Source: an uncultured Gemmatimonadaceae bacterium (lineage in GTDB: Bacteria; Gemmatimonadota; Gemmatimonadetes; Gemmatimonadales; Gemmatimonadaceae). Taken from it: a DNA stretch of 64,000 nt. The stretch lies in the NCBI GenBank assembly GCA_963716745.1, contig OY970320.1, positions 1,376,001 to 1,440,000 on the forward strand. The letters are read 5' to 3'. How positions within the stretch are numbered: the stretch's first letter is position 1; every line of letters begins with the position of its first letter. This document shows positions 1-64,000 of the stretch, piece by piece. The position numbers and the translations under genes are program-made. The notes under the pieces were generated by a model that made no database searches, was not told where the DNA came from, and saw only the letters and a program-made list of their open reading frames with translations.

Positions 1-795
<795 letters not shown>

Positions 796-799
<4 letters not shown>

Positions 800-1179
800 T
801 TCTTCGCGGACTCGGCGGGCGCCGCGGGAGTCGCGGCCGGTTGCGGCGCGGGCGGCGCTTTGCGCTCGGCAGTCATGCGCACGGCGGTGTCCACCGCGTC
901 GTTCGCGATGGATTTTCCGGTGGCCGCGACGCCGCCGAGCACGTTCATCGCCTTGTTGAGCAGCCCCATCGTCTCGGCGATCGTGGACGCACTCACTTTC
1001 CCTGCGCGCAGTGTGTCCTCTACGCCTTCGGCGAATCGCTCGAACACGCCGGGGGCGACGGCGGTCTTGCCGGCGTATTTCGACTCGAGGAATTCCACGT
1101 AGTCGAGCAGCTGATATCCGCGCTCGTCGGGGAGCTCATCGAGTTTGCGAACGATCCGCTCGCGAAGATTCTGATTCAT
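796..1179 (-). CDS. Hypothetical protein
   Basis: Host-like codon usage; 4-bp overlap with the downstream gene; N-terminus LDELPDERGYQLLDYVEFL; Ala/Pro-rich tail. Confidence 0.7.
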
Positions 1180-1204
1180 GCCGCCACCGCCGTTAGGGTC
1201 ATGC

Positions 1205-2793
1205 TCACGGAACTACAGTAGATCCTACGAGCAAAGTGCCGTCAGGATCCACCGTGATGCTCGCCGGCATCGCGCCCGTGACCGGCACCGTCACCACCGT
1301 CTCGTTCTGCGCGTTCACCGCGATCGTCTTGCGTTCGATGGTGCCGTCGAGCGCCTTGAACGCGAGCGGCAGCGAGGGCAGCCGGTAGCGCCCCCACGCC
1401 TGCGGCTGAATCTGCAGCACCGACACCTTCACCGTATGCGCCGTGCTATCCGGCGTCCAGTGCACCTCGAGCTTGGGATAGCCTGGCTGATAGAGCCACT
1501 GCTGGAAGAACCAGCCGAGTCTTTGCCCGGAGGACGCTTCGATCTTCTCCTGGAACTGCGCCGTGACCACCGACGTATCGCGATACGCGCGATAGTACTC
1601 GCGCACGCCGCGGAAGAACGCGCTGTCGCCCACCTGTTCCCGCAGCATGTGCAGGATCCACGCGCCCTTGGGGTAGACGTTCGCGTTGAGGAGCTTGTTC
1701 GGATCCTTCTCGAAGATGTCGACGACCGGGCGATTGAGCACCGCCGACTCGAGCCACGCGGCTTTGTCGGCTCTGAGGCCATACGTCATCACCGAGTCGC
1801 CGCTGAGCGCGGCGCCGACCACGAGATCGAAGTAGCTCGCGAATCCTTCCGAGAGCCAGAGGTGCGCCCAGTCGCGCTCGGTCACCGCGTCGCCGAACCA
1901 TTGGTGCGCCGTCTCGTGCCGCACGACGCCTTCGCGCATCGTGCGCTTCACGTACGGCTCTTCGGCGTAGAAGATCGCCGTCGCGTTCTCCATGCCTCCG
2001 TAGCGCGTGGATGATTCGACGTGCGCGAGCTTCGAGTATGGGAAGGGTCCGACGAGGCGCGACATCGTCTCCACGATCTCGGTAGCGCGCGCGAAGGGGC
2101 CGTCGTTCGCGAACGCGGAATCTTCGGCGTACGCCCATACTTCGATGGGGATCGTATCGTGCCCGACGATCGCCGGCCGGTGGGTGGCGACCGTCATCTC
2201 CGTGGAGCCGATGACCATCGTGTAGGTGGGGATCCGCGCGCTCTCCGTGCACGCGGCGACCGACATCCCCTTCGCGCACTGCGGCGCGTTGCTCACCGTG
2301 CGCCAGCCCTGCCGGCGCGTTCACCTTCCAGGCTACACGCGCCTTGTCGCTGGGATGGTCCACCGTGGGCAGCCAGTAGCGCGCACGATTCGGCCAATCA
2401 TCGCCGAACGCGGCGCGCCGTCCGCGCGCGTTGGTGCCGATGATGAGCCCATCGCTCGGCGTGCCGGAATAGTCGACGGTCACGCCATGCCAGCCGAGTC
2501 CGGGGGAAGGGATGCGGATGACTCTGCCGTCGTAGGTGAAGGGGATCGCCCTGCGTGTGTCCTGCTCGGTGACGCTGTCGACATGCATGCCGACGAGGTC
2601 GAGCCGGAGCATGTCGTCGTAGCCCGCCGCGGTGCGGAAGCGCACGGCCGCCTTGCCTACGATCGAGGCCCCGGTGTCCGGGATCGTGATCGTGAAGTGA
2701 TAGGAGGTGACGTCTACTCCTTTTTGCTGGGCCGCGGCCGCGAAGGGCGACAATGCCGCCAGGAGGCTCGCTAGGGCCGATTCGATTGCGCAT
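1205..2793 (-). CDS. Secreted M1 family aminopeptidase (two apparent +1 frameshifts, ~2777 and ~2308)
   Basis: GGMEN, HETAHQW and downstream LSEGFASY zinc motifs in ORF 1205..2296; N-terminal M1 domain (ARYWLPTVDHPSDKA) and signal peptide in the adjacent frame. Confidence 0.85.
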
Positions 2794-2807
2794 GGCAGGA
2801 AAGATAG

Positions 2808-2901
2808 CGGGAAGCGGGAAGCGGGAAGCGCCGCGATGGGCGGGACGCGAGGACTCCCTGTCGTTTCGCTTCCCGCGGCGCTTCCCGCTTCCCGCTTCCC
2901 G
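2808..2901. repeat. Inverted pair of heptamer arrays (CGGGAAG)3 ... (CTTCCCG)3
   Basis: Read directly at 2808-2828 and 2881-2901. Confidence 0.9.
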
Positions 2902-2934
2902 AAAAAAAGGCGCCCCGATCTCGATCGGAGCGCC
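2902..2934 (-). terminator. Intrinsic terminator downstream of the M15 peptidase gene
   Basis: Stem ggcgc(c)ccgatc / gatcgg(a)gcgcc followed by a 7-U tail on the minus strand (A-run 2902-2908). Confidence 0.75.
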
Positions 2935-2959
2935 ATGACAGATCAGGCGGGCGGAGTAG

Positions 2960-3934
2960 TCAGCCCTGCCGTCCCCAGCGCGCACGCGTGCCGCGCGCGT
3001 CGACGTGCACGAAGGGGCCATGCCGGCGGTTGCCCTTGTAGATGCCGGCGCCGCCCACGAGTTCGGGGTGCGCGGCCTCGACGCGGTCGATCGCGTCGCG
3101 GATGATCTTGGCGTCCCGCCAGTCCACGCGATGGTCGTGGTTCAGGTCGGACATGCGGCCGCGGCCGTCGTTGTCAACGTAGATGTCGGCGGCGTCGCCG
3201 TACTGGTGGCGGCTGTCGCGCGCGCGGCCGCCCTCGCCAACGCCCTGCCGGTTGTACTCGGGGGTGCGGAAGCCGGACATCACGGCCAGGTGCGTCACGC
3301 GAACGCCGTGCGCGTTGAGGTCGGCGATGATCAGCTCGAGCTTATCGATGAGGCGCTCGCTCAGCACCATGTACTTCGGCCACACGTCCTGCTGGTCGTG
3401 CGTGAGGAAGTCGCGCAGCTGGAAGTGCTCGGAGACGAAGATCTGCTGGTTCTCAGGCGTGACCTCGATGAAGCCATCGGGGTTCGCGTAGAACTCGCTG
3501 AGCGGCGCTTTGCGCTCGTACGGCCAATTGCCCACGCGATACGTCCCGATACGGCCCTTCTGCTTGGCCGTGAACGGGATGAGCGTGAAGAAGGTGAATG
3601 GCTGGTCGAAGGTGCTGTCGCGCACGGCGTAGGCGCCGGGGCGTACGCCAGCACTGTCGCCAAACAGGCGCTGAAGTGTCGTCGACATTTCCCGCTTCGC
3701 GGGCGTCATGAAGCGAGCGCGGAGTTTGTGGCTGATGCCGGCCAGCGAGTCGAGCAGCGTGAAGAGACCGCTGACGACGAACGGATCACCCGGAGCTGGT
3801 GCCGGACTGCCGAAACCGCCGATCGTCGCGGCACGCGCAGGCGCGACGAAACCCGAAGCCATCACCGTCGCGAATGCGAAGGCGATCACCCCGAGCGCGC
3901 GCGGCAGGCGGCGACGGAACGGCGATTGGATCAC
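2960..3934 (-). CDS. Secreted peptidase M15-like (D-Ala-D-Ala / YcbK-type) peptidoglycan metallopeptidase
   Basis: SGFRTPEYN, SRHQYGDAAD and FVHVDARG motifs; N-terminal signal with RRR. Confidence 0.85.
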   Translation of the reverse strand: MIQSPFRRRLPRALGVIAFAFATVMASGFVAPARAATIGGFGSPAPAPGDPFVVSGLFTLLDSLAGISHKLRARFMTPAKREMSTTLQRLFGDSAGVRPGAYAVRDSTFDQPFTFFTLIPFTAKQKGRIGTYRVGNWPYERKAPLSEFYANPDGFIEVTPENQQIFVSEHFQLRDFLTHDQQDVWPKYMVLSERLIDKLELIIADLNAHGVRVTHLAVMSGFRTPEYNRQGVGEGGRARDSRHQYGDAADIYVDNDGRGRMSDLNHDHRVDWRDAKIIRDAIDRVEAAHPELVGGAGIYKGNRRHGPFVHVDARGTRARWGRQG

Positions 3935-3942
3935 TCGAGAAC

Positions 3943-4036
3943 CTCCCTGGCAACCAGACCAACAGCGAACGAAATGGTACCGCTGTCTCTTGGCTTTGCG
4001 CCCCGGTGTTCACACCGGTTTGCCCTGAGCAAGGAG
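3943..4036 (-). ncRNA. c-di-GMP-I (GEMM) riboswitch
   Basis: Minus strand reads CUCCUU-GCUCA-GGGCAAA-CCGGUG-UGAA-CACCGG-GGCGCAAAGCCA-AGA-GACAGCG...CGCUGUU-GGUC-UGGUUGCC-AGGGAG, matching the GEMM hallmarks GGCAAA, P2, GRCGCAAAGC, P3 and GGUUGCC. Confidence 0.85.
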
Positions 4037-4167
4037 AACCCAACGACGGCCGTTAGCGGTTAGACGTTAGAACGGCGCTGGGAGCGGGGATGCGAACATA
4101 ATTAAGACGAGCGCGCAATGATAGTGTAACTCGTCAGAAATGTCGTAATTCTTGGCTGGCCGAGCGG

Positions 4168-5034
4168 TCAGTAAATGTAGACCGGGGTGCCAACCGCAAC
4201 AATGCTATACAAGTACGCGATATCCTCGTTCCGCAAACGGACGCATCCGTGACTGGCCGCGTGGCCAATTGAGTTCGGCTCGTCGGTCCCATGCAGGCCG
4301 TACCCATCCCCCAGATTCAACCGGTGCCCGCCCACCACCCATTTGTACTTTCGCTGGTTCGTGCCGAACGGCGGCACGACGATCTTGTTGTCGGCCACGA
4401 GTTCGTGCCCTTCGCTCGCCTCCAGCAGCTGCACGTGACCGTCGGGGAACACCCGCACGACATCGTCGCCACGCACTTCATACCACGACCCGTCGCTCAC
4501 ATTCACCTTCGACCCGCGCTTGAGCATCACCACACCATACCCGTGCTTCTTCGCCGCCATCTCCACGAAGTGCCAGTCGGGCGGCTGCCAATACGGATCC
4601 ATCTCCTTGTACTGCACGGTCAGCCGGCCGCGCGGCGTGTCGAACTTGTACTCCTTCCGCCCGCCGGTGGTCTGCACGAGCGACTTGCCGCTCCCCACCG
4701 CGACGCGCGTGGTATAGAGCGTGGTGTCGCCCTGCTTGAGCCACAGCCGGCGATCCTCGATGCTCACCACGATGTACTGCCCCACCGGCACGGTGTCGGG
4801 CGTGGACGCCAGCGCGTTCTGCAGCGAGTCCAATTCCTGGTCGGCGCGGCGCGTAAGCGAGTCGAGCACCCCATGCTGCTTGGTGACCACGAATTCATTC
4901 GCGTCGCGACGCCGCCGAGCCTGCACGGTCGCGAACAGCATCCCCGCCGTCACAGCGCCCGCGAGCACCATCGTCACGGTCATCACCCAGATCCCGGGCG
5001 GCGCGTCCTTCAGGACTTCCTTGACGGATCTCAT
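4168..5034 (-). CDS. L,D-transpeptidase (YkuD domain), membrane-anchored
   Basis: YGLHGT...SHGCVRL catalytic motif; N-terminal TM helix. Confidence 0.92.
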   Translation of the reverse strand: MRSVKEVLKDAPPGIWVMTVTMVLAGAVTAGMLFATVQARRRRDANEFVVTKQHGVLDSLTRRADQELDSLQNALASTPDTVPVGQYIVVSIEDRRLWLKQGDTTLYTTRVAVGSGKSLVQTTGGRKEYKFDTPRGRLTVQYKEMDPYWQPPDWHFVEMAAKKHGYGVVMLKRGSKVNVSDGSWYEVRGDDVVRVFPDGHVQLLEASEGHELVADNKIVVPPFGTNQRKYKWVVGGHRLNLGDGYGLHGTDEPNSIGHAASHGCVRLRNEDIAYLYSIVAVGTPVYIY

Positions 5035-5035
5035 A

Positions 5036-5725
5036 TCAATAAACGTACACCGGGGTGCCAGGGGCGAGATTGGGCATGATGGCGCGGAGGTCCTCCGCGC
5101 TGGCCCTGACCGCCCCTGGGAGCACGTAGGCGCTGTCTCTGAGCGGTCCTGACGCCGGCTGTGAATAGATCACGGCGCCTCCCTCCAACAGGATCGCCAC
5201 TGGTCCCAGCGCGCCGGCGACCATCGAATCCGCCGGCACCGCCAGCCGCCGGTCGGTATACACCCAGCGCGGCACCGGCCACTGGTCGGCCGGCCCCAGC
5301 ACGCGCTGCACTACGAACGGCCCACGCGGCACACCCGTGGTGCTCGTGTCGCCGCGCTGCACGCTGCGCGAGACGCCCAGCTTCACCGGGAACCGTCGCA
5401 GCGTCGCGCCCTCCTGCATGAGCGACAACTGCGCGCTGTCCACGTCCACCGAGAGATGCAGCGCCTTGCCGTACATCGCCTCGCGGCGCACGAGCTCCAG
5501 CCTCACGCGCTCCTGCGCGCCGCGTGAGTCGGCCAGCGCGTCGCCGCGCTGCCGCTGGCTCTCGTTCATGGTCGCGCGCAGCGCCTCGATCTCGGCGGCG
5601 TAGTTCTTCTGGCGCTCCACCAGCAGCAGGTCGATCGCCACGAGCACCGCGATGATGAGCAGCACGCCGGGAAGGAACCCCGGGTACTGCTCTCGAAAAT
5701 CGCGGAACCGGATCTCAGTGAACAT
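5036..5725 (-). CDS. L,D-transpeptidase-like protein lacking catalytic His/Cys
   Basis: YkuD-like layout ([34 protein letters not shown]); VLPGAVRA replaces SHGCVRL; start taken at MFTEI. Confidence 0.75.
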
Positions 5726-5744
5726 CAGTCGATGGTCCGGCGGG

Positions 5745-6788
5745 TCACCGCTGCACGATGCGCTGCACGTCCAGCACCGGCACGCCGCTCGGATCGCTGC
5801 GTCCATAGCGCACCTTGGCGAGCACCACGATGTTCGAGAGCGGCTTGAGCTCGCGCGCCATGTCCATGAGCGACGGCGGCAGCGCGAGATACAGCAGCGA
5901 ACTCTCGCTCCCGGGGCCGCGCGCGAGCAGATACGGCTCCTCGAGCCGGAGTCCCTTCCGCAGCGGATCGGCCGTCTGGTACGCCACTACCTGCACCACC
6001 CATCGCACGGTCTGCCCTTTGTAGCGATCGGGATCCGCGCGCAGGTCGGCCGCCGAGATGCTGCTGATCGGCACGCTGTCGAGCGGAATGAGATCCTGCT
6101 GCTTCACCCAGCCTTCCATGGTCACGTGCACCCAGCCGCGTTCGCTCGGCCCGGTCACGAGTCGCGTGGCAGAGTCCAGCGTGCCGAGCACGGCACCGGT
6201 GGGCGCCGCGTGGATGGTCGTGCGTCGCGCGACGGCCACGTCGCCCGGCAGCGATTCGGCGGTGGCGCTCGGCATCGGTTCGGCGGCTACCGTGGCCGCT
6301 GTGGCCGGGGCGAGGGGCGGAGCCGGCTTCGGGACGGCCGCCGGCGACGCGGCCGCCACTGGTTTCGGCGCGCCCGCGCGCACGGTGCTCGAGAGCACCC
6401 AACCGCTTCGCCGCACGTGGGCCCACTGTGCCGTGCGCGCGATCAATTGCATGCCCAAGCCGTCCTCGAGCTGCGCGACGACGGGCGCGGTGCGATCGGC
6501 GCCGGCGCGCATGAGCGCACCGATCGACGATTTGGCGGAGAGCGGAAAGCTGTCCTTCGCCGGGCCGATCACGCTCACATGCAGCCATCCCTCGACCATC
6601 ACGCGCGACCAGGATCCGCTCGTGCCGAGCAACTGCACCGCGGAATTCGCGCGCAGCGCGGCGATCTCGTGGCCGTCGGGTGCGACGCGCAACGATACCG
6701 GCGCCGTGACCGTTCCGGCGGCGGGTGTCTGCGCGAGCAGCGCCACCGGCAGCAGGAGAGCGAGGAGTGCCAGGCGTTCAGAGCGCAT
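5745..6788 (-). CDS. Secreted protein with repeated SH3b-like domains
   Basis: Signal peptide [12 protein letters not shown]; repeats [30 protein letters not shown]. Confidence 0.7.
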
Positions 6789-6875
6789 CGCTGGATGGGG
6801 CGTGAGCGGAGGGGTAGATTTCACGAGGGGCGCGTGGCGCGCCGGAACATAGTCTTTCACACGTACCGAGCAAAG

Positions 6876-8427
6876 ATGCCTGAGCGGCGCAAGCGCCCGG
6901 TGATCCTCGTCGTGCTCGACGGCTGGGGTCATCGCGAAGAGCGCGAAGGGAACGCGATCGCGCTCGCGCGAACGCCCAACTGGGACGCACTGTGCGCGCG
7001 GCATCCGCGCACGTTGCTCGACGCGTCGGGGCTCGCTGTAGGACTCCCCGCGGGACAGATGGGCAACAGCGAAGTGGGCCATCTGAACCTCGGCGCGGGG
7101 CGCGCGATCCCCACCGATCTCGTGCGCATCGACACCGCCATCGCCGACCGCTCGTTCTTCGAGAATGCCGAACTCGTGCGGCTCTTCCGCGCCGTGAAAG
7201 CGCGCGGCGGCACGCGTGCATCTCGCGGGGCTCGTCGGCGACGGCGGCGTGCACGCCTGCGACCGGCATCTCTTCGCGCTGTTCGAACTCGCGGAGCGCG
7301 AGAAGATGCCGCGCGTCGCGCTGCACGCGCTGCTCGACGGCCGCGACACACTGCCGCGTTCGGGGCTCGGGTTCATGCGCGAAACGATCGACCGCGCGAA
7401 GGGGCGCGCCGTGGTGGCGTCGCTCGGCGGCCGCTACTTCGGCATGGACCGCGACAAGCGGTGGCCGCGCACGGAGAAATGGTACCGCGCGATGGTGGAC
7501 GGTGCGGGCCCGCGTGCCGCGGATCCACTCGCCGCGATCCAGGCCGCTTACGACCGGGGCGAGAGCGATGAGTTCGTGACGCCCGTCGTGATCGAACAGA
7601 ATGGCGCCCCACTGGCGCCCGTGCGCGACGGCGATGGCATCGTGCTGTTCAATTTCCGCGCCGACCGCATGCGCCAGATCGTGCGCGCGCTCACGGACCC
7701 GAAGTTCGATGGATTCGATGTGGCCGCGCGTCCCACGATCGATCTCGCGTCGATGACGATGTACGACGAGACGTTCACGCTGCCGGTGGCGTTCCCGCCG
7801 ATCACGCTCGCGCGCATCGTCGCCGAGGAAGTGAGCGCGCGCGACATGACGATGTTCCGCACCGCGGAAACGGAGAAGTACGCGCACGTGACCTATTTCT
7901 TCAACGGCGGGTATGAGACGCCGTACAAGGGGGAAGTGCGCGAGCTCGTGCCGAGTCAGCAGGTCGCCACGTACGATCTCGCGCCGGAGATGAGCGCGGC
8001 GGGCGTGACGGACGTGCTCTGCGCGGCGATCGCGAGCCGTGAGCACGATTTCATCCTCGTGAATTACGCGAACGGCGACATGGTGGGGCACACCGGCGTG
8101 ATCCCCGCCGCGATCAAAGCGGTGGAGACCGTGGATGCCTGTCTGGCTCGCGTGCTCGACGCGGCGGCGAAAGCGGAGGCCCGCGTGCTCGTCACGGCCG
8201 ACCATGGCAATTGCGAGATGATGATCGATCCGGAGACGGGCGGGCCGCATACGGCCCACACGACGAACCCCGTACCCATTATCGTTGTAGACCCCGACGG
8301 CGCGCGGAAACTGCGCGCCGGCGGCGCACTGAGAGATGTGGGGCCGACCATTCTGTCGATGCTGGGCATCGACCGGCCGCCGGAAATGACCGGCGTTGAC
8401 CTTAGAGAATCTGGAGCGAGGGCGTGA
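6876..8427 (+). CDS. gpmI: 2,3-bisphosphoglycerate-independent phosphoglycerate mutase (apparent +1 frameshift ~7215)
   Basis: [64 protein letters not shown]. Confidence 0.95.
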
Positions 8428-9191
8428 GGCATATCCTGGCAAGCTTGGCGGTACTGGTCGCGTTCACGGCGGTGGCAGGTGCGCAGGACAGCACGGCGGT
8501 ACCAGCGAAGCCCGACACCGTGGCGAAGCTCAAACCCGACACTGTGGCGAAGCCTGATACCACGCCGAAGCCCGTTCACATCGCGTCACCGTACCAGGAC
8601 TTCAACCAGCTCCAGGCCTTCCAGCTCGATGTCGGCTATTTCGCCGGGAATACGGGCGACGCCGGCGTAGGGCCGCAGGGCGCGCCGATCGCCAATCTGA
8701 GTTACGGCCTGCACATCGGCGGTGCGGCGTTCGGATTCGGCACCGTCGGCTATACCAACTCGAAGAGAACGGTGCTCGATGCCGCACTGCCGGCGGGACA
8801 GCACAACATTGGCACGATCTCGGACCCGCTGATCTTCGTGAACCTCGGAGTGCTGCTCGCGATGACCGGCGAGAAGACATGGCACAACATGGTGCCATTC
8901 GTCGGGTTCACGACCGGCGTCGCGCTCAGCACGCAGCCTGCGGATGTGAGCGGCTACCAATTCGGAACCAAGTTCTTCTTCGGACTCGGCGCGGGACTCC
9001 GCTACCGCCTGAAGCGACCGTGGGTGCTGAACGTCGCCCTGTGGGACTATCTCTGGCAGCTGCACTATCCGCAGAGCTACTTCAATCAGGGGCCCGTCAA
9101 TTCGATCCTGCCGCCGAATTCGCCGAATCAGCAGTTCCTGAACAACGGCGTGTTCACGGTCGGCCTCACGTACGTCTTTAAGTCGCTCTAG
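8424..9191 (+). CDS. Putative outer-membrane beta-barrel protein
   Basis: Signal peptide, KPDTVA repeats, amphipathic strands, C-terminal VGLTYVF. Confidence 0.6.
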   Translation: MRHILASLAVLVAFTAVAGAQDSTAVPAKPDTVAKLKPDTVAKPDTTPKPVHIASPYQDFNQLQAFQLDVGYFAGNTGDAGVGPQGAPIANLSYGLHIGGAAFGFGTVGYTNSKRTVLDAALPAGQHNIGTISDPLIFVNLGVLLAMTGEKTWHNMVPFVGFTTGVALSTQPADVSGYQFGTKFFFGLGAGLRYRLKRPWVLNVALWDYLWQLHYPQSYFNQGPVNSILPPNSPNQQFLNNGVFTVGLTYVFKSL

Positions 9192-9195
9192 CCGG

Positions 9196-9615
9196 ATGCC
9201 GCGCGCCGCACTCACTCGCCGGGTGACCTTCGCTGCCGCGCACCGGTACCGTCGCGCCGAGTGGAGCGACGCGAAGAATCACGAGGTCTTCGGTGCGTGC
9301 GCGAACCCACATTTCCACGGGCACGGCTACGCCTGCGAAGTGACCGTGCGCGGCGAGGTGGATCCGACCACCGGCATGGTGATCGATCTCGGCGTGCTCG
9401 ACCGCGTGCTGCGGGATGAAGTGATCGCGCGGTTCGACCACCGGAATCTCAACCTCGAAGTGCCGGAGTTCGGCGAGGGCGGGATGATCCCGACGGGTGA
9501 GAATCTCGCGCGCGTGATCGGCGAGCGGGTGCAGACCGCGCTGGGCTCGCGCGTGTCCGTCGCGCGCGTGGTGGTGCGAGAGGACGAGTCGCTCTCCGCG
9601 GAATGGGCCCCCTGA
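9196..9615 (+). CDS. queD: 6-carboxytetrahydropterin synthase / 6-pyruvoyl-tetrahydropterin synthase
   Basis: FAAAH, CANPHFHGHGY, FDHRNLN, PTGENLA. Confidence 0.88.
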   Translation: MPRAALTRRVTFAAAHRYRRAEWSDAKNHEVFGACANPHFHGHGYACEVTVRGEVDPTTGMVIDLGVLDRVLRDEVIARFDHRNLNLEVPEFGEGGMIPTGENLARVIGERVQTALGSRVSVARVVVREDESLSAEWAP

Positions 9616-10247
9616 CCTGCGCGGGAGCGATCCTCGCCGGCGGCGAGGCGTCGCGGTTCGGCGGCGAACCGAAGGGACTCGAGCGGGTTGGCGGCGTTCG
9701 GATCATCGACCGCGTGGCGCTCGCGCTCGCCGGCGCGGCCGACAGTCTTCTGCTCATCGCGAACGACCCGCTGGCGACCTCGTGGCTGCCGGGCGTGCGC
9801 GTGGCGGCGGACATCCACCTGGGACGCGGCACGCTCGGCGGCATCCACGCGGCGCTCGTGCGCGCGGATTCACCGGTACTGGTGGTGGCGTGGGACATGC
9901 CCTTCGTGCCAACGTTGTTGCTGCGCGAGTTGCGCGCGCTCGGCGAACAAGGGCACGATGTAGCGATCGCCGAGAGCACGTCGCGGCGCGGTGTGGAGCC
10001 GCTGTGCGCCTGGTACGCGCCGTCGTGCGTGGCGGCGATTGAGCGGGCGCTGGCGGCGGAGCGCGGCGAGGTGATCGCGTTCTTCGGCGAGGTGCGCGTG
10101 GCGCGGCTGCCGGCGGCCGCCGTCGCGACGCACGGCGATCCGGCGCGCATGTTCATGAACGTCAATTCCCCGGACGAGCTCAAACTCGCGGAGCGGTATG
10201 CCTCGACCCCCGATGGTGGCGATCGTCGGCCGAAAGCATCACGGTAA
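9603..10247 (+). CDS. mobA: Molybdenum cofactor guanylyltransferase
   Basis: ILAGGEASRFG, WDMPF, EPLCAWY, FMNVNSP. Confidence 0.9.
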   Translation: MGPLTCAGAILAGGEASRFGGEPKGLERVGGVRIIDRVALALAGAADSLLLIANDPLATSWLPGVRVAADIHLGRGTLGGIHAALVRADSPVLVVAWDMPFVPTLLLRELRALGEQGHDVAIAESTSRRGVEPLCAWYAPSCVAAIERALAAERGEVIAFFGEVRVARLPAAAVATHGDPARMFMNVNSPDELKLAERYASTPDGGDRRPKASR

Positions 10248-10728
10248 GACCACGCTCGTGGTGCAGCTCGCGGCGGAGCTGACACGGCGCGGACATCGCG
10301 TGATGACCATCAAGCACGGCTCGCACACGTTCAATCTCGACCCCGAGGGTACGGACACCTATCGCCACTATCACGAGGGCGGCGCTGAGCGCGTGGCGAT
10401 GGCGTCGCCCGACAAGTTCGCGTTGGTTTCGCGGTGGTCCGAGGAACTGACGCCGGAGGAGATCGCGGAGCGCTACTTGGCGGACGCGAGCGTAGTGCTG
10501 TGCGAGGGATTCAAGGCGAGCGCGATCCCGAAGATCGAAGTATTCCGCCGCGCCGCGGGCAAGGATCCGTTGTACGTGGAAGGCTCCGAACTCGCGGCGC
10601 AGTACATGGCGATGATCACGGACGACGAGACGCTGGAGTTCGATGGGATCCGGATGTTCCGTTTCTCTTCCGCCGATTGGCTCCCCTCGCTCGCGGAGTT
10701 GATCGAGAAGACCGTAGTGCGTTCCTAG
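10198..10728 (+). CDS. mobB: Molybdopterin-guanine dinucleotide biosynthesis protein B
   Basis: P-loop GRKHHGKTT, IKHGSH, GTDTYRH, EGFK. Confidence 0.9.
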   Translation: MPRPPMVAIVGRKHHGKTTLVVQLAAELTRRGHRVMTIKHGSHTFNLDPEGTDTYRHYHEGGAERVAMASPDKFALVSRWSEELTPEEIAERYLADASVVLCEGFKASAIPKIEVFRRAAGKDPLYVEGSELAAQYMAMITDDETLEFDGIRMFRFSSADWLPSLAELIEKTVVRS

Positions 10729-10759
10729 CAAGTCCCGAGTCCCGAATCCCGAGCCGTAC

Positions 10760-12016
10760 ATGCACTCCGTCCCCGACGCCTCCGCGAAGATCCTCGCAAG
10801 AATACGGACTCTCGACTCGGAGTCCGTCGCGCTCGCGGATCTCCTTGGGCGCGCGATGATCAGTCCCATCATTGCGCCCTTCACCGTTCCGCCCTGGGAC
10901 AACTCGGGCATGGATGGCTACGCGGTGCGCGCGGCCGACATCGCCGGCGTGAGCGATGCGACTCCCGTGACGCTTCCGGTGAGCGACGACATCGCGGCCG
11001 GAAGATTCCCGCGCGGACCGCTCGCGCCGCGCAGCGCCGCGCGCATCATGACCGGCGCGCCGGTGCCCGCCGGCACGGATACCGTGATCCGCGTGGAGGA
11101 CACCGATGGCGGCCTCGAGCGCGTCGCGATCAAGAACGTCCGCGACGCGATGAAGAACGTGCGCCGCCGCGGCGAAGATTTCGGCGAAGGGGATCAGCTG
11201 CTCGCCGCGGGCACGGCGATCGGACCCGCCGAGGTCGGCGTGCTCGCGTCGGTGGGGATCGCGCGCCTCGACGTGCCGCGGCGGCCGCGCGTCGCGTTCA
11301 TGTCGAGCGGGGATGAGATCGTGGATCTCGACCAGATCGCCGACGTGAAAGCAGGAAAGAAGATCTTCTCCAGCAACAGCTACGCGCTCGCGGCGCTGAT
11401 CGTCGCGAACGGCGGCGTGCCGATCGACCTCGGCATCGCGCGCGATGAGCCCGCGGACATCGAGGCGCGCATCCGGCGAGGGCTCGCGGAGCGCGCCGAT
11501 CTCGTGATCACCAGCGCCGGGATCTCGGCGGGCGAGCACGACCACGTGCGCACCGTGCTCGCTGCGCTCGGCCTCACGCTCGAGGTGTGGAAAGTGCGCT
11601 TGCGACCCGGCGCACCGCTCGGGTTCGGCATGCTCGGTAACACGCCATGGATCGGACTGCCAGGCAATCCGGTGTCCACCATGGTCACGTTCGAGCTGTT
11701 CGTGCGGCCGGTGCTGCGGCGGATGCTCGGCCATCGATTGCTGCACCATCGTCCTGTGCCGGTCACCGTTGAGGAAGTGATCGTCACCGGGGCCAAGCTC
11801 ACGCACTTCATGCGCGCGGTGGTCACCATCACGGCGGATGGCACGCGCACGGCGCGCCTCACCGGACCGCAGGGTTCCGGCATCCTCACAAGCATGACGC
11901 GCGCGAACGCGCTCCTCATCGTGCCGGAGGACAAGCCGCGCGTGAACGCGGGCGAGCAGCTCAACGCGATCATGCTCGGCGAGAGCGCGCTCCTCGACGC
12001 ACAGCTCGCGCTTTGA
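10760..12016 (+). CDS. moeA: Molybdopterin molybdotransferase
   Basis: SGMDGYAV, IMTGAPVP, SSGDE, GLPGNPVS. Confidence 0.95.
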   Translation: MHSVPDASAKILARIRTLDSESVALADLLGRAMISPIIAPFTVPPWDNSGMDGYAVRAADIAGVSDATPVTLPVSDDIAAGRFPRGPLAPRSAARIMTGAPVPAGTDTVIRVEDTDGGLERVAIKNVRDAMKNVRRRGEDFGEGDQLLAAGTAIGPAEVGVLASVGIARLDVPRRPRVAFMSSGDEIVDLDQIADVKAGKKIFSSNSYALAALIVANGGVPIDLGIARDEPADIEARIRRGLAERADLVITSAGISAGEHDHVRTVLAALGLTLEVWKVRLRPGAPLGFGMLGNTPWIGLPGNPVSTMVTFELFVRPVLRRMLGHRLLHHRPVPVTVEEVIVTGAKLTHFMRAVVTITADGTRTARLTGPQGSGILTSMTRANALLIVPEDKPRVNAGEQLNAIMLGESALLDAQLAL

Positions 12017-12675
12017 GCGAGACGCTCCGGCAGCAGCTCGAGCGTCGCTTCGTCACGAACAGCGAGACGGTGCCGGTGGGCGAGGGCTCGATCACGCTGC
12101 TCAAGCCGCACGACGCCGATGATCTCATCAGTGAAGCGGATTATGTGATGGACGAGCGCCTCCCTTATTGGGCGGACGTGTGGCCTTCATCGCGCGTGCT
12201 CGCGGAGTGGATCGCCGACCAGCCGGGCGGCGGGCGCACGATGCTCGAGCTCGGCTGCGGACTGGGACTCGTCACGTCGGCCGCGATGCTCGCGGGGTGG
12301 AACGTGACCGCCACCGACTATTACGACGACGCGCTGCTCTTCACGCGCGTGAATGCGGCGGTCGCGACAGGCCGCGAACCGACGACGCGCATGGTGAATT
12401 GGCGCGAGCTGCCGGCCGACCTGGGGCGCTACGACCTCGTGGTCGCCTGCGACGTGCTATACGAGAAGCCGAACGCCGAACTCGTGGCGAACGCGATGGT
12501 GCGCGCTCTCGCGACGCACGGCGAAGCGGTGATGGCCGATCCCGGCCGCATCGCGATCGAGGAATTCCTCGAGGCGTGCGCGGCGCGCGAGTTCCGGCGT
12601 GTGGAGACGATCGAGCGAAAATTCCCTGTCGGCGACAAGGAACAGACGATCAGGATATACCGGCTGGCGTGGTGA
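12013..12675 (+). CDS. Class I SAM-dependent methyltransferase (family 16-like)
   Basis: PYWADVWPS, LELGCGLG, CDVLYE, ADPGR. Confidence 0.85.
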   Translation: MSETLRQQLERRFVTNSETVPVGEGSITLLKPHDADDLISEADYVMDERLPYWADVWPSSRVLAEWIADQPGGGRTMLELGCGLGLVTSAAMLAGWNVTATDYYDDALLFTRVNAAVATGREPTTRMVNWRELPADLGRYDLVVACDVLYEKPNAELVANAMVRALATHGEAVMADPGRIAIEEFLEACAAREFRRVETIERKFPVGDKEQTIRIYRLAW

Positions 12676-13288
12676 TCTTGCGCGGCATTGCCGCGAACAC
12701 GGCCGTGACCGCGAGCGCCAGCACAAGCGGCGCCGCAATGGCGAACAATGCGTAGCGGTTGCGGAGGTCGGCGCCGAACACGGCGAGGCAGAGCGCCAGC
12801 GACGGGATGAGCGCCCAGGCCGCGGCGCGCAGCGAGCGCGTCACCGTGCGCGGGAGGTCGCGATAGCGTATCGCGGAGAAATAGCCGTAGGTCGCCCCGG
12901 TCGCGGCGGCGGCAACGCCGCAGAGCGCCATGATGTCGCCGGGCGGCATCCGTCCGTCCGTGAGCGGCACCGGGCTCGACACGCCGAGTTGGCCGCGCAC
13001 CAGGAACCAGAACGCCGCGGTGAGGACCACGGCCCACAGCGCGCCGCAGCCGCAGATCAGCAGCGAGAAGGTGCGCGAGTCGCCGTTGCGGCCCATGGCG
13101 AGGTAGCCGATCAACGCAATCGCGGCCCACGCGGACGCCCCGATGAAGAGACCGGCGAGCGACAAGACCGACGCCGCGAACTCCCACGCGAGCGCCGGCA
13201 CCGCGGCCGCCAGGATGATCATGAACAAGCCGCCGAAGCGCAGGCTCCGGGGCGTCAAGTCCGGGAGCCTGGTCTTGTCATCCATCAC
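12650..13288 (-). CDS. Uncharacterised multi-TM membrane protein, repeat unit 3
   Basis: About 6 hydrophobic segments; GATYGYFSAIRYRDLP motif shared with the upstream gene. Confidence 0.65.
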   Translation of the reverse strand: MMDDKTRLPDLTPRSLRFGGLFMIILAAAVPALAWEFAASVLSLAGLFIGASAWAAIALIGYLAMGRNGDSRTFSLLICGCGALWAVVLTAAFWFLVRGQLGVSSPVPLTDGRMPPGDIMALCGVAAAATGATYGYFSAIRYRDLPRTVTRSLRAAAWALIPSLALCLAVFGADLRNRYALFAIAAPLVLALAVTAVFAAMPRKITTPAGIS

Positions 13289-14568
13289 GCGATGGGATTG
13301 GGCTTGGTGAGTCCGCGCCGGTTGCTCTCGATCGAGATCATCGAGACCAACACGGCGAACAGGAAGGGCGCGACGATCACCATCAACGCTTCCGTGAGCG
13401 ATCCACGGGCCGACCAACCATGCCCGTGCTCCGAAGGCGACGCCACTGTCATCACTTGCGCCACGAGGAACAGCGCGAAGCCCGGCATCGCCGACAGCGT
13501 CGCGAGGCGCACCGCGCCCTTCACGCTGGGCGGAAGGCCGCGGTAGCGGATGAAGCACACGTAACCGAAGCACGCGCCCGTGATCGCGGCGCACGTGACG
13601 ACGAATGCCAACGTCAGGAACGCGCCGCGCGCATCGCGCAGCATGTACGCCACCGGGCCGCCGAGCGCGACGGTCCAGAGTGCGCAGCAGCCGTTCACCA
13701 GGATCACGAGGGTGCGCGCGTCCGCCGAGCGGTGCAGCACGACCCACGAGATCGCCGCCACCGCGACCCAGCCGAGCGGCGCCAGCACGAGTTCCCATTG
13801 GCTGACCGACGTGAACGCGTAGAAGACCGCGGCTACCGGGACCGCGGCGGCCAGCAACACCTCTACGATGCCGGCCATGCGCAGCGAGACGATCGTCGCT
13901 ACGGTGGGGTTCGTCGTATCGCGCTTCATGACGCGGCCCTCAGTGTCGCCGCGCGGGCGTCCTTGCGCATGACCTGCACGCGCGACCAGACCATTCTCGA
14001 GCGCGAGCGACAGCAAGATGGGCGCGACGAACACGAAGAAGACCGCCATGCTGATCGCGGAGCGATCGCGCGATTGCACCGTGAACGCGGCGAGCACCGA
14101 CCCGAGGCAGACGAGCACCACCGAGGGGAACGATGCCATCAATGATGTTTTCGTCGCGCGGCGCAACGTGAGCGGCAGTCCGCGATAGCGGATATAGCAG
14201 AGGAAGCCGTACGAGGCTCCGGTGAATGCGGCACCCATCGTGTACCACGGCAGGAGATACTCCACCGCGGCGTCGTTTCGGAGCATCGCCCAGGCGAGGC
14301 CGAAGATCAGCGTCGTCCACGCCGCGCCGCAGCCGATCACCAGCGCCACGAGCGAGCGGCCGCCCACGGTCTTGCCGATGAGCAGATAGCCGACGATCGC
14401 GGCGAGCGGCCAGAGCACCAGCGCGATTCCGAATCCGGCCAAGGGTCCCATGTAGTCCGCCGCGACGCGCGCGAACTGCGGCACGCCGGTCGCGGCCAGC
14501 ACCAAGAGAAAGCCCGCCAAAAGCTGCGGGCGCTCGGTCATTCCGGGTCCACGCGTGAGATCTTCCAT
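13285..14568 (-). CDS. Uncharacterised multi-TM membrane protein with two repeat units (may be two genes, second ATG at 13929)
   Basis: Two copies of GA.(Y/F)G(F/Y)...IRYRGLP; internal GAGGG-N-ATG at 13929. Confidence 0.65.
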   Translation of the reverse strand: MEDLTRGPGMTERPQLLAGFLLVLAATGVPQFARVAADYMGPLAGFGIALVLWPLAAIVGYLLIGKTVGGRSLVALVIGCGAAWTTLIFGLAWAMLRNDAAVEYLLPWYTMGAAFTGASYGFLCYIRYRGLPLTLRRATKTSLMASFPSVVLVCLGSVLAAFTVQSRDRSAISMAVFFVFVAPILLSLALENGLVARAGHAQGRPRGDTEGRVMKRDTTNPTVATIVSLRMAGIVEVLLAAAVPVAAVFYAFTSVSQWELVLAPLGWVAVAAISWVVLHRSADARTLVILVNGCCALWTVALGGPVAYMLRDARGAFLTLAFVVTCAAITGACFGYVCFIRYRGLPPSVKGAVRLATLSAMPGFALFLVAQVMTVASPSEHGHGWSARGSLTEALMVIVAPFLFAVLVSMISIESNRRGLTKPNPIA

Positions 14569-16595
14569 CAGTCAGCTCCTTTGGCGTTCAGCCTCTCCGC
14601 GACGACCTCGGCGATGTCCAGCACCGGCACTTCGGTGCCCTTCGCCTTCACGCCGTCGGTGATCATGGTCATGCAGAAGGGGCATGCCACGGCGATCCGA
14701 TCGGCGCCTGTGGCGAGCAACTCCTCGGTGCGTTCGATATTGATGCGCTTGCCAACCGTTTCCTCCATGAACATGCGCCCGCCGCCGGCGCCGCAGCACA
14801 GACCGCGGTCGCGCGCACGCGCGGGCTCCTGGAGGACCATCACCGGGAGCGCCTTTTTGAGCGCGTTCCTGGGCGCATCATAGACATCATTGTAGCGTCC
14901 GAGGTAACAACTATCGTGGTAGGCCATGGTCAGGGCCTTCCCCTCAGCCGTGGCGAGGGTTAGACGGCCCTCATCCAGCAGGCGCTCGATGAGGGTGGAG
15001 TGGTGGATAACGTCGTAGTCGCCGCCGAGCTGCGGGTACTCATTGCCGATCTGGTGGAAGCAGTGGGGGCAGAAGGTGACGACGGTCTTTATTTGGTATT
15101 TGCCCAGCGTTTCGATGTTCTGTTTGGCGAGGGTTTGCCAGAGGTATTCGTTGCCCATGCGGCGTGCGGGGTCGCCATTGCAGGATTCCTCCTGGCCGAG
15201 GATCGCGAACTTGACGTTTGCGGCCTTGAGGATCCGGGCGAGCGCGACCGAGATCTTCTTCGCGCGGTCATCGAAAGAGCCCATGCAGCCGACCCAGAAG
15301 AGGATCTCGGGTTGTTCGCCGCGCGCGGCCAGCTCGGCCATGGTGGGGATGTCGAGGCCGGCGGCCCAATTCGCGCGGTCGCTCGGCGAGAAATTCCATG
15401 GGCTGCCGCGTTGTTCCATCGACTCGAACACCGGCTGCACCTCGGGCGGAAAACGCGATTCCATGAGCACGAGATCGCGCCGCAGATCGAGGATGTGATC
15501 GAGATGCTCGATGCCCACGGGGCATTCGTTGACGCAGGCGCGGCAGGTGGTGCAGGCCCAGAGTTCTTCTTCGGTGATGAAGTTGTCGAGCAGGCGGTGG
15601 TCTTTGATCGCGGGGGTCGCATCGCCGGCGATCACCGCGGGGGCGAGCTCCATGAGGCGCTGGCGCGTGTCGACGATGATCTTGCGCGGCGAGAGCAGTT
15701 TCCCGGTGAGATTCGCGGGGCACACCGAGGTGCAGCGTCCGCATTCGGTGCAGGAGTAGCCGTCGAAGAGATCCTTCCAGGTGAGTTGGTCCACATCCGC
15801 GGCGCCGAACTGCTCGGCGCCTTCGGCCTCGAGGTCGAGGAAGCGGATCACGCCCTTCGGTTCGGGGCCGTTCGCGTTCGAGAAGAAGACGTTCGGGATC
15901 GACGTGATGACGTGTAGGTGCTTGGAGTACGGCAGGTAATTGAGGAACACGAGCACGAGCAGCGCGTGCATCCACCAGAAAGTGCGCTGGAGGATGTGCG
16001 CCGTTTCCGGTGAAGTGCTCGCGAACCATCCGGCGATCGCGTGGCTCGCGAATTTCTGCGAGACGACGGAATTCGGGTCGATCACGATGTCGAAGGCATT
16101 CGCGAGGAACATCGTGACCATCAGGCCGCCGATCATGCTCAGGATGAGCAGCGCGTCGCCTTGATGCGTGCCGTCGCCCTGCAGGCGCTTCGGGTGGATC
16201 ACGAGGCGGCGATAGAGCGCGAAGGCCACTGCGGCGATCACGAGCAGGCCGAACAGGTCCTGCGAGAACGAGTAGGCGGTGTAGAGCGGCGCGGGGAGGA
16301 ATCCGAAGGAGAACGCCGGGACCATCCCGTGGATCAGCAGCTCCGTGGTGCCGACCGTGAGCACGATGAAGCCCCAGAAAATGAGCGCGTGCATGGGGCC
16401 GGCCACGGGATCGCGGAAGATCTTCTTCTGGAAGATCGCGATCGTGAGGACGTTCTTGAGCCGTGCGAGCGGGTGATCGAGGCGCGGGTCGGACTTGCCG
16501 AGGCGCAGGTAGGAGATCAGCCGGTGCGCGCTTCTCGCGAAGAACAGCGTTGCCGCGATGACGACGAGCGTGAAGACGATGTTCTCAGCGCGCAT
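14568..16595 (-). CDS. Membrane Fe-S oxidoreductase (FadF / EMO-like, CCG domains)
   Basis: N-terminal TM region, [40 protein letters not shown]. Confidence 0.9.
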
Positions 16596-16673
16596 GGGCG
16601 GGAAGCTACGGGGAGGCTACGGGCGCGACAAGCGTGCATCGTGCATTCGTGCTTCGTGCTTCGGCTAACAGCG

Positions 16674-17662
16674 CTACGCGCTCGCCTTCGCCTTCTTCAC
16701 GGCGTCAATGAGCGGCGGCAGGATCTCGAGCACGTCGCCGACTATTCCATAGTCGGCCACGCCGAAGATCGGGGCTTCCTTGTCCTTGTTAATCGCGACG
16801 ATGGTCTTGCTCGTGCGCATGCCGGCGAGATGCTGGATCGCGCCGGAGATGCCGAGCGCCACATAGAGCTGCGGACTCACCTGGCGGCCGGTTTGGCCGA
16901 CTTGATCGGTGTGCGGACGCCAGCCGTCGTCGGTCACGGCGCGCGTCGCCCCAACGGCGGCGTTGCCGAACGCGGCGGCGAGATCTTCCACCAATTTGAA
17001 ATTCTCGGCGGAGCGAAGCCCTCGGCCGCCGCTCACGATAACGGGAGCATCACCGAGATCGAGTTTGGCGGTGGACGCCTTCACCATCTCCTTCACGATC
17101 ACGCGGCCCTGCGCGGGATCGAGCGCGGGCGCCATCGGCTCGACCTTTCCGGCCTTCGCGCTCGGCGCGGCGGTGATCGCGCCCGGGTTCAGCGTGACGA
17201 TCGCCGGCGAGCCGATGAGCCGCAGCGTGATGATGATCTTCCCAATGAAACTCGGATGCCGCACGACGATCGCATCGCCATCGACGGCGACCGCGATCGC
17301 GCCGCTCGCCATCGAGACGCCGAGCTTCGCCGCGACGCGCGGTGCGAGATCCTTCCCTTCCGCGCTCGCGGAGAAGAATGCGGCGCGATAGCCGCCACTC
17401 TTGATGCGCGCCGCCGCGGTCGCCGCGTATGACTCGGCGTTGTACCGGTCGAACGCGGCGTGCTCGACGACGATCACCGCGTCGGCGCCGTACTTCCCGA
17501 GTTCGGCCGCGAGCGACTGCACGCCTGGGGCGCCGACGAGCATCGCGTGCACTTCTCCGCCGCCCGTCGCGTCGGCGAGGGTGCGCGCCGCGGTCACGGT
17601 CTCGAGCGCCACGCGACGCAGCGCGCCGCCACGCTGTTCGGCGAATGCGAAGACGTTCGCCA

Positions 17663-17663
<1 letters not shown>
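16674..17663 (-). CDS. etfA: Electron transfer flavoprotein alpha subunit
   Basis: [35 protein letters not shown]; start MANVF. Confidence 0.95.
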
Positions 17664-18415
<752 letters not shown>

Positions 18416-18419
18416 CTAC

Positions 18420-18540
18420 TGAACTCCAAAAAAGCCGGGAACCGGTTTCCGGGAACCGGTGGGGCATGAAAACGAATGGCGGTTGATATCATGCGTTGTC
18501 ATGCCATACCGGTTCCCGGTAATCGGTTCCCGGCAGTTCA
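18420..18540. repeat. Intergenic palindrome with 7-nt periodic arms (GGAACCG units)
   Basis: gccgggaaccggtttccgggaaccggt (18434-18460) is complementary, with two mismatches, to accggttcccggtaatcggttcccggc (18508-18534). Confidence 0.85.
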
Positions 18541-18543
18541 TTT

Positions 18544-19716
18544 TCACTCGAACGCGCTCAGTCCCGTGATCGCCTGTCCCAGCACGAGCGAGTGAACGTC
18601 ATGCGTCCCCTCGTAGGTGTACACCGATTCGAGATTCGCCATGTGTCTCATGCTCGCGTATTCGGCGAGGATGCCGTTCGCGCCAAGCAGCCGCCGCGCT
18701 TCGCGCGCGATGTCGGTGGCCATCGACACGTTGTTGCGCTTCGCGAGCGACACCTGCTGCGGCGTCATGGTGCCGGCGTCCTTCATGCGGCCCAGGTGCA
18801 GCGACACGAGCTGTCCCTTCGTGAGTTCGGTGAGCATGTCGGCGAGGCGCACCTGCTGTATCTGGAATCCGCCGATCGGCTTGCCGAACATCACGCGCGT
18901 CTTCGAGTAGCTCGCGGCCTCCTCGAAGCAGGCCATCGCGGCGCCGAGGACGCCCCAGCTGATGCCGTAGCGCGCCTGCGTGAGGCACATGAGCGGACTC
19001 TTGAGTCCGCCGCTCTTGGGGAGGATGGCGTCGGCGGGCAGATGCACATCCTGCAACACGAGCTCGCTCGTGTCGCTCGCGCGCAGGGAGAGTTTTCCCT
19101 TCTGGTCCTTGGCGGAGAATCCTTTCGTGTCGGTGGGCACGATAAAGCCGCGAATGGATTGCTGGTCCTTGTCGCCGTTGGTCTTGGCCCACACCACCGC
19201 GACATTCGCCTGGCTGCCGTTCGTGATCCACATCTTCGCGCCGTTCAGGATCCAGGAGCCGTCTCCCTGCTCCTTGGCCATAGTGATCATGCCGCTCGGA
19301 TTCGAGCCGTAGTCGGGCTCGGTGAGGCCGAAGCAGCCGATGACCTTTCCGCTCGCCATCTGCGGCAGCCATTTCTTCTTCTGCGCGTCGCTGCCGAAGG
19401 CGTAGATCGGATACATGACGAGCGCGCCCTGCACGCTCGCGAAGCTGCGGATGCCGGAGTCGCCGCGCTCGAGCTCCTGCATGATGAGACCGTACGAGAC
19501 GTTATTGAGTCCCGCGCAGCCGTACTCCTCGGGGAGATTCGCGCCGAGCACGCCGAGTTCGGCCATCTCGGGGATCAATTCCTTGGGGAATCGGCCCTCC
19601 ACGTAGCACTTGCCGATGATCGGGAGGACTTTCTCGTTGACGAACGCGCGCACCGAATCGCGCACCGCGCGCTCATCCTCATGGAGAGCGCCATCGATGT
19701 TGAAGAGATCTTGCAT
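18544..19716 (-). CDS. Acyl-CoA dehydrogenase, glutaryl-CoA dehydrogenase-like
   Basis: GCFGLTEPDYGS, GAKMWITN, CLTQARYGISWG, TYEGTHDVH. Confidence 0.9.
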   Translation of the reverse strand: MQDLFNIDGALHEDERAVRDSVRAFVNEKVLPIIGKCYVEGRFPKELIPEMAELGVLGANLPEEYGCAGLNNVSYGLIMQELERGDSGIRSFASVQGALVMYPIYAFGSDAQKKKWLPQMASGKVIGCFGLTEPDYGSNPSGMITMAKEQGDGSWILNGAKMWITNGSQANVAVVWAKTNGDKDQQSIRGFIVPTDTKGFSAKDQKGKLSLRASDTSELVLQDVHLPADAILPKSGGLKSPLMCLTQARYGISWGVLGAAMACFEEAASYSKTRVMFGKPIGGFQIQQVRLADMLTELTKGQLVSLHLGRMKDAGTMTPQQVSLAKRNNVSMATDIAREARRLLGANGILAEYASMRHMANLESVYTYEGTHDVHSLVLGQAITGLSAFE

Positions 19717-19760
19717 GAATGAAAGTTACCGCGCGCGGGGAGGGTTGGGTACTCTGACGT

Positions 19761-20046
19761 TCCGCGCGGCGTCGACGTGCATCGTGGCTTGGCCGGCATC
19801 CAGGTCCAAGTTTCGACCGGATCAACCGGATGATCCGGATTTGACGGATACCTCGCCGCGCATTGAGCTCTCGGCGAAAGCCGGGTGCAGCTTTGTTGTT
19901 AACAACAAATGCTGCACCCTGAGCTCCTGCGCGACGGTATCCATGCGCGTGCAAGGTATCCGACGGAATCCGCATCATCCGGTTGATCCGGTCGAAACTT
20001 CGACCTTGATGCCACTCGAGCCGCGATGGACGCGACACCGCGCGGA
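19761..20046. repeat. Long (~285 bp) imperfect palindrome with 9-nt periodic arms
   Basis: 27-bp perfect arm pair 19808-19834 / 19974-20000; inner palindrome tttgttgttaacaacaaa. Confidence 0.9.
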
Positions 20047-20047
20047 G

Positions 20048-20872
20048 CTATCTGGGAAACCGCTTCGCCGGCGCCGGGAGCAAATGCGCGCGCGAAGCGA
20101 TTCCACATGCGCACATCCACCTATGATCTCGATTCGGTGCGATGGTGATCACGTTCACGCTGCTCGGGCGGTGGCCGCGGGAGCGGCTCGAGATGGTGCC
20201 GGCGGTGGAGACCACGGTGCCGCGGGCGCCGTTCGGCACCACGTGCACGGCCTCCTGGTGGTCGTGGCCGCAGAGGATGAGATCGATCCCGAGCGCCGCG
20301 AGGCCAGACGCCGAGCGCGCCGGGTGCGCGAGGCCGTGCCGGTTCGAGAGATCGCCTCGCACGAGATTGTGGTGCATCACCACGACGCGCGCGTTCGGGC
20401 GCGGCGCGGCGTCGAATGTCGCGCGCGCGCGATCGACCTGCGCCTGCCGCAGCTCACCTACCACTCCGATATCACGCGGATTCCACGTGAGCGTATGCGG
20501 CTGCACGCCGTGTGCCGTGTTCAAACCCACGAACGTCGCGCCGGGCACCTGCAGCACCGGTTCCAGGTCCTCCGCGATGAACTCGCGGTAGTTCGCGAAC
20601 GCTGCCGGGTTCGAGCCGAGCCCGAGCGGGTCGCGCCACCACTTCACGTCATGATTGCCGGGCACCACGATGGTCTTCGAGATGCGCGCCGCGTCGTCGA
20701 GGAACTGTCGGCCGCGCCGGAATTCGCGAGGCCGCGCGCGCTGGCTGATGTCGCCGCTCACCGCCACCACATCGAACCGCTCCGCGCGGATCATCTGCTC
20801 CACCGCCTCGACCTGCTCGGGAACGCTCGGCCGCCCGAAGTGCAGGTCCGAGACGTGCAGGACGGAGATCAC
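20048..20872 (-). CDS. Calcineurin-like metallophosphoesterase (probable indels near the C-terminus)
   Basis: SDLHFG, SGDISQ, PGNHD, MHH, CGHDH motifs; GTG start overlaps the icd stop. Confidence 0.85.
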   Translation of the reverse strand: MISVLHVSDLHFGRPSVPEQVEAVEQMIRAERFDVVAVSGDISQRARPREFRRGRQFLDDAARISKTIVVPGNHDVKWWRDPLGLGSNPAAFANYREFIAEDLEPVLQVPGATFVGLNTAHGVQPHTLTWNPRDIGVVGELRQAQVDRARATFDAAPRPNARVVVMHHNLVRGDLSNRHGLAHPARSASGLAALGIDLILCGHDHQEAVHVVPNGARGTVVSTAGTISSRSRGHRPSSVNVITIAPNRDHRWMCACGIASRAHLLPAPAKRFPR

Positions 20873-21889
20873 CCGAGGCGCGCGATGATGGCGTCCGCGA
20901 ACTGCGCGGTGGTCGCCGTGCCGCCCAGGTCGCGCGTGACGGACTTCTTCTCGCGAATGACCGCCTCGAACGCTCTCTCGATGCGTTTGCCGCGCTCGCC
21001 ATCGCCAATGTGCTCGAGCAAGAGACACGCCGCCATGAGCAGCGCGCCGGGGTTCGCGGCGTTCTTGCCCGCGATGTCGGGCGCCGTGCCGTGCACCGCC
21101 TCGAACACCGCGGCGTTCTCGCCGATGTTCGCGCCGGGTGAGAGTCCCAGTCCGCCGACGAGGCCCGATATGAGATCGGAGAGGATGTCGCCGAAGAGGT
21201 TCGTGGTCACGATCACATCGAATTTCTCGGGATGCAGCACGAGGTGCATCGCCGCGGCGTCGATGATGCGCTCGTCGCAGGTCACGCGGCCCTCGAATTC
21301 CTTCGCGACTTTCCGCCCGCTGTCGAGGAACAAGCCTTGGGAGAGCTTGAGGATGTTCGCCTTGTGCACGAGCGTGACATTCTTGCGGCCGTGGCGCACC
21401 GCGTACTCGAACGCGTAGCGCACCACGCGCTCCGACGCGAGCCGCGTGATGATCGCGACGGACTCGGCGACCGCCTGCTCGTCGTCGCCCACGCGCACGA
21501 AATGTTCGACGCCGCTGTACAGTCCCTCGGTGTTCTCGCGCACGAGCACGATGTCGATCCCGTCGTAGCGGCCCGGGCACGATCGTGTGCGCCGGGCGCA
21601 CGTTCGCGTAGAGATCGAACTGCCGGCGGATCGCGACGTTCACGCTGCGGAAGCCCTTGCCCACGGGCGTCTCGAGCGGCCCCTTGAGCGCGAGGCGCGT
21701 GCGCTCGATCGAGGCGAGCGTCGCGTCCGGGATCGGCGTGCCCACGGCGCTCACCGCGGCGACGCCCGCGAGCTGGCGGTCCCACTCGAGCGAGGCGCCT
21801 GCGGCGTCGAGCACGCGCAGTGTCGCTTCGGTGATCTCAGGGCCGATCCCGTCGCCGGGGATCAGTGTGACGGGAGTCTTCTTGGGCAT
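20869..21889 (-). CDS. icd: NAD-dependent isocitrate/isopropylmalate dehydrogenase family protein (frameshift ~21572)
   Basis: IPGDGIGPE, RENTEGLY, VHKANI, NLFGDILSD, FEAVHGTAPDIAG. Confidence 0.85.
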
Positions 21890-21906
21890 GCTCTTGTGGG
21901 GAATGC

Positions 21907-22585
21907 TCAGGGCTTCGCGAAGAGGTTCGCGAGATGCTCGGCGAGGCTGGTCAGCAGCGCGGGAGTGAATTTCTCTTCGTCGTCGCTGTAGACGTCGGCC
22001 ATCCAGAGCGTGGTGAGACGGCGCGGATCGATGATCGCCGCGCGGAGCGCTGCGCGCCCGCCTTTGCCGTGCTCGGACGCGATGAAGCGGATCTCGATCG
22101 GAAAAAGGATGAATTCCGACCGGTCGTTCACCGCCATGATCGAGCGGAGCTGCGATGCGAGCGGATCGGGCATGTACGGGATGGCCTTCTTGGGGCCGGG
22201 GTAGCGCAGGAAATCGGCGGAGAGATGATACGGGATCCGCCATGTAATCGGGATTCCGCTTGTATTCCTTGGGCAGCTTGTCGTACATCACCCAGACGTT
22301 CTTGAGTCCGCGATCGGCGAGCGCGAACGAGAGCTCCGCGTCGAAGTCGGCGAGATACTGCTTCTCGTCCGGGATCTGGATCGCCCAGCCCATCGGATCG
22401 GCCTCGAGCAGATACGCCGTGGGCACCACGACGAGCTTCCGTCCCGCCATCGGTGCGAGCGGCGCGTGCTCGCCGGCGGCGATCGCGGCCGCGGAATCCT
22501 GCGAACTCATTTTCTGCGCCTGTGCGCTGCCCGCGAGGAGCGCGAGCGCCGAGAGTGCGATGAGCGATGGCGTCGAAGTGTTCAC
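21907..22585 (-). CDS. Secreted hypothetical protein (frameshift ~22232)
   Basis: Signal peptide; two partial ORFs join after removal of one C. Confidence 0.6.
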
Positions 22586-22664
22586 GATCCCGTCCTGGGA
22601 GGTTGGAAGAAAGCTAGCGGCGCGACATAGGAGAGACTAGTCGGAGCGCGTACTTGTCACCGCC

Positions 22665-24728
22665 GTGACGCGCCGGCATCTTCGCCCCATGCGCCGTCTC
22701 GCGGGAGTGCTCGTTTGGATCGTTGTTGCCGCGCTCGGCGCCGTCGCATTCGCCTGGATCGCGCTCGCGCACGATGAGCCCGTGAACGCCGCTTGGCTCG
22801 TCACCGCCGCCGTGTGCACGTACGCCGTGGCGTATCGCTTCTACTCCAAGTTCATCGCCGCGAAAGTGTTCGCGCTGGACGCGGCGCGCGCGACACCCGC
22901 CGTGCGCCTCGAGGACGGGCGCGACTTCGTGCCCACGAACAAGTGGATCGTGTTCGGCCATCACTTCGCCGCGATCGCCGGGCCCGGCCCACTGGTCGGC
23001 CCGACGCTCGCCGCGCAGTTCGGCTTCCTCCCAGGCGCGCTCTGGATCATCGTGGGCGTCGCGCTCGGCGGCGCGGTGCAGGACTTCGTGATCCTGTGCG
23101 CCAGCATGCGGCGCGATGCGCGATCGCTCGGACAGATGGTGAAGGATGAACTGGGCGCCGTACCCGGGTTCACCGCGCTCGTCGCGCTACTCGGCATCAT
23201 GATCGTGCTCATGTCCGTCCTGGCGCTCGTCGTGGTGAACGCCCTCAAGCAGAGTCCGTGGGGGCTCGTGACGATCGGGCTCACGATTCCGATCGCGATG
23301 CTCATGGGCGTCTACCTGCGATGGGTACGGCCGGGGCGCGTGCTCGAAGCCACGGCGATCGGCATCGCGCTGCTCGCCGCCGCACTTTTCGCGGGACGCT
23401 GGGTAGCCGAGCGGCCGGACCTCGCGCCCATGTTCACCCTGAGCGGCACGGCCATCGCGCTGCTCGTCATGGCGTACGGGTTCGCCGCGAGCGTGTTGCC
23501 GGTGTGGCTGCTGCTCGCGCCGCGCGACTACCTCTCGGCGTTCGTGAAGATCGGCGTGGTGCTGGGGCTCGCCGCGGGCATCCTGGTGGCACTGCCGCCG
23601 CTGCAGATGCCGGCGCTCACGCGATTCATCGATGGCACCGGCCCGATCTTCGCCGGAAAACTATTCCCCTTCGCGTTCATCACGATCGCGTGCGGCGCGA
23701 TCTCCGGATGGCACGCGCTCATCGCGAGTGGCACGACGCCCAAAATGATCGACCGCGAGACGGACGCGCGCTTCGTCGGCTATGGCGGCATGCTCATGGA
23801 GTCGATGGTGGCCGTGATGGCGCTCATCGCCGCATGCTCGCTCACACCCGGCACCTATTTCGCGATCAACGCGCCTGCCGCGCTGCTCGGCACCACCGCC
23901 GACAGCGCGGCGCACGCGATCGCGACGTGGGGATTCACCTTCGACCCCGAACAATTCCGCGCGCTCACCGCGCAGGTGCAGGAAGTGTCGCTGCTCTCGC
24001 GCACCGGCGGCGCGCCGAGTCTCGCCGTGGGAATGGCCGCGCTCTTCGCGACCGCGCTCGGCGGCGCCGGCACGATGGCTCTCTGGTACCACTTCGCGAT
24101 CATGTTCGAAGCGCTGTTCATCCTCACCACGATCGACGCCGGAACGCGCGTCGGACGGTTCATGCTGCAGGATCTCGGACGTCACGCGTGGGAGCCGTTC
24201 GGCCGCGTGTCATGGTATCCGGCGGTGCTGCTCTCGAGCGCGATCTTCGTGGCAATGTGGGGACATTTCCTGTACCAGGGCGTGCTCGATCCGCTGGGCG
24301 GGATCAATTCGCTCTGGCCGCTCTTCGGCATCTCGAACCAGCTGCTCGCCGGGGTCGCGCTCTGCGTGGGCACCACCGTGATCATCAATCGCGGCAAGGG
24401 GAAGTACGCGTGGGTGACCGGACTGCCGCTCGTGTGGCTCGCTACGGTCACGCTCACCGCGGGTACCGAGAAGATCTTCTCGGCGGATCCGCACCTGGGA
24501 TTCCTTGCCCACGCCGCGCAAACGGCGGCCGCGGCGCACACGGCGAGCACCGCGCGCCTCATCTTCAACGACTACTTGGACACGGCCGTCGCCGCGTTCT
24601 TCATGGCGTCGTTCGTGCTCATCCTCTGTTATTCCGTTCGCGACTGGTATCGCGCGTTCGCGGGAAACCGGCCGATCGTATCCACCGAGATACCGTTCCA
24701 ACCGCGCACAGCGTTCATGAAGGAATGA
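22665..24728 (+). CDS. cstA: Carbon starvation CstA family transporter
   Basis: FGHHFAAIAGPGPLVGP, WLLLAPRDYL, CGAISGWH, WPLFGISNQLLA; true start may be ATG 22689. Confidence 0.95.
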   Translation: MTRRHLRPMRRLAGVLVWIVVAALGAVAFAWIALAHDEPVNAAWLVTAAVCTYAVAYRFYSKFIAAKVFALDAARATPAVRLEDGRDFVPTNKWIVFGHHFAAIAGPGPLVGPTLAAQFGFLPGALWIIVGVALGGAVQDFVILCASMRRDARSLGQMVKDELGAVPGFTALVALLGIMIVLMSVLALVVVNALKQSPWGLVTIGLTIPIAMLMGVYLRWVRPGRVLEATAIGIALLAAALFAGRWVAERPDLAPMFTLSGTAIALLVMAYGFAASVLPVWLLLAPRDYLSAFVKIGVVLGLAAGILVALPPLQMPALTRFIDGTGPIFAGKLFPFAFITIACGAISGWHALIASGTTPKMIDRETDARFVGYGGMLMESMVAVMALIAACSLTPGTYFAINAPAALLGTTADSAAHAIATWGFTFDPEQFRALTAQVQEVSLLSRTGGAPSLAVGMAALFATALGGAGTMALWYHFAIMFEALFILTTIDAGTRVGRFMLQDLGRHAWEPFGRVSWYPAVLLSSAIFVAMWGHFLYQGVLDPLGGINSLWPLFGISNQLLAGVALCVGTTVIINRGKGKYAWVTGLPLVWLATVTLTAGTEKIFSADPHLGFLAHAAQTAAAAHTASTARLIFNDYLDTAVAAFFMASFVLILCYSVRDWYRAFAGNRPIVSTEIPFQPRTAFMKE

Positions 24729-24765
24729 GCGTACTAGCACGACCGTCGAAGCGTCCCTCAACCCC

Positions 24766-27123
24766 ATGAAGCCCGCCATGAAGCTCAGCCTCGCCGCTCC
24801 CATCTTCGCGCTCGTCGCCGCCGGCTCCCTCGCCGCGCAGCAGAGTGCCGACTCCTTCCCACTCACCGTGCCGAGCATCATGCGCGGCGAAGAGGTGGTC
24901 GGCCGGCCCCCTGCGCGCGTCCGATGGACCGCGGACGGCAAATGGATCTACTTCTCGTGGGTAGCGCCGGGAACGGATTGGCGTGAGCCGAACCACCCAT
25001 ATCGCATCAGGCCCGAGGCGGGCGCCAAGCCCGAGAAGATGAGCCTCGCGCACATGGATTCGGTGGGGCCATCGCTCTCGCGCGGCGAATTGTCGCCGAA
25101 CAAGCAGTGGCGCGTCGTGGAATCGAACGGCGACATCTTCCTGGTGGATCAGAAGTCCTTCCGAGTGCGCCGGCTCACGCAGACGCTCGCGCGCGAGAGC
25201 GATCCGCATTTCTACGCCACCTCGCAGACCGTGAGCTTCACGCGCGACGGCAACGCGTACTCGGTGGATCTCGTGGACGGCACCGAGCGCCAGCTCACCG
25301 ACATCCGCAGCGGCCCGGAACCAAAGGAGCCCGATGCGCCCAAGGGACAGCGCGCGGCGCTCGAGGCGCAGCAGAAATACCTGCTGCAGGTGGTGCGGGA
25401 CAAGATCCTGCAGGACTCCCTCGCGAAGATCGAGAAGAAGCTCCGCGAATCGTGGTGGCCCAAGACGATCTGGCTCGGCAAGGATGAGCGAGTGGCGTCG
25501 ATCAATGTCAGCCCAAGCGGCAAGTCGGCGGTGGTGATCACCACCATTCCGGCGGGCGACAAGGAGAAGACGACGATCGTTCCGCAGTACACCACGAAGT
25601 CGGGCTACACCGAGGACATCCGCGGCCGCGAGAAGGTGGGCGACGTGCAGGCGGGCGGGCGCATCGCGCTCGTGTCGCTGCCGTCGGGCGAGGCGAAGTG
25701 GCTCAAGGTGACGCCTGCCGACACGGTGCACATGCCGGCCGTCACGCAGATGATCGGCTGGAACAATGCCGGGACGCTGGCGCTGATCGTGGCGGTGCCT
25801 TTCGACTGGCACCAGCGGATCCTCTACACGATGACCGCCGATTCCGGCGCGCTGAAGGCGGTGGATGTGCTGAAGGACACCACGTGGGTGGACGGACCGT
25901 CGTTCGGCGACGCTGGATGGATCGACGGCGGCAAGGCGATCTGGTACGCCTCCGAGGCCGACGGGTGGGCGCACCTCTACACCATCTCGCCCGACGGCGG
26001 CAACCGGAAGCAGCTCACGAGCGGCAAGTGGGAAGTGTTGAACATCGACATGTCCGACGATCGCCAGTGGTTCTATCTCACCACGAGCGAGAAGTCGCTG
26101 TTCGAGCACCAGTTCTACCGCATGCCGGTGAACGGCGGCGCGGGCGGCGCGCGCGAGATGATCACGAGCATGGTGGGCGAGCACAGCGCCGAAGTGTCGC
26201 CCGACGGCAAGATGATCGCGGACGTGTTCTCGAGCGCGAACCGGCCGCCCGAGTTGTTCGTCATGAAGTTCGCCGCCGGCGCAGCGGAATCGCAACTCAC
26301 GACGAGCCCCACCGCGCAGTGGCTTTCGCACAAGTGGCTCAAGCCCGAGATCGTGTGGATCCCGGCGAGCGACGGCGTGAAAGTGCCGGCCCGCATCTAC
26401 CGTCCGGCGGACATGGGCGCGAAGCCGAACGGCGCCGCGGTGCTGTTCGTGCACGGCGCCGGCTATCTGCACAACGTGCACAATTGGTGGTCGAGCTATT
26501 TCCGCGAGTACATGTTCAATCAGCTGCTGGCGAGCAAAGGCTACGTGGTGCTCGACGTCGACTATCGCGCCTCCGCCGGTTACGGCCGCGATTGGCGCGT
26601 GGCGATCTGGCATCACATGGGCGGACGCGATCTGCAGGATGAAGTGGACGCGTCCAAGTATCTGCAGGCGAACTTCAGCATTCCGCCGGAACGCGTGGGC
26701 ATGTACGGCGGCAGCTACGGCGGCTTCATGACGCTCATGGCGCTCTTCACCGAGCCCAAGCATTTCGGCGCCGGCGCCGCGCTGCGCTCGGTCACGAACT
26801 GGAACAACTACAACCACTGGTACACGTCGCGCATCCTCGGCCAGCCGGATGTCGACACGGTGGCTTATCGCATCTCCTCGCCGATCTTCTTCACGCAGGG
26901 CCTCGAGCGTCCGCTGCTCCTCATGCACGGCATGATCGACACCAACGTGCACTTCCAGGACGATGTCGAGATGGTGCAGAAGCTCATCGAAGAGCAGAAG
27001 ACGGGCTGGGAGTGGCAGCCGTATCCGAACGAGGATCACGGCTTCGTTCGGCCCACGTCGTGGATGGATGAGTATCGCCGGATCCTCGAGCTGTTCGACC
27101 GGACGATCGCGGTAGGGAAGTGA
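24766..27123 (+). CDS. Secreted S9 family (dipeptidyl peptidase IV-like) peptidase
   Basis: GGSYGG nucleophile, HGMIDTNV, EDHGF; beta-propeller N-terminus; signal peptide. Confidence 0.9.
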   Translation: MKPAMKLSLAAPIFALVAAGSLAAQQSADSFPLTVPSIMRGEEVVGRPPARVRWTADGKWIYFSWVAPGTDWREPNHPYRIRPEAGAKPEKMSLAHMDSVGPSLSRGELSPNKQWRVVESNGDIFLVDQKSFRVRRLTQTLARESDPHFYATSQTVSFTRDGNAYSVDLVDGTERQLTDIRSGPEPKEPDAPKGQRAALEAQQKYLLQVVRDKILQDSLAKIEKKLRESWWPKTIWLGKDERVASINVSPSGKSAVVITTIPAGDKEKTTIVPQYTTKSGYTEDIRGREKVGDVQAGGRIALVSLPSGEAKWLKVTPADTVHMPAVTQMIGWNNAGTLALIVAVPFDWHQRILYTMTADSGALKAVDVLKDTTWVDGPSFGDAGWIDGGKAIWYASEADGWAHLYTISPDGGNRKQLTSGKWEVLNIDMSDDRQWFYLTTSEKSLFEHQFYRMPVNGGAGGAREMITSMVGEHSAEVSPDGKMIADVFSSANRPPELFVMKFAAGAAESQLTTSPTAQWLSHKWLKPEIVWIPASDGVKVPARIYRPADMGAKPNGAAVLFVHGAGYLHNVHNWWSSYFREYMFNQLLASKGYVVLDVDYRASAGYGRDWRVAIWHHMGGRDLQDEVDASKYLQANFSIPPERVGMYGGSYGGFMTLMALFTEPKHFGAGAALRSVTNWNNYNHWYTSRILGQPDVDTVAYRISSPIFFTQGLERPLLLMHGMIDTNVHFQDDVEMVQKLIEEQKTGWEWQPYPNEDHGFVRPTSWMDEYRRILELFDRTIAVGK

Positions 27124-27350
27124 CGCCAGCTGGCCTCGACCCACACGCTACACACGCCTCGCTCGGCTGGCGCGACGGACTTCGTCGCGTCAGCCGGGTG
27201 ATCCGGCGCGTGATCGGGGTGCCGGATTATGAGACGTACGTGGAGCACCGACTCGCCAGACATCCAGGAGAACCGATGCTCTCACGAGAACAATTCTCGC
27301 TCGAGCGGCAGCGCGCGCGCTATGAGTCCGTGGGCGGACGCTGCTGCTGA
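27120..27350 (+). CDS. YbdD/YjiX family CstA-associated small protein
   Basis: GVPDYETYVEH...HPGEP...GGRCC C-terminus. Confidence 0.9.
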   Translation: MTPAGLDPHATHASLGWRDGLRRVSRVIRRVIGVPDYETYVEHRLARHPGEPMLSREQFSLERQRARYESVGGRCC

Positions 27351-28534
27351 GGCGACGGCGCGACGAAGATGATGGCGGCGGTCGCGGCGCCCGCCATTGC
27401 GGCGCCGAACGCGAAGGCCGCCGGCGCACCCGCGCGATCCCAGATCGCGCCGAAGATGATCGACGCCGGCAGCGCGCCGAGCCCTAGGGCAAGATTGTAC
27501 CACCCGAACGCTGCGCCGCGGCGCGACGCGGGCACGAGATCCGCCACCAGCGCTTTCTCCACGCCCTCGGTGAGCCCGAAGTAGATCCCGTATAGCGCGA
27601 ACAGCGCCCACGCCTGCCAGGCACTCGTCGCGCGGCCGAAGAGCAGGTACACCGTGGCGTACACGGCCCATCCCGCGACGATGAGCGGCTTGCGTCCGAT
27701 GCGATCCGAGAGCGCGCCGCCTGGTACGCCGGATGCGGTCTTCACGAGATTCAGCATCGCCCAAAGGAGTGGCGCGAGCGCCACTGGCACGCCTAGCTGC
27801 GCCGCGCGCAATAACAAGAACGCGTCGGTCGAATTCCCCAGCGTGAAGAGCAGCACCACCACGAGATACGCCCAGAAGCGCGCGCCGAGTGCGCCCTGCC
27901 CCTTCTCGCGCGACGTTGGCGCGGCGACGGCGCGCGGCACATCGCGCACGCCGGCCACCGCCACGATGAGCGCGAGCAGCGCGGGGATCGCGGAGAGAAG
28001 GAACACGGTGCGCAGCGGCACATGCATCCACGTGAGCGCGGCGAAACCGATGAGCGGGCCGAGCACCGCGCCCGCGTTGTCGCTCGCGCTATGGAATCCG
28101 AACGCGCGGCCGCGGATGGACGGGTCGGCGGAGTCCGCGATGAGCGCATCGCGCGGCGAAGTTCGGATCCCCTTCCCCACGCGGTCGGTGATGCGGATCG
28201 CCGCCACCTGCGTTACGCTCTGGGCTAATCCGATGAGCGGCCGGACGAATCCCGCGAGTGCGTATCCGAACACCACCAGCGGCTTTCGTTTCGCGAAGTG
28301 ATCCGAGATCCATCCGCTCGCGAGCTTGAGCAGCGCCGCCGTGGATTCGGCCAGCCCTTCGATCACGCCCACGGCGCCCGCGCTCGCGCCGAGCACCGTG
28401 GTAAGGAAGAGCGGCACCAACGGATAGATCATCTCGCCCGAGATGTCGGTGAGGAAACTCACCGCCGAGATGGCGAGGATGTTGCGCCCGAGCTTCGCGG
28501 GCTTGGCCTCTACTGCGACAGGGCGACGCCCCAC
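27320..28534 (-). CDS. MFS transporter
   Basis: SFLTDISGEMIYP, DRVGKGIRTSPRDAL, LSDRIGRK; start approximate. Confidence 0.9.
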   Translation of the reverse strand: MGRRPVAVEAKPAKLGRNILAISAVSFLTDISGEMIYPLVPLFLTTVLGASAGAVGVIEGLAESTAALLKLASGWISDHFAKRKPLVVFGYALAGFVRPLIGLAQSVTQVAAIRITDRVGKGIRTSPRDALIADSADPSIRGRAFGFHSASDNAGAVLGPLIGFAALTWMHVPLRTVFLLSAIPALLALIVAVAGVRDVPRAVAAPTSREKGQGALGARFWAYLVVVLLFTLGNSTDAFLLLRAAQLGVPVALAPLLWAMLNLVKTASGVPGGALSDRIGRKPLIVAGWAVYATVYLLFGRATSAWQAWALFALYGIYFGLTEGVEKALVADLVPASRRGAAFGWYNLALGLGALPASIIFGAIWDRAGAPAAFAFGAAMAGAATAAIIFVAPSPQQQRPPTDS

Positions 28535-29583
28535 GGCATGCTCCCGGCGGGAATGCGGCGCACGACCGTGAGCGTGTTCGCGTCGATCACCGACACGTCG
28601 TTCGACGGCCCGTTGGCCGTGTAGATGCGTGCGCCATCCGCCGAGACGCACACGCCCCACGGCCGCTTGCCCACCGCGACCGATCCCACGGCGCTGTCGC
28701 CCTTCGTATCGATGGCAACGAGCGTGCCGCCGCGGCCGGTGGTGACGTAGAGGCGCGTGCCGTCGGGCGAGAGCGCGGTGCCCATGGGACGCACGTTCGG
28801 ACCCGTGAGCGTGATCGTGCGCTTCACGCGGCGATTGTCGGTGTCGATCACGCTCACGCTGCTCCCTTCCTCGTTCGCGACATACGCTTTGGAGCCATCG
28901 AGCGAGAAGGTCACCGAGCGCGGCCGCTTCCCGACCCCGATCGTCGCGATCACGACACGCGAATCGGTCGCGATCACGCTGATCGTGCCGTCCACCTCGT
29001 TCGTGACGTACACCTCATCGCTGTCCGGACTGATCCGCACGCCTTCGGGCTCGCGTCCCACCGGGATCGTCGCCACCGGCTTGCCGCTGATCACGTCGAG
29101 CACGGTGACCGTGGCCGCGTCCTCGTTCGCGACGTAGATGGTCTTGCCGTCGAGACTGACGTCGAAATTCTCCGGATCGATGCCGCCCGCGAGCGTCTTG
29201 CGCAACACGCGCCTCGTGAGGTCCATGAGCGCGATGCCGTCGCGGCGATGGTCCGCCGGCGGCAGCTTGCTCTCGTCCACGCCGGGTCCGCCCTTGGGCG
29301 AACCGCTCACCGCGACGATCAGCGTGCTTCCGTCGGGACTGACGCGCACGCCGCGCGGCCGGCGGCCCGGTGCCATGGAGGCGACCACGGACTCCGCGCG
29401 CACGTCGATAACCGCCACGGAGTTCCCATCCTCGTCGCTCACGTACAGGTACGGCCCGCCGCCGAGGAGAGACTTGGCGACATGCGGCGTGCGAACCGCT
29501 GTGCTGTCGTCGCCTTTCTCCCCGGACGGAGAGCAAGCCGCGAAGCATGCGGCGGCGATCGCGATGGCGGCGGCGCGCCTCAT
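28510..29583 (-). CDS. YVTN-type beta-propeller lipoprotein
   Basis: Repeats YVANE / YVTNE / SPDG; lipobox-like FAAC. Confidence 0.85.
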   Translation of the reverse strand: MRRAAAIAIAAACFAACSPSGEKGDDSTAVRTPHVAKSLLGGGPYLYVSDEDGNSVAVIDVRAESVVASMAPGRRPRGVRVSPDGSTLIVAVSGSPKGGPGVDESKLPPADHRRDGIALMDLTRRVLRKTLAGGIDPENFDVSLDGKTIYVANEDAATVTVLDVISGKPVATIPVGREPEGVRISPDSDEVYVTNEVDGTISVIATDSRVVIATIGVGKRPRSVTFSLDGSKAYVANEEGSSVSVIDTDNRRVKRTITLTGPNVRPMGTALSPDGTRLYVTTGRGGTLVAIDTKGDSAVGSVAVGKRPWGVCVSADGARIYTANGPSNDVSVIDANTLTVVRRIPAGSMPWGVALSQ

Positions 29584-31162
29584 GGATCCGAGAGTCCCAT
29601 CCCCCAGCGCGCGAGCGCCGTGGGATACGAACCGTACGTCAGCAGTTCATCGTGGAACGCGCTCAGCGAGAACTTCGTCCCGCGCGATCTGCGCGCGTCG
29701 TCGCGCAGCTGCAGGATCTCGCGCCGTCCCACCGCGTAGCAGAGTTGATATGTGGGGTACGCGCAGTAGCGGCGCGCCTCCGCGTCGGCCAGCCGCGCAT
29801 CGAAGCCGAGTTCGTCCTGGAGCATTTTGGACGCTTCCTGCCACGTCATGCCTCGCGTGTGCAGCGACACGTCGATGATGATGCGCAGCGCGCGCCAGAG
29901 CAGATGATGCGCCTGGAAGAAACGCTGCGGCGGCTCGAGGAATCCCTCGTCGGCCATCAGCGATTCACAGTAGAGCGCCCAGCCTTCGCGCGTGGCCGGC
30001 GTGGACAGGATGCGCCGAACGTTCCGCGGAAGCGAATTGCCCGTCACGATCTGCAGATGGTGCCCGGGATAACCTTCGTGCACCGCCGTGTTCGGCAGCT
30101 CGGCGCGGCAGTCCGAGCGCCACTGCTCGCCCTTGGGCGGCAGCGTCACGAAGAACAGCCCGCGCTGATCGTTGTCGAACGCGCCCGGCCCTTGGTACGC
30201 CGCATACGGCACGAGCGCGCGAAGGAATTCCGGTGTTTCGATCACGGCCAGCTCCGAGACGGGCACCTTCAAGAGCGAGCGCTTGGCTGCGAACTCGCGC
30301 GCGCTCTTCATTGCGGCGGCATATTCGGCGAGCGCCTGCTCACGCGACGGCCGGTCCTTGCGCAGCTCGATCACCAAGTCGCGCCATCTCGTGCCGGGCC
30401 GCAATTCCTGCGCGCGACGCTCCAATTCTGCGATCGCCTCGCCGCGCAGCCGTTCGCCGAAGCGGTAGAGCTGATCGGCGTTCTCCTTGAGGAGATGCCA
30501 CGTCTGCAGCTTGCGATCGAAGAGTTCGCGGCCGATCGCGTAGGTGGATCCGGCGGTCGCCTGCATCGCGGCCATCGCCTCGCCGAACGCGGCGAGCGCT
30601 TCGAGGGCCGTCTGCCTTACCACTTCGGCATCGAACGCCACGGCGAGCGCGGCCGCCTCCGTCGCCTGGCGCACGAGCACCGCGCCGCCGGGCAGCATCG
30701 CGCGCGCCATCTCGACGAAACTCACGTCGGGGCGCGTCACCGTTCTTGCGGCGCGCTCGAGGAACGCGGGCAGCGCCTCGAGACGCGCGACGAGCGCGCG
30801 CCCGCGCTGCGAAGGATCGGCGGTTGAGCGCGCGAGCAGCAGATACAGCCCGTTCAGCGCATGTGAGAGGTGGTAGCCGGGATTCCGCTCGAAGGGGCGC
30901 TCGAGATCCAGCACGAGGATCTCATGCCGCACTGCCTGGAGCGACGCGGTGCGGTCGATCTCATCCTCGAGACACGACGGCTCGAGCTCCTCCAATGCAT
31001 GTTCGTACGCCTTGAGCGCCGCGATGTGCTGCAGCACGGACGCGGTGTCCCACTGCGCGTATTCACCATCGCGTTCGCGGCGGCCGTGGTACGTCGCTTC
31101 CACCGGATTCATCGCCCAGCGAAGATCGAGGTACCCGTTCAGCACCTGGTCGAGTGCGGCGC

Positions 31163-31166
<4 letters not shown>
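29580..31166 (-). CDS. DUF885 family protein
   Basis: HEGYPGHHLQ, EGWALYCE, PTYQLCYAVG, FHDELL. Confidence 0.9.
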
Positions 31167-32413
<1,247 letters not shown>

Positions 32414-32446
32414 TGGGTGGGAATGTATGGTGGTTCGGAGCGACCG

Positions 32447-33433
32447 CTACTCCCCGTGGACCTCGCCGTTGTCGCCAATGCTCACGGCGCCGCGAACATT
32501 AACGAGCACCGCACCGTCGCCCACCATCGAATCGTGGACCGCGCAATCCTTCAGCATCGCGCGCGCACCCACGATCGAATCGCGCACGCTGCTCTTCTCG
32601 ATCACGCTGCCGGCACTCACCGATACGTTGGGCCCGACCACCGCGTTGCGGAGCACCACGCCATCCTCGAGATAGACAGGGTCGATGATCTTCGAGCCCG
32701 CCGGTATCTGTGCGGGACGGCGCGAGCGGCCCTTCTCCAGCATCACGCGGTTCGTGTCGAGGATGGTCTCGAGTTTGCCGGCGTCGTACCATCCGTCCAC
32801 GTCGACCACTCTGAGCTTCGCACCGTGGTCGATCATGTACTGGAACGCGTCGGTGAGATAGAACTCGCCCTTGTTCGGCGGGCGCTTCATGATCTCGGTG
32901 ATCCCCTCGTACAGCAGCTTCCAATTGCGGATGTAGTACAGCCCGATGTTCGCGCGCTTGGAGATGGGCGTCGATGGCTTCTCGATGATCTGCGTCATGT
33001 TGCCCGTGGCGTCGGTCACTACCACGCCGAAGCGCTGATAGTCCTCCACTTCCTTCGTCCAGATGATCCCGTCGGCGTCGGTGCGATCGATGATCGACAG
33101 GTCGGCGTCGAAGATCGTATCCACGAAGATGATGAGCACCGGCTGATCGACGAACTTCCGAGCCAGCTCCACGGCGCTCGCGGTGCCGTTCTGCACCACC
33201 TGCTCCACGAATTCGCTGGGGAAGCGCGCGCCCTCGCGCACGTAGATCTCGACGGCCTCCTTCAGGTGCCCCGTGATGTACACCACCTGTTCGACGCCGC
33301 CGAGTTTCTGGAGATCGTCCAGGATGTATTCCATCACCGGTTTCCCGGCGACGCGGAGCATCGGCTTGGGCGTCGTGTGCGTATGCGGGCGGAGCCTCGT
33401 GCCTTTGCCCGCCAGCGGGATGATCACCTTCAC
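32447..33433 (-). CDS. Sugar-phosphate nucleotidyltransferase
   Basis: PLAGKGTRLRPHT...PKP, IEKP, GEFYLTDA; C-terminal hexapeptide repeats. Confidence 0.9.
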   Translation of the reverse strand: MKVIIPLAGKGTRLRPHTHTTPKPMLRVAGKPVMEYILDDLQKLGGVEQVVYITGHLKEAVEIYVREGARFPSEFVEQVVQNGTASAVELARKFVDQPVLIIFVDTIFDADLSIIDRTDADGIIWTKEVEDYQRFGVVVTDATGNMTQIIEKPSTPISKRANIGLYYIRNWKLLYEGITEIMKRPPNKGEFYLTDAFQYMIDHGAKLRVVDVDGWYDAGKLETILDTNRVMLEKGRSRRPAQIPAGSKIIDPVYLEDGVVLRNAVVGPNVSVSAGSVIEKSSVRDSIVGARAMLKDCAVHDSMVGDGAVLVNVRGAVSIGDNGEVHGE

Positions 33434-33801
33434 GGCGCGCTCGTCCCCTGCCGCCCGTAGCGGTCGGTGAGACGCACGACGTCATCCAGCTCCGGCGTGC
33501 TCGCTTCGAGCACATCGCAGTCGGTGATCGCTTCCATGTAATGGATCGTGTTCGGCGTGATGCGGTACGCGTCGCCCTCCTTCAGGCGCACGTCGGTCAT
33601 CTCCTCACCGATCTTCACGCGGTAGCTCAGCTCGCCGCGCAGCAGGTACACGGTCTCGTCCTTGCGTTCATGATATTGCACCGAGAGCGCGTGGCCGGCG
33701 TTGATGTGCAGGATCTTGCCCACGTAACGCTCGGTGTGCGCCCAGATGATCTCGTAGCCCCACGGCTTGGGGACGCGTTTCACATTGGCGGGTCCGGTCA
33801 C
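33430..33801 (-). CDS. Cupin domain protein (mannose-6-phosphate isomerase-like)
   Basis: KPWGYE, LSVQYHERKDET, EASTPELDDVVR. Confidence 0.85.
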   Translation of the reverse strand: MTGPANVKRVPKPWGYEIIWAHTERYVGKILHINAGHALSVQYHERKDETVYLLRGELSYRVKIGEEMTDVRLKEGDAYRITPNTIHYMEAITDCDVLEASTPELDDVVRLTDRYGRQGTSAP

Positions 33802-36730
33802 CAGAGATCTCCCACGGTGAATGTCCAGCGGAATTTCACTTGCTCGCTGCTCGCCTCGCGGCCCGGCGCGAGCTCCGGGCGATCCATGAGCACGGGCACG
33901 TCGATGCGAACCACATAGCTGCGATCGTACAACGCGCCGCGCAGGATCACGCTCGCACCCGCATCAACATAGTGCAGCGCATAGCCGGGGGTCGAGCCGA
34001 GCGGCGTGCCGTAGGCGATGTCCCCGAAGAGCGCGCCCTGGAATCCCGGAATGAGCGACCTTGGCTTCGCGCGGGTGAACTCGTACGCGATCTGCGTGTT
34101 CAGCGACGCGACGTTCTGCATGAAATTGTACAGTGAGTAACCGCGCATTCCCGCGCCACCGAGCGGAACGTACGGGACATCGGGCAGCACGAGGATCGCG
34201 TCCTGGCCGCGCAGGTAGTTGTTGTCGAACGTCGCCGTCGGATCGAGCGACGACAATCCGATCGAGCGCTCCGGCGGCGTCGCATTCGAGAGACCGCCGA
34301 ACGCACGAAGCATGAGCGCGAGCCGTCCGCTCGAGTCGAGCTTGAACGTATTGCCGGCCTCGACCTCCACTCGGCCGAACGCGCCTGCGCCCGGCGTGCC
34401 GGCGCGCGCGAACGCGATGCCGCCGTCCATGAATCCGCGCGCGAACCAGAGCGACGGCCTTCGCGAGCGCCATTTCCATTCGGCGCTCACGTCGGCCACC
34501 GTCGCATTGCTCCACCGCAGCGTGTCCTGCCACGCGCGCGCGTACGGCGACGTGATGTTGAACGCGAACGTGAGCGTGTCCTGCTGCCCGTTCGCGAATC
34601 GGAACGGGCTCTCATCCCACTTCTGCCTGAGCGTGAATCGGAACGTGCCATCCACCATCCAGAGTCCGGTGCGGAGTCCCATGGACGGTTGGTCGGCCCA
34701 CGGGAAGATCGGGTTGTCGACCGCTGCCCAGCCCTGCACCTGCGTTGCGGCGGAGAGATCCGGACCCCGCACGGCCATCACGAGCCCAAGATCCCACTGG
34801 TCCACCTGCTTCTGGTAGTTCGATCGCACGCGCGCGCCCACGGTGAGCCCGCCGGGCCCAGTGTACCACGCCTGCGGACTGATCGCCGCGATGTTGCGAT
34901 AGCGGTCCCACTGATCGAGGAACGGCCATCCGAAGACGAACTTGGTGGGATCAGGTTCGTTGTCGTTGCGCGAATTCCAGTCGGTGGTGAGATGGTCCGG
35001 GTCCAGTTGCAGCCGCGCACGCCCGCTCACAGCCGAGTCGGGAAAGCGCATGAGCGCCTCGTACGATCCGCGCTTCGCAACGGCGCCGCTCAACGGGTCG
35101 GCGTGCACACCGCTCAGCGAATAGTCCACGAGTCCCGTCTCGTGCACCCATTGCTTGAAGAACCAGTCGAGCTTTCTCCCCGACGCGCGCTCGGCGCTCG
35201 CGCGCATCGCGAACTCATCGACGTGCTTCAGCTTCCACGTGGCGTAGTAGTCCTTCAGGAATAGACGGAACACGCTGTCGCCCAGCGTCGCGCGCAGCGC
35301 GCTGTACATCATTTGTGCGCGTGTGTACACCATGTCGTTGTAGATCGCGAACTCGTTGAAATCCGGGCCCGGCGTGCCGATCGGTTCCGCGCGTCCGGTG
35401 AGCACGAGCGCGAACTGATCGATATCGGACTGCTCCCACCAAGGCGGAGTGATCGCATGTCCGCGGTAACCCTTGGGCGGGGGCGGTGGCTTGGGGCCGA
35501 GTCCTTTCGCGCGCTCCTGCGGCGTCTGATCCAGCGCCCACGCGGTCTGGTAGCTCGTGAGCCCCTCGTCCATCCAGCCGCTGCGCCACTCGTTGTTCGC
35601 GAGGATGCCGTATGAGTAGATGTGCCCCGTCTCGTGCAGCACGAGCCCGTCGCTCGGCGCGATCGTTCCGTACATCACCATCATCGGGAATTCCGTCGCG
35701 CCGCCATCGAGGCGCTGCGTCCCGAGCACCTGCGGGTACACGTACGGACCGTAGATCGATTCGAGCCACGCGAGCGCTCGCGCCTGTTTCGCGATCGCGA
35801 TGCCCTGTCCCCAGCCTTTCGCTCCGTTCGGTTCGTACAGCGCGTGGATCGCGATCGAGTCGTGGTATGTCGCCCCTTCGTACAGATAGTCCGGACTCGC
35901 CGTCCATGCGAAGTGGTGGATGTCGCGCGCGTAGAAGCGCACGGCTCGTTCACCGCTATCGAGCTGCACAGCCGGCGTGGGCGGCAAGGTGCCGTACGCG
36001 TCGCGGCGAATGTTCACGCGGCCCCATTTCAGAACGCGCTCCCAGCCTGGATCGCCTTCGACCGGCACGCCGGTCGCGCCGAGTACTTGATCGTTCTTCG
36101 CGACGATCGTGACATCGAACGTGCCGAACTCGCCGTACAGTTCTCCGGCGGGCACGAGCGCGATTGACCTCCCATCCGAGCCGATCGTAAACGGCCACCT
36201 TCGGATACCACTGCGCGAAGTCATAGTGGCGGCCTTTGCGCCCCTGCCGCCGGTACACCGTGGCGGACGGCCGCGACTCCCACGCGAAGTGCACCGTGAT
36301 CGTCGCGCCCGGCGCGAGTGCGCGGGGCAGCGCGATGTGCGCCACGGTGGAGTCCGGCGCAAACGGGTACGTCACCGTCACCGGCGTGCCATCCACCGTG
36401 GGCGCCGCGGTGAACCGCTCGTACCCGAAATCGGGATCCTTCAAGTTTCTGGAATCGCGTGCGCCCTTCGCGCTCGTCCGACGCGCTCCACCGAGACCCA
36501 GGGCGGAACGCATTGAGATACTGATACACGAACATCTCGCGCAGCGTATCGGGCGAGTGGTTCACGTACACCAGGTCGCCGCTCGCGCGCGCGGCCTGCG
36601 CCTTCTCATCCAGCCGCGCGACGATCGTGTACGACGCGCTTTGCTGCCAATAGCCGGTGGTGTCCCCCGACGGCGGCGTCGTGGACATTACGGTCGCTTG
36701 AAAAAGGAACGCAGCGTGCATCAACAGCAT
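33798..36730 (-). CDS. Large secreted M1 aminopeptidase with beta-strand-rich C-terminal extension (frameshifts ~36447 and ~36162)
   Basis: YWQQ N-terminus, AQWYPKVAVYD, GATEFP, HETGHIY, WMDEGLTSY. Confidence 0.8.
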
Positions 36731-36811
36731 GCTCTCTCGCCTCGTGGAAAAAACCGCGGCGCCCGTTCGCCCGGGCGCCGCTGGAAGATACGGGATGCTA
36801 CCTGTGTCGAG

Positions 36812-37360
36812 CTACCGCGCCGCGGTCCCCAGCATGCGCGTACGCAGCGACGCGAGCCGCCGCGCCAGCGATCCGTCCATCACGGTGTCGCCCATGCGCA
36901 CCACCACACCGCCCAGAATGTGCGGCCGGACGGTGAAGTGCGGCACCACTTTCAGTCCGGTGATCCGCGACAGTTCCTTCGCGATCGACTCACGCACCGC
37001 CTCGCTCGGCTCGCTCACCACCTGCACCTGCGCGTGCGCGCGACCCGTGAGCGCATCCACTTGCGAGTGATACTCGAGCGCGACCTCGCTCAGCAGGTGC
37101 TGGCGGCGGTTGCGGATCATCGCCTGCACGAACCGCACGAGCTTGTGCGGCAGCTTCCCATCGAACGCCTTGCCGACGATGCGCGACTTCTCCTTCGCGG
37201 TCACGCTCGGCGTCTCAAGGAATTGCTTGAGCCGCGCATCGCGCCCGCAAATGTCGGCGACCATGTCCATCGCCGCGCCGAAGCCGTCGAGATCCTTGGC
37301 TTCCTGCGCGAGGCTCACCAGCACCTCGGCGTAGTTGCGGGCGACCGTCGGTTCGCGCAT
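36812..37360 (-). CDS. atpH: ATP synthase F1 delta subunit
   Basis: VARNYAEVL, ILGGVVVRMGDTVMDGS. Confidence 0.93.
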   Translation of the reverse strand: MREPTVARNYAEVLVSLAQEAKDLDGFGAAMDMVADICGRDARLKQFLETPSVTAKEKSRIVGKAFDGKLPHKLVRFVQAMIRNRRQHLLSEVALEYHSQVDALTGRAHAQVQVVSEPSEAVRESIAKELSRITGLKVVPHFTVRPHILGGVVVRMGDTVMDGSLARRLASLRTRMLGTAAR

Positions 37361-37932
37361 CAGCTCTTCTTCGCCGGCTCGATCGAGCCCAGGAAGTCGT
37401 CCACGATCTTCCGGTTCGTCGCGTCATCCAGATTCTTGCCGATCACCTTGCTCGCGCCCTTGATCGCGAGCTCCACCGCCTCGCGGCGGAGCTCGACGAT
37501 CGCGCGGTCACGCTCGGCGCCGATCTCCGTCTTGGCGCGCTCGAGCATCGCGCGCTGTTCTGCGCTCGCCTGCTCGATCACGCTCGTGCGCACCTTCTCG
37601 CCCGCGGCGCGGCCGTCGGCGATGATCTTCTGCGCCTCATCGCGCGTGGCCGCGAGCTGCTTCTGCTGCTCGGCGAGCAGCGCGGCGGCCTCCTCGCGGT
37701 CCTTCTTGGCGGCGGCGATCGCATCCGACAGCGCCTTCTCGCGCGCCACGACGGCGCCGAGGATCTTCGGATAGGCGAACTTCGCCAGGATCCAGAACAC
37801 CAGAATGAAGATCACGAACGTCCACACCATCAGCCCCGGTTCGGGCGACAGCAGACTGCCCTTGGGCGCCTCCGCCGCGAGTGGCGAGGCGAGGCACAGC
37901 GTGGCGATGAGTGGACGGATTGGATTGCGCAT
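37360..37932 (-). CDS. atpF: ATP synthase Fo b subunit
   Basis: PEPGLMVWTFVIF TM segment followed by a coiled coil; start MRNPI. Confidence 0.92.
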   Translation of the reverse strand: MRNPIRPLIATLCLASPLAAEAPKGSLLSPEPGLMVWTFVIFILVFWILAKFAYPKILGAVVAREKALSDAIAAAKKDREEAAALLAEQQKQLAATRDEAQKIIADGRAAGEKVRTSVIEQASAEQRAMLERAKTEIGAERDRAIVELRREAVELAIKGASKVIGKNLDDATNRKIVDDFLGSIEPAKKS

Positions 37933-37959
37933 GGATCGAGTCCCGGCGAAGTGAGAACG

Positions 37960-37985
37960 GGAGAGCGGACCCGGGTCCGCTCTCC
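37960..37985. repeat. Perfect 26-bp palindrome just downstream of atpE
   Basis: ggagagcggacccgggtccgctctcc is its own reverse complement. Confidence 0.85.
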
Positions 37986-37994
37986 GGAGAGTGA

Positions 37995-38285
37995 CTAGAA
38001 CTTGTTCACGATCAAGAAGCAGATCACGATCGCGAAGAGCGCCGCGCCTTCGACGAGCGCCGCGAAGATCAGGCCGGCCGTCTGGATCTGTCCCGCGCGC
38101 TCCGGCTGGCGCGCCATGCCGTCGGCCACCTGGCCGCCGATGCGGCCAATGCCGATGCCGGCACCGATGATGCTCACGCCCGCGCCGATGCCGGCGCCCA
38201 TCATGGCCCACGCGCTCGCGTAGTCCCGGCCGAACTGGGTCGTCATCTGGCCGCCCGCCTGCAACATTGAAAGGATCGAATGCAT
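37995..38285 (-). CDS. atpE: ATP synthase Fo c subunit
   Basis: GxGxGxG helix, ARQPE loop, ALVEG. Confidence 0.95.
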   Translation of the reverse strand: MHSILSMLQAGGQMTTQFGRDYASAWAMMGAGIGAGVSIIGAGIGIGRIGGQVADGMARQPERAGQIQTAGLIFAALVEGAALFAIVICFLIVNKF

Positions 38286-38453
38286 TTGGTGCTCCTGAAG
38301 TCGAAACGTGAAGTGCCAATGCCCCGCGCCTTGTGAGAACAGCGCCGCTCGTCAACGAGGCCCGGGCCTCAACGAGCTTCCCCGGTCACCCGACCGGGTA
38401 CCGCGCCGCCGGAGTGGTGCATGCTCCGGCAGCGGCCTGCGTTGGATCCATTC

Positions 38454-39386
38454 CTAGTGCGCGGCCTGCCTGCCTAGTCCGATGAACACGCTCGCGAGGA
38501 GCGCGAAGATGAAGGCCTGCAGGAACGCCACGAACAACTCGAGCATGCTGATGCCGATGCCCATCACGACCGGGCCGCCGACGATGATCCAGCTATTGAA
38601 CGTGAAGATGAGGCTGATGATCGCGAGCAGCACGATATGGCCGGCCGTCATGTTCGCGAAGAGCCGGATCGCCAGCGCGAACGGCTTCGTGAGCTTGGAC
38701 GCGATCTCGATCACGGTCATGATCGGGACCATGAAGATCTTGATCGGCAGCGGCATGTCCGGCGGCCGATACACGACGGTCCAGATGTAATCCTTGCCGA
38801 GCGCAGCCATCGTGGCGCCTTCGATCACGACGAACGTGACGAGCGCGAGCGTGGCCGTCACCGCGATGTTGCCCGTCGCGGTCGCGCCGTACGGGATGAG
38901 GCCGAGGAGATTCGCGAATAGAATGAAGAAGAAGAGGGTGCAGATGAACGGGACGAACGCCTCGCCATGCGGCCCGACATTCGGGAGCGCCACTTCGTTC
39001 CGGACATACAGCACGAGTGTCTCCATCACGCCGGCGAAGCCGTGCAGGTGGCCCACCCGCTCCGTCTGTCGTCCGCCGACGAACGCCGCGAAGAGCAGCG
39101 TTCCCAGGCTGAGGAGCGCCGCGATGAGCAGCATGACGACGTGCTTCGTGGGGGACATGTCGAGCGTCACGCCGGCCACGTGGAGCGGCGCCCAGCGCGG
39201 AAGTTGGATCTCGCTCCCGAACAACTCGAGATGGTGTGAGTCGGTGATGTGCGGCGTGATGAGGTCCGGTGCCGGACCCGCTTCCGCCGCGGGCGCTGCC
39301 TGCTCCGCGCCTTCCTGCGCGCGAGCAGGCGCCGCCAGGAAGGCGAGCAGGAAGAGAGCGGAGGTGGCGATCGACTTGATGGTCAT
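38454..39386 (-). CDS. atpB: ATP synthase Fo a subunit
   Basis: ANLLGLIP, ATGNIAVT, LAIRLFANMTAGH, FLQAFIF; start MTIKS. Confidence 0.95.
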   Translation of the reverse strand: MTIKSIATSALFLLAFLAAPARAQEGAEQAAPAAEAGPAPDLITPHITDSHHLELFGSEIQLPRWAPLHVAGVTLDMSPTKHVVMLLIAALLSLGTLLFAAFVGGRQTERVGHLHGFAGVMETLVLYVRNEVALPNVGPHGEAFVPFICTLFFFILFANLLGLIPYGATATGNIAVTATLALVTFVVIEGATMAALGKDYIWTVVYRPPDMPLPIKIFMVPIMTVIEIASKLTKPFALAIRLFANMTAGHIVLLAIISLIFTFNSWIIVGGPVVMGIGISMLELFVAFLQAFIFALLASVFIGLGRQAAH

Positions 39387-39734
39387 GTCTTCAGCAGCAC
39401 CGGTTCCAGGAGCGACGTCAGGAAGAAGAACGCGACAAGACTGATCAGCGCCGGCGCTATCGGCAAGGCGAGCGCGCGGGCGCCGACGAAGCCGTACGCG
39501 ACCAGCACCACGAACCGCAGCAACATCCCCATGCCCCAACCCGCGAGCATGTTCGTACCGGCCGCCAGCTTCACCGCGGCGAATGCGAACAGCTGCACGA
39601 CCAGCGCGATCACGGCGCTCACCAGCACCGCATGCCGCGAAGCGGCGTCCGGCCACGCCAACGCCGAGCAAGGCCCCTGTGGCGGCGATCACTGCGAGCG
39701 ACAGCGCCGCGTAAAGTGACAGGGACCGGATCAT
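39383..39734 (-). CDS. ATP synthase protein I-like membrane protein (frameshift ~39660)
   Basis: Four hydrophobic segments, GMLLRF motif, position upstream of atpB. Confidence 0.65.
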
Positions 39735-39964
39735 CGTGTGTTGCCGGCCAGCGCCCGATACATGTTCAGATCCCCGCTGCCGCGCCCACGAACGTCCCGA
39801 TCGACCAGGAAGAGCGGCGGGGTATGGAACCGTTCATCGAGCCAGCGCCCGCCATACAGTCCGAGCAGGACCAGAACGACGAATTGGATGCCGATCCCGG
39901 CGAATTGCGCGCCGTTCACGATCCCGCCCGCCGGATCCTTCTTGCCACCCCGCTCATCGTTCAT
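39731..39964 (-). CDS. AtpZ/AtpI family small membrane protein (probable compensating indels ~39803 and ~39768)
   Basis: GIQFVVLVLLGLYGGRWLDERFHTPP. Confidence 0.75.
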   Translation of the reverse strand: MNDERGGKKDPAGGIVNGAQFAGIGIQFVVLVLLGLYGGRWLDERFHTPPLFLVDRDVRGRGSGDLNMYRALAGNTR

Positions 39965-40175
39965 TTCGCCGCGAAATTTACCCGCTTGTGAAATTTTTCG
40001 CAAGCAAACTCCTGAACCACCCCGCCACGCCCCGTTGCGAACAAACCCCGCCAGCAAAGCCCCACGCCACAAACACTTACGGTGACGCCGAACTTGACCG
40101 TTCGTCTCTTCGGTACTAACTTCGCGGTCCCGTTAGCATCATCACTTTTCGGCGTTGCATTTCCGGCGGTATTCC

Positions 40176-40652
40176 GTGCCACGTTCCATCAATCGTCCAT
40201 TCCTGTTCTTCGTCGCCGCCGCCGCGCTCATCCTCGCGTGTGGACCGCGCGCGGCACACAAGGACGACGCCGATCAGAAAGACGCCAGCGTTCGCACCGC
40301 GCCCTCCAACGACGACGCGCTCGCCGTCTCAACCGGCGTCTCGGTCGGCAGCGATGTGCGATTCACGATGCACGTGACGAACCTCCACGACCGCGCCATG
40401 GAGATCCGCTTCCCCACCGGCCAGACGCACGAGTTCCTCGTCGTCGATTCCGCCGGCCGCGAAGTGTGGAACTCGAGCAACGGCCGCATGTTCACGCAGT
40501 CGCTCCAGAATCGCCTGCTCGCCACGCGCGAGACGCTCAGCTTCGGCGATTCCTGGGACGGCGCCGGCCACAACGGACGGTTCACCGCCGTCTCGCGCCT
40601 CAACAGCAGCAACCATCCGGTGGAAGAGCGGGTAGAATTCGTATTGCCGTAG
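40176..40652 (+). CDS. BsuPI-like (intracellular proteinase inhibitor domain) putative lipoprotein
   Basis: FPTGQTHEFLVVD...EVWNSSNGRMFTQ; lipobox-like ILAC; start uncertain. Confidence 0.7.
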   Translation: MPRSINRPFLFFVAAAALILACGPRAAHKDDADQKDASVRTAPSNDDALAVSTGVSVGSDVRFTMHVTNLHDRAMEIRFPTGQTHEFLVVDSAGREVWNSSNGRMFTQSLQNRLLATRETLSFGDSWDGAGHNGRFTAVSRLNSSNHPVEERVEFVLP

Positions 40653-40694
40653 CACCCCGCGGCAGCAGTTCCACCCTCTCGCCCGTCAATCCAA

Positions 40695-41678
40695 TTGTCC
40701 GCTGCCGCCGATAAGGACTTAAGTCTGCTCGACGCGCTGAAACGCGCGCGCACGGACCTCGCCGCGCAGATCGCGCGCCGCATCATCGGACAGAACGCCA
40801 TCGTCGACGATCTCGTCGCCGCGCTCCTCGCCGGCGGCCACGCGCTGCTCGTGGGCGTGCCCGGCCTCGCGAAAACGCTGCTGGTACGCACGGTGGCCGA
40901 GGCGCTCGACCTCTCGTTCTCGCGCGTGCAGTTCACCCCCGACCTCATGCCGAGCGACATCACCGGCACGGAGCTGCTCGAGGAGGATCCGGCCACCGGC
41001 CGCCGCGTCTTCCGCTACGTGAAGGGCCCGATCTTCGCGAACGCGGTGCTCGCCGACGAGATCAACCGCGCGCCGCCGAAGACGCAGGCCGCACTCCTCC
41101 AGGCGATGCAGGAGCACGCGGTGACCACGGCCGGCCAGACGCACGCGCTGCCGGAGCCGTTCTTCGTGCTCGCCACGCAGAACCCGATCGAGCAGGAAGG
41201 CACGTACCCGCTGCCCGAAGCGCAGCTCGACCGCTTCATGTTCGAACTGCGCATCGGCTACCCGAGCGCCGCCGAAGAGGAGCGCATCGTCACCGCCACC
41301 ACCGGCGACACCGGCGCCACGGTGAGTCCGGTGCTCACCGCCGAGCAACTCAGTGCGATGCAGCACCTCGTGCGCCGCCTCCCCGCGCCGCCAACGGTCG
41401 TGAACTACGCCGTGAAGCTCGCACGCCGCACCCGTCCCGACGATCCCGAGGCGAACGCCGACATCAAGAAGTTCGTGAGCTGGGGCGCCGGACCGCGCGC
41501 CTCACAGTTCCTCGTACTCGGCGCGAAAGCCAAGGCCGCGATGGACGGCCGTCCCGTCCCCGACATCGACGACGTGCGCTCCGTCGCACTCGCCGTGCTC
41601 CGCCACCGCATCGTGCTCAACTTCCAAGGCGAAGCGGAGGGCATCACGGTAGAGAAACTGATCCGCCTCGAGGAGTGA
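40695..41678 (+). CDS. MoxR family AAA+ ATPase
   Basis: GVPGLAKT, RVQFTPDLMPSD, DEINRAPPKTQ, ATQNPIEQEGTYPLPEAQLDRF. Confidence 0.95.
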   Translation: MSAAADKDLSLLDALKRARTDLAAQIARRIIGQNAIVDDLVAALLAGGHALLVGVPGLAKTLLVRTVAEALDLSFSRVQFTPDLMPSDITGTELLEEDPATGRRVFRYVKGPIFANAVLADEINRAPPKTQAALLQAMQEHAVTTAGQTHALPEPFFVLATQNPIEQEGTYPLPEAQLDRFMFELRIGYPSAAEEERIVTATTGDTGATVSPVLTAEQLSAMQHLVRRLPAPPTVVNYAVKLARRTRPDDPEANADIKKFVSWGAGPRASQFLVLGAKAKAAMDGRPVPDIDDVRSVALAVLRHRIVLNFQGEAEGITVEKLIRLEE

Positions 41679-41877
41679 GCAGTTCCCAAGAAAAGCTGTT
41701 GCCGTATCCGCCGCATCCGCGCGGTTTCCGCCGCATCGGGTGTTCAAACATGAACCGTGATCTCCATGGAGCCTCGAGGGCATCGAGGCTCCACGGAGAT
41801 CACGGTTCATGTTTGAACTCCGGATGCGACGGAAACAGCGCGGATGCGGCGGACACTGCAAATGCTTTGTGAACTGC
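41679..41877. repeat. Long (~200 bp) palindrome between convergent moxR and ridA-family genes
   Basis: Perfect 24-bp arms 41742-41765 / 41795-41818, extending imperfectly to both ends. Confidence 0.9.
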
Positions 41878-41890
41878 AACTGCAACCGCG

Positions 41891-42280
41891 CTAGCGATCG
41901 ATGATCGCTTCCGCTTCGATCTCCACGAGCATCTCGGGATTGATCAGCCGGCTGATCTCGATCATCGCCGTCGCGGGGCGAATGGCGCCGAAGACCTCTC
42001 CATGCGCCTTGCCGATCTCCTCCCAGCGCGAGATGTCGGTCACGTAGATGCGCGTGCGCACGACGTCGCTCATCTTCGCCCCCGCTTTCGTGAGCGCGCT
42101 CTCGATGTTCTTGAGTGTCTGCATCGTTTGCGCGTACGCGTCGCCCACGCCCACCACCGCGCCGCCGTCGCCGGTGGCCGTCGTGCCGGACACGTGCACC
42201 ACATTGCCCACGCGCACCGCGCGCGAGTAGCCGACCTTCGGCTCCCACGGCGTACCGCTGGAAATGTTCTGACGCGTCAT
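41891..42280 (-). CDS. RidA family protein
   Basis: [33 protein letters not shown]. Confidence 0.92.
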
Positions 42281-42287
42281 GAGAGCC

Positions 42288-44066
42288 TCAGTTCGTCGCG
42301 GCGGGATCGCCCGCGCTGAGCACACGGCGCCACCACGGCGCGCGCATCCCCTCGCCCAGCGTCTCGTCGGTCGCTTCACGCCATGCCTCGGCCATCTCGC
42401 CGGCGTCAGCGAAGCGATCTTCCGGGCGCGGCGCGAGTCCCTTGCGCAGCCATGCCTCGATCGCCGGCGGCACGCCGTCGACGTCGATGTCCATCTTGAG
42501 CATGCGCGCGAGGATCACGCGGCCATCGCCGCTGCCGAAGGGCGCCTTGCCCGTGAGCAGGAAGAGCGTGATCGCCGCGAGCTCGAAGCAGTCCACCTGC
42601 GGACCTTGCTGCTCGCCGAGCAATTGCTCGGGCGCCGCGAATTCCGGGGTGCCCGTGGTGCCCATGAGTTCTTCGCCCGTCACCTTCGCCACACCGAAAT
42701 CGCCGATCCGCCACCGGCGCCAGCGGTCGATCAGGATGTTCTCCGGCTTCAGATCGCGGTGGATGATGCCCGCCGCGTGCGCGGCCGCGAGTCCGTCGAG
42801 CACGAAGTCGATCTGCGGCGCGATCTCCTCCACGCTGCGCTTCCCCGCGCGCTTCACGAGATCGGAGAGCGAACCGCCCTCGGCGAGTTCCATCGTGTAC
42901 CACGACACGCCGCCGTTCGTGTCCCAGTCGAAGATCGGGACGATGGACGGATGCGCGAGCTGCGCCGCGAGCTGTGCTTCGCGACGGAAGCGGTGCACTA
43001 CTTGTTCGTCGCTGCTCACGTGCGGGTGGAGCATCTTGAGCGCCACCTCGCGATTGAGCGTGAGGTCGCGCACGCGCCACACGGAGCCGAAGGTGCCGGA
43101 TCCGAGCCGCGCGATCACGTCGTAATCCTCGCCGGTGGCCCAGCGGAGGCGCGCTTCCTCGGAATCGCCCGAGTTGCGCGTGGCCGTGACGCCACCGCTC
43201 ACGAACATGCTCGTGCGGCTGCCTACGGCGCGGTCGAGTTCGCGCAGCATCGCGCTCACCGAGTGGAATCGGTCGCCCGGCGCGCGCGCGAGTCCGCGGC
43301 AGAGCACTTCGCTCACGCTCTTCGGCAGATCGGGGCGAATGAGGCGGAGCGGCGGCAGATCCTCCGGCGGATACTCGCCCGTGAGCGTCGCGAACGCCGT
43401 GGCCGCGATCTGCCACTGATCGCTCGCGATCGTGGGCGCCCACTCGTCGTCGTTCCACTCGGGCGGGATCGGCATGAAGCGGCGCGACGGCTTGAGTCCG
43501 TCGGGGATCTCGGCGCGCGGCATCGCCCATTCCCAGCCGAGCAGCCAGAGACGTCCCGTCGGCGCCACCCAGCACGTCTCGGCGCTCACCGCACCGTGCG
43601 TCTCGCCGGCGGTGTGCAGATACGCGATGGCGGATCCGATGTTGCGCAGCAGCTGAAGCGCGGTGGCGAGATCGTAGGTGCCCGCGCGCTCCACCTGCGC
43701 GAACACCGTTTCGCCCGGGATCCAGCGACGGAGATAACCGGGCCCGCGCGGCGAGTTCACGTGCCGCGCCCAGTAGTGATACGTCGTGGGGATCGACGGG
43801 TGATTGAGATGCGCGAGGCGCCGCGCCTCGGAGAAGAGCCACTCTTCGTGTGCGGTGTTCGGCACGCTTACGAGCGACAGCGAGCGGCCGAGTCCGTCCA
43901 CGAGTTCTTGATAGTGGCGGTACTCGCCGTCAACGCCGTCAGCGCCCCACGTCCAGTCGGATGGCAGTTGCCAGCCGGCGAGATGCGGGGGCAGTTTGTG
44001 GGTGACGCGGTCTCTGAACGGCCGGTCGTCGCGCGGCATGCGATACTCTTGAGTAGAACTGATCAT
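42288..44066 (-). CDS. Tandem pseudokinase plus Hanks-type Ser/Thr kinase
   Basis: C-terminal domain has [25 protein letters not shown]-terminal domain is degenerate. Confidence 0.88.
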
Positions 44067-44122
44067 GGAAGTTACCCGTTCGTACAGTTGGGGCCAAGTT
44101 CGCGACTTTCACTACGAGTGGA

Positions 44123-44626
44123 ATGACCGATTCGTTACCGGTAGTGATCTTCGAGGCGATGCACGAGGACGCTCGCGTGCCGTCACGCGCGACGGCGGAC
44201 TCGAGCGGCTATGACTTGGCGGCGTGCCTGCGAGGGCGGAGCGTGCGCGTGTTCGTTGGCGGCGTCGCGAGCGACCGCGCGATCGGCGATGACCATGCAC
44301 TCACGCTCGCGCCGGGCGAGATCGCGCTCGTGCCGCTGGGATTCCGCGCACGACTGCCTAGTCACTATGAAGCGCAGATCAGGATCCGGAGTTCCGCCGC
44401 GCTGAAGAAGGGCCTCACATTGCCGAACGCGCCGGGGACCATTGATGCCGACTATCCCGACGAGTGGCTCGTGATGACGCGGAATTCGGGAACCAATCCC
44501 GTGCGAATCGACCACGGCGAGCGCATCGCGCAGGCGGTGCTGGCGAGGTATGAGATCGCCGAATGGAAACCGGGTGTCGTTGCCCGTTCGACCGACCGCG
44601 CGGGTGGTCTGGGCTCCACCGGCTGA
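44123..44626 (+). CDS. dut: dUTP diphosphatase
   Basis: SGYDL, RSSAALK, PGTIDADY, GERIAQ, RAGGLGSTG. Confidence 0.93.
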   Translation: MTDSLPVVIFEAMHEDARVPSRATADSSGYDLAACLRGRSVRVFVGGVASDRAIGDDHALTLAPGEIALVPLGFRARLPSHYEAQIRIRSSAALKKGLTLPNAPGTIDADYPDEWLVMTRNSGTNPVRIDHGERIAQAVLARYEIAEWKPGVVARSTDRAGGLGSTG

Positions 44627-44783
44627 ACAAACCCCGCAAGTACTCGCGGTCTTCGCCTGCGCTCCGCAGTATCTGGCAACAGTCGACAGCCGACAGTCCG
44701 CAGTCCGCCTCTAATGTTGTTGGTGACACTCCGGTGACGCCATGGCCATAGCGTTGCAGTCCAACGAAGTCACCGGGGTCGGA

Positions 44784-47700
44784 ATGATCCACCTGCAGAG
44801 CCTGGGCCAGTGCCTGATCTCCATTGGCGCAACGCGTCTCGCGCCGAATGCGCGCATGCTGTTCGCGAGCGCGCTGTTCGTGGCCGTGGAAGGGCGCCGG
44901 AAGATCGAGCGCAGCCGGTTCACCGAGACACTCTGGCCCGAACTCCCCGAATCGAACGGCACGCATGCGATGCGGCAGATGTGCTATCGCCTGCGTTCGT
45001 GCGGCATGCCGATCGAGGCGAGCGGCGCGCGGCTCGTGCTGCCCGACGGCGCCGTTTCGACCGACTTCGACGATCTGCTCGGCGATCCGGCCGACGTTTC
45101 GCCCGAGGAGTTGCTCACCAGGATCCCCGGCGGGTTCCTGCCGGGCTACATGCCGCGCGTGTCCGATCCGTTCACCACGTGGGTGGAGGAGCAGCGCGCG
45201 CAGGTGAATGCCGCGCTGCGGCGACAGCTTGTGCGCCGCGATCACCGCGCGCCGAGCGGCGGGCGATTGGCAAGCGACCGAGAAGCTGAGCATGCGTTGC
45301 CTGGAGCTCGATCCGTTGAACGAACTCGCGACGTTGGCGTATGCGGAATCGATCGCGATGGACGGCAGCAAAGCGCGCGCGATCGCCGTGCTCGACCGGT
45401 ACTCGGCCGAGATCGGGCCGGCGTCCAAGCAGATCAGAGAGCCAATGCTCGCGCTGCGGCAGCGGATCATCGACTTGTATCCCGTGCCACCGGTGATCGA
45501 AGTCGAGCCGCCGCAGATCGGGCGCGAGGAGGAAATGTCGAAGCTGGACGCCGCGCTAAGCGAAGCGCGCGAAGGACACGGCAGCGCCTACGTGATCAGC
45601 GGCCCGCCGGGGATCGGGAAGACGCGCCTAGTCACCGAGTTCACGCGCGCGGCGGAACTGAAGGGCGTGAAGATCGCGCGGACCAACATGGGGCGGCATG
45701 ACGATCATCGGCCGCTCGGCGCATGGAGCGATCTCGTGCCGGCGCTTCGGCGGATGCCTGGGGCGGTGGGGATCGATCCGGAATCGATTCCGTATTTGAA
45801 ACGCTTGACCGGTCACGACGCCAAACAGGATTCGCCGAGCGCCGAGAGTCAGGATGCGGAGTATTTGTTCGCGCGCATCAGACTTTCCATCGTCGATCTG
45901 GTCGCGGCGGTCGCGAGCGAGAGCTGCGCGATCCTATTGATCGAGGACATCCACTGGATGGACGAATGGAGTTGGGATGTGATGGCGGCACTGTCGAAGA
46001 AGCTCGCGACCACGGGCGTGTTGGTGTTGATGACGCGCCGGGACAGCGAGGACGGTTCGACCTCCATTCCGAAAGACGCCGCGGTACGCATGATGCCGTT
46101 GGCGGCGCTGAGCAATTCATACTGCCGCAGGTTGTTCGGCCACGTGGGACCAGCGAAGCGCTCCAGCGAGGAAGAATTCATCGAGTGGTGCGTACGGACA
46201 AGCGCCGGCAATCCATACTTCCTCATCGAACTCGGCCGTCGCGCGTCGAAAGCAGATGGTCGATTCCAGGCTCCCCCGAGCCTAACCAAACTGATATCTG
46301 AGCGGTTCTTGGACGTGACGCCGCTTTCGCGGCGGGTACTTCAGGTGACGGCTGTACTAGGAAGACACTCGACGATTGTGCGTATCGAGAAGGTCTTGGA
46401 CGAACGAAGGATTAGCCTGCTTGACAGTCTCGATGAACTATCTCGCCATTCGCTCATTGTGAGTGAGGGCGAAAGAGTCATCTGCCGACACGACCTTTTG
46501 GGAATGTCGGCACTGAGTGACGTCTCGCCGTTCTCACTGCGACTAATTCATCGCCACTCAGCAGCGGTACTCGAGGCGGAGATTAATGATTCGTCCGAAG
46601 TCGGACATCTGTGGGATTGCGCGAGGCATCTTGAGTCGGCCAACGAACGCCATCTCGCACTAAGAATGCTAGAGCGGTGCTCTATCCGCGCGATCTCCAT
46701 GGGCGTCCCTCGAGACGCGATTCGAGTACTTGAATTCGCAATTTCTCTCGATCCAACAGGCGAGATGCACACTCGCCTGCTGCGTCGCCTCGTATCGGCG
46801 CTCTACTTCGTGAGAGACTACCCTCAGTGCGTCGCCCTCTACGCCCAACTCCGCATCGCCGAGAGCGATAGCCTCAGGGTGGTACCCCACCACTCGGAGC
46901 AAGAGTTATATGCGGTGGATGCGAGCCACTACTCGACCGGACCATCTTCAATCGGCTTAGAGAGAAGCATGGCGTGTGTCTTGGATGGGCGCGCGACTCC
47001 AGAACATCGTGTGGAGGCGGCGCTCGTCGCAGTGAAGCTGGCTAGCAACCTTTTCGCGCGGCCAGAGGGTGAAAAAGCATTTTCAGTGGTCGAGCCACTA
47101 TTGGAGCTAGTAGATCCCGCGCTCTCGACGGAATTCCTGCTGGTCTATGAGGGTTCGTTCGGCACCGCCATCGCGTGCGGAGCGGCGGCGGTTCGCCTAC
47201 GTAACATCCTTCGGGAGACGCAGTCTCCAGGGCTTCGATTCCGGTCCATTGGCCAGTGCGCCGAGGGGCTCCATATAGGTGGATGCACTGCGGAGGCGCT
47301 CGAATTGGTTGAGGAGGCAATCTCGCTTAGCGAGAAGATCAGCCTTGCACGCGGCAATAGGTGGGCTCGTCAGTTGAGGACGCGATTCCAGCTCGCCCTC
47401 GGCGATACGAAGGGCGCGAGAAATTCCCTTGTCCTCGTCGATACGGACGACGATGCATTCTCTCCTGTCGAGGCAATTCGGGGCTTCGAATACGCCGCGC
47501 GCCTCGCGCTACTAGAGGAGGACTACGACTCGGCCGCCCTGTTTCTGGAGCGACTCCATAAGACGATGGACTTCGCGTGGCCGAGGGCGATTCGGCATCA
47601 CAGCGGCCTGACCGCGCTTCTCAGGATAAGGCGTGATGGCTGGCTTCCGTCCAACGACGAAATGGCACGACTAGTGGAGGTGCACATTGAGGGTCGGGGA

Positions 47701-47868
47701 GAAATCCACCACGATTTCTACCTCTACGCTATTTCGTACGCCTTTGAGGTGCGTGGCGAGTGGTCACGCTTCTTGCAACTGAGCACCGAATACGTTGACA
47801 AGTTCCGATTTGAGCGTAGTGCGATCCTCCTGCAGTTAAGCGAGCGAATGGCACTGCATTTAAAGTAA
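44784..47868 (+). CDS. BTAD/SARP-like + P-loop NTPase (STAND-like) + TPR-like regulator (frameshift ~45234)
   Basis: MIHLQSLG...LWPE N-terminus, LELDPLNELA BTAD-like segment, GPPGIGKT Walker A, LLIEDIHW Walker B, GNPYFL, helical C-terminus. Confidence 0.8.
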
Positions 47869-47892
47869 AAAAACCGCCGGATTGCGGCGGTT
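47867..47892 (-). terminator. Intrinsic terminator of the HD-GYP transcript
   Basis: aaccgccg/cggcggtt stem with a 7-A run giving a U tail on the minus strand. Confidence 0.75.
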
Positions 47893-47961
47893 AGTGCGAA
47901 CTGGAACGGCAGTCTACGGCTCTCTTGATGTGTGGCGACCAAGAGATAACGAGCGTGGAGG

Positions 47962-49314
47962 CTAGGACATTCCCCTAACGGCGATCCTATCTGACTGACT
48001 AGCGACCGCCGGGGCGGAGCGATCAGGAGTAGACTCTCTAGCGTTCGGCGCAAATAGTAATCCAAACATCGGGCTCGCGAGCAGCCTATCGCACATCTCG
48101 GGATCGAATTGTTTGCCACGAAATTTAACAAGCTCAGACCGAACCTGCGTCTCTGTCAGAGCCTTGCGATATGGTCGGTCGGTCGTCATGGCATCAATCG
48201 TGTCGGCAAACAATACAATTCGCGCCGCCAGCGGAATTTGCTCCCCCTGGAGTCCATCAGGGTATCCGGTTCCGTCCCAGTTTTCGTGATGATGTCGGAC
48301 GGGTGCTACAATGTCCTTTAAGTGAGAAACCGTCGAAACAAGGTCCGCGCTCTTGATCGGATGGGTTTGCATCACGGACCACTCCGCAGGGCTCAGTTTT
48401 TCCGGTTTGCGCAGGATTGGAGCGTACATTTCGTGAATCTTGCCTACGTCATGAAGCAACGCCGCAACGCCGACGCGCTCGAGCTCCGATCCCCCCATAC
48501 CAATCGCGCGAGCAATAATTTTCGAATACTGTGAAACGCGCCTTGAATGCCCGGACGTATACGGATCTCGCGCCTCGATGGCCTTCACCATCAATTCGAG
48601 TAACTCTTGGTTGACACGCTCGAGTTCGTAGTTTGTCTTGTACAGTTGTCGAACGGCGAGAAGCGGTATGGTGAGTGCGAGTACCCCCCACACGCCGAGG
48701 CGCAGGAACGCGAAGGCGAACAAGTAGACGATCGGACTAAAGATCAGGTCATACGCGAATGCGCGACCGACCGCTCGTCTCCAGCTCGGCAGAATAGGTT
48801 TGTTTGCGCTCACAGCTATAATGCCCTGCACGGCGAGCGCGTTGACCGTCATGAACACCACAGCCAATCCGATAACGGCTGGCAGTTTTCCCAGCGGAAG
48901 GGAGCGCTGGTAGGTTGCCTGCTCGGCCAGCATGCCGTCGCCCCCCATCGCGCGAAATACGAGCACGCCGAGCGCACCCGCGAACATCATTTGCGCGGTA
49001 TTGAACAGCACCTTTACGGGCGCGTTCCTCCGCACGGCGTTGGATAGGAAGATGGCGACGGAAAACGCCGCAACGGCGAGTGCAGACGGAGACAAGAGGA
49101 GTGCAGCGAGGTAAGGTATGAATGTGATCGAACCTCGCACGCCATGACTCAAGTCGTAACCGAACAACTCCGCCGCGATGGCAATTCCCGTCAGCAGAAA
49201 AACCGCGGTAATCGCTGCGCCATCTGCCCTGGGGGCGCTAGCAAGAACCGCCCCATACGAAAGCAGGGCGCCAACGGCGACAAGACTCACATAAAGTTGA
49301 ACCTTAGAGCGCAT
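47962..49314 (-). CDS. Multi-TM membrane-sensor HD-GYP cyclic-dinucleotide phosphodiesterase
   Basis: About 7 TM segments, then ARDPYTSGHSRRV, LHDVGK, HHENWDGTGYP, DAMTTDRPYR. Confidence 0.92.
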   Translation of the reverse strand: MRSKVQLYVSLVAVGALLSYGAVLASAPRADGAAITAVFLLTGIAIAAELFGYDLSHGVRGSITFIPYLAALLLSPSALAVAAFSVAIFLSNAVRRNAPVKVLFNTAQMMFAGALGVLVFRAMGGDGMLAEQATYQRSLPLGKLPAVIGLAVVFMTVNALAVQGIIAVSANKPILPSWRRAVGRAFAYDLIFSPIVYLFAFAFLRLGVWGVLALTIPLLAVRQLYKTNYELERVNQELLELMVKAIEARDPYTSGHSRRVSQYSKIIARAIGMGGSELERVGVAALLHDVGKIHEMYAPILRKPEKLSPAEWSVMQTHPIKSADLVSTVSHLKDIVAPVRHHHENWDGTGYPDGLQGEQIPLAARIVLFADTIDAMTTDRPYRKALTETQVRSELVKFRGKQFDPEMCDRLLASPMFGLLFAPNARESTPDRSAPAVASQSDRIAVRGMS

Positions 49315-49353
49315 GCGATTCCCACGTTTGTAGACAAGAACCCCCGCCCCGGA

Positions 49354-49440
49354 CTATTGCCACTGCTGTGTATCGAAAGACGTCGGAATACCCTTGATAA
49401 ACTTGGCGAGCTTCGCCCAAGCCTTCAGCAAATGCATCAT
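49354..49440 (-). CDS. Small peptide, 28 aa: MMHLLKAWAKLAKFIKGIPTSFDTQQWQ
   Basis: Manual translation; AAAGGGGGGTGA RBS about 7 nt upstream; TAG stop about 40 nt before the HD-GYP ATG. Confidence 0.7.
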   Translation of the reverse strand: MMHLLKAWAKLAKFIKGIPTSFDTQQWQ

Positions 49441-49737
49441 TGTCGCGTCACCCCCCTTTAGGTCTTGTCATGCCCCGACGCTCGTCGGTGAACATGCAAA
49501 TAGGTAGGCTCCGCTCAATTGCTTGGTCTGGCCCGCTCAGCTTCGCTAACTGCTTTGTACAACTGCTTAGCCGAGAACGGGGGTTCGTTTCAGTTTTTCG
49601 ATCGTGAGGGTGTTGGTCGGTTCAAAAGTTGAATGTCATTCCCTTCCACTCTCCCGCGGACACCAATCGCGCGACGACGCCTCAGCGCCCCCACGCGTTC
49701 ACTTCCCCTGCTATAACCCCAGCCGCTGCGCCCTACT

Positions 49738-50505
49738 CTACTTCGCGCGGCCCAACCACCGGTTCGTCGCGTCCAGCACCGCCAACACGCTCGCGGTCTC
49801 CGGACTGTCCTTCACCTGACAGCTCCCCGTCAGCAACACCCTGTCCCTTCCGTCACGCGCCGCGATCCCGACGAACACATGCTCGGCGTCGAACGCCTCG
49901 AACATCTTGCACCCTTCCACCGACACGAATCGCGCGTCCGGCTCCGCCTGCACGATAGCCAAGAGCGCCGCTCGCGCCGCCAGCTCCGCGCGCGACCGCT
50001 CGGTCTCCGCCCCTTCGGCTTCTCCAATGTAGGACTTCTCTCCCTTCCGTAGCGTCACGCGGCACGTGACTCCCTGCACCCGCGAACGCCGCACCTCCAC
50101 ATCCTCGAAATACAGCATCCGGCTGGGCAGCGTTGCGGCCTGCACCACCGCCGCCGCCTGCGCCACGCTCTGCGCCCGCGCGTCCGCGGTCTGCTGCGGA
50201 TCCACGCTCGTCGCCACCGAGATCTTCCGGTGGTCCACCTTCATCCCCAAGTGCGCGATCAGCGCGCTCTCGACGTTCCGCACGGTCTGCTTCGGATTCA
50301 CTTCGGCGCTCGTGAGCAAATGGATCTCGCTCACCGCACCGTCGTCCGCCGCCATGATCCGAGCCGACAGCACTCCCGGCAGAGTCAACAGCAGATCCTC
50401 CGCGCGTTTGATCGGCAAGACGCTGCCGGCGATCGGAGAATGCGATGAGTGGCCAGGCACGTTCAGAGCCATCGATTCCGTAGCGAGAGGTGACGAGCGC
50501 GCCAT
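49738..50505 (-). CDS. Conserved-looking hypothetical protein (start may be 50472)
   Basis: GVLSARI...EIHLL...PKQTVRNVESAL...VDHRKISVA N-terminal domain; C-terminal LTGS...AVLDATNR domain. Confidence 0.75.
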   Translation of the reverse strand: MARSSPLATESMALNVPGHSSHSPIAGSVLPIKRAEDLLLTLPGVLSARIMAADDGAVSEIHLLTSAEVNPKQTVRNVESALIAHLGMKVDHRKISVATSVDPQQTADARAQSVAQAAAVVQAATLPSRMLYFEDVEVRRSRVQGVTCRVTLRKGEKSYIGEAEGAETERSRAELAARAALLAIVQAEPDARFVSVEGCKMFEAFDAEHVFVGIAARDGRDRVLLTGSCQVKDSPETASVLAVLDATNRWLGRAK

Positions 50506-50609
50506 ATTGATTGCGTGTGCATCAAAACAATGTCAACTGCTACATTTTGCTACGGACTCCAGCCATTACTGCCACGCCGAATATCCCCGTAAAAGATTAG
50601 AAAATCAAG

Positions 50610-52139
50610 CTACCCGCTCTCGGGGAGATTATACTCCTTTAACTTCCGGTACATAGTTCGCTCGCCGATCCCCAGCATATCGGCCGCTTTTCGACGGTTC
50701 CCGCGCGTCTCGCGCAACGCGTGCACGATCGCCGCCCGCTCGATCTCGGCCATCGTCATCCCCGCCTCGACTTCCAACGTATTTACCGGCGCACTCGGCG
50801 CCGCTTCGAGCGCCGACACCGCGCTCACGCCCGCCGGCCGCACTTCGCCCACGATCTCGCCGCGCAACGGACGCCCATCATCCACGCGCCGGCGCAATTC
50901 CTCGAGCTGCAGCTTCAGTTCCACGAGCGAGCGCACGATGAACTCCAGCTCGCGACCGCCCGCCTCGTGCTGCCCTCGCACCACCGCGCCGACCGGCACC
51001 GGCAGGAACCTCGCGCTCCCCCCCTCGCGCAGCTCGCGCGGGATGTCCGCCGCGGTGATCTCACGCCCCGGCGACAGCACGACCATGCTCTCCACCAGGT
51101 TCCGCAGCTCGCGCACGTTCCCCGGCCACGGATAGTCGCTCAGGATCTGCATCGCGCTCGCCGAAATGCCATGGAACGCGCGGTCGTGCTCCTTGGCGAA
51201 TTCTTGCACGAACGTACGCACGAGTAGCGGTATGTCCTCACGCCTCTCGCGCAGTGGCGGCAGGTAAATGTTCAGCACGTTCAACCGGTAATACAGATCG
51301 GCGCGGAACGTCCCCTGCTCCACCGCATCGCGCAACGGACGGTTGGATGCCGCAATGATCCGGACATCCACTTTGATCGGCGTCGCGCCGCCCACCCGCA
51401 CGAACTCCCGCTGCTCCAGCACGCGCAACAGCTTCACCTGCGTGCTGAGCGGCGCCTCGCCGATCTCGTCCAGGAACAACGTCCCGCCATTCGCCAGCTC
51501 GAAGCGCCCCAGCCTTCGCTCCGCCGCCCCGGTGAAAGCACCCTTCTCGTGACCGAACAGCTCGCTCTCCAGCAGGCTCTCCGGCAGCGCTCCAATGTTC
51601 ACGGCAATGAAAGGCTTTCCTCGGCGCGGACTCAACCGTTGCAACGCACGAGCAACGATCTCCTTGCCGGTGCCGCTCTCGCCTTCAATGAGCACTGTGC
51701 TCGAGACCGGCGCCATCTGCTCGATCTTCACCATCACTTCGCGCAATGGCGCGCTCTCGCCAATGAGACCGGTCTCACTCGTGAGCCGGCGGCGGTCGAG
51801 CAGGCGCCGCACGCCATCGAACACTTCTTCGCTGTCGGCGGGCTTGGGGTAGATCTCGACGTAGCCGAGTGCGCGCAAACGGTCGAGCGTGGCCTCGTCG
51901 GCGACGTCGGCAAGTCCGATCACGCTCGCGCCGTCCCAGAGCTGGCGCTTCAGGAGCTGCACCGTGGCCTGCTCGGTGAGGTTGCCGGTGACGACAATGA
52001 CGTCCGGCTTCTCGCGCGTGAACGCCGCCTGCACGTCGTCCATGGGGCTCACGAGCGCGGTGGAGATCCCCGCGGCCTCGAGGCGAGCGTTGAGCCGCAC
52101 CGCCGGCTCGACATCGGTGAGCGTGACGAGGACCTTCAC
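50610..52139 (-). CDS. Sigma54-dependent enhancer-binding regulator (NtrC-like)
   Basis: [29 protein letters not shown]-terminal Fis HTH. Confidence 0.95.
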
Positions 52140-52621
52140 GTGCTGTGCTCCGTGGGCGAGCCGCGGAGGATCGCGATCGCGTGATCCACGATGGGCTCGA
52201 GCGCCGCGAGCCCATCCGCCACCCCGGACGGCGAGCCGGGCAAGTTCACGATGAGCGAACGCGCGCGCACCCCAGCAATGCCGCGCGAGAGCGCGGCGCG
52301 CGGGAATTTGGCCATCACGCTCGCGCGCAATGATTCGGCGATGCCTGGCGCCTCGCGTTCGATCACCGCGCGCGTCGCCTCCGGAGTCACATCGCGCGGT
52401 GAAAGCCCCGTGCCGCCGGTAGTAAGGATGAGATCGGCGGCGTCGTCATCGCACCATTGCGCGAGCGTCGCGACAATGAGATCGGTGCGATCGGCGACGA
52501 GCGTGCGCGCCGAGCATTCGTAACGGCGCGAGGCAGCCCAGGACGCGACCGCGTCGCCGGAGAGGTCGGCGCGTTCGCCACGCGCGCCTGCGTCGGAAAT
52601 AGTGAGAATGGCGACTCGCAT
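52136..52621 (-). CDS. MogA/MoaB molybdopterin adenylyltransferase
   Basis: [23 protein letters not shown]. Confidence 0.92.
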
Positions 52622-52648
52622 GACCCTGCTCCGGGCTCCGGTGCCCGG

Positions 52649-53749
52649 CTACAGGTGCGAGCCGTTCTGATAGAACGGGAGCTTCACGACGGATCCCTTC
52701 ACGCGCTTGCCGCGGATCTCGATCTCGATCGGCTGTCCTTCCTTCGCGAACGCGGTGGGCACGTACGCCGTGCCGATCGGGATACCCAGACTCGGGCTCA
52801 GCGTGCCGCTCCGCACCTCGCCACTCGCTTCTCCATTCACGAACACGGGGTAGCCGTGGCGCGGAAACGCGCGCTCTTCGCTCGTGAATCCGATGAGCTT
52901 CTTCGGTATTCCTGCCTCTTTCTGCGCGACGAGCGCATTCCGTCCCACGAAGTCGCCTTTCTTCAGCTTGACCAGCCAGCCAAGGTTGGCTTCGAGCGGC
53001 GTGACACCGCTGTCGATGTCGTTGCCGTAGAGCGCCATTCCCATTTCGAGACGAAGCGAATCTCTGCAGCCAAGTCCGACGGGGGTGATCGACTTCGTGT
53101 CCATGAGGACCTTCCAGAGGCGCAGGCTGTCCTTCGCGGCGTGATAGAGCTCGAAGCCATCTTCGCCGGTGTAGCCCGTCCGCGAGATGATCGCCTTCAC
53201 CCCGCCGACCTCGCCCTCCGCGAAATGGTAATACTTGATCGACGACAGGTCGGTGGACGTCAGTCGTTGGAGGATCTCCGCGGTCTTCGGTCCCTGCACC
53301 GCGAGCAGCGCCATCTCATCGCTGATGTTCTTGACCGTCACCTTGAACGCCTTGGCGTACTTCATGATGTGCGCGAGGTCTTTGTCGATGTTCGAGGCGT
53401 TCACGACCATCATGATCCGGTCGGCCGCGCGGTACACGAGGCAATCATCCTCGATCGTGCCGCGTTCGTTCAGGATCGTGGAGTAATGCACCTGGCCGAT
53501 CGCGAGCGCGGCGACGTCGTTCGTGGTGACGTGATTCACGAACGCGACCGCATCCTCGCCGCGGATGTCGAACTCGCCCATGTGGCTGACGTCGAACACG
53601 CCGGCGCTCTCGCGCACCGTCTTGTGTTCGACCGTGATCCCGGTGGGGTACTGCACGGGCATCTCGAAGCCCGCGAAGGGGACCATCTTGGCGCCCAGGG
53701 CGACGTGGATCGCGTGGAAGGGCGTCTTCTTGAGCGGGGCGTCAGACAT
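52649..53749 (-). CDS. gcvT: Glycine cleavage system aminomethyltransferase T
   Basis: MVPFAGFEMPVQY, FDVSHMG, SRTGYTGEDGFE, RDSLRLE. Confidence 0.97.
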   Translation of the reverse strand: MSDAPLKKTPFHAIHVALGAKMVPFAGFEMPVQYPTGITVEHKTVRESAGVFDVSHMGEFDIRGEDAVAFVNHVTTNDVAALAIGQVHYSTILNERGTIEDDCLVYRAADRIMMVVNASNIDKDLAHIMKYAKAFKVTVKNISDEMALLAVQGPKTAEILQRLTSTDLSSIKYYHFAEGEVGGVKAIISRTGYTGEDGFELYHAAKDSLRLWKVLMDTKSITPVGLGCRDSLRLEMGMALYGNDIDSGVTPLEANLGWLVKLKKGDFVGRNALVAQKEAGIPKKLIGFTSEERAFPRHGYPVFVNGEASGEVRSGTLSPSLGIPIGTAYVPTAFAKEGQPIEIEIRGKRVKGSVVKLPFYQNGSHL

Positions 53750-53844
53750 TGGACCGTTCAGTATGGTAGGGCCCGGGAATATGCCTGAACGGCAGACAGA
53801 CTGCCACTCCCTCTTTTCACCGAGTCAGAATCATCGGCCGAACC

Positions 53845-53948
53845 AGAAACAAGAAACTTTGACAGGATTAACAAGATGGACCGGATGGCCGCGCGTCCGT
53901 CGCGGTCATCCGGTCCATCTTGTTAATCCTGTCAAAGCAGTTGTTTCT
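53845..53948. repeat. Palindrome with 31-bp perfect, 9-nt periodic arms
   Basis: ctttgacaggattaacaagatggaccggatg (53857-53887) / catccggtccatcttgttaatcctgtcaaag (53907-53937). Confidence 0.92.
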
Positions 53949-53960
53949 TGAATCCTGTCG

Positions 53961-55934
53961 CTAGAACCCCGACTGCAGCGCCTGGAAGAGTGTCGTGATG
54001 TTGAACCGCGCCGGGTCCATCTCGTAGAAGCGATTGTCCAGGTACCGGCCCGTCACCGGAAAGTACGGCGGCGATTGCTGGCTCATGCATTGGTCCACGC
54101 TGCGATTCTCACCGTAGCCGTCGCCGCTATTCGTGAACGTGGCGGAGATGACGTTCTGGATCACGCCACCGGCCTGCCGGATGCAGCCGCGTCCTGAGTT
54201 CGCGATGCCGCAATTGTGCAGGTGCTCGGGATGCGCACCGAAATTCTCGACGCCGATCGTGCCCGTGCGGCTCATCATCACGCCGTCGAACACGAAGTCG
54301 TTGGAGGTGAACATTCCGTTATCGTCGCCGTCCGTCCACCGGTATGGGAAGCCGACCGCGGCGCGCTGCGGCGAATTGATGGCGTTGTCGGCGATCATCT
54401 GATTCCCGTCCGACAGCACGCCGAGAAGATTCGCGCAGAGCGTGGTGGATGGGTCCTGCGCGTACACGAGATCGTCAATGTACAGCACGTCGCCGTGCTG
54501 GCCACCGAAGGTCTGCGCGTAGATGGTCACCTTGCCGCGCAGCACGCCGCTGAGCGCGATGGGACCGTGCACATGGATCGCGCCGTGCGAGCCGGGGTTG
54601 ATGCCCTTGTAGAGTGGCCAGAGCCATTTGTCCTGTTCCAAATAGCCGGCGTATTTCGTGCCGACCGGGATCGCGGCAAGCACCGCCGTGGTATTGCCGG
54701 AAGCCCCGCCCCACCGCTGCCAGTAGCCAAAGCTGGTGCTATCGGTGAAGGTCGTGTCCTCACCGCCCTTCTGCCAGTCGGCCGGCACGGGCGCGGGGCT
54801 CGAGAGTTTCGACGGGCGCTCGGTAGCGACCAGATGCGGATCGCCGCGCGGATAGCAGCGGAAGCCAGGGTTGGCCATGATCGCATCACGCTGCGCGGGC
54901 GTGATCGCACCGGCATACATATCGGCCGGCGGCCCGCCAGCGAACCTCGCGGCCATCCACGGCGCGTTGTGTACGGACACGGGCCAGAACGTCAAGCGCG
55001 CCGGAACGGCCGCGGAATCGACGTGCCAGTCGCCGCACATCGCGTCGGGCCCGCTCGCGCCTACCGGATCGACCCGCACATCAGCGGCGCTATTCCCCTG
55101 GTAGACGCGGAAGAATCCTTCGGATGCGCCGAAGATCTCGCCGTCGTTGTCGAGGTCCACCGGCACGAATTCAATGCGCGTCCGGACGTTCGACGACCCC
55201 GTGCCGTTCGAGATCACATCCAGTTCGCCGTCCAACGCCCGCGTGTGGATGATCGCCAACCTGGTGACCGGCGGGATCGGGATGAACGGCGCGCCGTCGA
55301 TCTTCCCCTTGTGGTAGATCGGCGCGCCGCCGCCTGCGACGCCATGCGCCGAGATCGTATCGTAGTAGTTCGGACTGCCGCACGACTGCCAGTTCTGGTT
55401 GCTGTGTCCGCGGCCGCGGATGAATTCGCCCGTCGCGTAGCATACGCCTGGCCAAATGTTGGTGAACATCGCGAAGCGCGCGAAGTTCTCCGCTTGCAGC
55501 TCGAGGCGGCGCACGAAGTGCGTCCCTGAAACGTCGTACGCCTCGGCGACCACGCTCGCGAACTGGCCGAACTGGCCCGACAGGTTGCCCGAGGGTCCGA
55601 CGTACACGTTGACGTGCACGCGCGGCACGGGGAGCCCATCCGCGCCAATGATCTGGCCGCCGGAGATCAGCGTGACATATCCGCTGTCGGGGAGCACCAG
55701 CGTCGTGTCCTTCACGAGCTGCGCTTTGCCCATGGCGAGCGCCGCCTCCGCCGCGTAGCGGAAGTCGTTCTCGTGGTCGAGATAGTCGCCCACGAGCACA
55801 CCGCTGCTCATCAGCACGAGTGCCGAGAGTGCGAGGGCGGCGAGGGTGACCGTCATGAGAAGGACGAGGATCAGTGCGCTGCCGCGGCGGCGGGGGGCAG
55901 GCTCTTGCTCGAGCAACGTGTGGACTCGGGTCAT
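53961..55934 (-). CDS. Large PilX-like minor pilin, copy 2
   Basis: RRRGSALILVLLM type-III-like signal, YAAEAAL; start MTRVH; paralogous to 56156..58144. Confidence 0.75.
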   Translation of the reverse strand: MTRVHTLLEQEPAPRRRGSALILVLLMTVTLAALALSALVLMSSGVLVGDYLDHENDFRYAAEAALAMGKAQLVKDTTLVLPDSGYVTLISGGQIIGADGLPVPRVHVNVYVGPSGNLSGQFGQFASVVAEAYDVSGTHFVRRLELQAENFARFAMFTNIWPGVCYATGEFIRGRGHSNQNWQSCGSPNYYDTISAHGVAGGGAPIYHKGKIDGAPFIPIPPVTRLAIIHTRALDGELDVISNGTGSSNVRTRIEFVPVDLDNDGEIFGASEGFFRVYQGNSAADVRVDPVGASGPDAMCGDWHVDSAAVPARLTFWPVSVHNAPWMAARFAGGPPADMYAGAITPAQRDAIMANPGFRCYPRGDPHLVATERPSKLSSPAPVPADWQKGGEDTTFTDSTSFGYWQRWGGASGNTTAVLAAIPVGTKYAGYLEQDKWLWPLYKGINPGSHGAIHVHGPIALSGVLRGKVTIYAQTFGGQHGDVLYIDDLVYAQDPSTTLCANLLGVLSDGNQMIADNAINSPQRAAVGFPYRWTDGDDNGMFTSNDFVFDGVMMSRTGTIGVENFGAHPEHLHNCGIANSGRGCIRQAGGVIQNVISATFTNSGDGYGENRSVDQCMSQQSPPYFPVTGRYLDNRFYEMDPARFNITTLFQALQSGF

Positions 55935-56155
55935 GGCGATACCTGGTGCGAGTGGGCGACGGCACCCGGAACATTCCGTCGCACGTGTAAAGAAAGTTTT
56001 CGAATCACGTTCGGGACCTGCCGGAAGCACGATGAGCGGCCTGACACGCGACTGGTGCGTGGTGGCCGCCCTTCGTTTCATAACGTTCGAGTCGCGCCGC
56101 ACCGGCGAGCGGTGCGTCCTTCGTGATGGTCCGCGTCGCGGACCGGTCTCGTCCG

Positions 56156-58144
56156 TTAGAATCCTCCCTGCAGGTTGAAGAACATGTTGGTGACATTGAA
56201 GCGGCCCGGATCGATCTCGTAGAAGCGGTTGTCAATGTACGAGCCGGTGACCGGGAAGTACGGCGGGGACATCTGCAGCATGCACTGGTCCACGCTGCGG
56301 TTCTCGCCGAAGCCCGTGCCGCCGCCGGCGTACGTCGCCGACATGGTCTGCTGGATGACGCCGCCCGCCTGCGTGATGCAGCCGCGGCCGGTCGGAGCGC
56401 CATTGCAGTTCTTCAGATTCTCGGCGTGCGATCCATAGTTCTCGACGCCGATCGTGCCCAAGCGGCTCATCATGACGCCATGGAAGACGAAGTCGTTCGA
56501 CGTGATCATGCCGTTGTCATTGCCGTCGGTCCAGCGGAACGGCATGCCGGTGCCGGCCTGCTGCGGGGAGTTGATCGCATTGTCGGCGATCATCTGGTCG
56601 CCGTCGGAGAGCACGCCCAGCAGATTGGCGCAGAGTACCGCCGCGGGATCCTGCGCGTACACCAGGTCATCGATATAGAGCACGGTGCCGGTGGCGCCGC
56701 CGGTGGTGGCGGCGTACAGGGTGATCTTTCCGCGCAGCACGCCACTGAGCGCGATCGGGCCGTGCACGTGGATCACACCCTTCGTGGTGGTGTTGATGCC
56801 GCGATAGAGCGGCCACAGGCGGGTGGCCTGCGCCTGATAGTTGACGTACTTGTTGCTGGCGCTCATGCCCGCGAGCGCGGTGACGGTGTTGCCGGTGGAA
56901 CCGGGCCACTTCCTCCAATAGCCGTAGCTGGTGCTGTCGGTCCACGTCGTGTCCTCACCGCCCTTCTGATAGTCGGCGGCCACCGGCGCGGGCGACGAGA
57001 GCTTCAGCTTGCGCTCGAAGGCGACGAGGTGCGGATCGCCGGCGCTGTAGCAGCGGAAGCCGTTCGCGTTCGCCATGATCGCATTGCGCTTGGCGATCGC
57101 CGCCGTGGCCGTATTGAACGTGTCGGCCGGCGGCTTGCCGGCGAAGCGCGCCCACATCCACGCCTGGTTGTGCACCGCCGTGGGCCAGAACGTGAGGCGC
57201 GCCGGCGTGGCCGTGGAATCGATGTGCCAGTCGCCGCAGAGGCTGTCGGGCGGCGAGTTGATGCCGGCGCTGTACTGGACGGGCGTGACGCGCAGGCGGT
57301 CGGTGCGATTCGAATTGTAGACGCGGAAGAATCCTTCCGCCGGGCCGGTGATGAGGCCGTCATTGTCGAGGTCGAGCGCGACGAACTCGATGCGCGTACC
57401 CAGGTTCGCCAGCGTGGTCCCGAGCGGCGCGATGTCCAGGTTCCCGGCCGTCGCGTTCGTGTGCAGGTTCGCGAGCTGTGCGACCGACGGGATCGGAATC
57501 ACCTTCGCGCCGTTGATGTAACCCTTCTTGAACACGGCGCTGCTCACAGTGACGGTGGTCACGGCGGAGACGGTGTCGTAGTAAGTGGGCGAGCCGCAGT
57601 TGTTCCAGCCCTGGTTGCTGTGCGCGCGTCCCTTGATGAATTCGCCCGTGCTATAGCAGACGCCGGGGAAGACGTTCGTGAACATCGCGTAGCGCGCGAA
57701 ATTAGTGGCTTCGAGCTCCAGGCGCCGCACATAGTGCGTGCCGCCGGCGTCGTACGCCTCGGCGATCAGGCTCGCGAACTGTCCGAATTGTCCCGTCGTG
57801 TTACCGGTCTTGCCGGCGTAGAGGTTCACATGCACGTTCGGGATCGTCACGCCATCGGCCCCCGTGATCGTGCCGCCCGAGACGAGCGTGACGAATCCGC
57901 TGTCGGGGAGATGGACGGTGGTGTCCTTCGTGATGCGCGCCTTCCCCATGGCGAGCGCCGCTTCGGCCGCGTAGCGGAATTCCCGCTCGCGGTCGTAGTA
58001 CTTGGTGAGCATCGTGCCACTGCCGGTGAGCAGAATCGCGGACATTGCGACCGCCGCGAGCGTCACCGTCATGAGGAGCACGAGGACGAGCGCGGAGCCG
58101 CGACGGTGTCGGCGGCCGGCGTGAGCGCGGGGGAAGCGGGGCAT
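56156..58144 (-). CDS. Large PilX-like minor pilin, copy 1
   Basis: RRGSALVLVLLM, YAAEAAL, large C-terminal domain. Confidence 0.78.
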   Translation of the reverse strand: MPRFPRAHAGRRHRRGSALVLVLLMTVTLAAVAMSAILLTGSGTMLTKYYDREREFRYAAEAALAMGKARITKDTTVHLPDSGFVTLVSGGTITGADGVTIPNVHVNLYAGKTGNTTGQFGQFASLIAEAYDAGGTHYVRRLELEATNFARYAMFTNVFPGVCYSTGEFIKGRAHSNQGWNNCGSPTYYDTVSAVTTVTVSSAVFKKGYINGAKVIPIPSVAQLANLHTNATAGNLDIAPLGTTLANLGTRIEFVALDLDNDGLITGPAEGFFRVYNSNRTDRLRVTPVQYSAGINSPPDSLCGDWHIDSTATPARLTFWPTAVHNQAWMWARFAGKPPADTFNTATAAIAKRNAIMANANGFRCYSAGDPHLVAFERKLKLSSPAPVAADYQKGGEDTTWTDSTSYGYWRKWPGSTGNTVTALAGMSASNKYVNYQAQATRLWPLYRGINTTTKGVIHVHGPIALSGVLRGKITLYAATTGGATGTVLYIDDLVYAQDPAAVLCANLLGVLSDGDQMIADNAINSPQQAGTGMPFRWTDGNDNGMITSNDFVFHGVMMSRLGTIGVENYGSHAENLKNCNGAPTGRGCITQAGGVIQQTMSATYAGGGTGFGENRSVDQCMLQMSPPYFPVTGSYIDNRFYEIDPGRFNVTNMFFNLQGGF

Positions 58145-58162
58145 GGCGAGTTCCTATTCCTG

Positions 58163-59333
58163 TTATGGAATGGTGATGGGGCCGGCCTGGACGAGCGTCG
58201 AGTTCGCGGGCGTGCAATCCTGCGCGACCACGGCCCACACCCAGGTACCGGAAGACAACGACGTATCATCGAGCGTGAAGGTGGCGCCGCTCGCCGCGAC
58301 ATCCGCGACGGGCTCGCCCCAATCGGTGTCGGTCTGGTATTTCTTGAACACCATATAGCGTTCGACGTCCTTCTCGCCGTTGTCCTGGTCCACCGAGGCG
58401 GTCCACTGGAGCCGCACCTTGGTGTACGGGCCGCCCGCCGGCAGCGGCGTGGCGGTGAGGCCGGTGACCGGGAGGGGCGCATCGCCGCACATCGTGGCGC
58501 GCACCATGCCGGCATTGATCAGCTTCGTGGAGCTCTCGACCTTGCGGATGATGTCGCCCTTCACCGGATCCTTGAACAATCCCCATGCATGCACGCGCAC
58601 CATGCGCAGCGAGTCCGTCCAGGCGCTCTTGCCCGTATCGGAGGTGGAGCCGTGGAGGGGCGCCGAGTGCAGGAGCGGGAGCTGCGACGGAAGGATCGAA
58701 TCGAGATTGCCGGCGGAGTCGACACGATAGTATGTGAAGAACGCCTGACCGGTGGGGATGATGATGTCCTTCGCCACGAGGTGCGGCGGGATCCGTGTTC
58801 GCGCGGCGCCACAGCACGTACTGGTCCGAGCGCCCCGAAGTGCTGTCGAGCGACACCCAATACTGGATCGTCTCGGCGCGGCTCGGGACCGAATTCGCGA
58901 AGTAGTTGGAATCGGGATAGTGCCACGCGCTGTAGGCGAGCTGCTGCTTGTTCGACGTGTTCATGCTGATGACCGAGTTCGAATCGAGCGTCGGGTCGAA
59001 GTAGATCGAACTGGCGTCCATCGAGTCGGTGGTCGCGAGGTCGGCATTGAAGGTGAGCGCGAACTTGTCGGCCTGCACGATGAGCGGCTGCGTGGACACG
59101 ATGCCGATGCCCGCGATGCGCAGATCGCGGTCGATCGCGTTCTGCGCGAAGCGCGCGTTCTGGAGCGCGTCCTGGCGGCCCGAGCTGGTGCTCACCGAGC
59201 GCGCCTGGAAGCGGAAGAACGGCACGGCGAGGCCGAAGACCATGACGAACAGGAAGAGCGCGATCATCAGTTCGATGAGCGTGACGCCGCGCCGCATGGT
59301 GGAGAGCCGGTGTGAAGTCAGCGTGGTTTTCAT
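58163..59333 (-). CDS. PilW-like minor pilin with C-terminal fibronectin-III-like domain (frameshift ~58789)
   Basis: RRGVTLIEL prepilin motif, IDRDLRIAG, VRLQWTASVD. Confidence 0.75.
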
Positions 59334-59753
59334 CAGAAGGCGCGCGATGATGGTGGACTTCTTCACCGGCTTGGACAGACTCGGGTGCGAGACCGTGACC
59401 GTGATGGCGGTGTAGTCGGTGGACGCGTTGCTCGTCCGCAGCACCTGCGTGACGCGTGTGTAGTTCGGGTAACCCGGGATCGCGTTCTCCGTCGCCGCGT
59501 AGGTGGCGTTGAGGGTCGCGTATGACATGCTCGACTTGATCGTTTCGAGACGGTCGATGACGAGGTCCGTGGCGGTCGAACTCAACGAGCCGTTGCTCGT
59601 CGAGTGCTGGAAGCTCGTGATGAAGCGGCCCATGCCGAGCAGCGCGCCGGTGAGGATGACCATCGCGACCATGACCTCCATGAGCGTCATGCCGCGCCGC
59701 GCGGCGAGCAGCCGCCGGCGCATCGGGAGAGGGAGCGGTGAGGCGTTCGTCAT
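59333..59753 (-). CDS. PilV-like minor pilin (appears fused to pilW, probably through one extra base ~59342)
   Basis: RRGMTLMEV prepilin motif; TGATG overlap at 59335-59331 if one base is removed. Confidence 0.72.
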
Positions 59754-60337
59754 AGATTCCCCGGCAGCCAGTGGGCACCAATGTACTTGAACCAGTCCGT
59801 GCGGCCGGTGGATTGCACCACCGTGACGCCGCGATAGTCGGCGTTCTGCGCGCGCCTGGACGTGACGTAGATCTCGAGGTCCGTGTTCGCCGCGCCGTCG
59901 CGGCGGAAGATGATGCTCTTCATCCCGTCCACCGTGACGATGTTCGTGCCGATGATCGATGCGCTCGCGCCGCCGTTCACGCCGGCGGGTGGAATCGCGA
60001 AGTGCACCGAGTCTTCCAGCGTGACCCAGGTCGCCCGCTCACCGGCCGTGTAGGCGTTATTGTTGTTGTTGTCCTCGAGCGTGCGCACGCGCATGTGCAC
60101 CTCGTCGAAGCTCACGACCACGTTGTACTGCCGCGTGACGGCAAGCCGTTGCGCATTCTGCAGCGACATGCGGATCTGGCGCGCCGCGGCATCCACTTGG
60201 AACTGGGTGAAGTTCACGCGAGGATACGCATAAGCCGCGATGATGCCGATGATCACGAGTGTGATGATCAGCTCAATGGCGGTGTAGCCGGTCCGGCTCG
60301 TGGGTATCACGCGGTGCGCAAATCGCGAAGCGTTCAC
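59750..60337 (-). CDS. FimT/FimU-like minor pilin
   Basis: GYTAIELIITLVIIG, LQNAQRLAV. Confidence 0.8.
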   Translation of the reverse strand: MNASRFAHRVIPTSRTGYTAIELIITLVIIGIIAAYAYPRVNFTQFQVDAAARQIRMSLQNAQRLAVTRQYNVVVSFDEVHMRVRTLEDNNNNNAYTAGERATWVTLEDSVHFAIPPAGVNGGASASIIGTNIVTVDGMKSIIFRRDGAANTDLEIYVTSRRAQNADYRGVTVVQSTGRTDWFKYIGAHWLPGNL

Positions 60338-60479
60338 GGTCCTCTCGCATTGTGTCGCCGGCCGGATCTCCGGCTCGACGGGCCCTCTGGATCCATGCCG
60401 GAGTCGCTAGCAGTCGATCGCTGCGCCCGCCGGCACGCACGACAGTCCCTCCAATGCGACCGCGCGCACCCAATATCCA

Positions 60480-60593
60480 AGCAGTTACCATGCCGTAAGT
60501 TAACTTCATTCAAATCAATGAGTTACAGTTATCCACGCAGCCATCGTCATACGCAATGAATTGCGCCATAGCTACTTAGTTGCATATGCGCAA
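60480..60593 (-). promoter_or_regulatory. Putative sigma54 promoter with IHF site and palindromic upstream activator sites for the pilin operon
   Basis: Minus strand CGGCATGGTAACTGCT (GG-N10-GC, 60480-60495); AATCAAtgagTTA (60513-60525) matches WATCAANNNNTTR; cgcaa-N4-ttgcg (60552-60565); ttgc-N6-gcaa (60580-60593). Confidence 0.65.
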
Positions 60594-60741
60594 GACGTGG
60601 CTCCGAACTGACTGATCCCGGCGCCACCCACCGCCGTGATGCGTGACCACCCTGTACCGCAAGTCATCTTTCCATAAGTAGGACTTCTCCAAGCCTCCCG
60701 CTGTCACGCCGACGGCCGTTCAGCAATCCGCCAAGGAATCC

Positions 60742-61587
60742 ATGGGGTTGGTCGCCACGCTGCTGCCTGCAGCGATAAGACAAGAGCGCGTGCGGGCGGC
60801 TTTGCGGGACCGCCACGCCCTCGTCACGTGCGCCACCTGGGACGAGCTGCTGGTGGCGTGCGGGCGCCGGCCGGTCACAGTGGCGCTCGTGGACCTCTAT
60901 CCCGACGCGCCCGGCAGCGACACCACACCGGCCTTCGATGCGCTCCGCCGGCTCCGCCGGCGCTTCCCCAGCGTCACGGTGGTCCTCTATACCTCGGCGT
61001 CGCCGGCGCACGCGCACGACCTATTCGAGGCGGGGCGGTTCGGCATGGAGGGTCTCGTGCTCGCTGACCTGGACGATGACCCACGGCGCTTGCGCGCGAC
61101 CATCGACCAGGCCGAAGCGCGCGGCGCGATCGAGTTGCTGCGCCCGGCGCTCGCGGGGGTGAAGCCCACCGTGCGCGACGCGCTGCTCCTGTGCGTCACC
61201 CGCGCGCACCAACAGCTCAAGCCGGATGAATTGGCGGCCGTGCTGGGGCTGCGCCGCAAGCTGCTTTCGGAGCGGCTGGTGACGGCGGGCTTCCCCACGT
61301 CGCAGCGGCTGATCGCGTGGGGGCGGCTGATCGTCGCAGCTCGGCTGCTGGAGGATCCAGAGCGCACGGCCGACGGCGTCGCGATGGCGCTCGACTATCC
61401 GTCGGGCAGCGCCTTTCGCAACGCGTGCCAGCGGTACGTGCACGCGGCACCACACCAAGTGCGCGCACGCGGCGGAGCCGCGTACGTGATCCGCGAACTC
61501 CTGGCGCAGGCTGGCGTCGCGAGCGATGTGACGCCCACCGCGCGTTCGCTCACGCCAACCGCTCCCCTCCCATCAGTACGGCCATGA
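60742..61587 (+). CDS. AraC-type regulator with receiver-like N-terminus
   Basis: VALVDL...VVLYT receiver-like fold; C-terminal VAMALDYPSGSAFRNAC HTH. Confidence 0.7.
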   Translation: MGLVATLLPAAIRQERVRAALRDRHALVTCATWDELLVACGRRPVTVALVDLYPDAPGSDTTPAFDALRRLRRRFPSVTVVLYTSASPAHAHDLFEAGRFGMEGLVLADLDDDPRRLRATIDQAEARGAIELLRPALAGVKPTVRDALLLCVTRAHQQLKPDELAAVLGLRRKLLSERLVTAGFPTSQRLIAWGRLIVAARLLEDPERTADGVAMALDYPSGSAFRNACQRYVHAAPHQVRARGGAAYVIRELLAQAGVASDVTPTARSLTPTAPLPSVRP

Positions 61588-62536
61588 TCGCCTTCTGCAC
61601 GTGCAGACGATTCTCCGCTTCGTCCCACACGCGGCTCTGAGGCCCATCGATCACCGCCGCTGAGACCTCCTCGCCGCGGTGCGCGGGCAGGCAGTGCAGG
61701 AAGATCGCGTCGGGGTGTGCCGTGCGCATGAGACCGCTGTTCACTTCGTAGCCCGCGAAAGCGCGCGCGCGTTTGTCCTGCTCCTCCTCCTGCCCCATGC
61801 TCGCCCAGACATCCGTGTTCACCACGTGCGCGCCCATCGCGGCCTCGCGCGGATCGCGCACGACGCTCACTCTCGCCGCGCCCTGCGCACGCTTGAGGAT
61901 CTCGGGATCGGGATCGTAGCCTTTGGGGCACGCGAGCGTGAGCTCGAAGCCGAGCACGTAGGCCGCGTTGATCCAGGAGTTGGCCATGTTGTTGCCGTCG
62001 CCGATCCACGCGACCTTCTTGCCGTCCCAGCCGCCGAGGTGCTGCTTGACGGTGAGCAGATCGGCGAGGATCTGGCACGGGTGCAGGAGGTCGGTGAGCC
62101 CGTTGATCACCGGTACGCTGGCGTGATGCGCGAGTTCTTCCACCTCGCTGTGCGCGAAGGTGCGGATCATGATGCCATCGACGTAGCGCGACAGCACGCG
62201 CGCGGTGTCGGCAATGGGTTCGCCGCGTCCGAGCTGGATGTCGCGCGGCGAGAGGAAGAGCGCGTGCCCGCCGAGCTGCCACGCCCCGACCTCGAACGAC
62301 ACGCGGGTGCGCGTGGAGGCCTTCATGAAGATCATGGCGAGCGATTTGCCGGCGAGGGGCTTCTTCGTGTAGCGGCCGAGGCGCATCTTGTCGGCGAGCG
62401 CGAAGAGGGCAATGAGTTCCTTGGCCGTGAAGTCCGGAATGGCCAGGAAGTCGCGGTGGGTGACTGCTGCGGGCTGTCGGCTGTCGGCTGTCGCGTGCGT
62501 GGGCCGGCGCTTCGTGGGCTTCTTTTTGGGAGGCAT
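61550..62536 (-). CDS. argF: Ornithine carbamoyltransferase
   Basis: STRTR, HPCQ, GDGNN, DVWASMGQ, HCLP. Confidence 0.95.
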   Translation of the reverse strand: MPPKKKPTKRRPTHATADSRQPAAVTHRDFLAIPDFTAKELIALFALADKMRLGRYTKKPLAGKSLAMIFMKASTRTRVSFEVGAWQLGGHALFLSPRDIQLGRGEPIADTARVLSRYVDGIMIRTFAHSEVEELAHHASVPVINGLTDLLHPCQILADLLTVKQHLGGWDGKKVAWIGDGNNMANSWINAAYVLGFELTLACPKGYDPDPEILKRAQGAARVSVVRDPREAAMGAHVVNTDVWASMGQEEEQDKRARAFAGYEVNSGLMRTAHPDAIFLHCLPAHRGEEVSAAVIDGPQSRVWDEAENRLHVQKAIMAVLMGGERLA

Positions 62537-62643
62537 GGACCCAAAGTTAGCGGCTCGCTGAGCAGGGGCGCCAGCGGAGCTATTGCGTGTACGTGGTGTA
62601 TCGAGCATGGATTAGGTGTGGGCCTTAGCCCCGGGAGGGCACG

Positions 62644-63237
62644 ATGAGATTCTTGCGTGGGATCGCAGCGGCAGCGGCATTCGTGGCGGCGGGTACGGCG
62701 GCGGCGCAGGCGGACACGGGGCTGCAGGGCGTGGCGTCGGTGGGCGGGATCTTGGGACAGGGGGCTATGTTGTACGGCGCGCAGGCCGGTGTGGCGTTCA
62801 CGCTGCCGGACGATCGCTTCCAGATCCGCTATCTGGTGCAGTACTACGGGACCGGCAGTTACGGAGTGCCCGTCCCCGGCGGCTGCTTCGCGACGTGTCC
62901 GGTGACCACCAACAACAATTCGATCGTCGGCACCGCCGTGGGCGCGCGGTTCAATGTGTTCAACGCGGATCAAGCGCCGTATCTCGTCGGCACCGTTGGG
63001 CTGTATCAGTCGAGATTCGCGGTGAATACGTCGGCGGTCGCCGGGGACCCGGTCATCGCCGCGTCGCGACAGCAGTACCTGGCCACTGGTATCGGCGCGG
63101 GCGGCGGCATCGGGATCAATGTGAATGCCGGATTCGCTCGACTATATGGCGAGGTGCAGGTGATGTACACGACGCTCTACCATGGAACGAACGCGCCTTC
63201 GTTCTTCATGCCGGTGGTGGTCGGAATCGGATTCTAG
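62644..63237 (+). CDS. Putative small outer-membrane beta-barrel protein
   Basis: Signal peptide, amphipathic strands, terminal VVVGIGF. Confidence 0.6.
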   Translation: MRFLRGIAAAAAFVAAGTAAAQADTGLQGVASVGGILGQGAMLYGAQAGVAFTLPDDRFQIRYLVQYYGTGSYGVPVPGGCFATCPVTTNNNSIVGTAVGARFNVFNADQAPYLVGTVGLYQSRFAVNTSAVAGDPVIAASRQQYLATGIGAGGGIGINVNAGFARLYGEVQVMYTTLYHGTNAPSFFMPVVVGIGF

Positions 63238-63264
63238 CGACCACGGTCGATCGTGACGACAAGT

Positions 63265-63295
63265 GAAGGGCCCGGTCGGCGAGACCGGGCCCTTC
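63265..63295. terminator. Hairpin between convergent genes, probable bidirectional terminator
   Basis: 13-bp perfect stem gaagggcccggtc / gaccgggcccttc. Confidence 0.7.
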
Positions 63296-63298
63296 TTG

Positions 63299-64000
63299 CT
63301 ACAGAATGTACTTCCGCAGGTCCTCGTCCTCAGCGATCCGCTTGAGCCGGTCGCGTACCATCGCGGCGTCCACGGTGATCGGCTGCTTGCCGCGGTCGGG
63401 GAGTTCGTAGAGCACATCCTCGAGCAGGGTGGACATCACGGTATGCAACCGCCGCGCACCGATGTTCTCCATGCGGTCGTTCACCTGCGCGGCGATCCGC
63501 GCGACCTCGGCGATGCCGTCGGGTGTGAACGACAGCTTCGCGCCCTCGGATTCCACGAGTGCGGCGTATTGCCGCGTGAGCGCGTTCTCCGGCTCGGTCA
63601 TGATGCGCACGAAGTCGGCTTCGGTGAGGTGCGTGAGCTCCACGCGGATCGGGAAGCGCCCCTGCAGCTCCGGGATCAAGTCGCTGGGCTTCGACACATG
63701 GAACGCGCCGGCCGCGATGAACAGCACGTGGTCGGTCTTCACCATGCCGTACTTCGTTTGCACATTCGAGCCTTCCACGATCGGCAGTAGATCGCGCTGC
63801 ACACCTTCGCGCGACACGTCGGGGCCGCCGCTGGCGGCACGCTCGCCGGCGATCTTGTCGATCTCGTCGAGGAAGATGATGCCCATCTTCTCCACGCGCT
63901 CGAGCGCGTCGGTGGTGACGTCCTCGCTGTCGATGAGCTTCTCGAGTTCCTGGTCCATGAGAATGCGGCGCGCCTCGGCCACCTTCACGGTGCGCTTCTT
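63299..64000 (-). CDS. hslU: ATP-dependent protease ATPase subunit, 3' part (runs off window end)
   Basis: [47 protein letters not shown]. Confidence 0.97.

What the first reader, a model, noticed from the sequence alone, without database searches (positions are those of the whole stretch)
47962..50505. Candidate peptide-signalling module: hypothetical gene, unannotated 28-aa peptide, multi-TM HD-GYP receptor
Seen: a 28-codon minus-strand ORF at 49440-49354, below the ORF-track cutoff, with a strong RBS (AAAGGGGGGTGA). It encodes MMHLLKAWAKLAKFIKGIPTSFDTQQWQ: a cationic amphipathic N-terminal helix, a G-I-P break, and a polar C-terminal tail with a penultimate Trp. It stops about 40 nt before a ~7-TM HD-GYP gene, which is followed by a terminator. 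A co-oriented hypothetical gene (PKQTVRNVES...DHRKIS) lies upstream. Known: HD-GYP domains hydrolyse c-di-GMP, and leader-plus-core peptides next to multi-TM sensors are the layout of agr/ComQXP quorum sensing, where the receptor is a histidine kinase. Inference: an exported or membrane-bound peptide is the ligand of a membrane phosphodiesterase, linking cell-cell signalling directly to c-di-GMP, with the upstream gene as an accessory factor. I recall similar three-gene arrangements in other phyla but cannot verify this here.
Basis: partly seen in the sequence, partly recalled or inferred. Interest (0 to 1): 0.88.

Follow-up and report, generated by a model that had tools for sequence, protein, structure and literature searches.

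The report
Riboregulated Trp-tailed microprotein before HD-GYP
The 28-codon gene is real and conserved in soil bacteria of the phylum Gemmatimonadota, but it sits in a structured RNA leader that probably gates translation of the neighbouring c-di-GMP-degrading membrane enzyme, and nothing marks it as an exported quorum-sensing signal.

Summary
Observation confirmed. A 16-35 codon ORF follows an invariant long Shine-Dalgarno motif in 69 of 72 syntenic Gemmatimonadota loci. Trp lies in the last three residues of 58 of 63 distinct peptides, against 37 of 835 control ORFs. In-frame pN/pS is 0.40, against 1.08 and 1.69 out of frame.

A ~125-150 nt leader (window 49439-49586, minus strand) has no Rfam match. 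Covariation supports it strongly, and it occurs once in this genome. One helix pairs an invariant anti-SD with the small ORF's SD. A long-range helix pairs the leader's 5' end with the G-run just after the small ORF's stop, which is the HD-GYP ribosome-binding region in most loci.

Best reading: a riboregulated, translated leader ORF whose translation unlocks the MASE9/HD-GYP gene. Its hydrophobic, Trp-tailed product may also act on the MASE9 membrane domain (co-fold: weak support only).

The agr/ComQXP-like pheromone reading is not supported. There is no leader-core layout, no processing or export gene and no kinase. The upstream gene folds as two ligand-binding regulatory domains.

Within the window's genus, the peptide tail, the HD-GYP and the sensor half of a convergent STAND gene form a hypervariable island. 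No expression data were available.

The parts
50610..52139 (-). Sigma-54-dependent activator (AAA+ domain and Fis-type HTH, with a receiver-like N-terminus that has no Pfam receiver hit), conserved directly upstream of the 255-aa gene
   Evidence: Pfam Sigma54_activat 6.1e-70 and HTH_8. Found upstream of the 255-aa gene on the same strand in 74 of 80 loci at 56-82% identity.
49738..50505 (-). 255-aa Gemmatimonadota-restricted protein ('hyp'), made of two small regulatory-type alpha/beta domains
   Evidence: No Pfam or NCBIfam family. AlphaFold model pLDDT 80.8. The C-domain (129-252) resembles the LiCMS/LeuA regulatory domain: Z 9.6, rmsd 3.2, 110 aligned; Foldseek E 7e-5. The N-domain (26-100) has a ferredoxin-like fold like CDF-transporter C-terminal domains, Z 8-9.5. 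It is 99% and 96% identical in two genus relatives.
49439..49586 (-). Structured leader RNA (model R1), apparently a new motif. It holds 5' hairpin P1, invariant GAGCGG-type boxes, variable hairpin P3 and an anti-SD/SD helix.
   Evidence: cmsearch scored the window copy at 83.5 bits, with one hit in each of 88 of 99 loci. It is the only hit in the window's own genome. Covariation: 17 of 28 pairs changed on both sides, and 232 cells against 60.3 in shuffles. No Rfam match at E up to 1.
49571..49586 (-). 5' strand shared by the local hairpin P1 and the long-range helix P0 (GAACCCCCGUUCUCGG)
   Evidence: Duplex prediction and covariation across genera. The window MFE and centroid both keep P0.
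49503..49516 (-). Invariant anti-SD box (GAGCGGAGCCUACC)
   Evidence: Invariant columns in alignment A2. It pairs with the SD region in 22 of 25 single-sequence MFE folds and in the window fold.
49467..49497 (-). Hairpin P3, variable in sequence but conserved in structure
   Evidence: All 9 pairs of helices 7-9 show compensatory changes.
49445..49459 (-). Extended Shine-Dalgarno of the small ORF (AAAGGGGGGUGACGC)
   Evidence: The motif G[GA][GA]GG[TA]GA plus a start codon was found in 69 of 72 loci. GGNGGTGA and C171 are invariant columns.
49354..49440 (-). Small ORF of 28 codons plus stop, encoding a Trp-tailed microprotein
49338..49353 (-). 3' strand of the long-range helix P0 (UCCGGGGCGGGGGUUC). 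It starts 1 nt after the small ORF stop. In most loci this G-run lies 9-14 nt before the HD-GYP start.
47962..49314 (-). MASE9 membrane domain fused to an HD-GYP phosphodiesterase domain
   Evidence: HD, HHE and GYP residues are invariant in 55 orthologues.
47872..47892 (-). Terminator-like hairpin with a T-run after the HD-GYP gene
46575..49366 (.). Genus-level hypervariable island, covering the sensor half of the convergent STAND gene, the whole HD-GYP gene and the last ~4-9 codons of the small ORF
   Evidence: In three genus relatives the flanks are 84.6-94% identical at nucleotide level. Inside the island only the HD domain aligns, at 75.5-77.6%. The breakpoint inside the small ORF is visible.

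Best explanation
This is one regulatory and coding unit that travels with the MASE9/HD-GYP gene in Gemmatimonadota. It consists of a structured leader RNA, a translated small ORF and the phosphodiesterase gene. Shown: the small ORF is conserved, follows an invariant long SD and is under purifying selection at the protein level. Shown: the leader has covariation-supported helices. Predicted from sequence and folding: (i) an invariant anti-SD box pairs with the small ORF's SD, so its translation is gated by whatever opens that helix (ligand, protein or temperature; unknown). (ii) The leader's 5' strand can pair either locally (P1) or with the G-run that begins 1-5 nt after the small ORF's stop (P0). 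In most loci that G-run is the HD-GYP ribosome-binding region. Inferred mechanism: ribosomes translating to the end of the small ORF unwind P0 and expose or hand over to the HD-GYP start. PDE synthesis would then depend on small-ORF translation (translational coupling through a leader ORF). Further inference, less certain: the product is a hydrophobic or amphipathic helix ending in [D/G/E]-x-x-x-W-x. Because the whole peptide is constrained, it probably also acts in trans, most plausibly at the membrane on the MASE9 domain. The upstream 255-aa protein and the sigma-54 activator are conserved neighbours, probably ligand-sensing regulators, and are not peptide-processing enzymes.
For: Coding: the SD motif plus ORF was found in 69 of 72 loci. 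Trp lies in the last three residues of 58 of 63 distinct peptides, against 37 of 835 control ORFs. pN/pS is 0.40 in frame, against 1.08 and 1.69 out of frame, over 16 close and non-independent pairs. The N-terminal part gives 0.32 and the last six codons 0.52; T is 40% at codon position 2.

RNA: model R1 finds one hit in 88 of 99 loci, always downstream of the 255-aa gene. There is one hit in the window's own genome. In total, 85.6% of cells are paired, against 35-45% when partners are slid. Both-side changes occur in 17 of 28 pairs, and 0 of 500 shuffles reach any measure (that alignment is fitted to the model). The anti-SD/SD helix appears in 22 of 25 single-sequence folds.

P0: cognate 5' and 3' segments pair better than non-cognate ones by a mean of 5.4 kcal/mol. 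The cognate pair ranks in the top 10% in 27 of 66 cases (5' fixed) and 35 of 66 (3' fixed), where about 7 is expected. Compensating sequences are visible across genera. The window's MFE and centroid both contain P0, the anti-SD helix and P3.

Unit: in one genome the leader, small ORF and HD-GYP are inverted together relative to the activator and the 255-aa gene.

Trans action: the co-fold of MASE9 (residues 1-240) with the peptide gave weak support. ipSAE was 0.41, with the best of 3 controls at 0.01. The mark was reached by 116 of 157 solved complexes and 2 of 215 mismatches. At 0.60 or under, it was reached by only 18 of those 157 and by both passing mismatches. Runs agree in at least 89% of contacts, and partner pLDDT is at least 56. 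The calibration held no protein under 30 aa.

Precedent: a riboswitch-controlled uORF needed for downstream translation in M. tuberculosis (PMC11260477, abstract only).
Against: There is no expression, Ribo-seq or peptide evidence. No RNA run holds the stretch, which is not evidence either way. The anti-SD and SD strands never vary, so covariation cannot confirm that helix (helices 4-5). The window fold as a whole is not more stable than shuffles (z -1.14; 27 of 200 shuffles fold as well). In the window the G-run lies 26 nt before the HD-GYP ATG, which is too far for a normal SD, so here P0 may mask the region only indirectly. Peptide length varies from 16 to 35 aa. The window genus has a cationic amphipathic helix where most relatives have a hydrophobic one, which is odd for a fixed membrane partner. 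A full-length HD-GYP paralogue exists with no leader or small ORF. The co-fold pass is of the weak kind, which the tool says is more often wrong than right unless the guess was likely beforehand. R1 was not found in 0 of 72 genomes of the sister family, although a divergent version was seen by eye there.
Confidence: 0.5

Rival explanations
1. Purely cis-acting leader (arrest-type) peptide. The nascent chain, with its conserved [D/G/E]xxxW-x-stop end, stalls the ribosome at or near the stop in response to a small molecule or tRNA-Trp supply. The stalled ribosome holds P0 open. The released peptide has no function of its own.
For: The conserved C-terminal motif sits next to the stop, and P0 starts 1-5 nt after it. 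Peptides are Trp-rich, at 8.1% of residues and up to 4 Trp in 16 aa. Length varies from 16 to 35 aa. TnaC-, Erm- and SpeFL-type leaders are recalled analogues, not tested here.
Against: The N-terminal part is more constrained than the last six codons (pN/pS 0.32 against 0.52) and stays hydrophobic, which arrest motifs alone do not require. Most peptides have a single Trp, with 29 of 63 having exactly one. There is no link to Trp metabolism in the neighbourhood.
Confidence: 0.25
2. One reading: an exported or processed peptide pheromone (agr/ComX-like) sensed by the MASE9 domain from outside, linking cell-cell signalling to c-di-GMP, with the 255-aa gene as processing factor.
For: There is an invariant Trp with variable flanking residues and a conserved N-terminus within the genus. 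The peptide tail and the receptor lie in one hypervariable island, as in ComX/ComP pherotypes (recalled). The co-fold gave weak support (0.41 against 0.01, with the counts given above).
Against: The peptides have no signal peptide, double-glycine or leader-core layout and can be as short as 16 aa. No transporter, protease or prenyltransferase is conserved nearby; the neighbours are a sigma-54 activator, a two-domain regulatory-fold protein and a STAND NTPase. The receptor is not a histidine kinase. The last six codons show no excess of amino-acid change (pN/pS 0.52).
Confidence: 0.07
3. The microprotein acts in trans on another partner, or alone in the membrane, rather than on MASE9. Candidates are the TPR sensor half of the convergent STAND NTPase, which co-varies in the island, and the 255-aa protein.
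For: The island boundary inside the STAND gene falls near residue 455, after the NTPase module. A STAND gene is convergent downstream in 11 of 30 first-set loci. TPR domains bind short peptides in RRNPP regulators (recalled).
Against: STAND synteny is partial and its identity is low at 24-46%. The leader, small ORF and HD-GYP move as one block.
Confidence: 0.1
4. Not translated: the ORF is a by-product of RNA-level conservation in a long 5' UTR.
For: In the window genus the first ~16 codons are identical at nucleotide level, like the untranslated leader. There are no expression data.
Against: The frame stays open with similar length, an SD and a start in 69 of 72 loci despite a mean column identity of 17%. 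The frame-specific pN/pS is 0.40. Trp at the end is 92% against 4.4% in controls.
Confidence: 0.05

Closest known systems
Riboswitch-controlled translated leader uORFs with termination-reinitiation or coupling (M. tuberculosis ppe2 and metE B12 riboswitches; PMC11260477, abstract read)
   Same: A structured 5' leader gates the translation of a short upstream ORF, and that translation sets expression of the downstream gene.
   Different: The leader here matches no Rfam family and its trigger is unknown. The ORF product is conserved and constrained as a protein. The coupling here is predicted, not measured.
Small membrane-associated proteins behind c-di-GMP riboswitches in Clostridioides difficile (PMC13724677, abstract read)
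   Same: A structured RNA leader precedes a very small hydrophobic protein within a c-di-GMP signalling context.
   Different: The phylum is different and no sequence or RNA-family relation was found. There the leaders are class I c-di-GMP riboswitches acting by termination and the proteins control sporulation. Here the small ORF precedes a phosphodiesterase in one unit.
MASE9-HD-GYP phosphodiesterases (Galperin and co-workers, bioRxiv 10.1101/2021.11.05.467447; MASE9 passages read)
   Same: The domain architecture and catalytic motifs match. The paper says MASE9 probably binds its ligand within the membrane and that no ligand is known.
   Different: None of the passages read mentions an associated small ORF or leader RNA.
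ComQXP / agr peptide quorum sensing (recalled, not from a call)
   Same: A short peptide gene sits next to a multi-TM sensor. For ComX, there is an invariant Trp amid variable residues and pherotype-like hypervariability of peptide plus receptor.
   Different: There is no modifying or processing enzyme, no export signal and no histidine kinase or response regulator. The peptide is too short for a leader plus core.
Small-protein partners of membrane sensors and transporters (MgrB-PhoQ, KdpF-KdpABC; recalled) and arrest leaders (TnaC, ErmCL, MifM; recalled)
   Same: The ORF is tiny and hydrophobic, encoded just upstream in the same unit. A conserved C-terminal motif lies next to an SD-masking helix.
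   Different: No sequence relation was found. Length varies from 16 to 35 aa. Neither binding nor stalling has been shown.

Membership tests
MASE9-HD-GYP c-di-GMP phosphodiesterase | HD-GYP catalytic domain with HD, HHE and GYP motifs | tested here: met
   HD_5 4e-35 and HD 3e-19. HD at 288, HHE at 342, GYP at 350. These residues are invariant in 55 orthologues.
MASE9-HD-GYP c-di-GMP phosphodiesterase | N-terminal MASE9 integral-membrane domain (about 8 TM segments) | tested here: met
   PF20972 at 33.9 bits, above the 24.3 cut-off, residues 43-205. Hydrophobic stretches fit 7-9 segments.
MASE9-HD-GYP c-di-GMP phosphodiesterase | c-di-GMP hydrolysis | not testable with these tools
   Needs an enzyme assay.
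agr/ComQXP-type peptide quorum sensing | Precursor with a leader and a processed or modified core, and an export route | tested here: not met
   The peptides are 16-35 aa with no signal or double-glycine motif seen. No transporter was found in the conserved neighbourhood.
agr/ComQXP-type peptide quorum sensing | Adjacent dedicated processing or modifying enzyme (AgrB-like or ComQ-like) | tested here: not met
   The upstream gene has no Pfam or NCBIfam family. It folds as a LeuA-regulatory-like domain plus a ferredoxin-like domain.
agr/ComQXP-type peptide quorum sensing | Membrane histidine-kinase receptor with a response regulator | tested here: not met
   The receptor output is HD-GYP. The neighbouring activator has no Pfam receiver hit.
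agr/ComQXP-type peptide quorum sensing | Co-diversifying peptide and sensor (specificity groups) | tested here: inconclusive
   A hypervariable island covers the peptide tail and the receptor in 4 genus genomes. However, the alleles form one clade (quick tree) and no positive selection was seen.
cis-regulatory structured leader RNA (riboswitch-like) | Conserved secondary structure supported by covariation, upstream of the regulated gene | tested here: met
   17 of 28 pairs with both-side changes; P0.
cis-regulatory structured leader RNA (riboswitch-like) | Expression platform that masks an SD | tested here: inconclusive
   The anti-SD/SD pairing is predicted in 22 of 25 folds, but both strands are invariant, so covariation gives no test.
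cis-regulatory structured leader RNA (riboswitch-like) | Direct binding of a ligand | not testable with these tools
   Needs in-line probing or similar. No known class matched.
Small-protein subunit or regulator of a membrane sensor | Physical binding to the sensor's membrane domain | tested here: inconclusive
   The co-fold gave weak support: 0.41 against a best control of 0.01 (with the calibration counts given in the report).
Ribosome-arrest leader peptide | Sequence-dependent stalling that remodels a downstream helix | not testable with these tools
   Only the layout fits: a conserved C-terminal motif with P0 starting 1-5 nt after the stop.

The most novel reading that the evidence does not exclude
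The Trp-tailed microprotein is the in-membrane ligand or subunit that the MASE9 domain senses, which would be the first ligand for any MASE9 domain. Its synthesis would be set by a new riboswitch-like RNA class. Within a genus, its variable tail, the receptor and the TPR sensor of the neighbouring STAND NTPase would co-diversify as specificity groups. That would make it a pherotype-like peptide system that feeds directly into c-di-GMP turnover without a kinase.
Probability: 0.1. Interest if true: 0.9.

Novelty: new variant of a known kind. Interest (0 to 1): 0.68.

Why it matters
MASE-type membrane sensor domains are common in c-di-GMP enzymes, and the MASE9 paper names no ligand for MASE9. 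Here a microprotein family and an RNA motif that no library or search used here recognises are locked to one MASE9 phosphodiesterase across a bacterial family. Three closed genomes of 4.6-5.3 Mb also carry the RNA motif. That gives a concrete, testable handle on three questions: how such an enzyme is switched, what small ORFs upstream of sensors do, and whether the leader is a possible new riboswitch class. It also shows that a sub-30-codon ORF below gene-caller cut-offs can be called confidently by comparative genomics alone.

Tried and rejected

2. Rfam at E up to 1 over 47500-51000 gave only a sub-threshold porB hit on the terminator.

3. RNAalifold on the plain MAFFT alignment gave only 4 pairs because the hairpin arms were misaligned. 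I replaced it with a hand-structured seed and a covariance model.

4. My first anchor-based extraction of the P0 5' strand failed for about 10 loci. I redid it without anchors.

5. Expression: 21 runs were listed, none on record as RNA, and all hold small shares (at most 0.16). No RNA holder was listed, and read laying was not used.

6. Sigma-54 promoter pattern (consensus recalled): there was no match in the two intergenic regions, and the window total of 29 compares with 22 expected. The sigma-70 scan found 0. No conserved promoter was seen upstream of the leader beyond an A-rich tract, and my minus-strand extraction in that script was faulty.

7. PADLOC: the STAND gene, HD-GYP and 255-aa gene fall in no defence family beyond generic P-loop, HD and AAA matches.

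8. Pfam and NCBIfam on 38 of 63 peptides (the rest are under 20 aa) gave only single chance-level hits with E of 0.09 or more.

9. ESM Atlas for the 255-aa protein returned only Gemmatimonadota 'hypothetical protein' clusters.

10. The careful tree did not finish, so the quick tree was used.

11. The apparent fusion of the small ORF to the HD-GYP in one genus MAG is rejected as evidence, because that gene has several frame breaks.

12. Earlier-findings look-ups gave nothing on this locus.

13. Literature searches found no paper on this ORF, leader or gene cluster: 'MASE9'; Gemmatimonadetes / RNA motif / c-di-GMP; HD-GYP / small protein / uORF / leader peptide / microprotein; Gemmatimonas / riboswitch / small RNA / leader peptide / sigma-54. 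One search failed on a term error. Supplements of the bioRxiv MASE9 paper (Figure S5) were not seen.
Full report
OBSERVATION. The 28-codon minus-strand ORF at 49440..49354 exists and reads MMHLLKAWAKLAKFIKGIPTSFDTQQWQ. AAAGGGGGGTGA lies 7 nt before its ATG, and its TAG stop lies 39 nt before the ATG at 49314.

The downstream gene (47962-49314) is an HD-GYP protein. It hits HD_5 at 4e-35, and its N-terminus hits Pfam MASE9 at 33.9 bits against a cut-off of 24.3. It has HD, HHE and GYP motifs and 7-9 hydrophobic segments. A terminator-like hairpin follows it. Upstream lie a 255-aa gene with no family and a sigma-54 activator.

THE SMALL ORF IS A REAL, CONSERVED GENE. Hits at E of 1e-30 or better occur in 40 of 41 related genomes (G000 included). 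About 25 of these hits span the full length of the protein. By sequence the peptide is found only in the same genus.

In 21 syntenic loci, a same-strand 19-35 codon ORF ends 22-63 nt before the HD-GYP start (144 nt in one locus). In 18 of those 21 it has Trp in the last three residues.

The 255-aa protein alignment pulled in 533 confirmed relatives. The best 80 all come from MAGs labelled Gemmatimonadota or lower ranks, with one labelled only 'bacterium'.

Over both sets, 72 loci hold the 255-aa gene with a same-strand HD-GYP. The other 29 of the 80 second-set loci end too soon to tell. Of the 72, 69 carry the motif G[GA][GA]GG[TA]GA followed by CGC, a start codon and a 16-35 codon ORF. Of the three misses, two have a Trp-tailed ORF behind a variant SD.

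Trp lies in the last three residues in 64 of 69 loci and in 58 of 63 distinct peptides. For other ORFs of 16 codons or more in the same 66 intergenic regions, the figure is 37 of 835.

The peptides are otherwise very divergent, with a mean column identity of 17%. They keep a common plan:
- a hydrophobic stretch rich in L, A and F;
- then [D/G/E]-x-[V/Q/I]-[S/I/T]-W-x-stop;
- Trp makes up 8.1% of residues.

In 16 close pairs (not independent), pN/pS is 0.40 in frame, against 1.08 and 1.69 in the other frames. The N-terminal part (0.32) is more constrained than the last six codons (0.52).

One locus, L006, comes from genome G012, which is flagged unpublished. It is one of the five Trp-less exceptions.

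The roughly 300 nt between the 255-aa gene and the small ORF are almost identical in four genus members. They hold boxes that are invariant across 54 leaders:
- AGCGAAG;
- GAGCGGG;
- GAGCGGAGCC-ACC;
- GAC;
- GGNGGUGACGC.

Rfam has no match at E up to 1. Single-sequence folds repeatedly give three elements:
- a 5' hairpin, P1;
- a variable hairpin, P3;
- a helix in which GCG-GA-GCC-AA-CC pairs with GG-GA-GGU-GA-CGC, which is the small ORF's SD (present in 22 of 25 folds).

I built a covariance model from 25 leaders. It finds exactly one hit in 88 of 99 loci, always after the 255-aa gene. It finds one hit in the window's own genome, at window 49439-49586. Across the phylum sample it hits 26 of 151 genomes: 23 of 31 in the window's family, 2 of 6 in a second family and 0 of 72 in a sister family. 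That sister family carries a visibly divergent version.

On the model-fitted alignment, 85.6% of cells pair, against 35-45% when partners are slid. Both-side changes occur in 17 of 28 pairs, covering 232 cells against 60.3 +/- 9.8 in shuffles, and 0 of 500 shuffles reach any measure. All P3 pairs covary. The anti-SD/SD pairs never vary, so they are neither confirmed nor refuted.

A LONG-RANGE HELIX TIES THE SMALL ORF TO THE HD-GYP START. The 5' strand of P1 (window 49586-49571) is also complementary to the stretch that starts 1-5 nt after the small ORF's stop (window 49353-49338). In most loci this G-run lies 9-14 nt before the HD-GYP start. The two strands change together across genera; in some loci both strands differ completely from the window's yet remain complementary.

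I ran an anchor-free test using the 115-nt 5' part of each leader against the 32 nt after each stop. Cognate pairs beat non-cognate ones by 5.4 kcal/mol on average. They rank in the top 10% in 27 of 66 cases (5' fixed) and 35 of 66 (3' fixed), where about 7 would be expected.

The window's MFE and centroid both contain this helix, the anti-SD helix and P3. The overall z-score is only -1.14.

P1 and P0 use the same 5' strand, so they exclude each other. A ribosome finishing the small ORF would sit on P0. This is the layout of translational coupling through a leader ORF. A riboswitch-controlled uORF needed for downstream translation is known in M. tuberculosis (PMC11260477, abstract).

In the window itself the G-run is 26 nt from the ATG, and a second GGGAA lies closer. 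The masking may therefore be less direct here.

NEIGHBOURS.

The sigma-54 activator precedes the 255-aa gene in 74 of 80 loci.

The 255-aa protein is restricted to Gemmatimonadota as far as seen. Its model (pLDDT 80.8) has two parts:
- a ferredoxin-like N-domain, Z 8-9.5 to CDF-transporter C-terminal domains and ANL C-subdomains;
- a C-domain like the Ile/Leu-binding regulatory domain of citramalate and isopropylmalate synthases, with Z 9.6, rmsd 3.2, 110 aligned and Foldseek E 7e-5.

It has no enzyme fold, so I read it as a ligand-sensing regulator, not a peptide-processing factor.

In one genome the leader, a 24-codon Trp-tailed ORF and the HD-GYP are inverted together relative to the activator and the 255-aa gene. 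A second HD-GYP paralogue there has neither leader nor small ORF. The unit is therefore leader + small ORF + HD-GYP.

No sigma-54 promoter match lies in the intergenic regions.

HYPERVARIABLE ISLAND. Against three genus relatives, the flanks are 84.6-94% identical in DNA. From about 46575 to 49366, only the HD domain aligns, at 75.5-77.6%. Protein identities are:
- the 255-aa protein, 99% and 96%;
- the HD-GYP, 60% and 58%;
- the STAND C-terminal half, 30% and 46%.

The right-hand boundary falls inside the small ORF. The tails read ..IPTSFDTQQWQ..IPAAFETQSWG and ..IPVDFATLNWG, all in 28-aa peptides. The three HD-GYP alleles form one clade with long branches (SH-aLRT 99; quick tree, since the careful search did not finish). 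This points to fast divergence in place, not replacement from outside. Hitch-hiking with a fast-evolving STAND sensor is an alternative explanation. PADLOC places none of these genes in a defence family.

DOES THE PEPTIDE TOUCH THE RECEPTOR? The co-fold of MASE9 (residues 1-240, 55-row alignment) with the peptide (63-row alignment) gave 'weak support'.
- ipSAE was 0.43, 0.41 and 0.41 in three runs, and the best of 3 controls was 0.01.
- The mark was reached by 116 of 157 solved complexes and 2 of 215 mismatches.
- At 0.60 or under, it was reached by only 18 of those 157 and by both passing mismatches.
- Runs agree in at least 89% of contacts, and partner pLDDT is at least 56.
- The calibration held no protein under 30 aa.

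This is a lead only. The MASE9 paper says ligand binding probably occurs within the membrane and names no ligand (bioRxiv 10.1101/2021.11.05.467447, passages read).

VERDICT. The best-supported mechanism is a riboregulated leader ORF that gates HD-GYP translation, with a constrained microprotein that may also act on the enzyme.

The agr/ComQXP analogy fails three of its four defining features. The fourth, co-diversification, is inconclusive. The analogy remains a low-probability but exciting reading.

No paper on this ORF, leader or cluster was found. A conceptually close case is the family of small membrane proteins behind c-di-GMP riboswitches in C. difficile (PMC13724677, abstract).

No expression evidence could be obtained. 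Comparisons with ComX, agr, TnaC, Erm leaders, MifM, MgrB and KdpF are from memory, not from calls.

Noticed in passing
window 46575-49366, including STAND gene 45208-47868 (+): The genus-level hypervariable island has its left boundary inside the 886-aa AAA_16/TPR (STAND) gene near residue 455. The NTPase half is therefore conserved (~89% nt) while the TPR sensor half is only 30-46% identical in protein.
   Followed up: partly
window 50610-52139 (-): The sigma-54 activator has a receiver-like N-terminus without a Pfam receiver hit, and no Asp is obvious at the phospho-acceptor position by eye. It is almost always paired with the 255-aa regulatory-fold protein, which may be its sensing partner.
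   Followed up: partly
window 49503-49550 (-) and aligned leaders (A2): (G/A)AG triplets spaced by 2 nt occur in the invariant boxes (GAGcgAAGcuGAGcgGG ... GAGcgGAGcc). The pattern is reminiscent of the NAG-repeat sites of RNA-binding attenuation proteins (recalled). The 255-aa protein could be tested as the binder.
   Followed up: no
L127 (G017:C5) and L126 (G017:C26): The block of leader, small ORF and HD-GYP is inverted relative to the activator and the 255-aa gene. A second full-length HD-GYP paralogue lacks both leader and small ORF.
   Followed up: yes
L005 / L033 (G002): In one genus MAG (63% complete) the small ORF loses its stop and the HD-GYP reading frame is broken several times. 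This is either a pseudogene or indel errors, and it was not used as evidence.
   Followed up: partly
small ORFs of 63 loci; window long ORFs: Stop codons of the small ORFs are TAG 30, TAA 19 and TGA 14. The 41 long ORFs of this window give TGA 21, TAG 18 and TAA 2. TAA looks enriched, but the baseline is from one genome only.
   Followed up: partly
L020, L022 (sister family): About 1 kb lies between the 255-aa gene and the leader, probably holding an extra gene. The leader there is a divergent version that model R1 does not detect.
   Followed up: no
window 47857-47910 (+): A sub-threshold Rfam porB hit (25.3 bits against a gathering score of 35.1, E 0.32) overlaps the terminator hairpin between the convergent genes. 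It is most likely chance.
   Followed up: no
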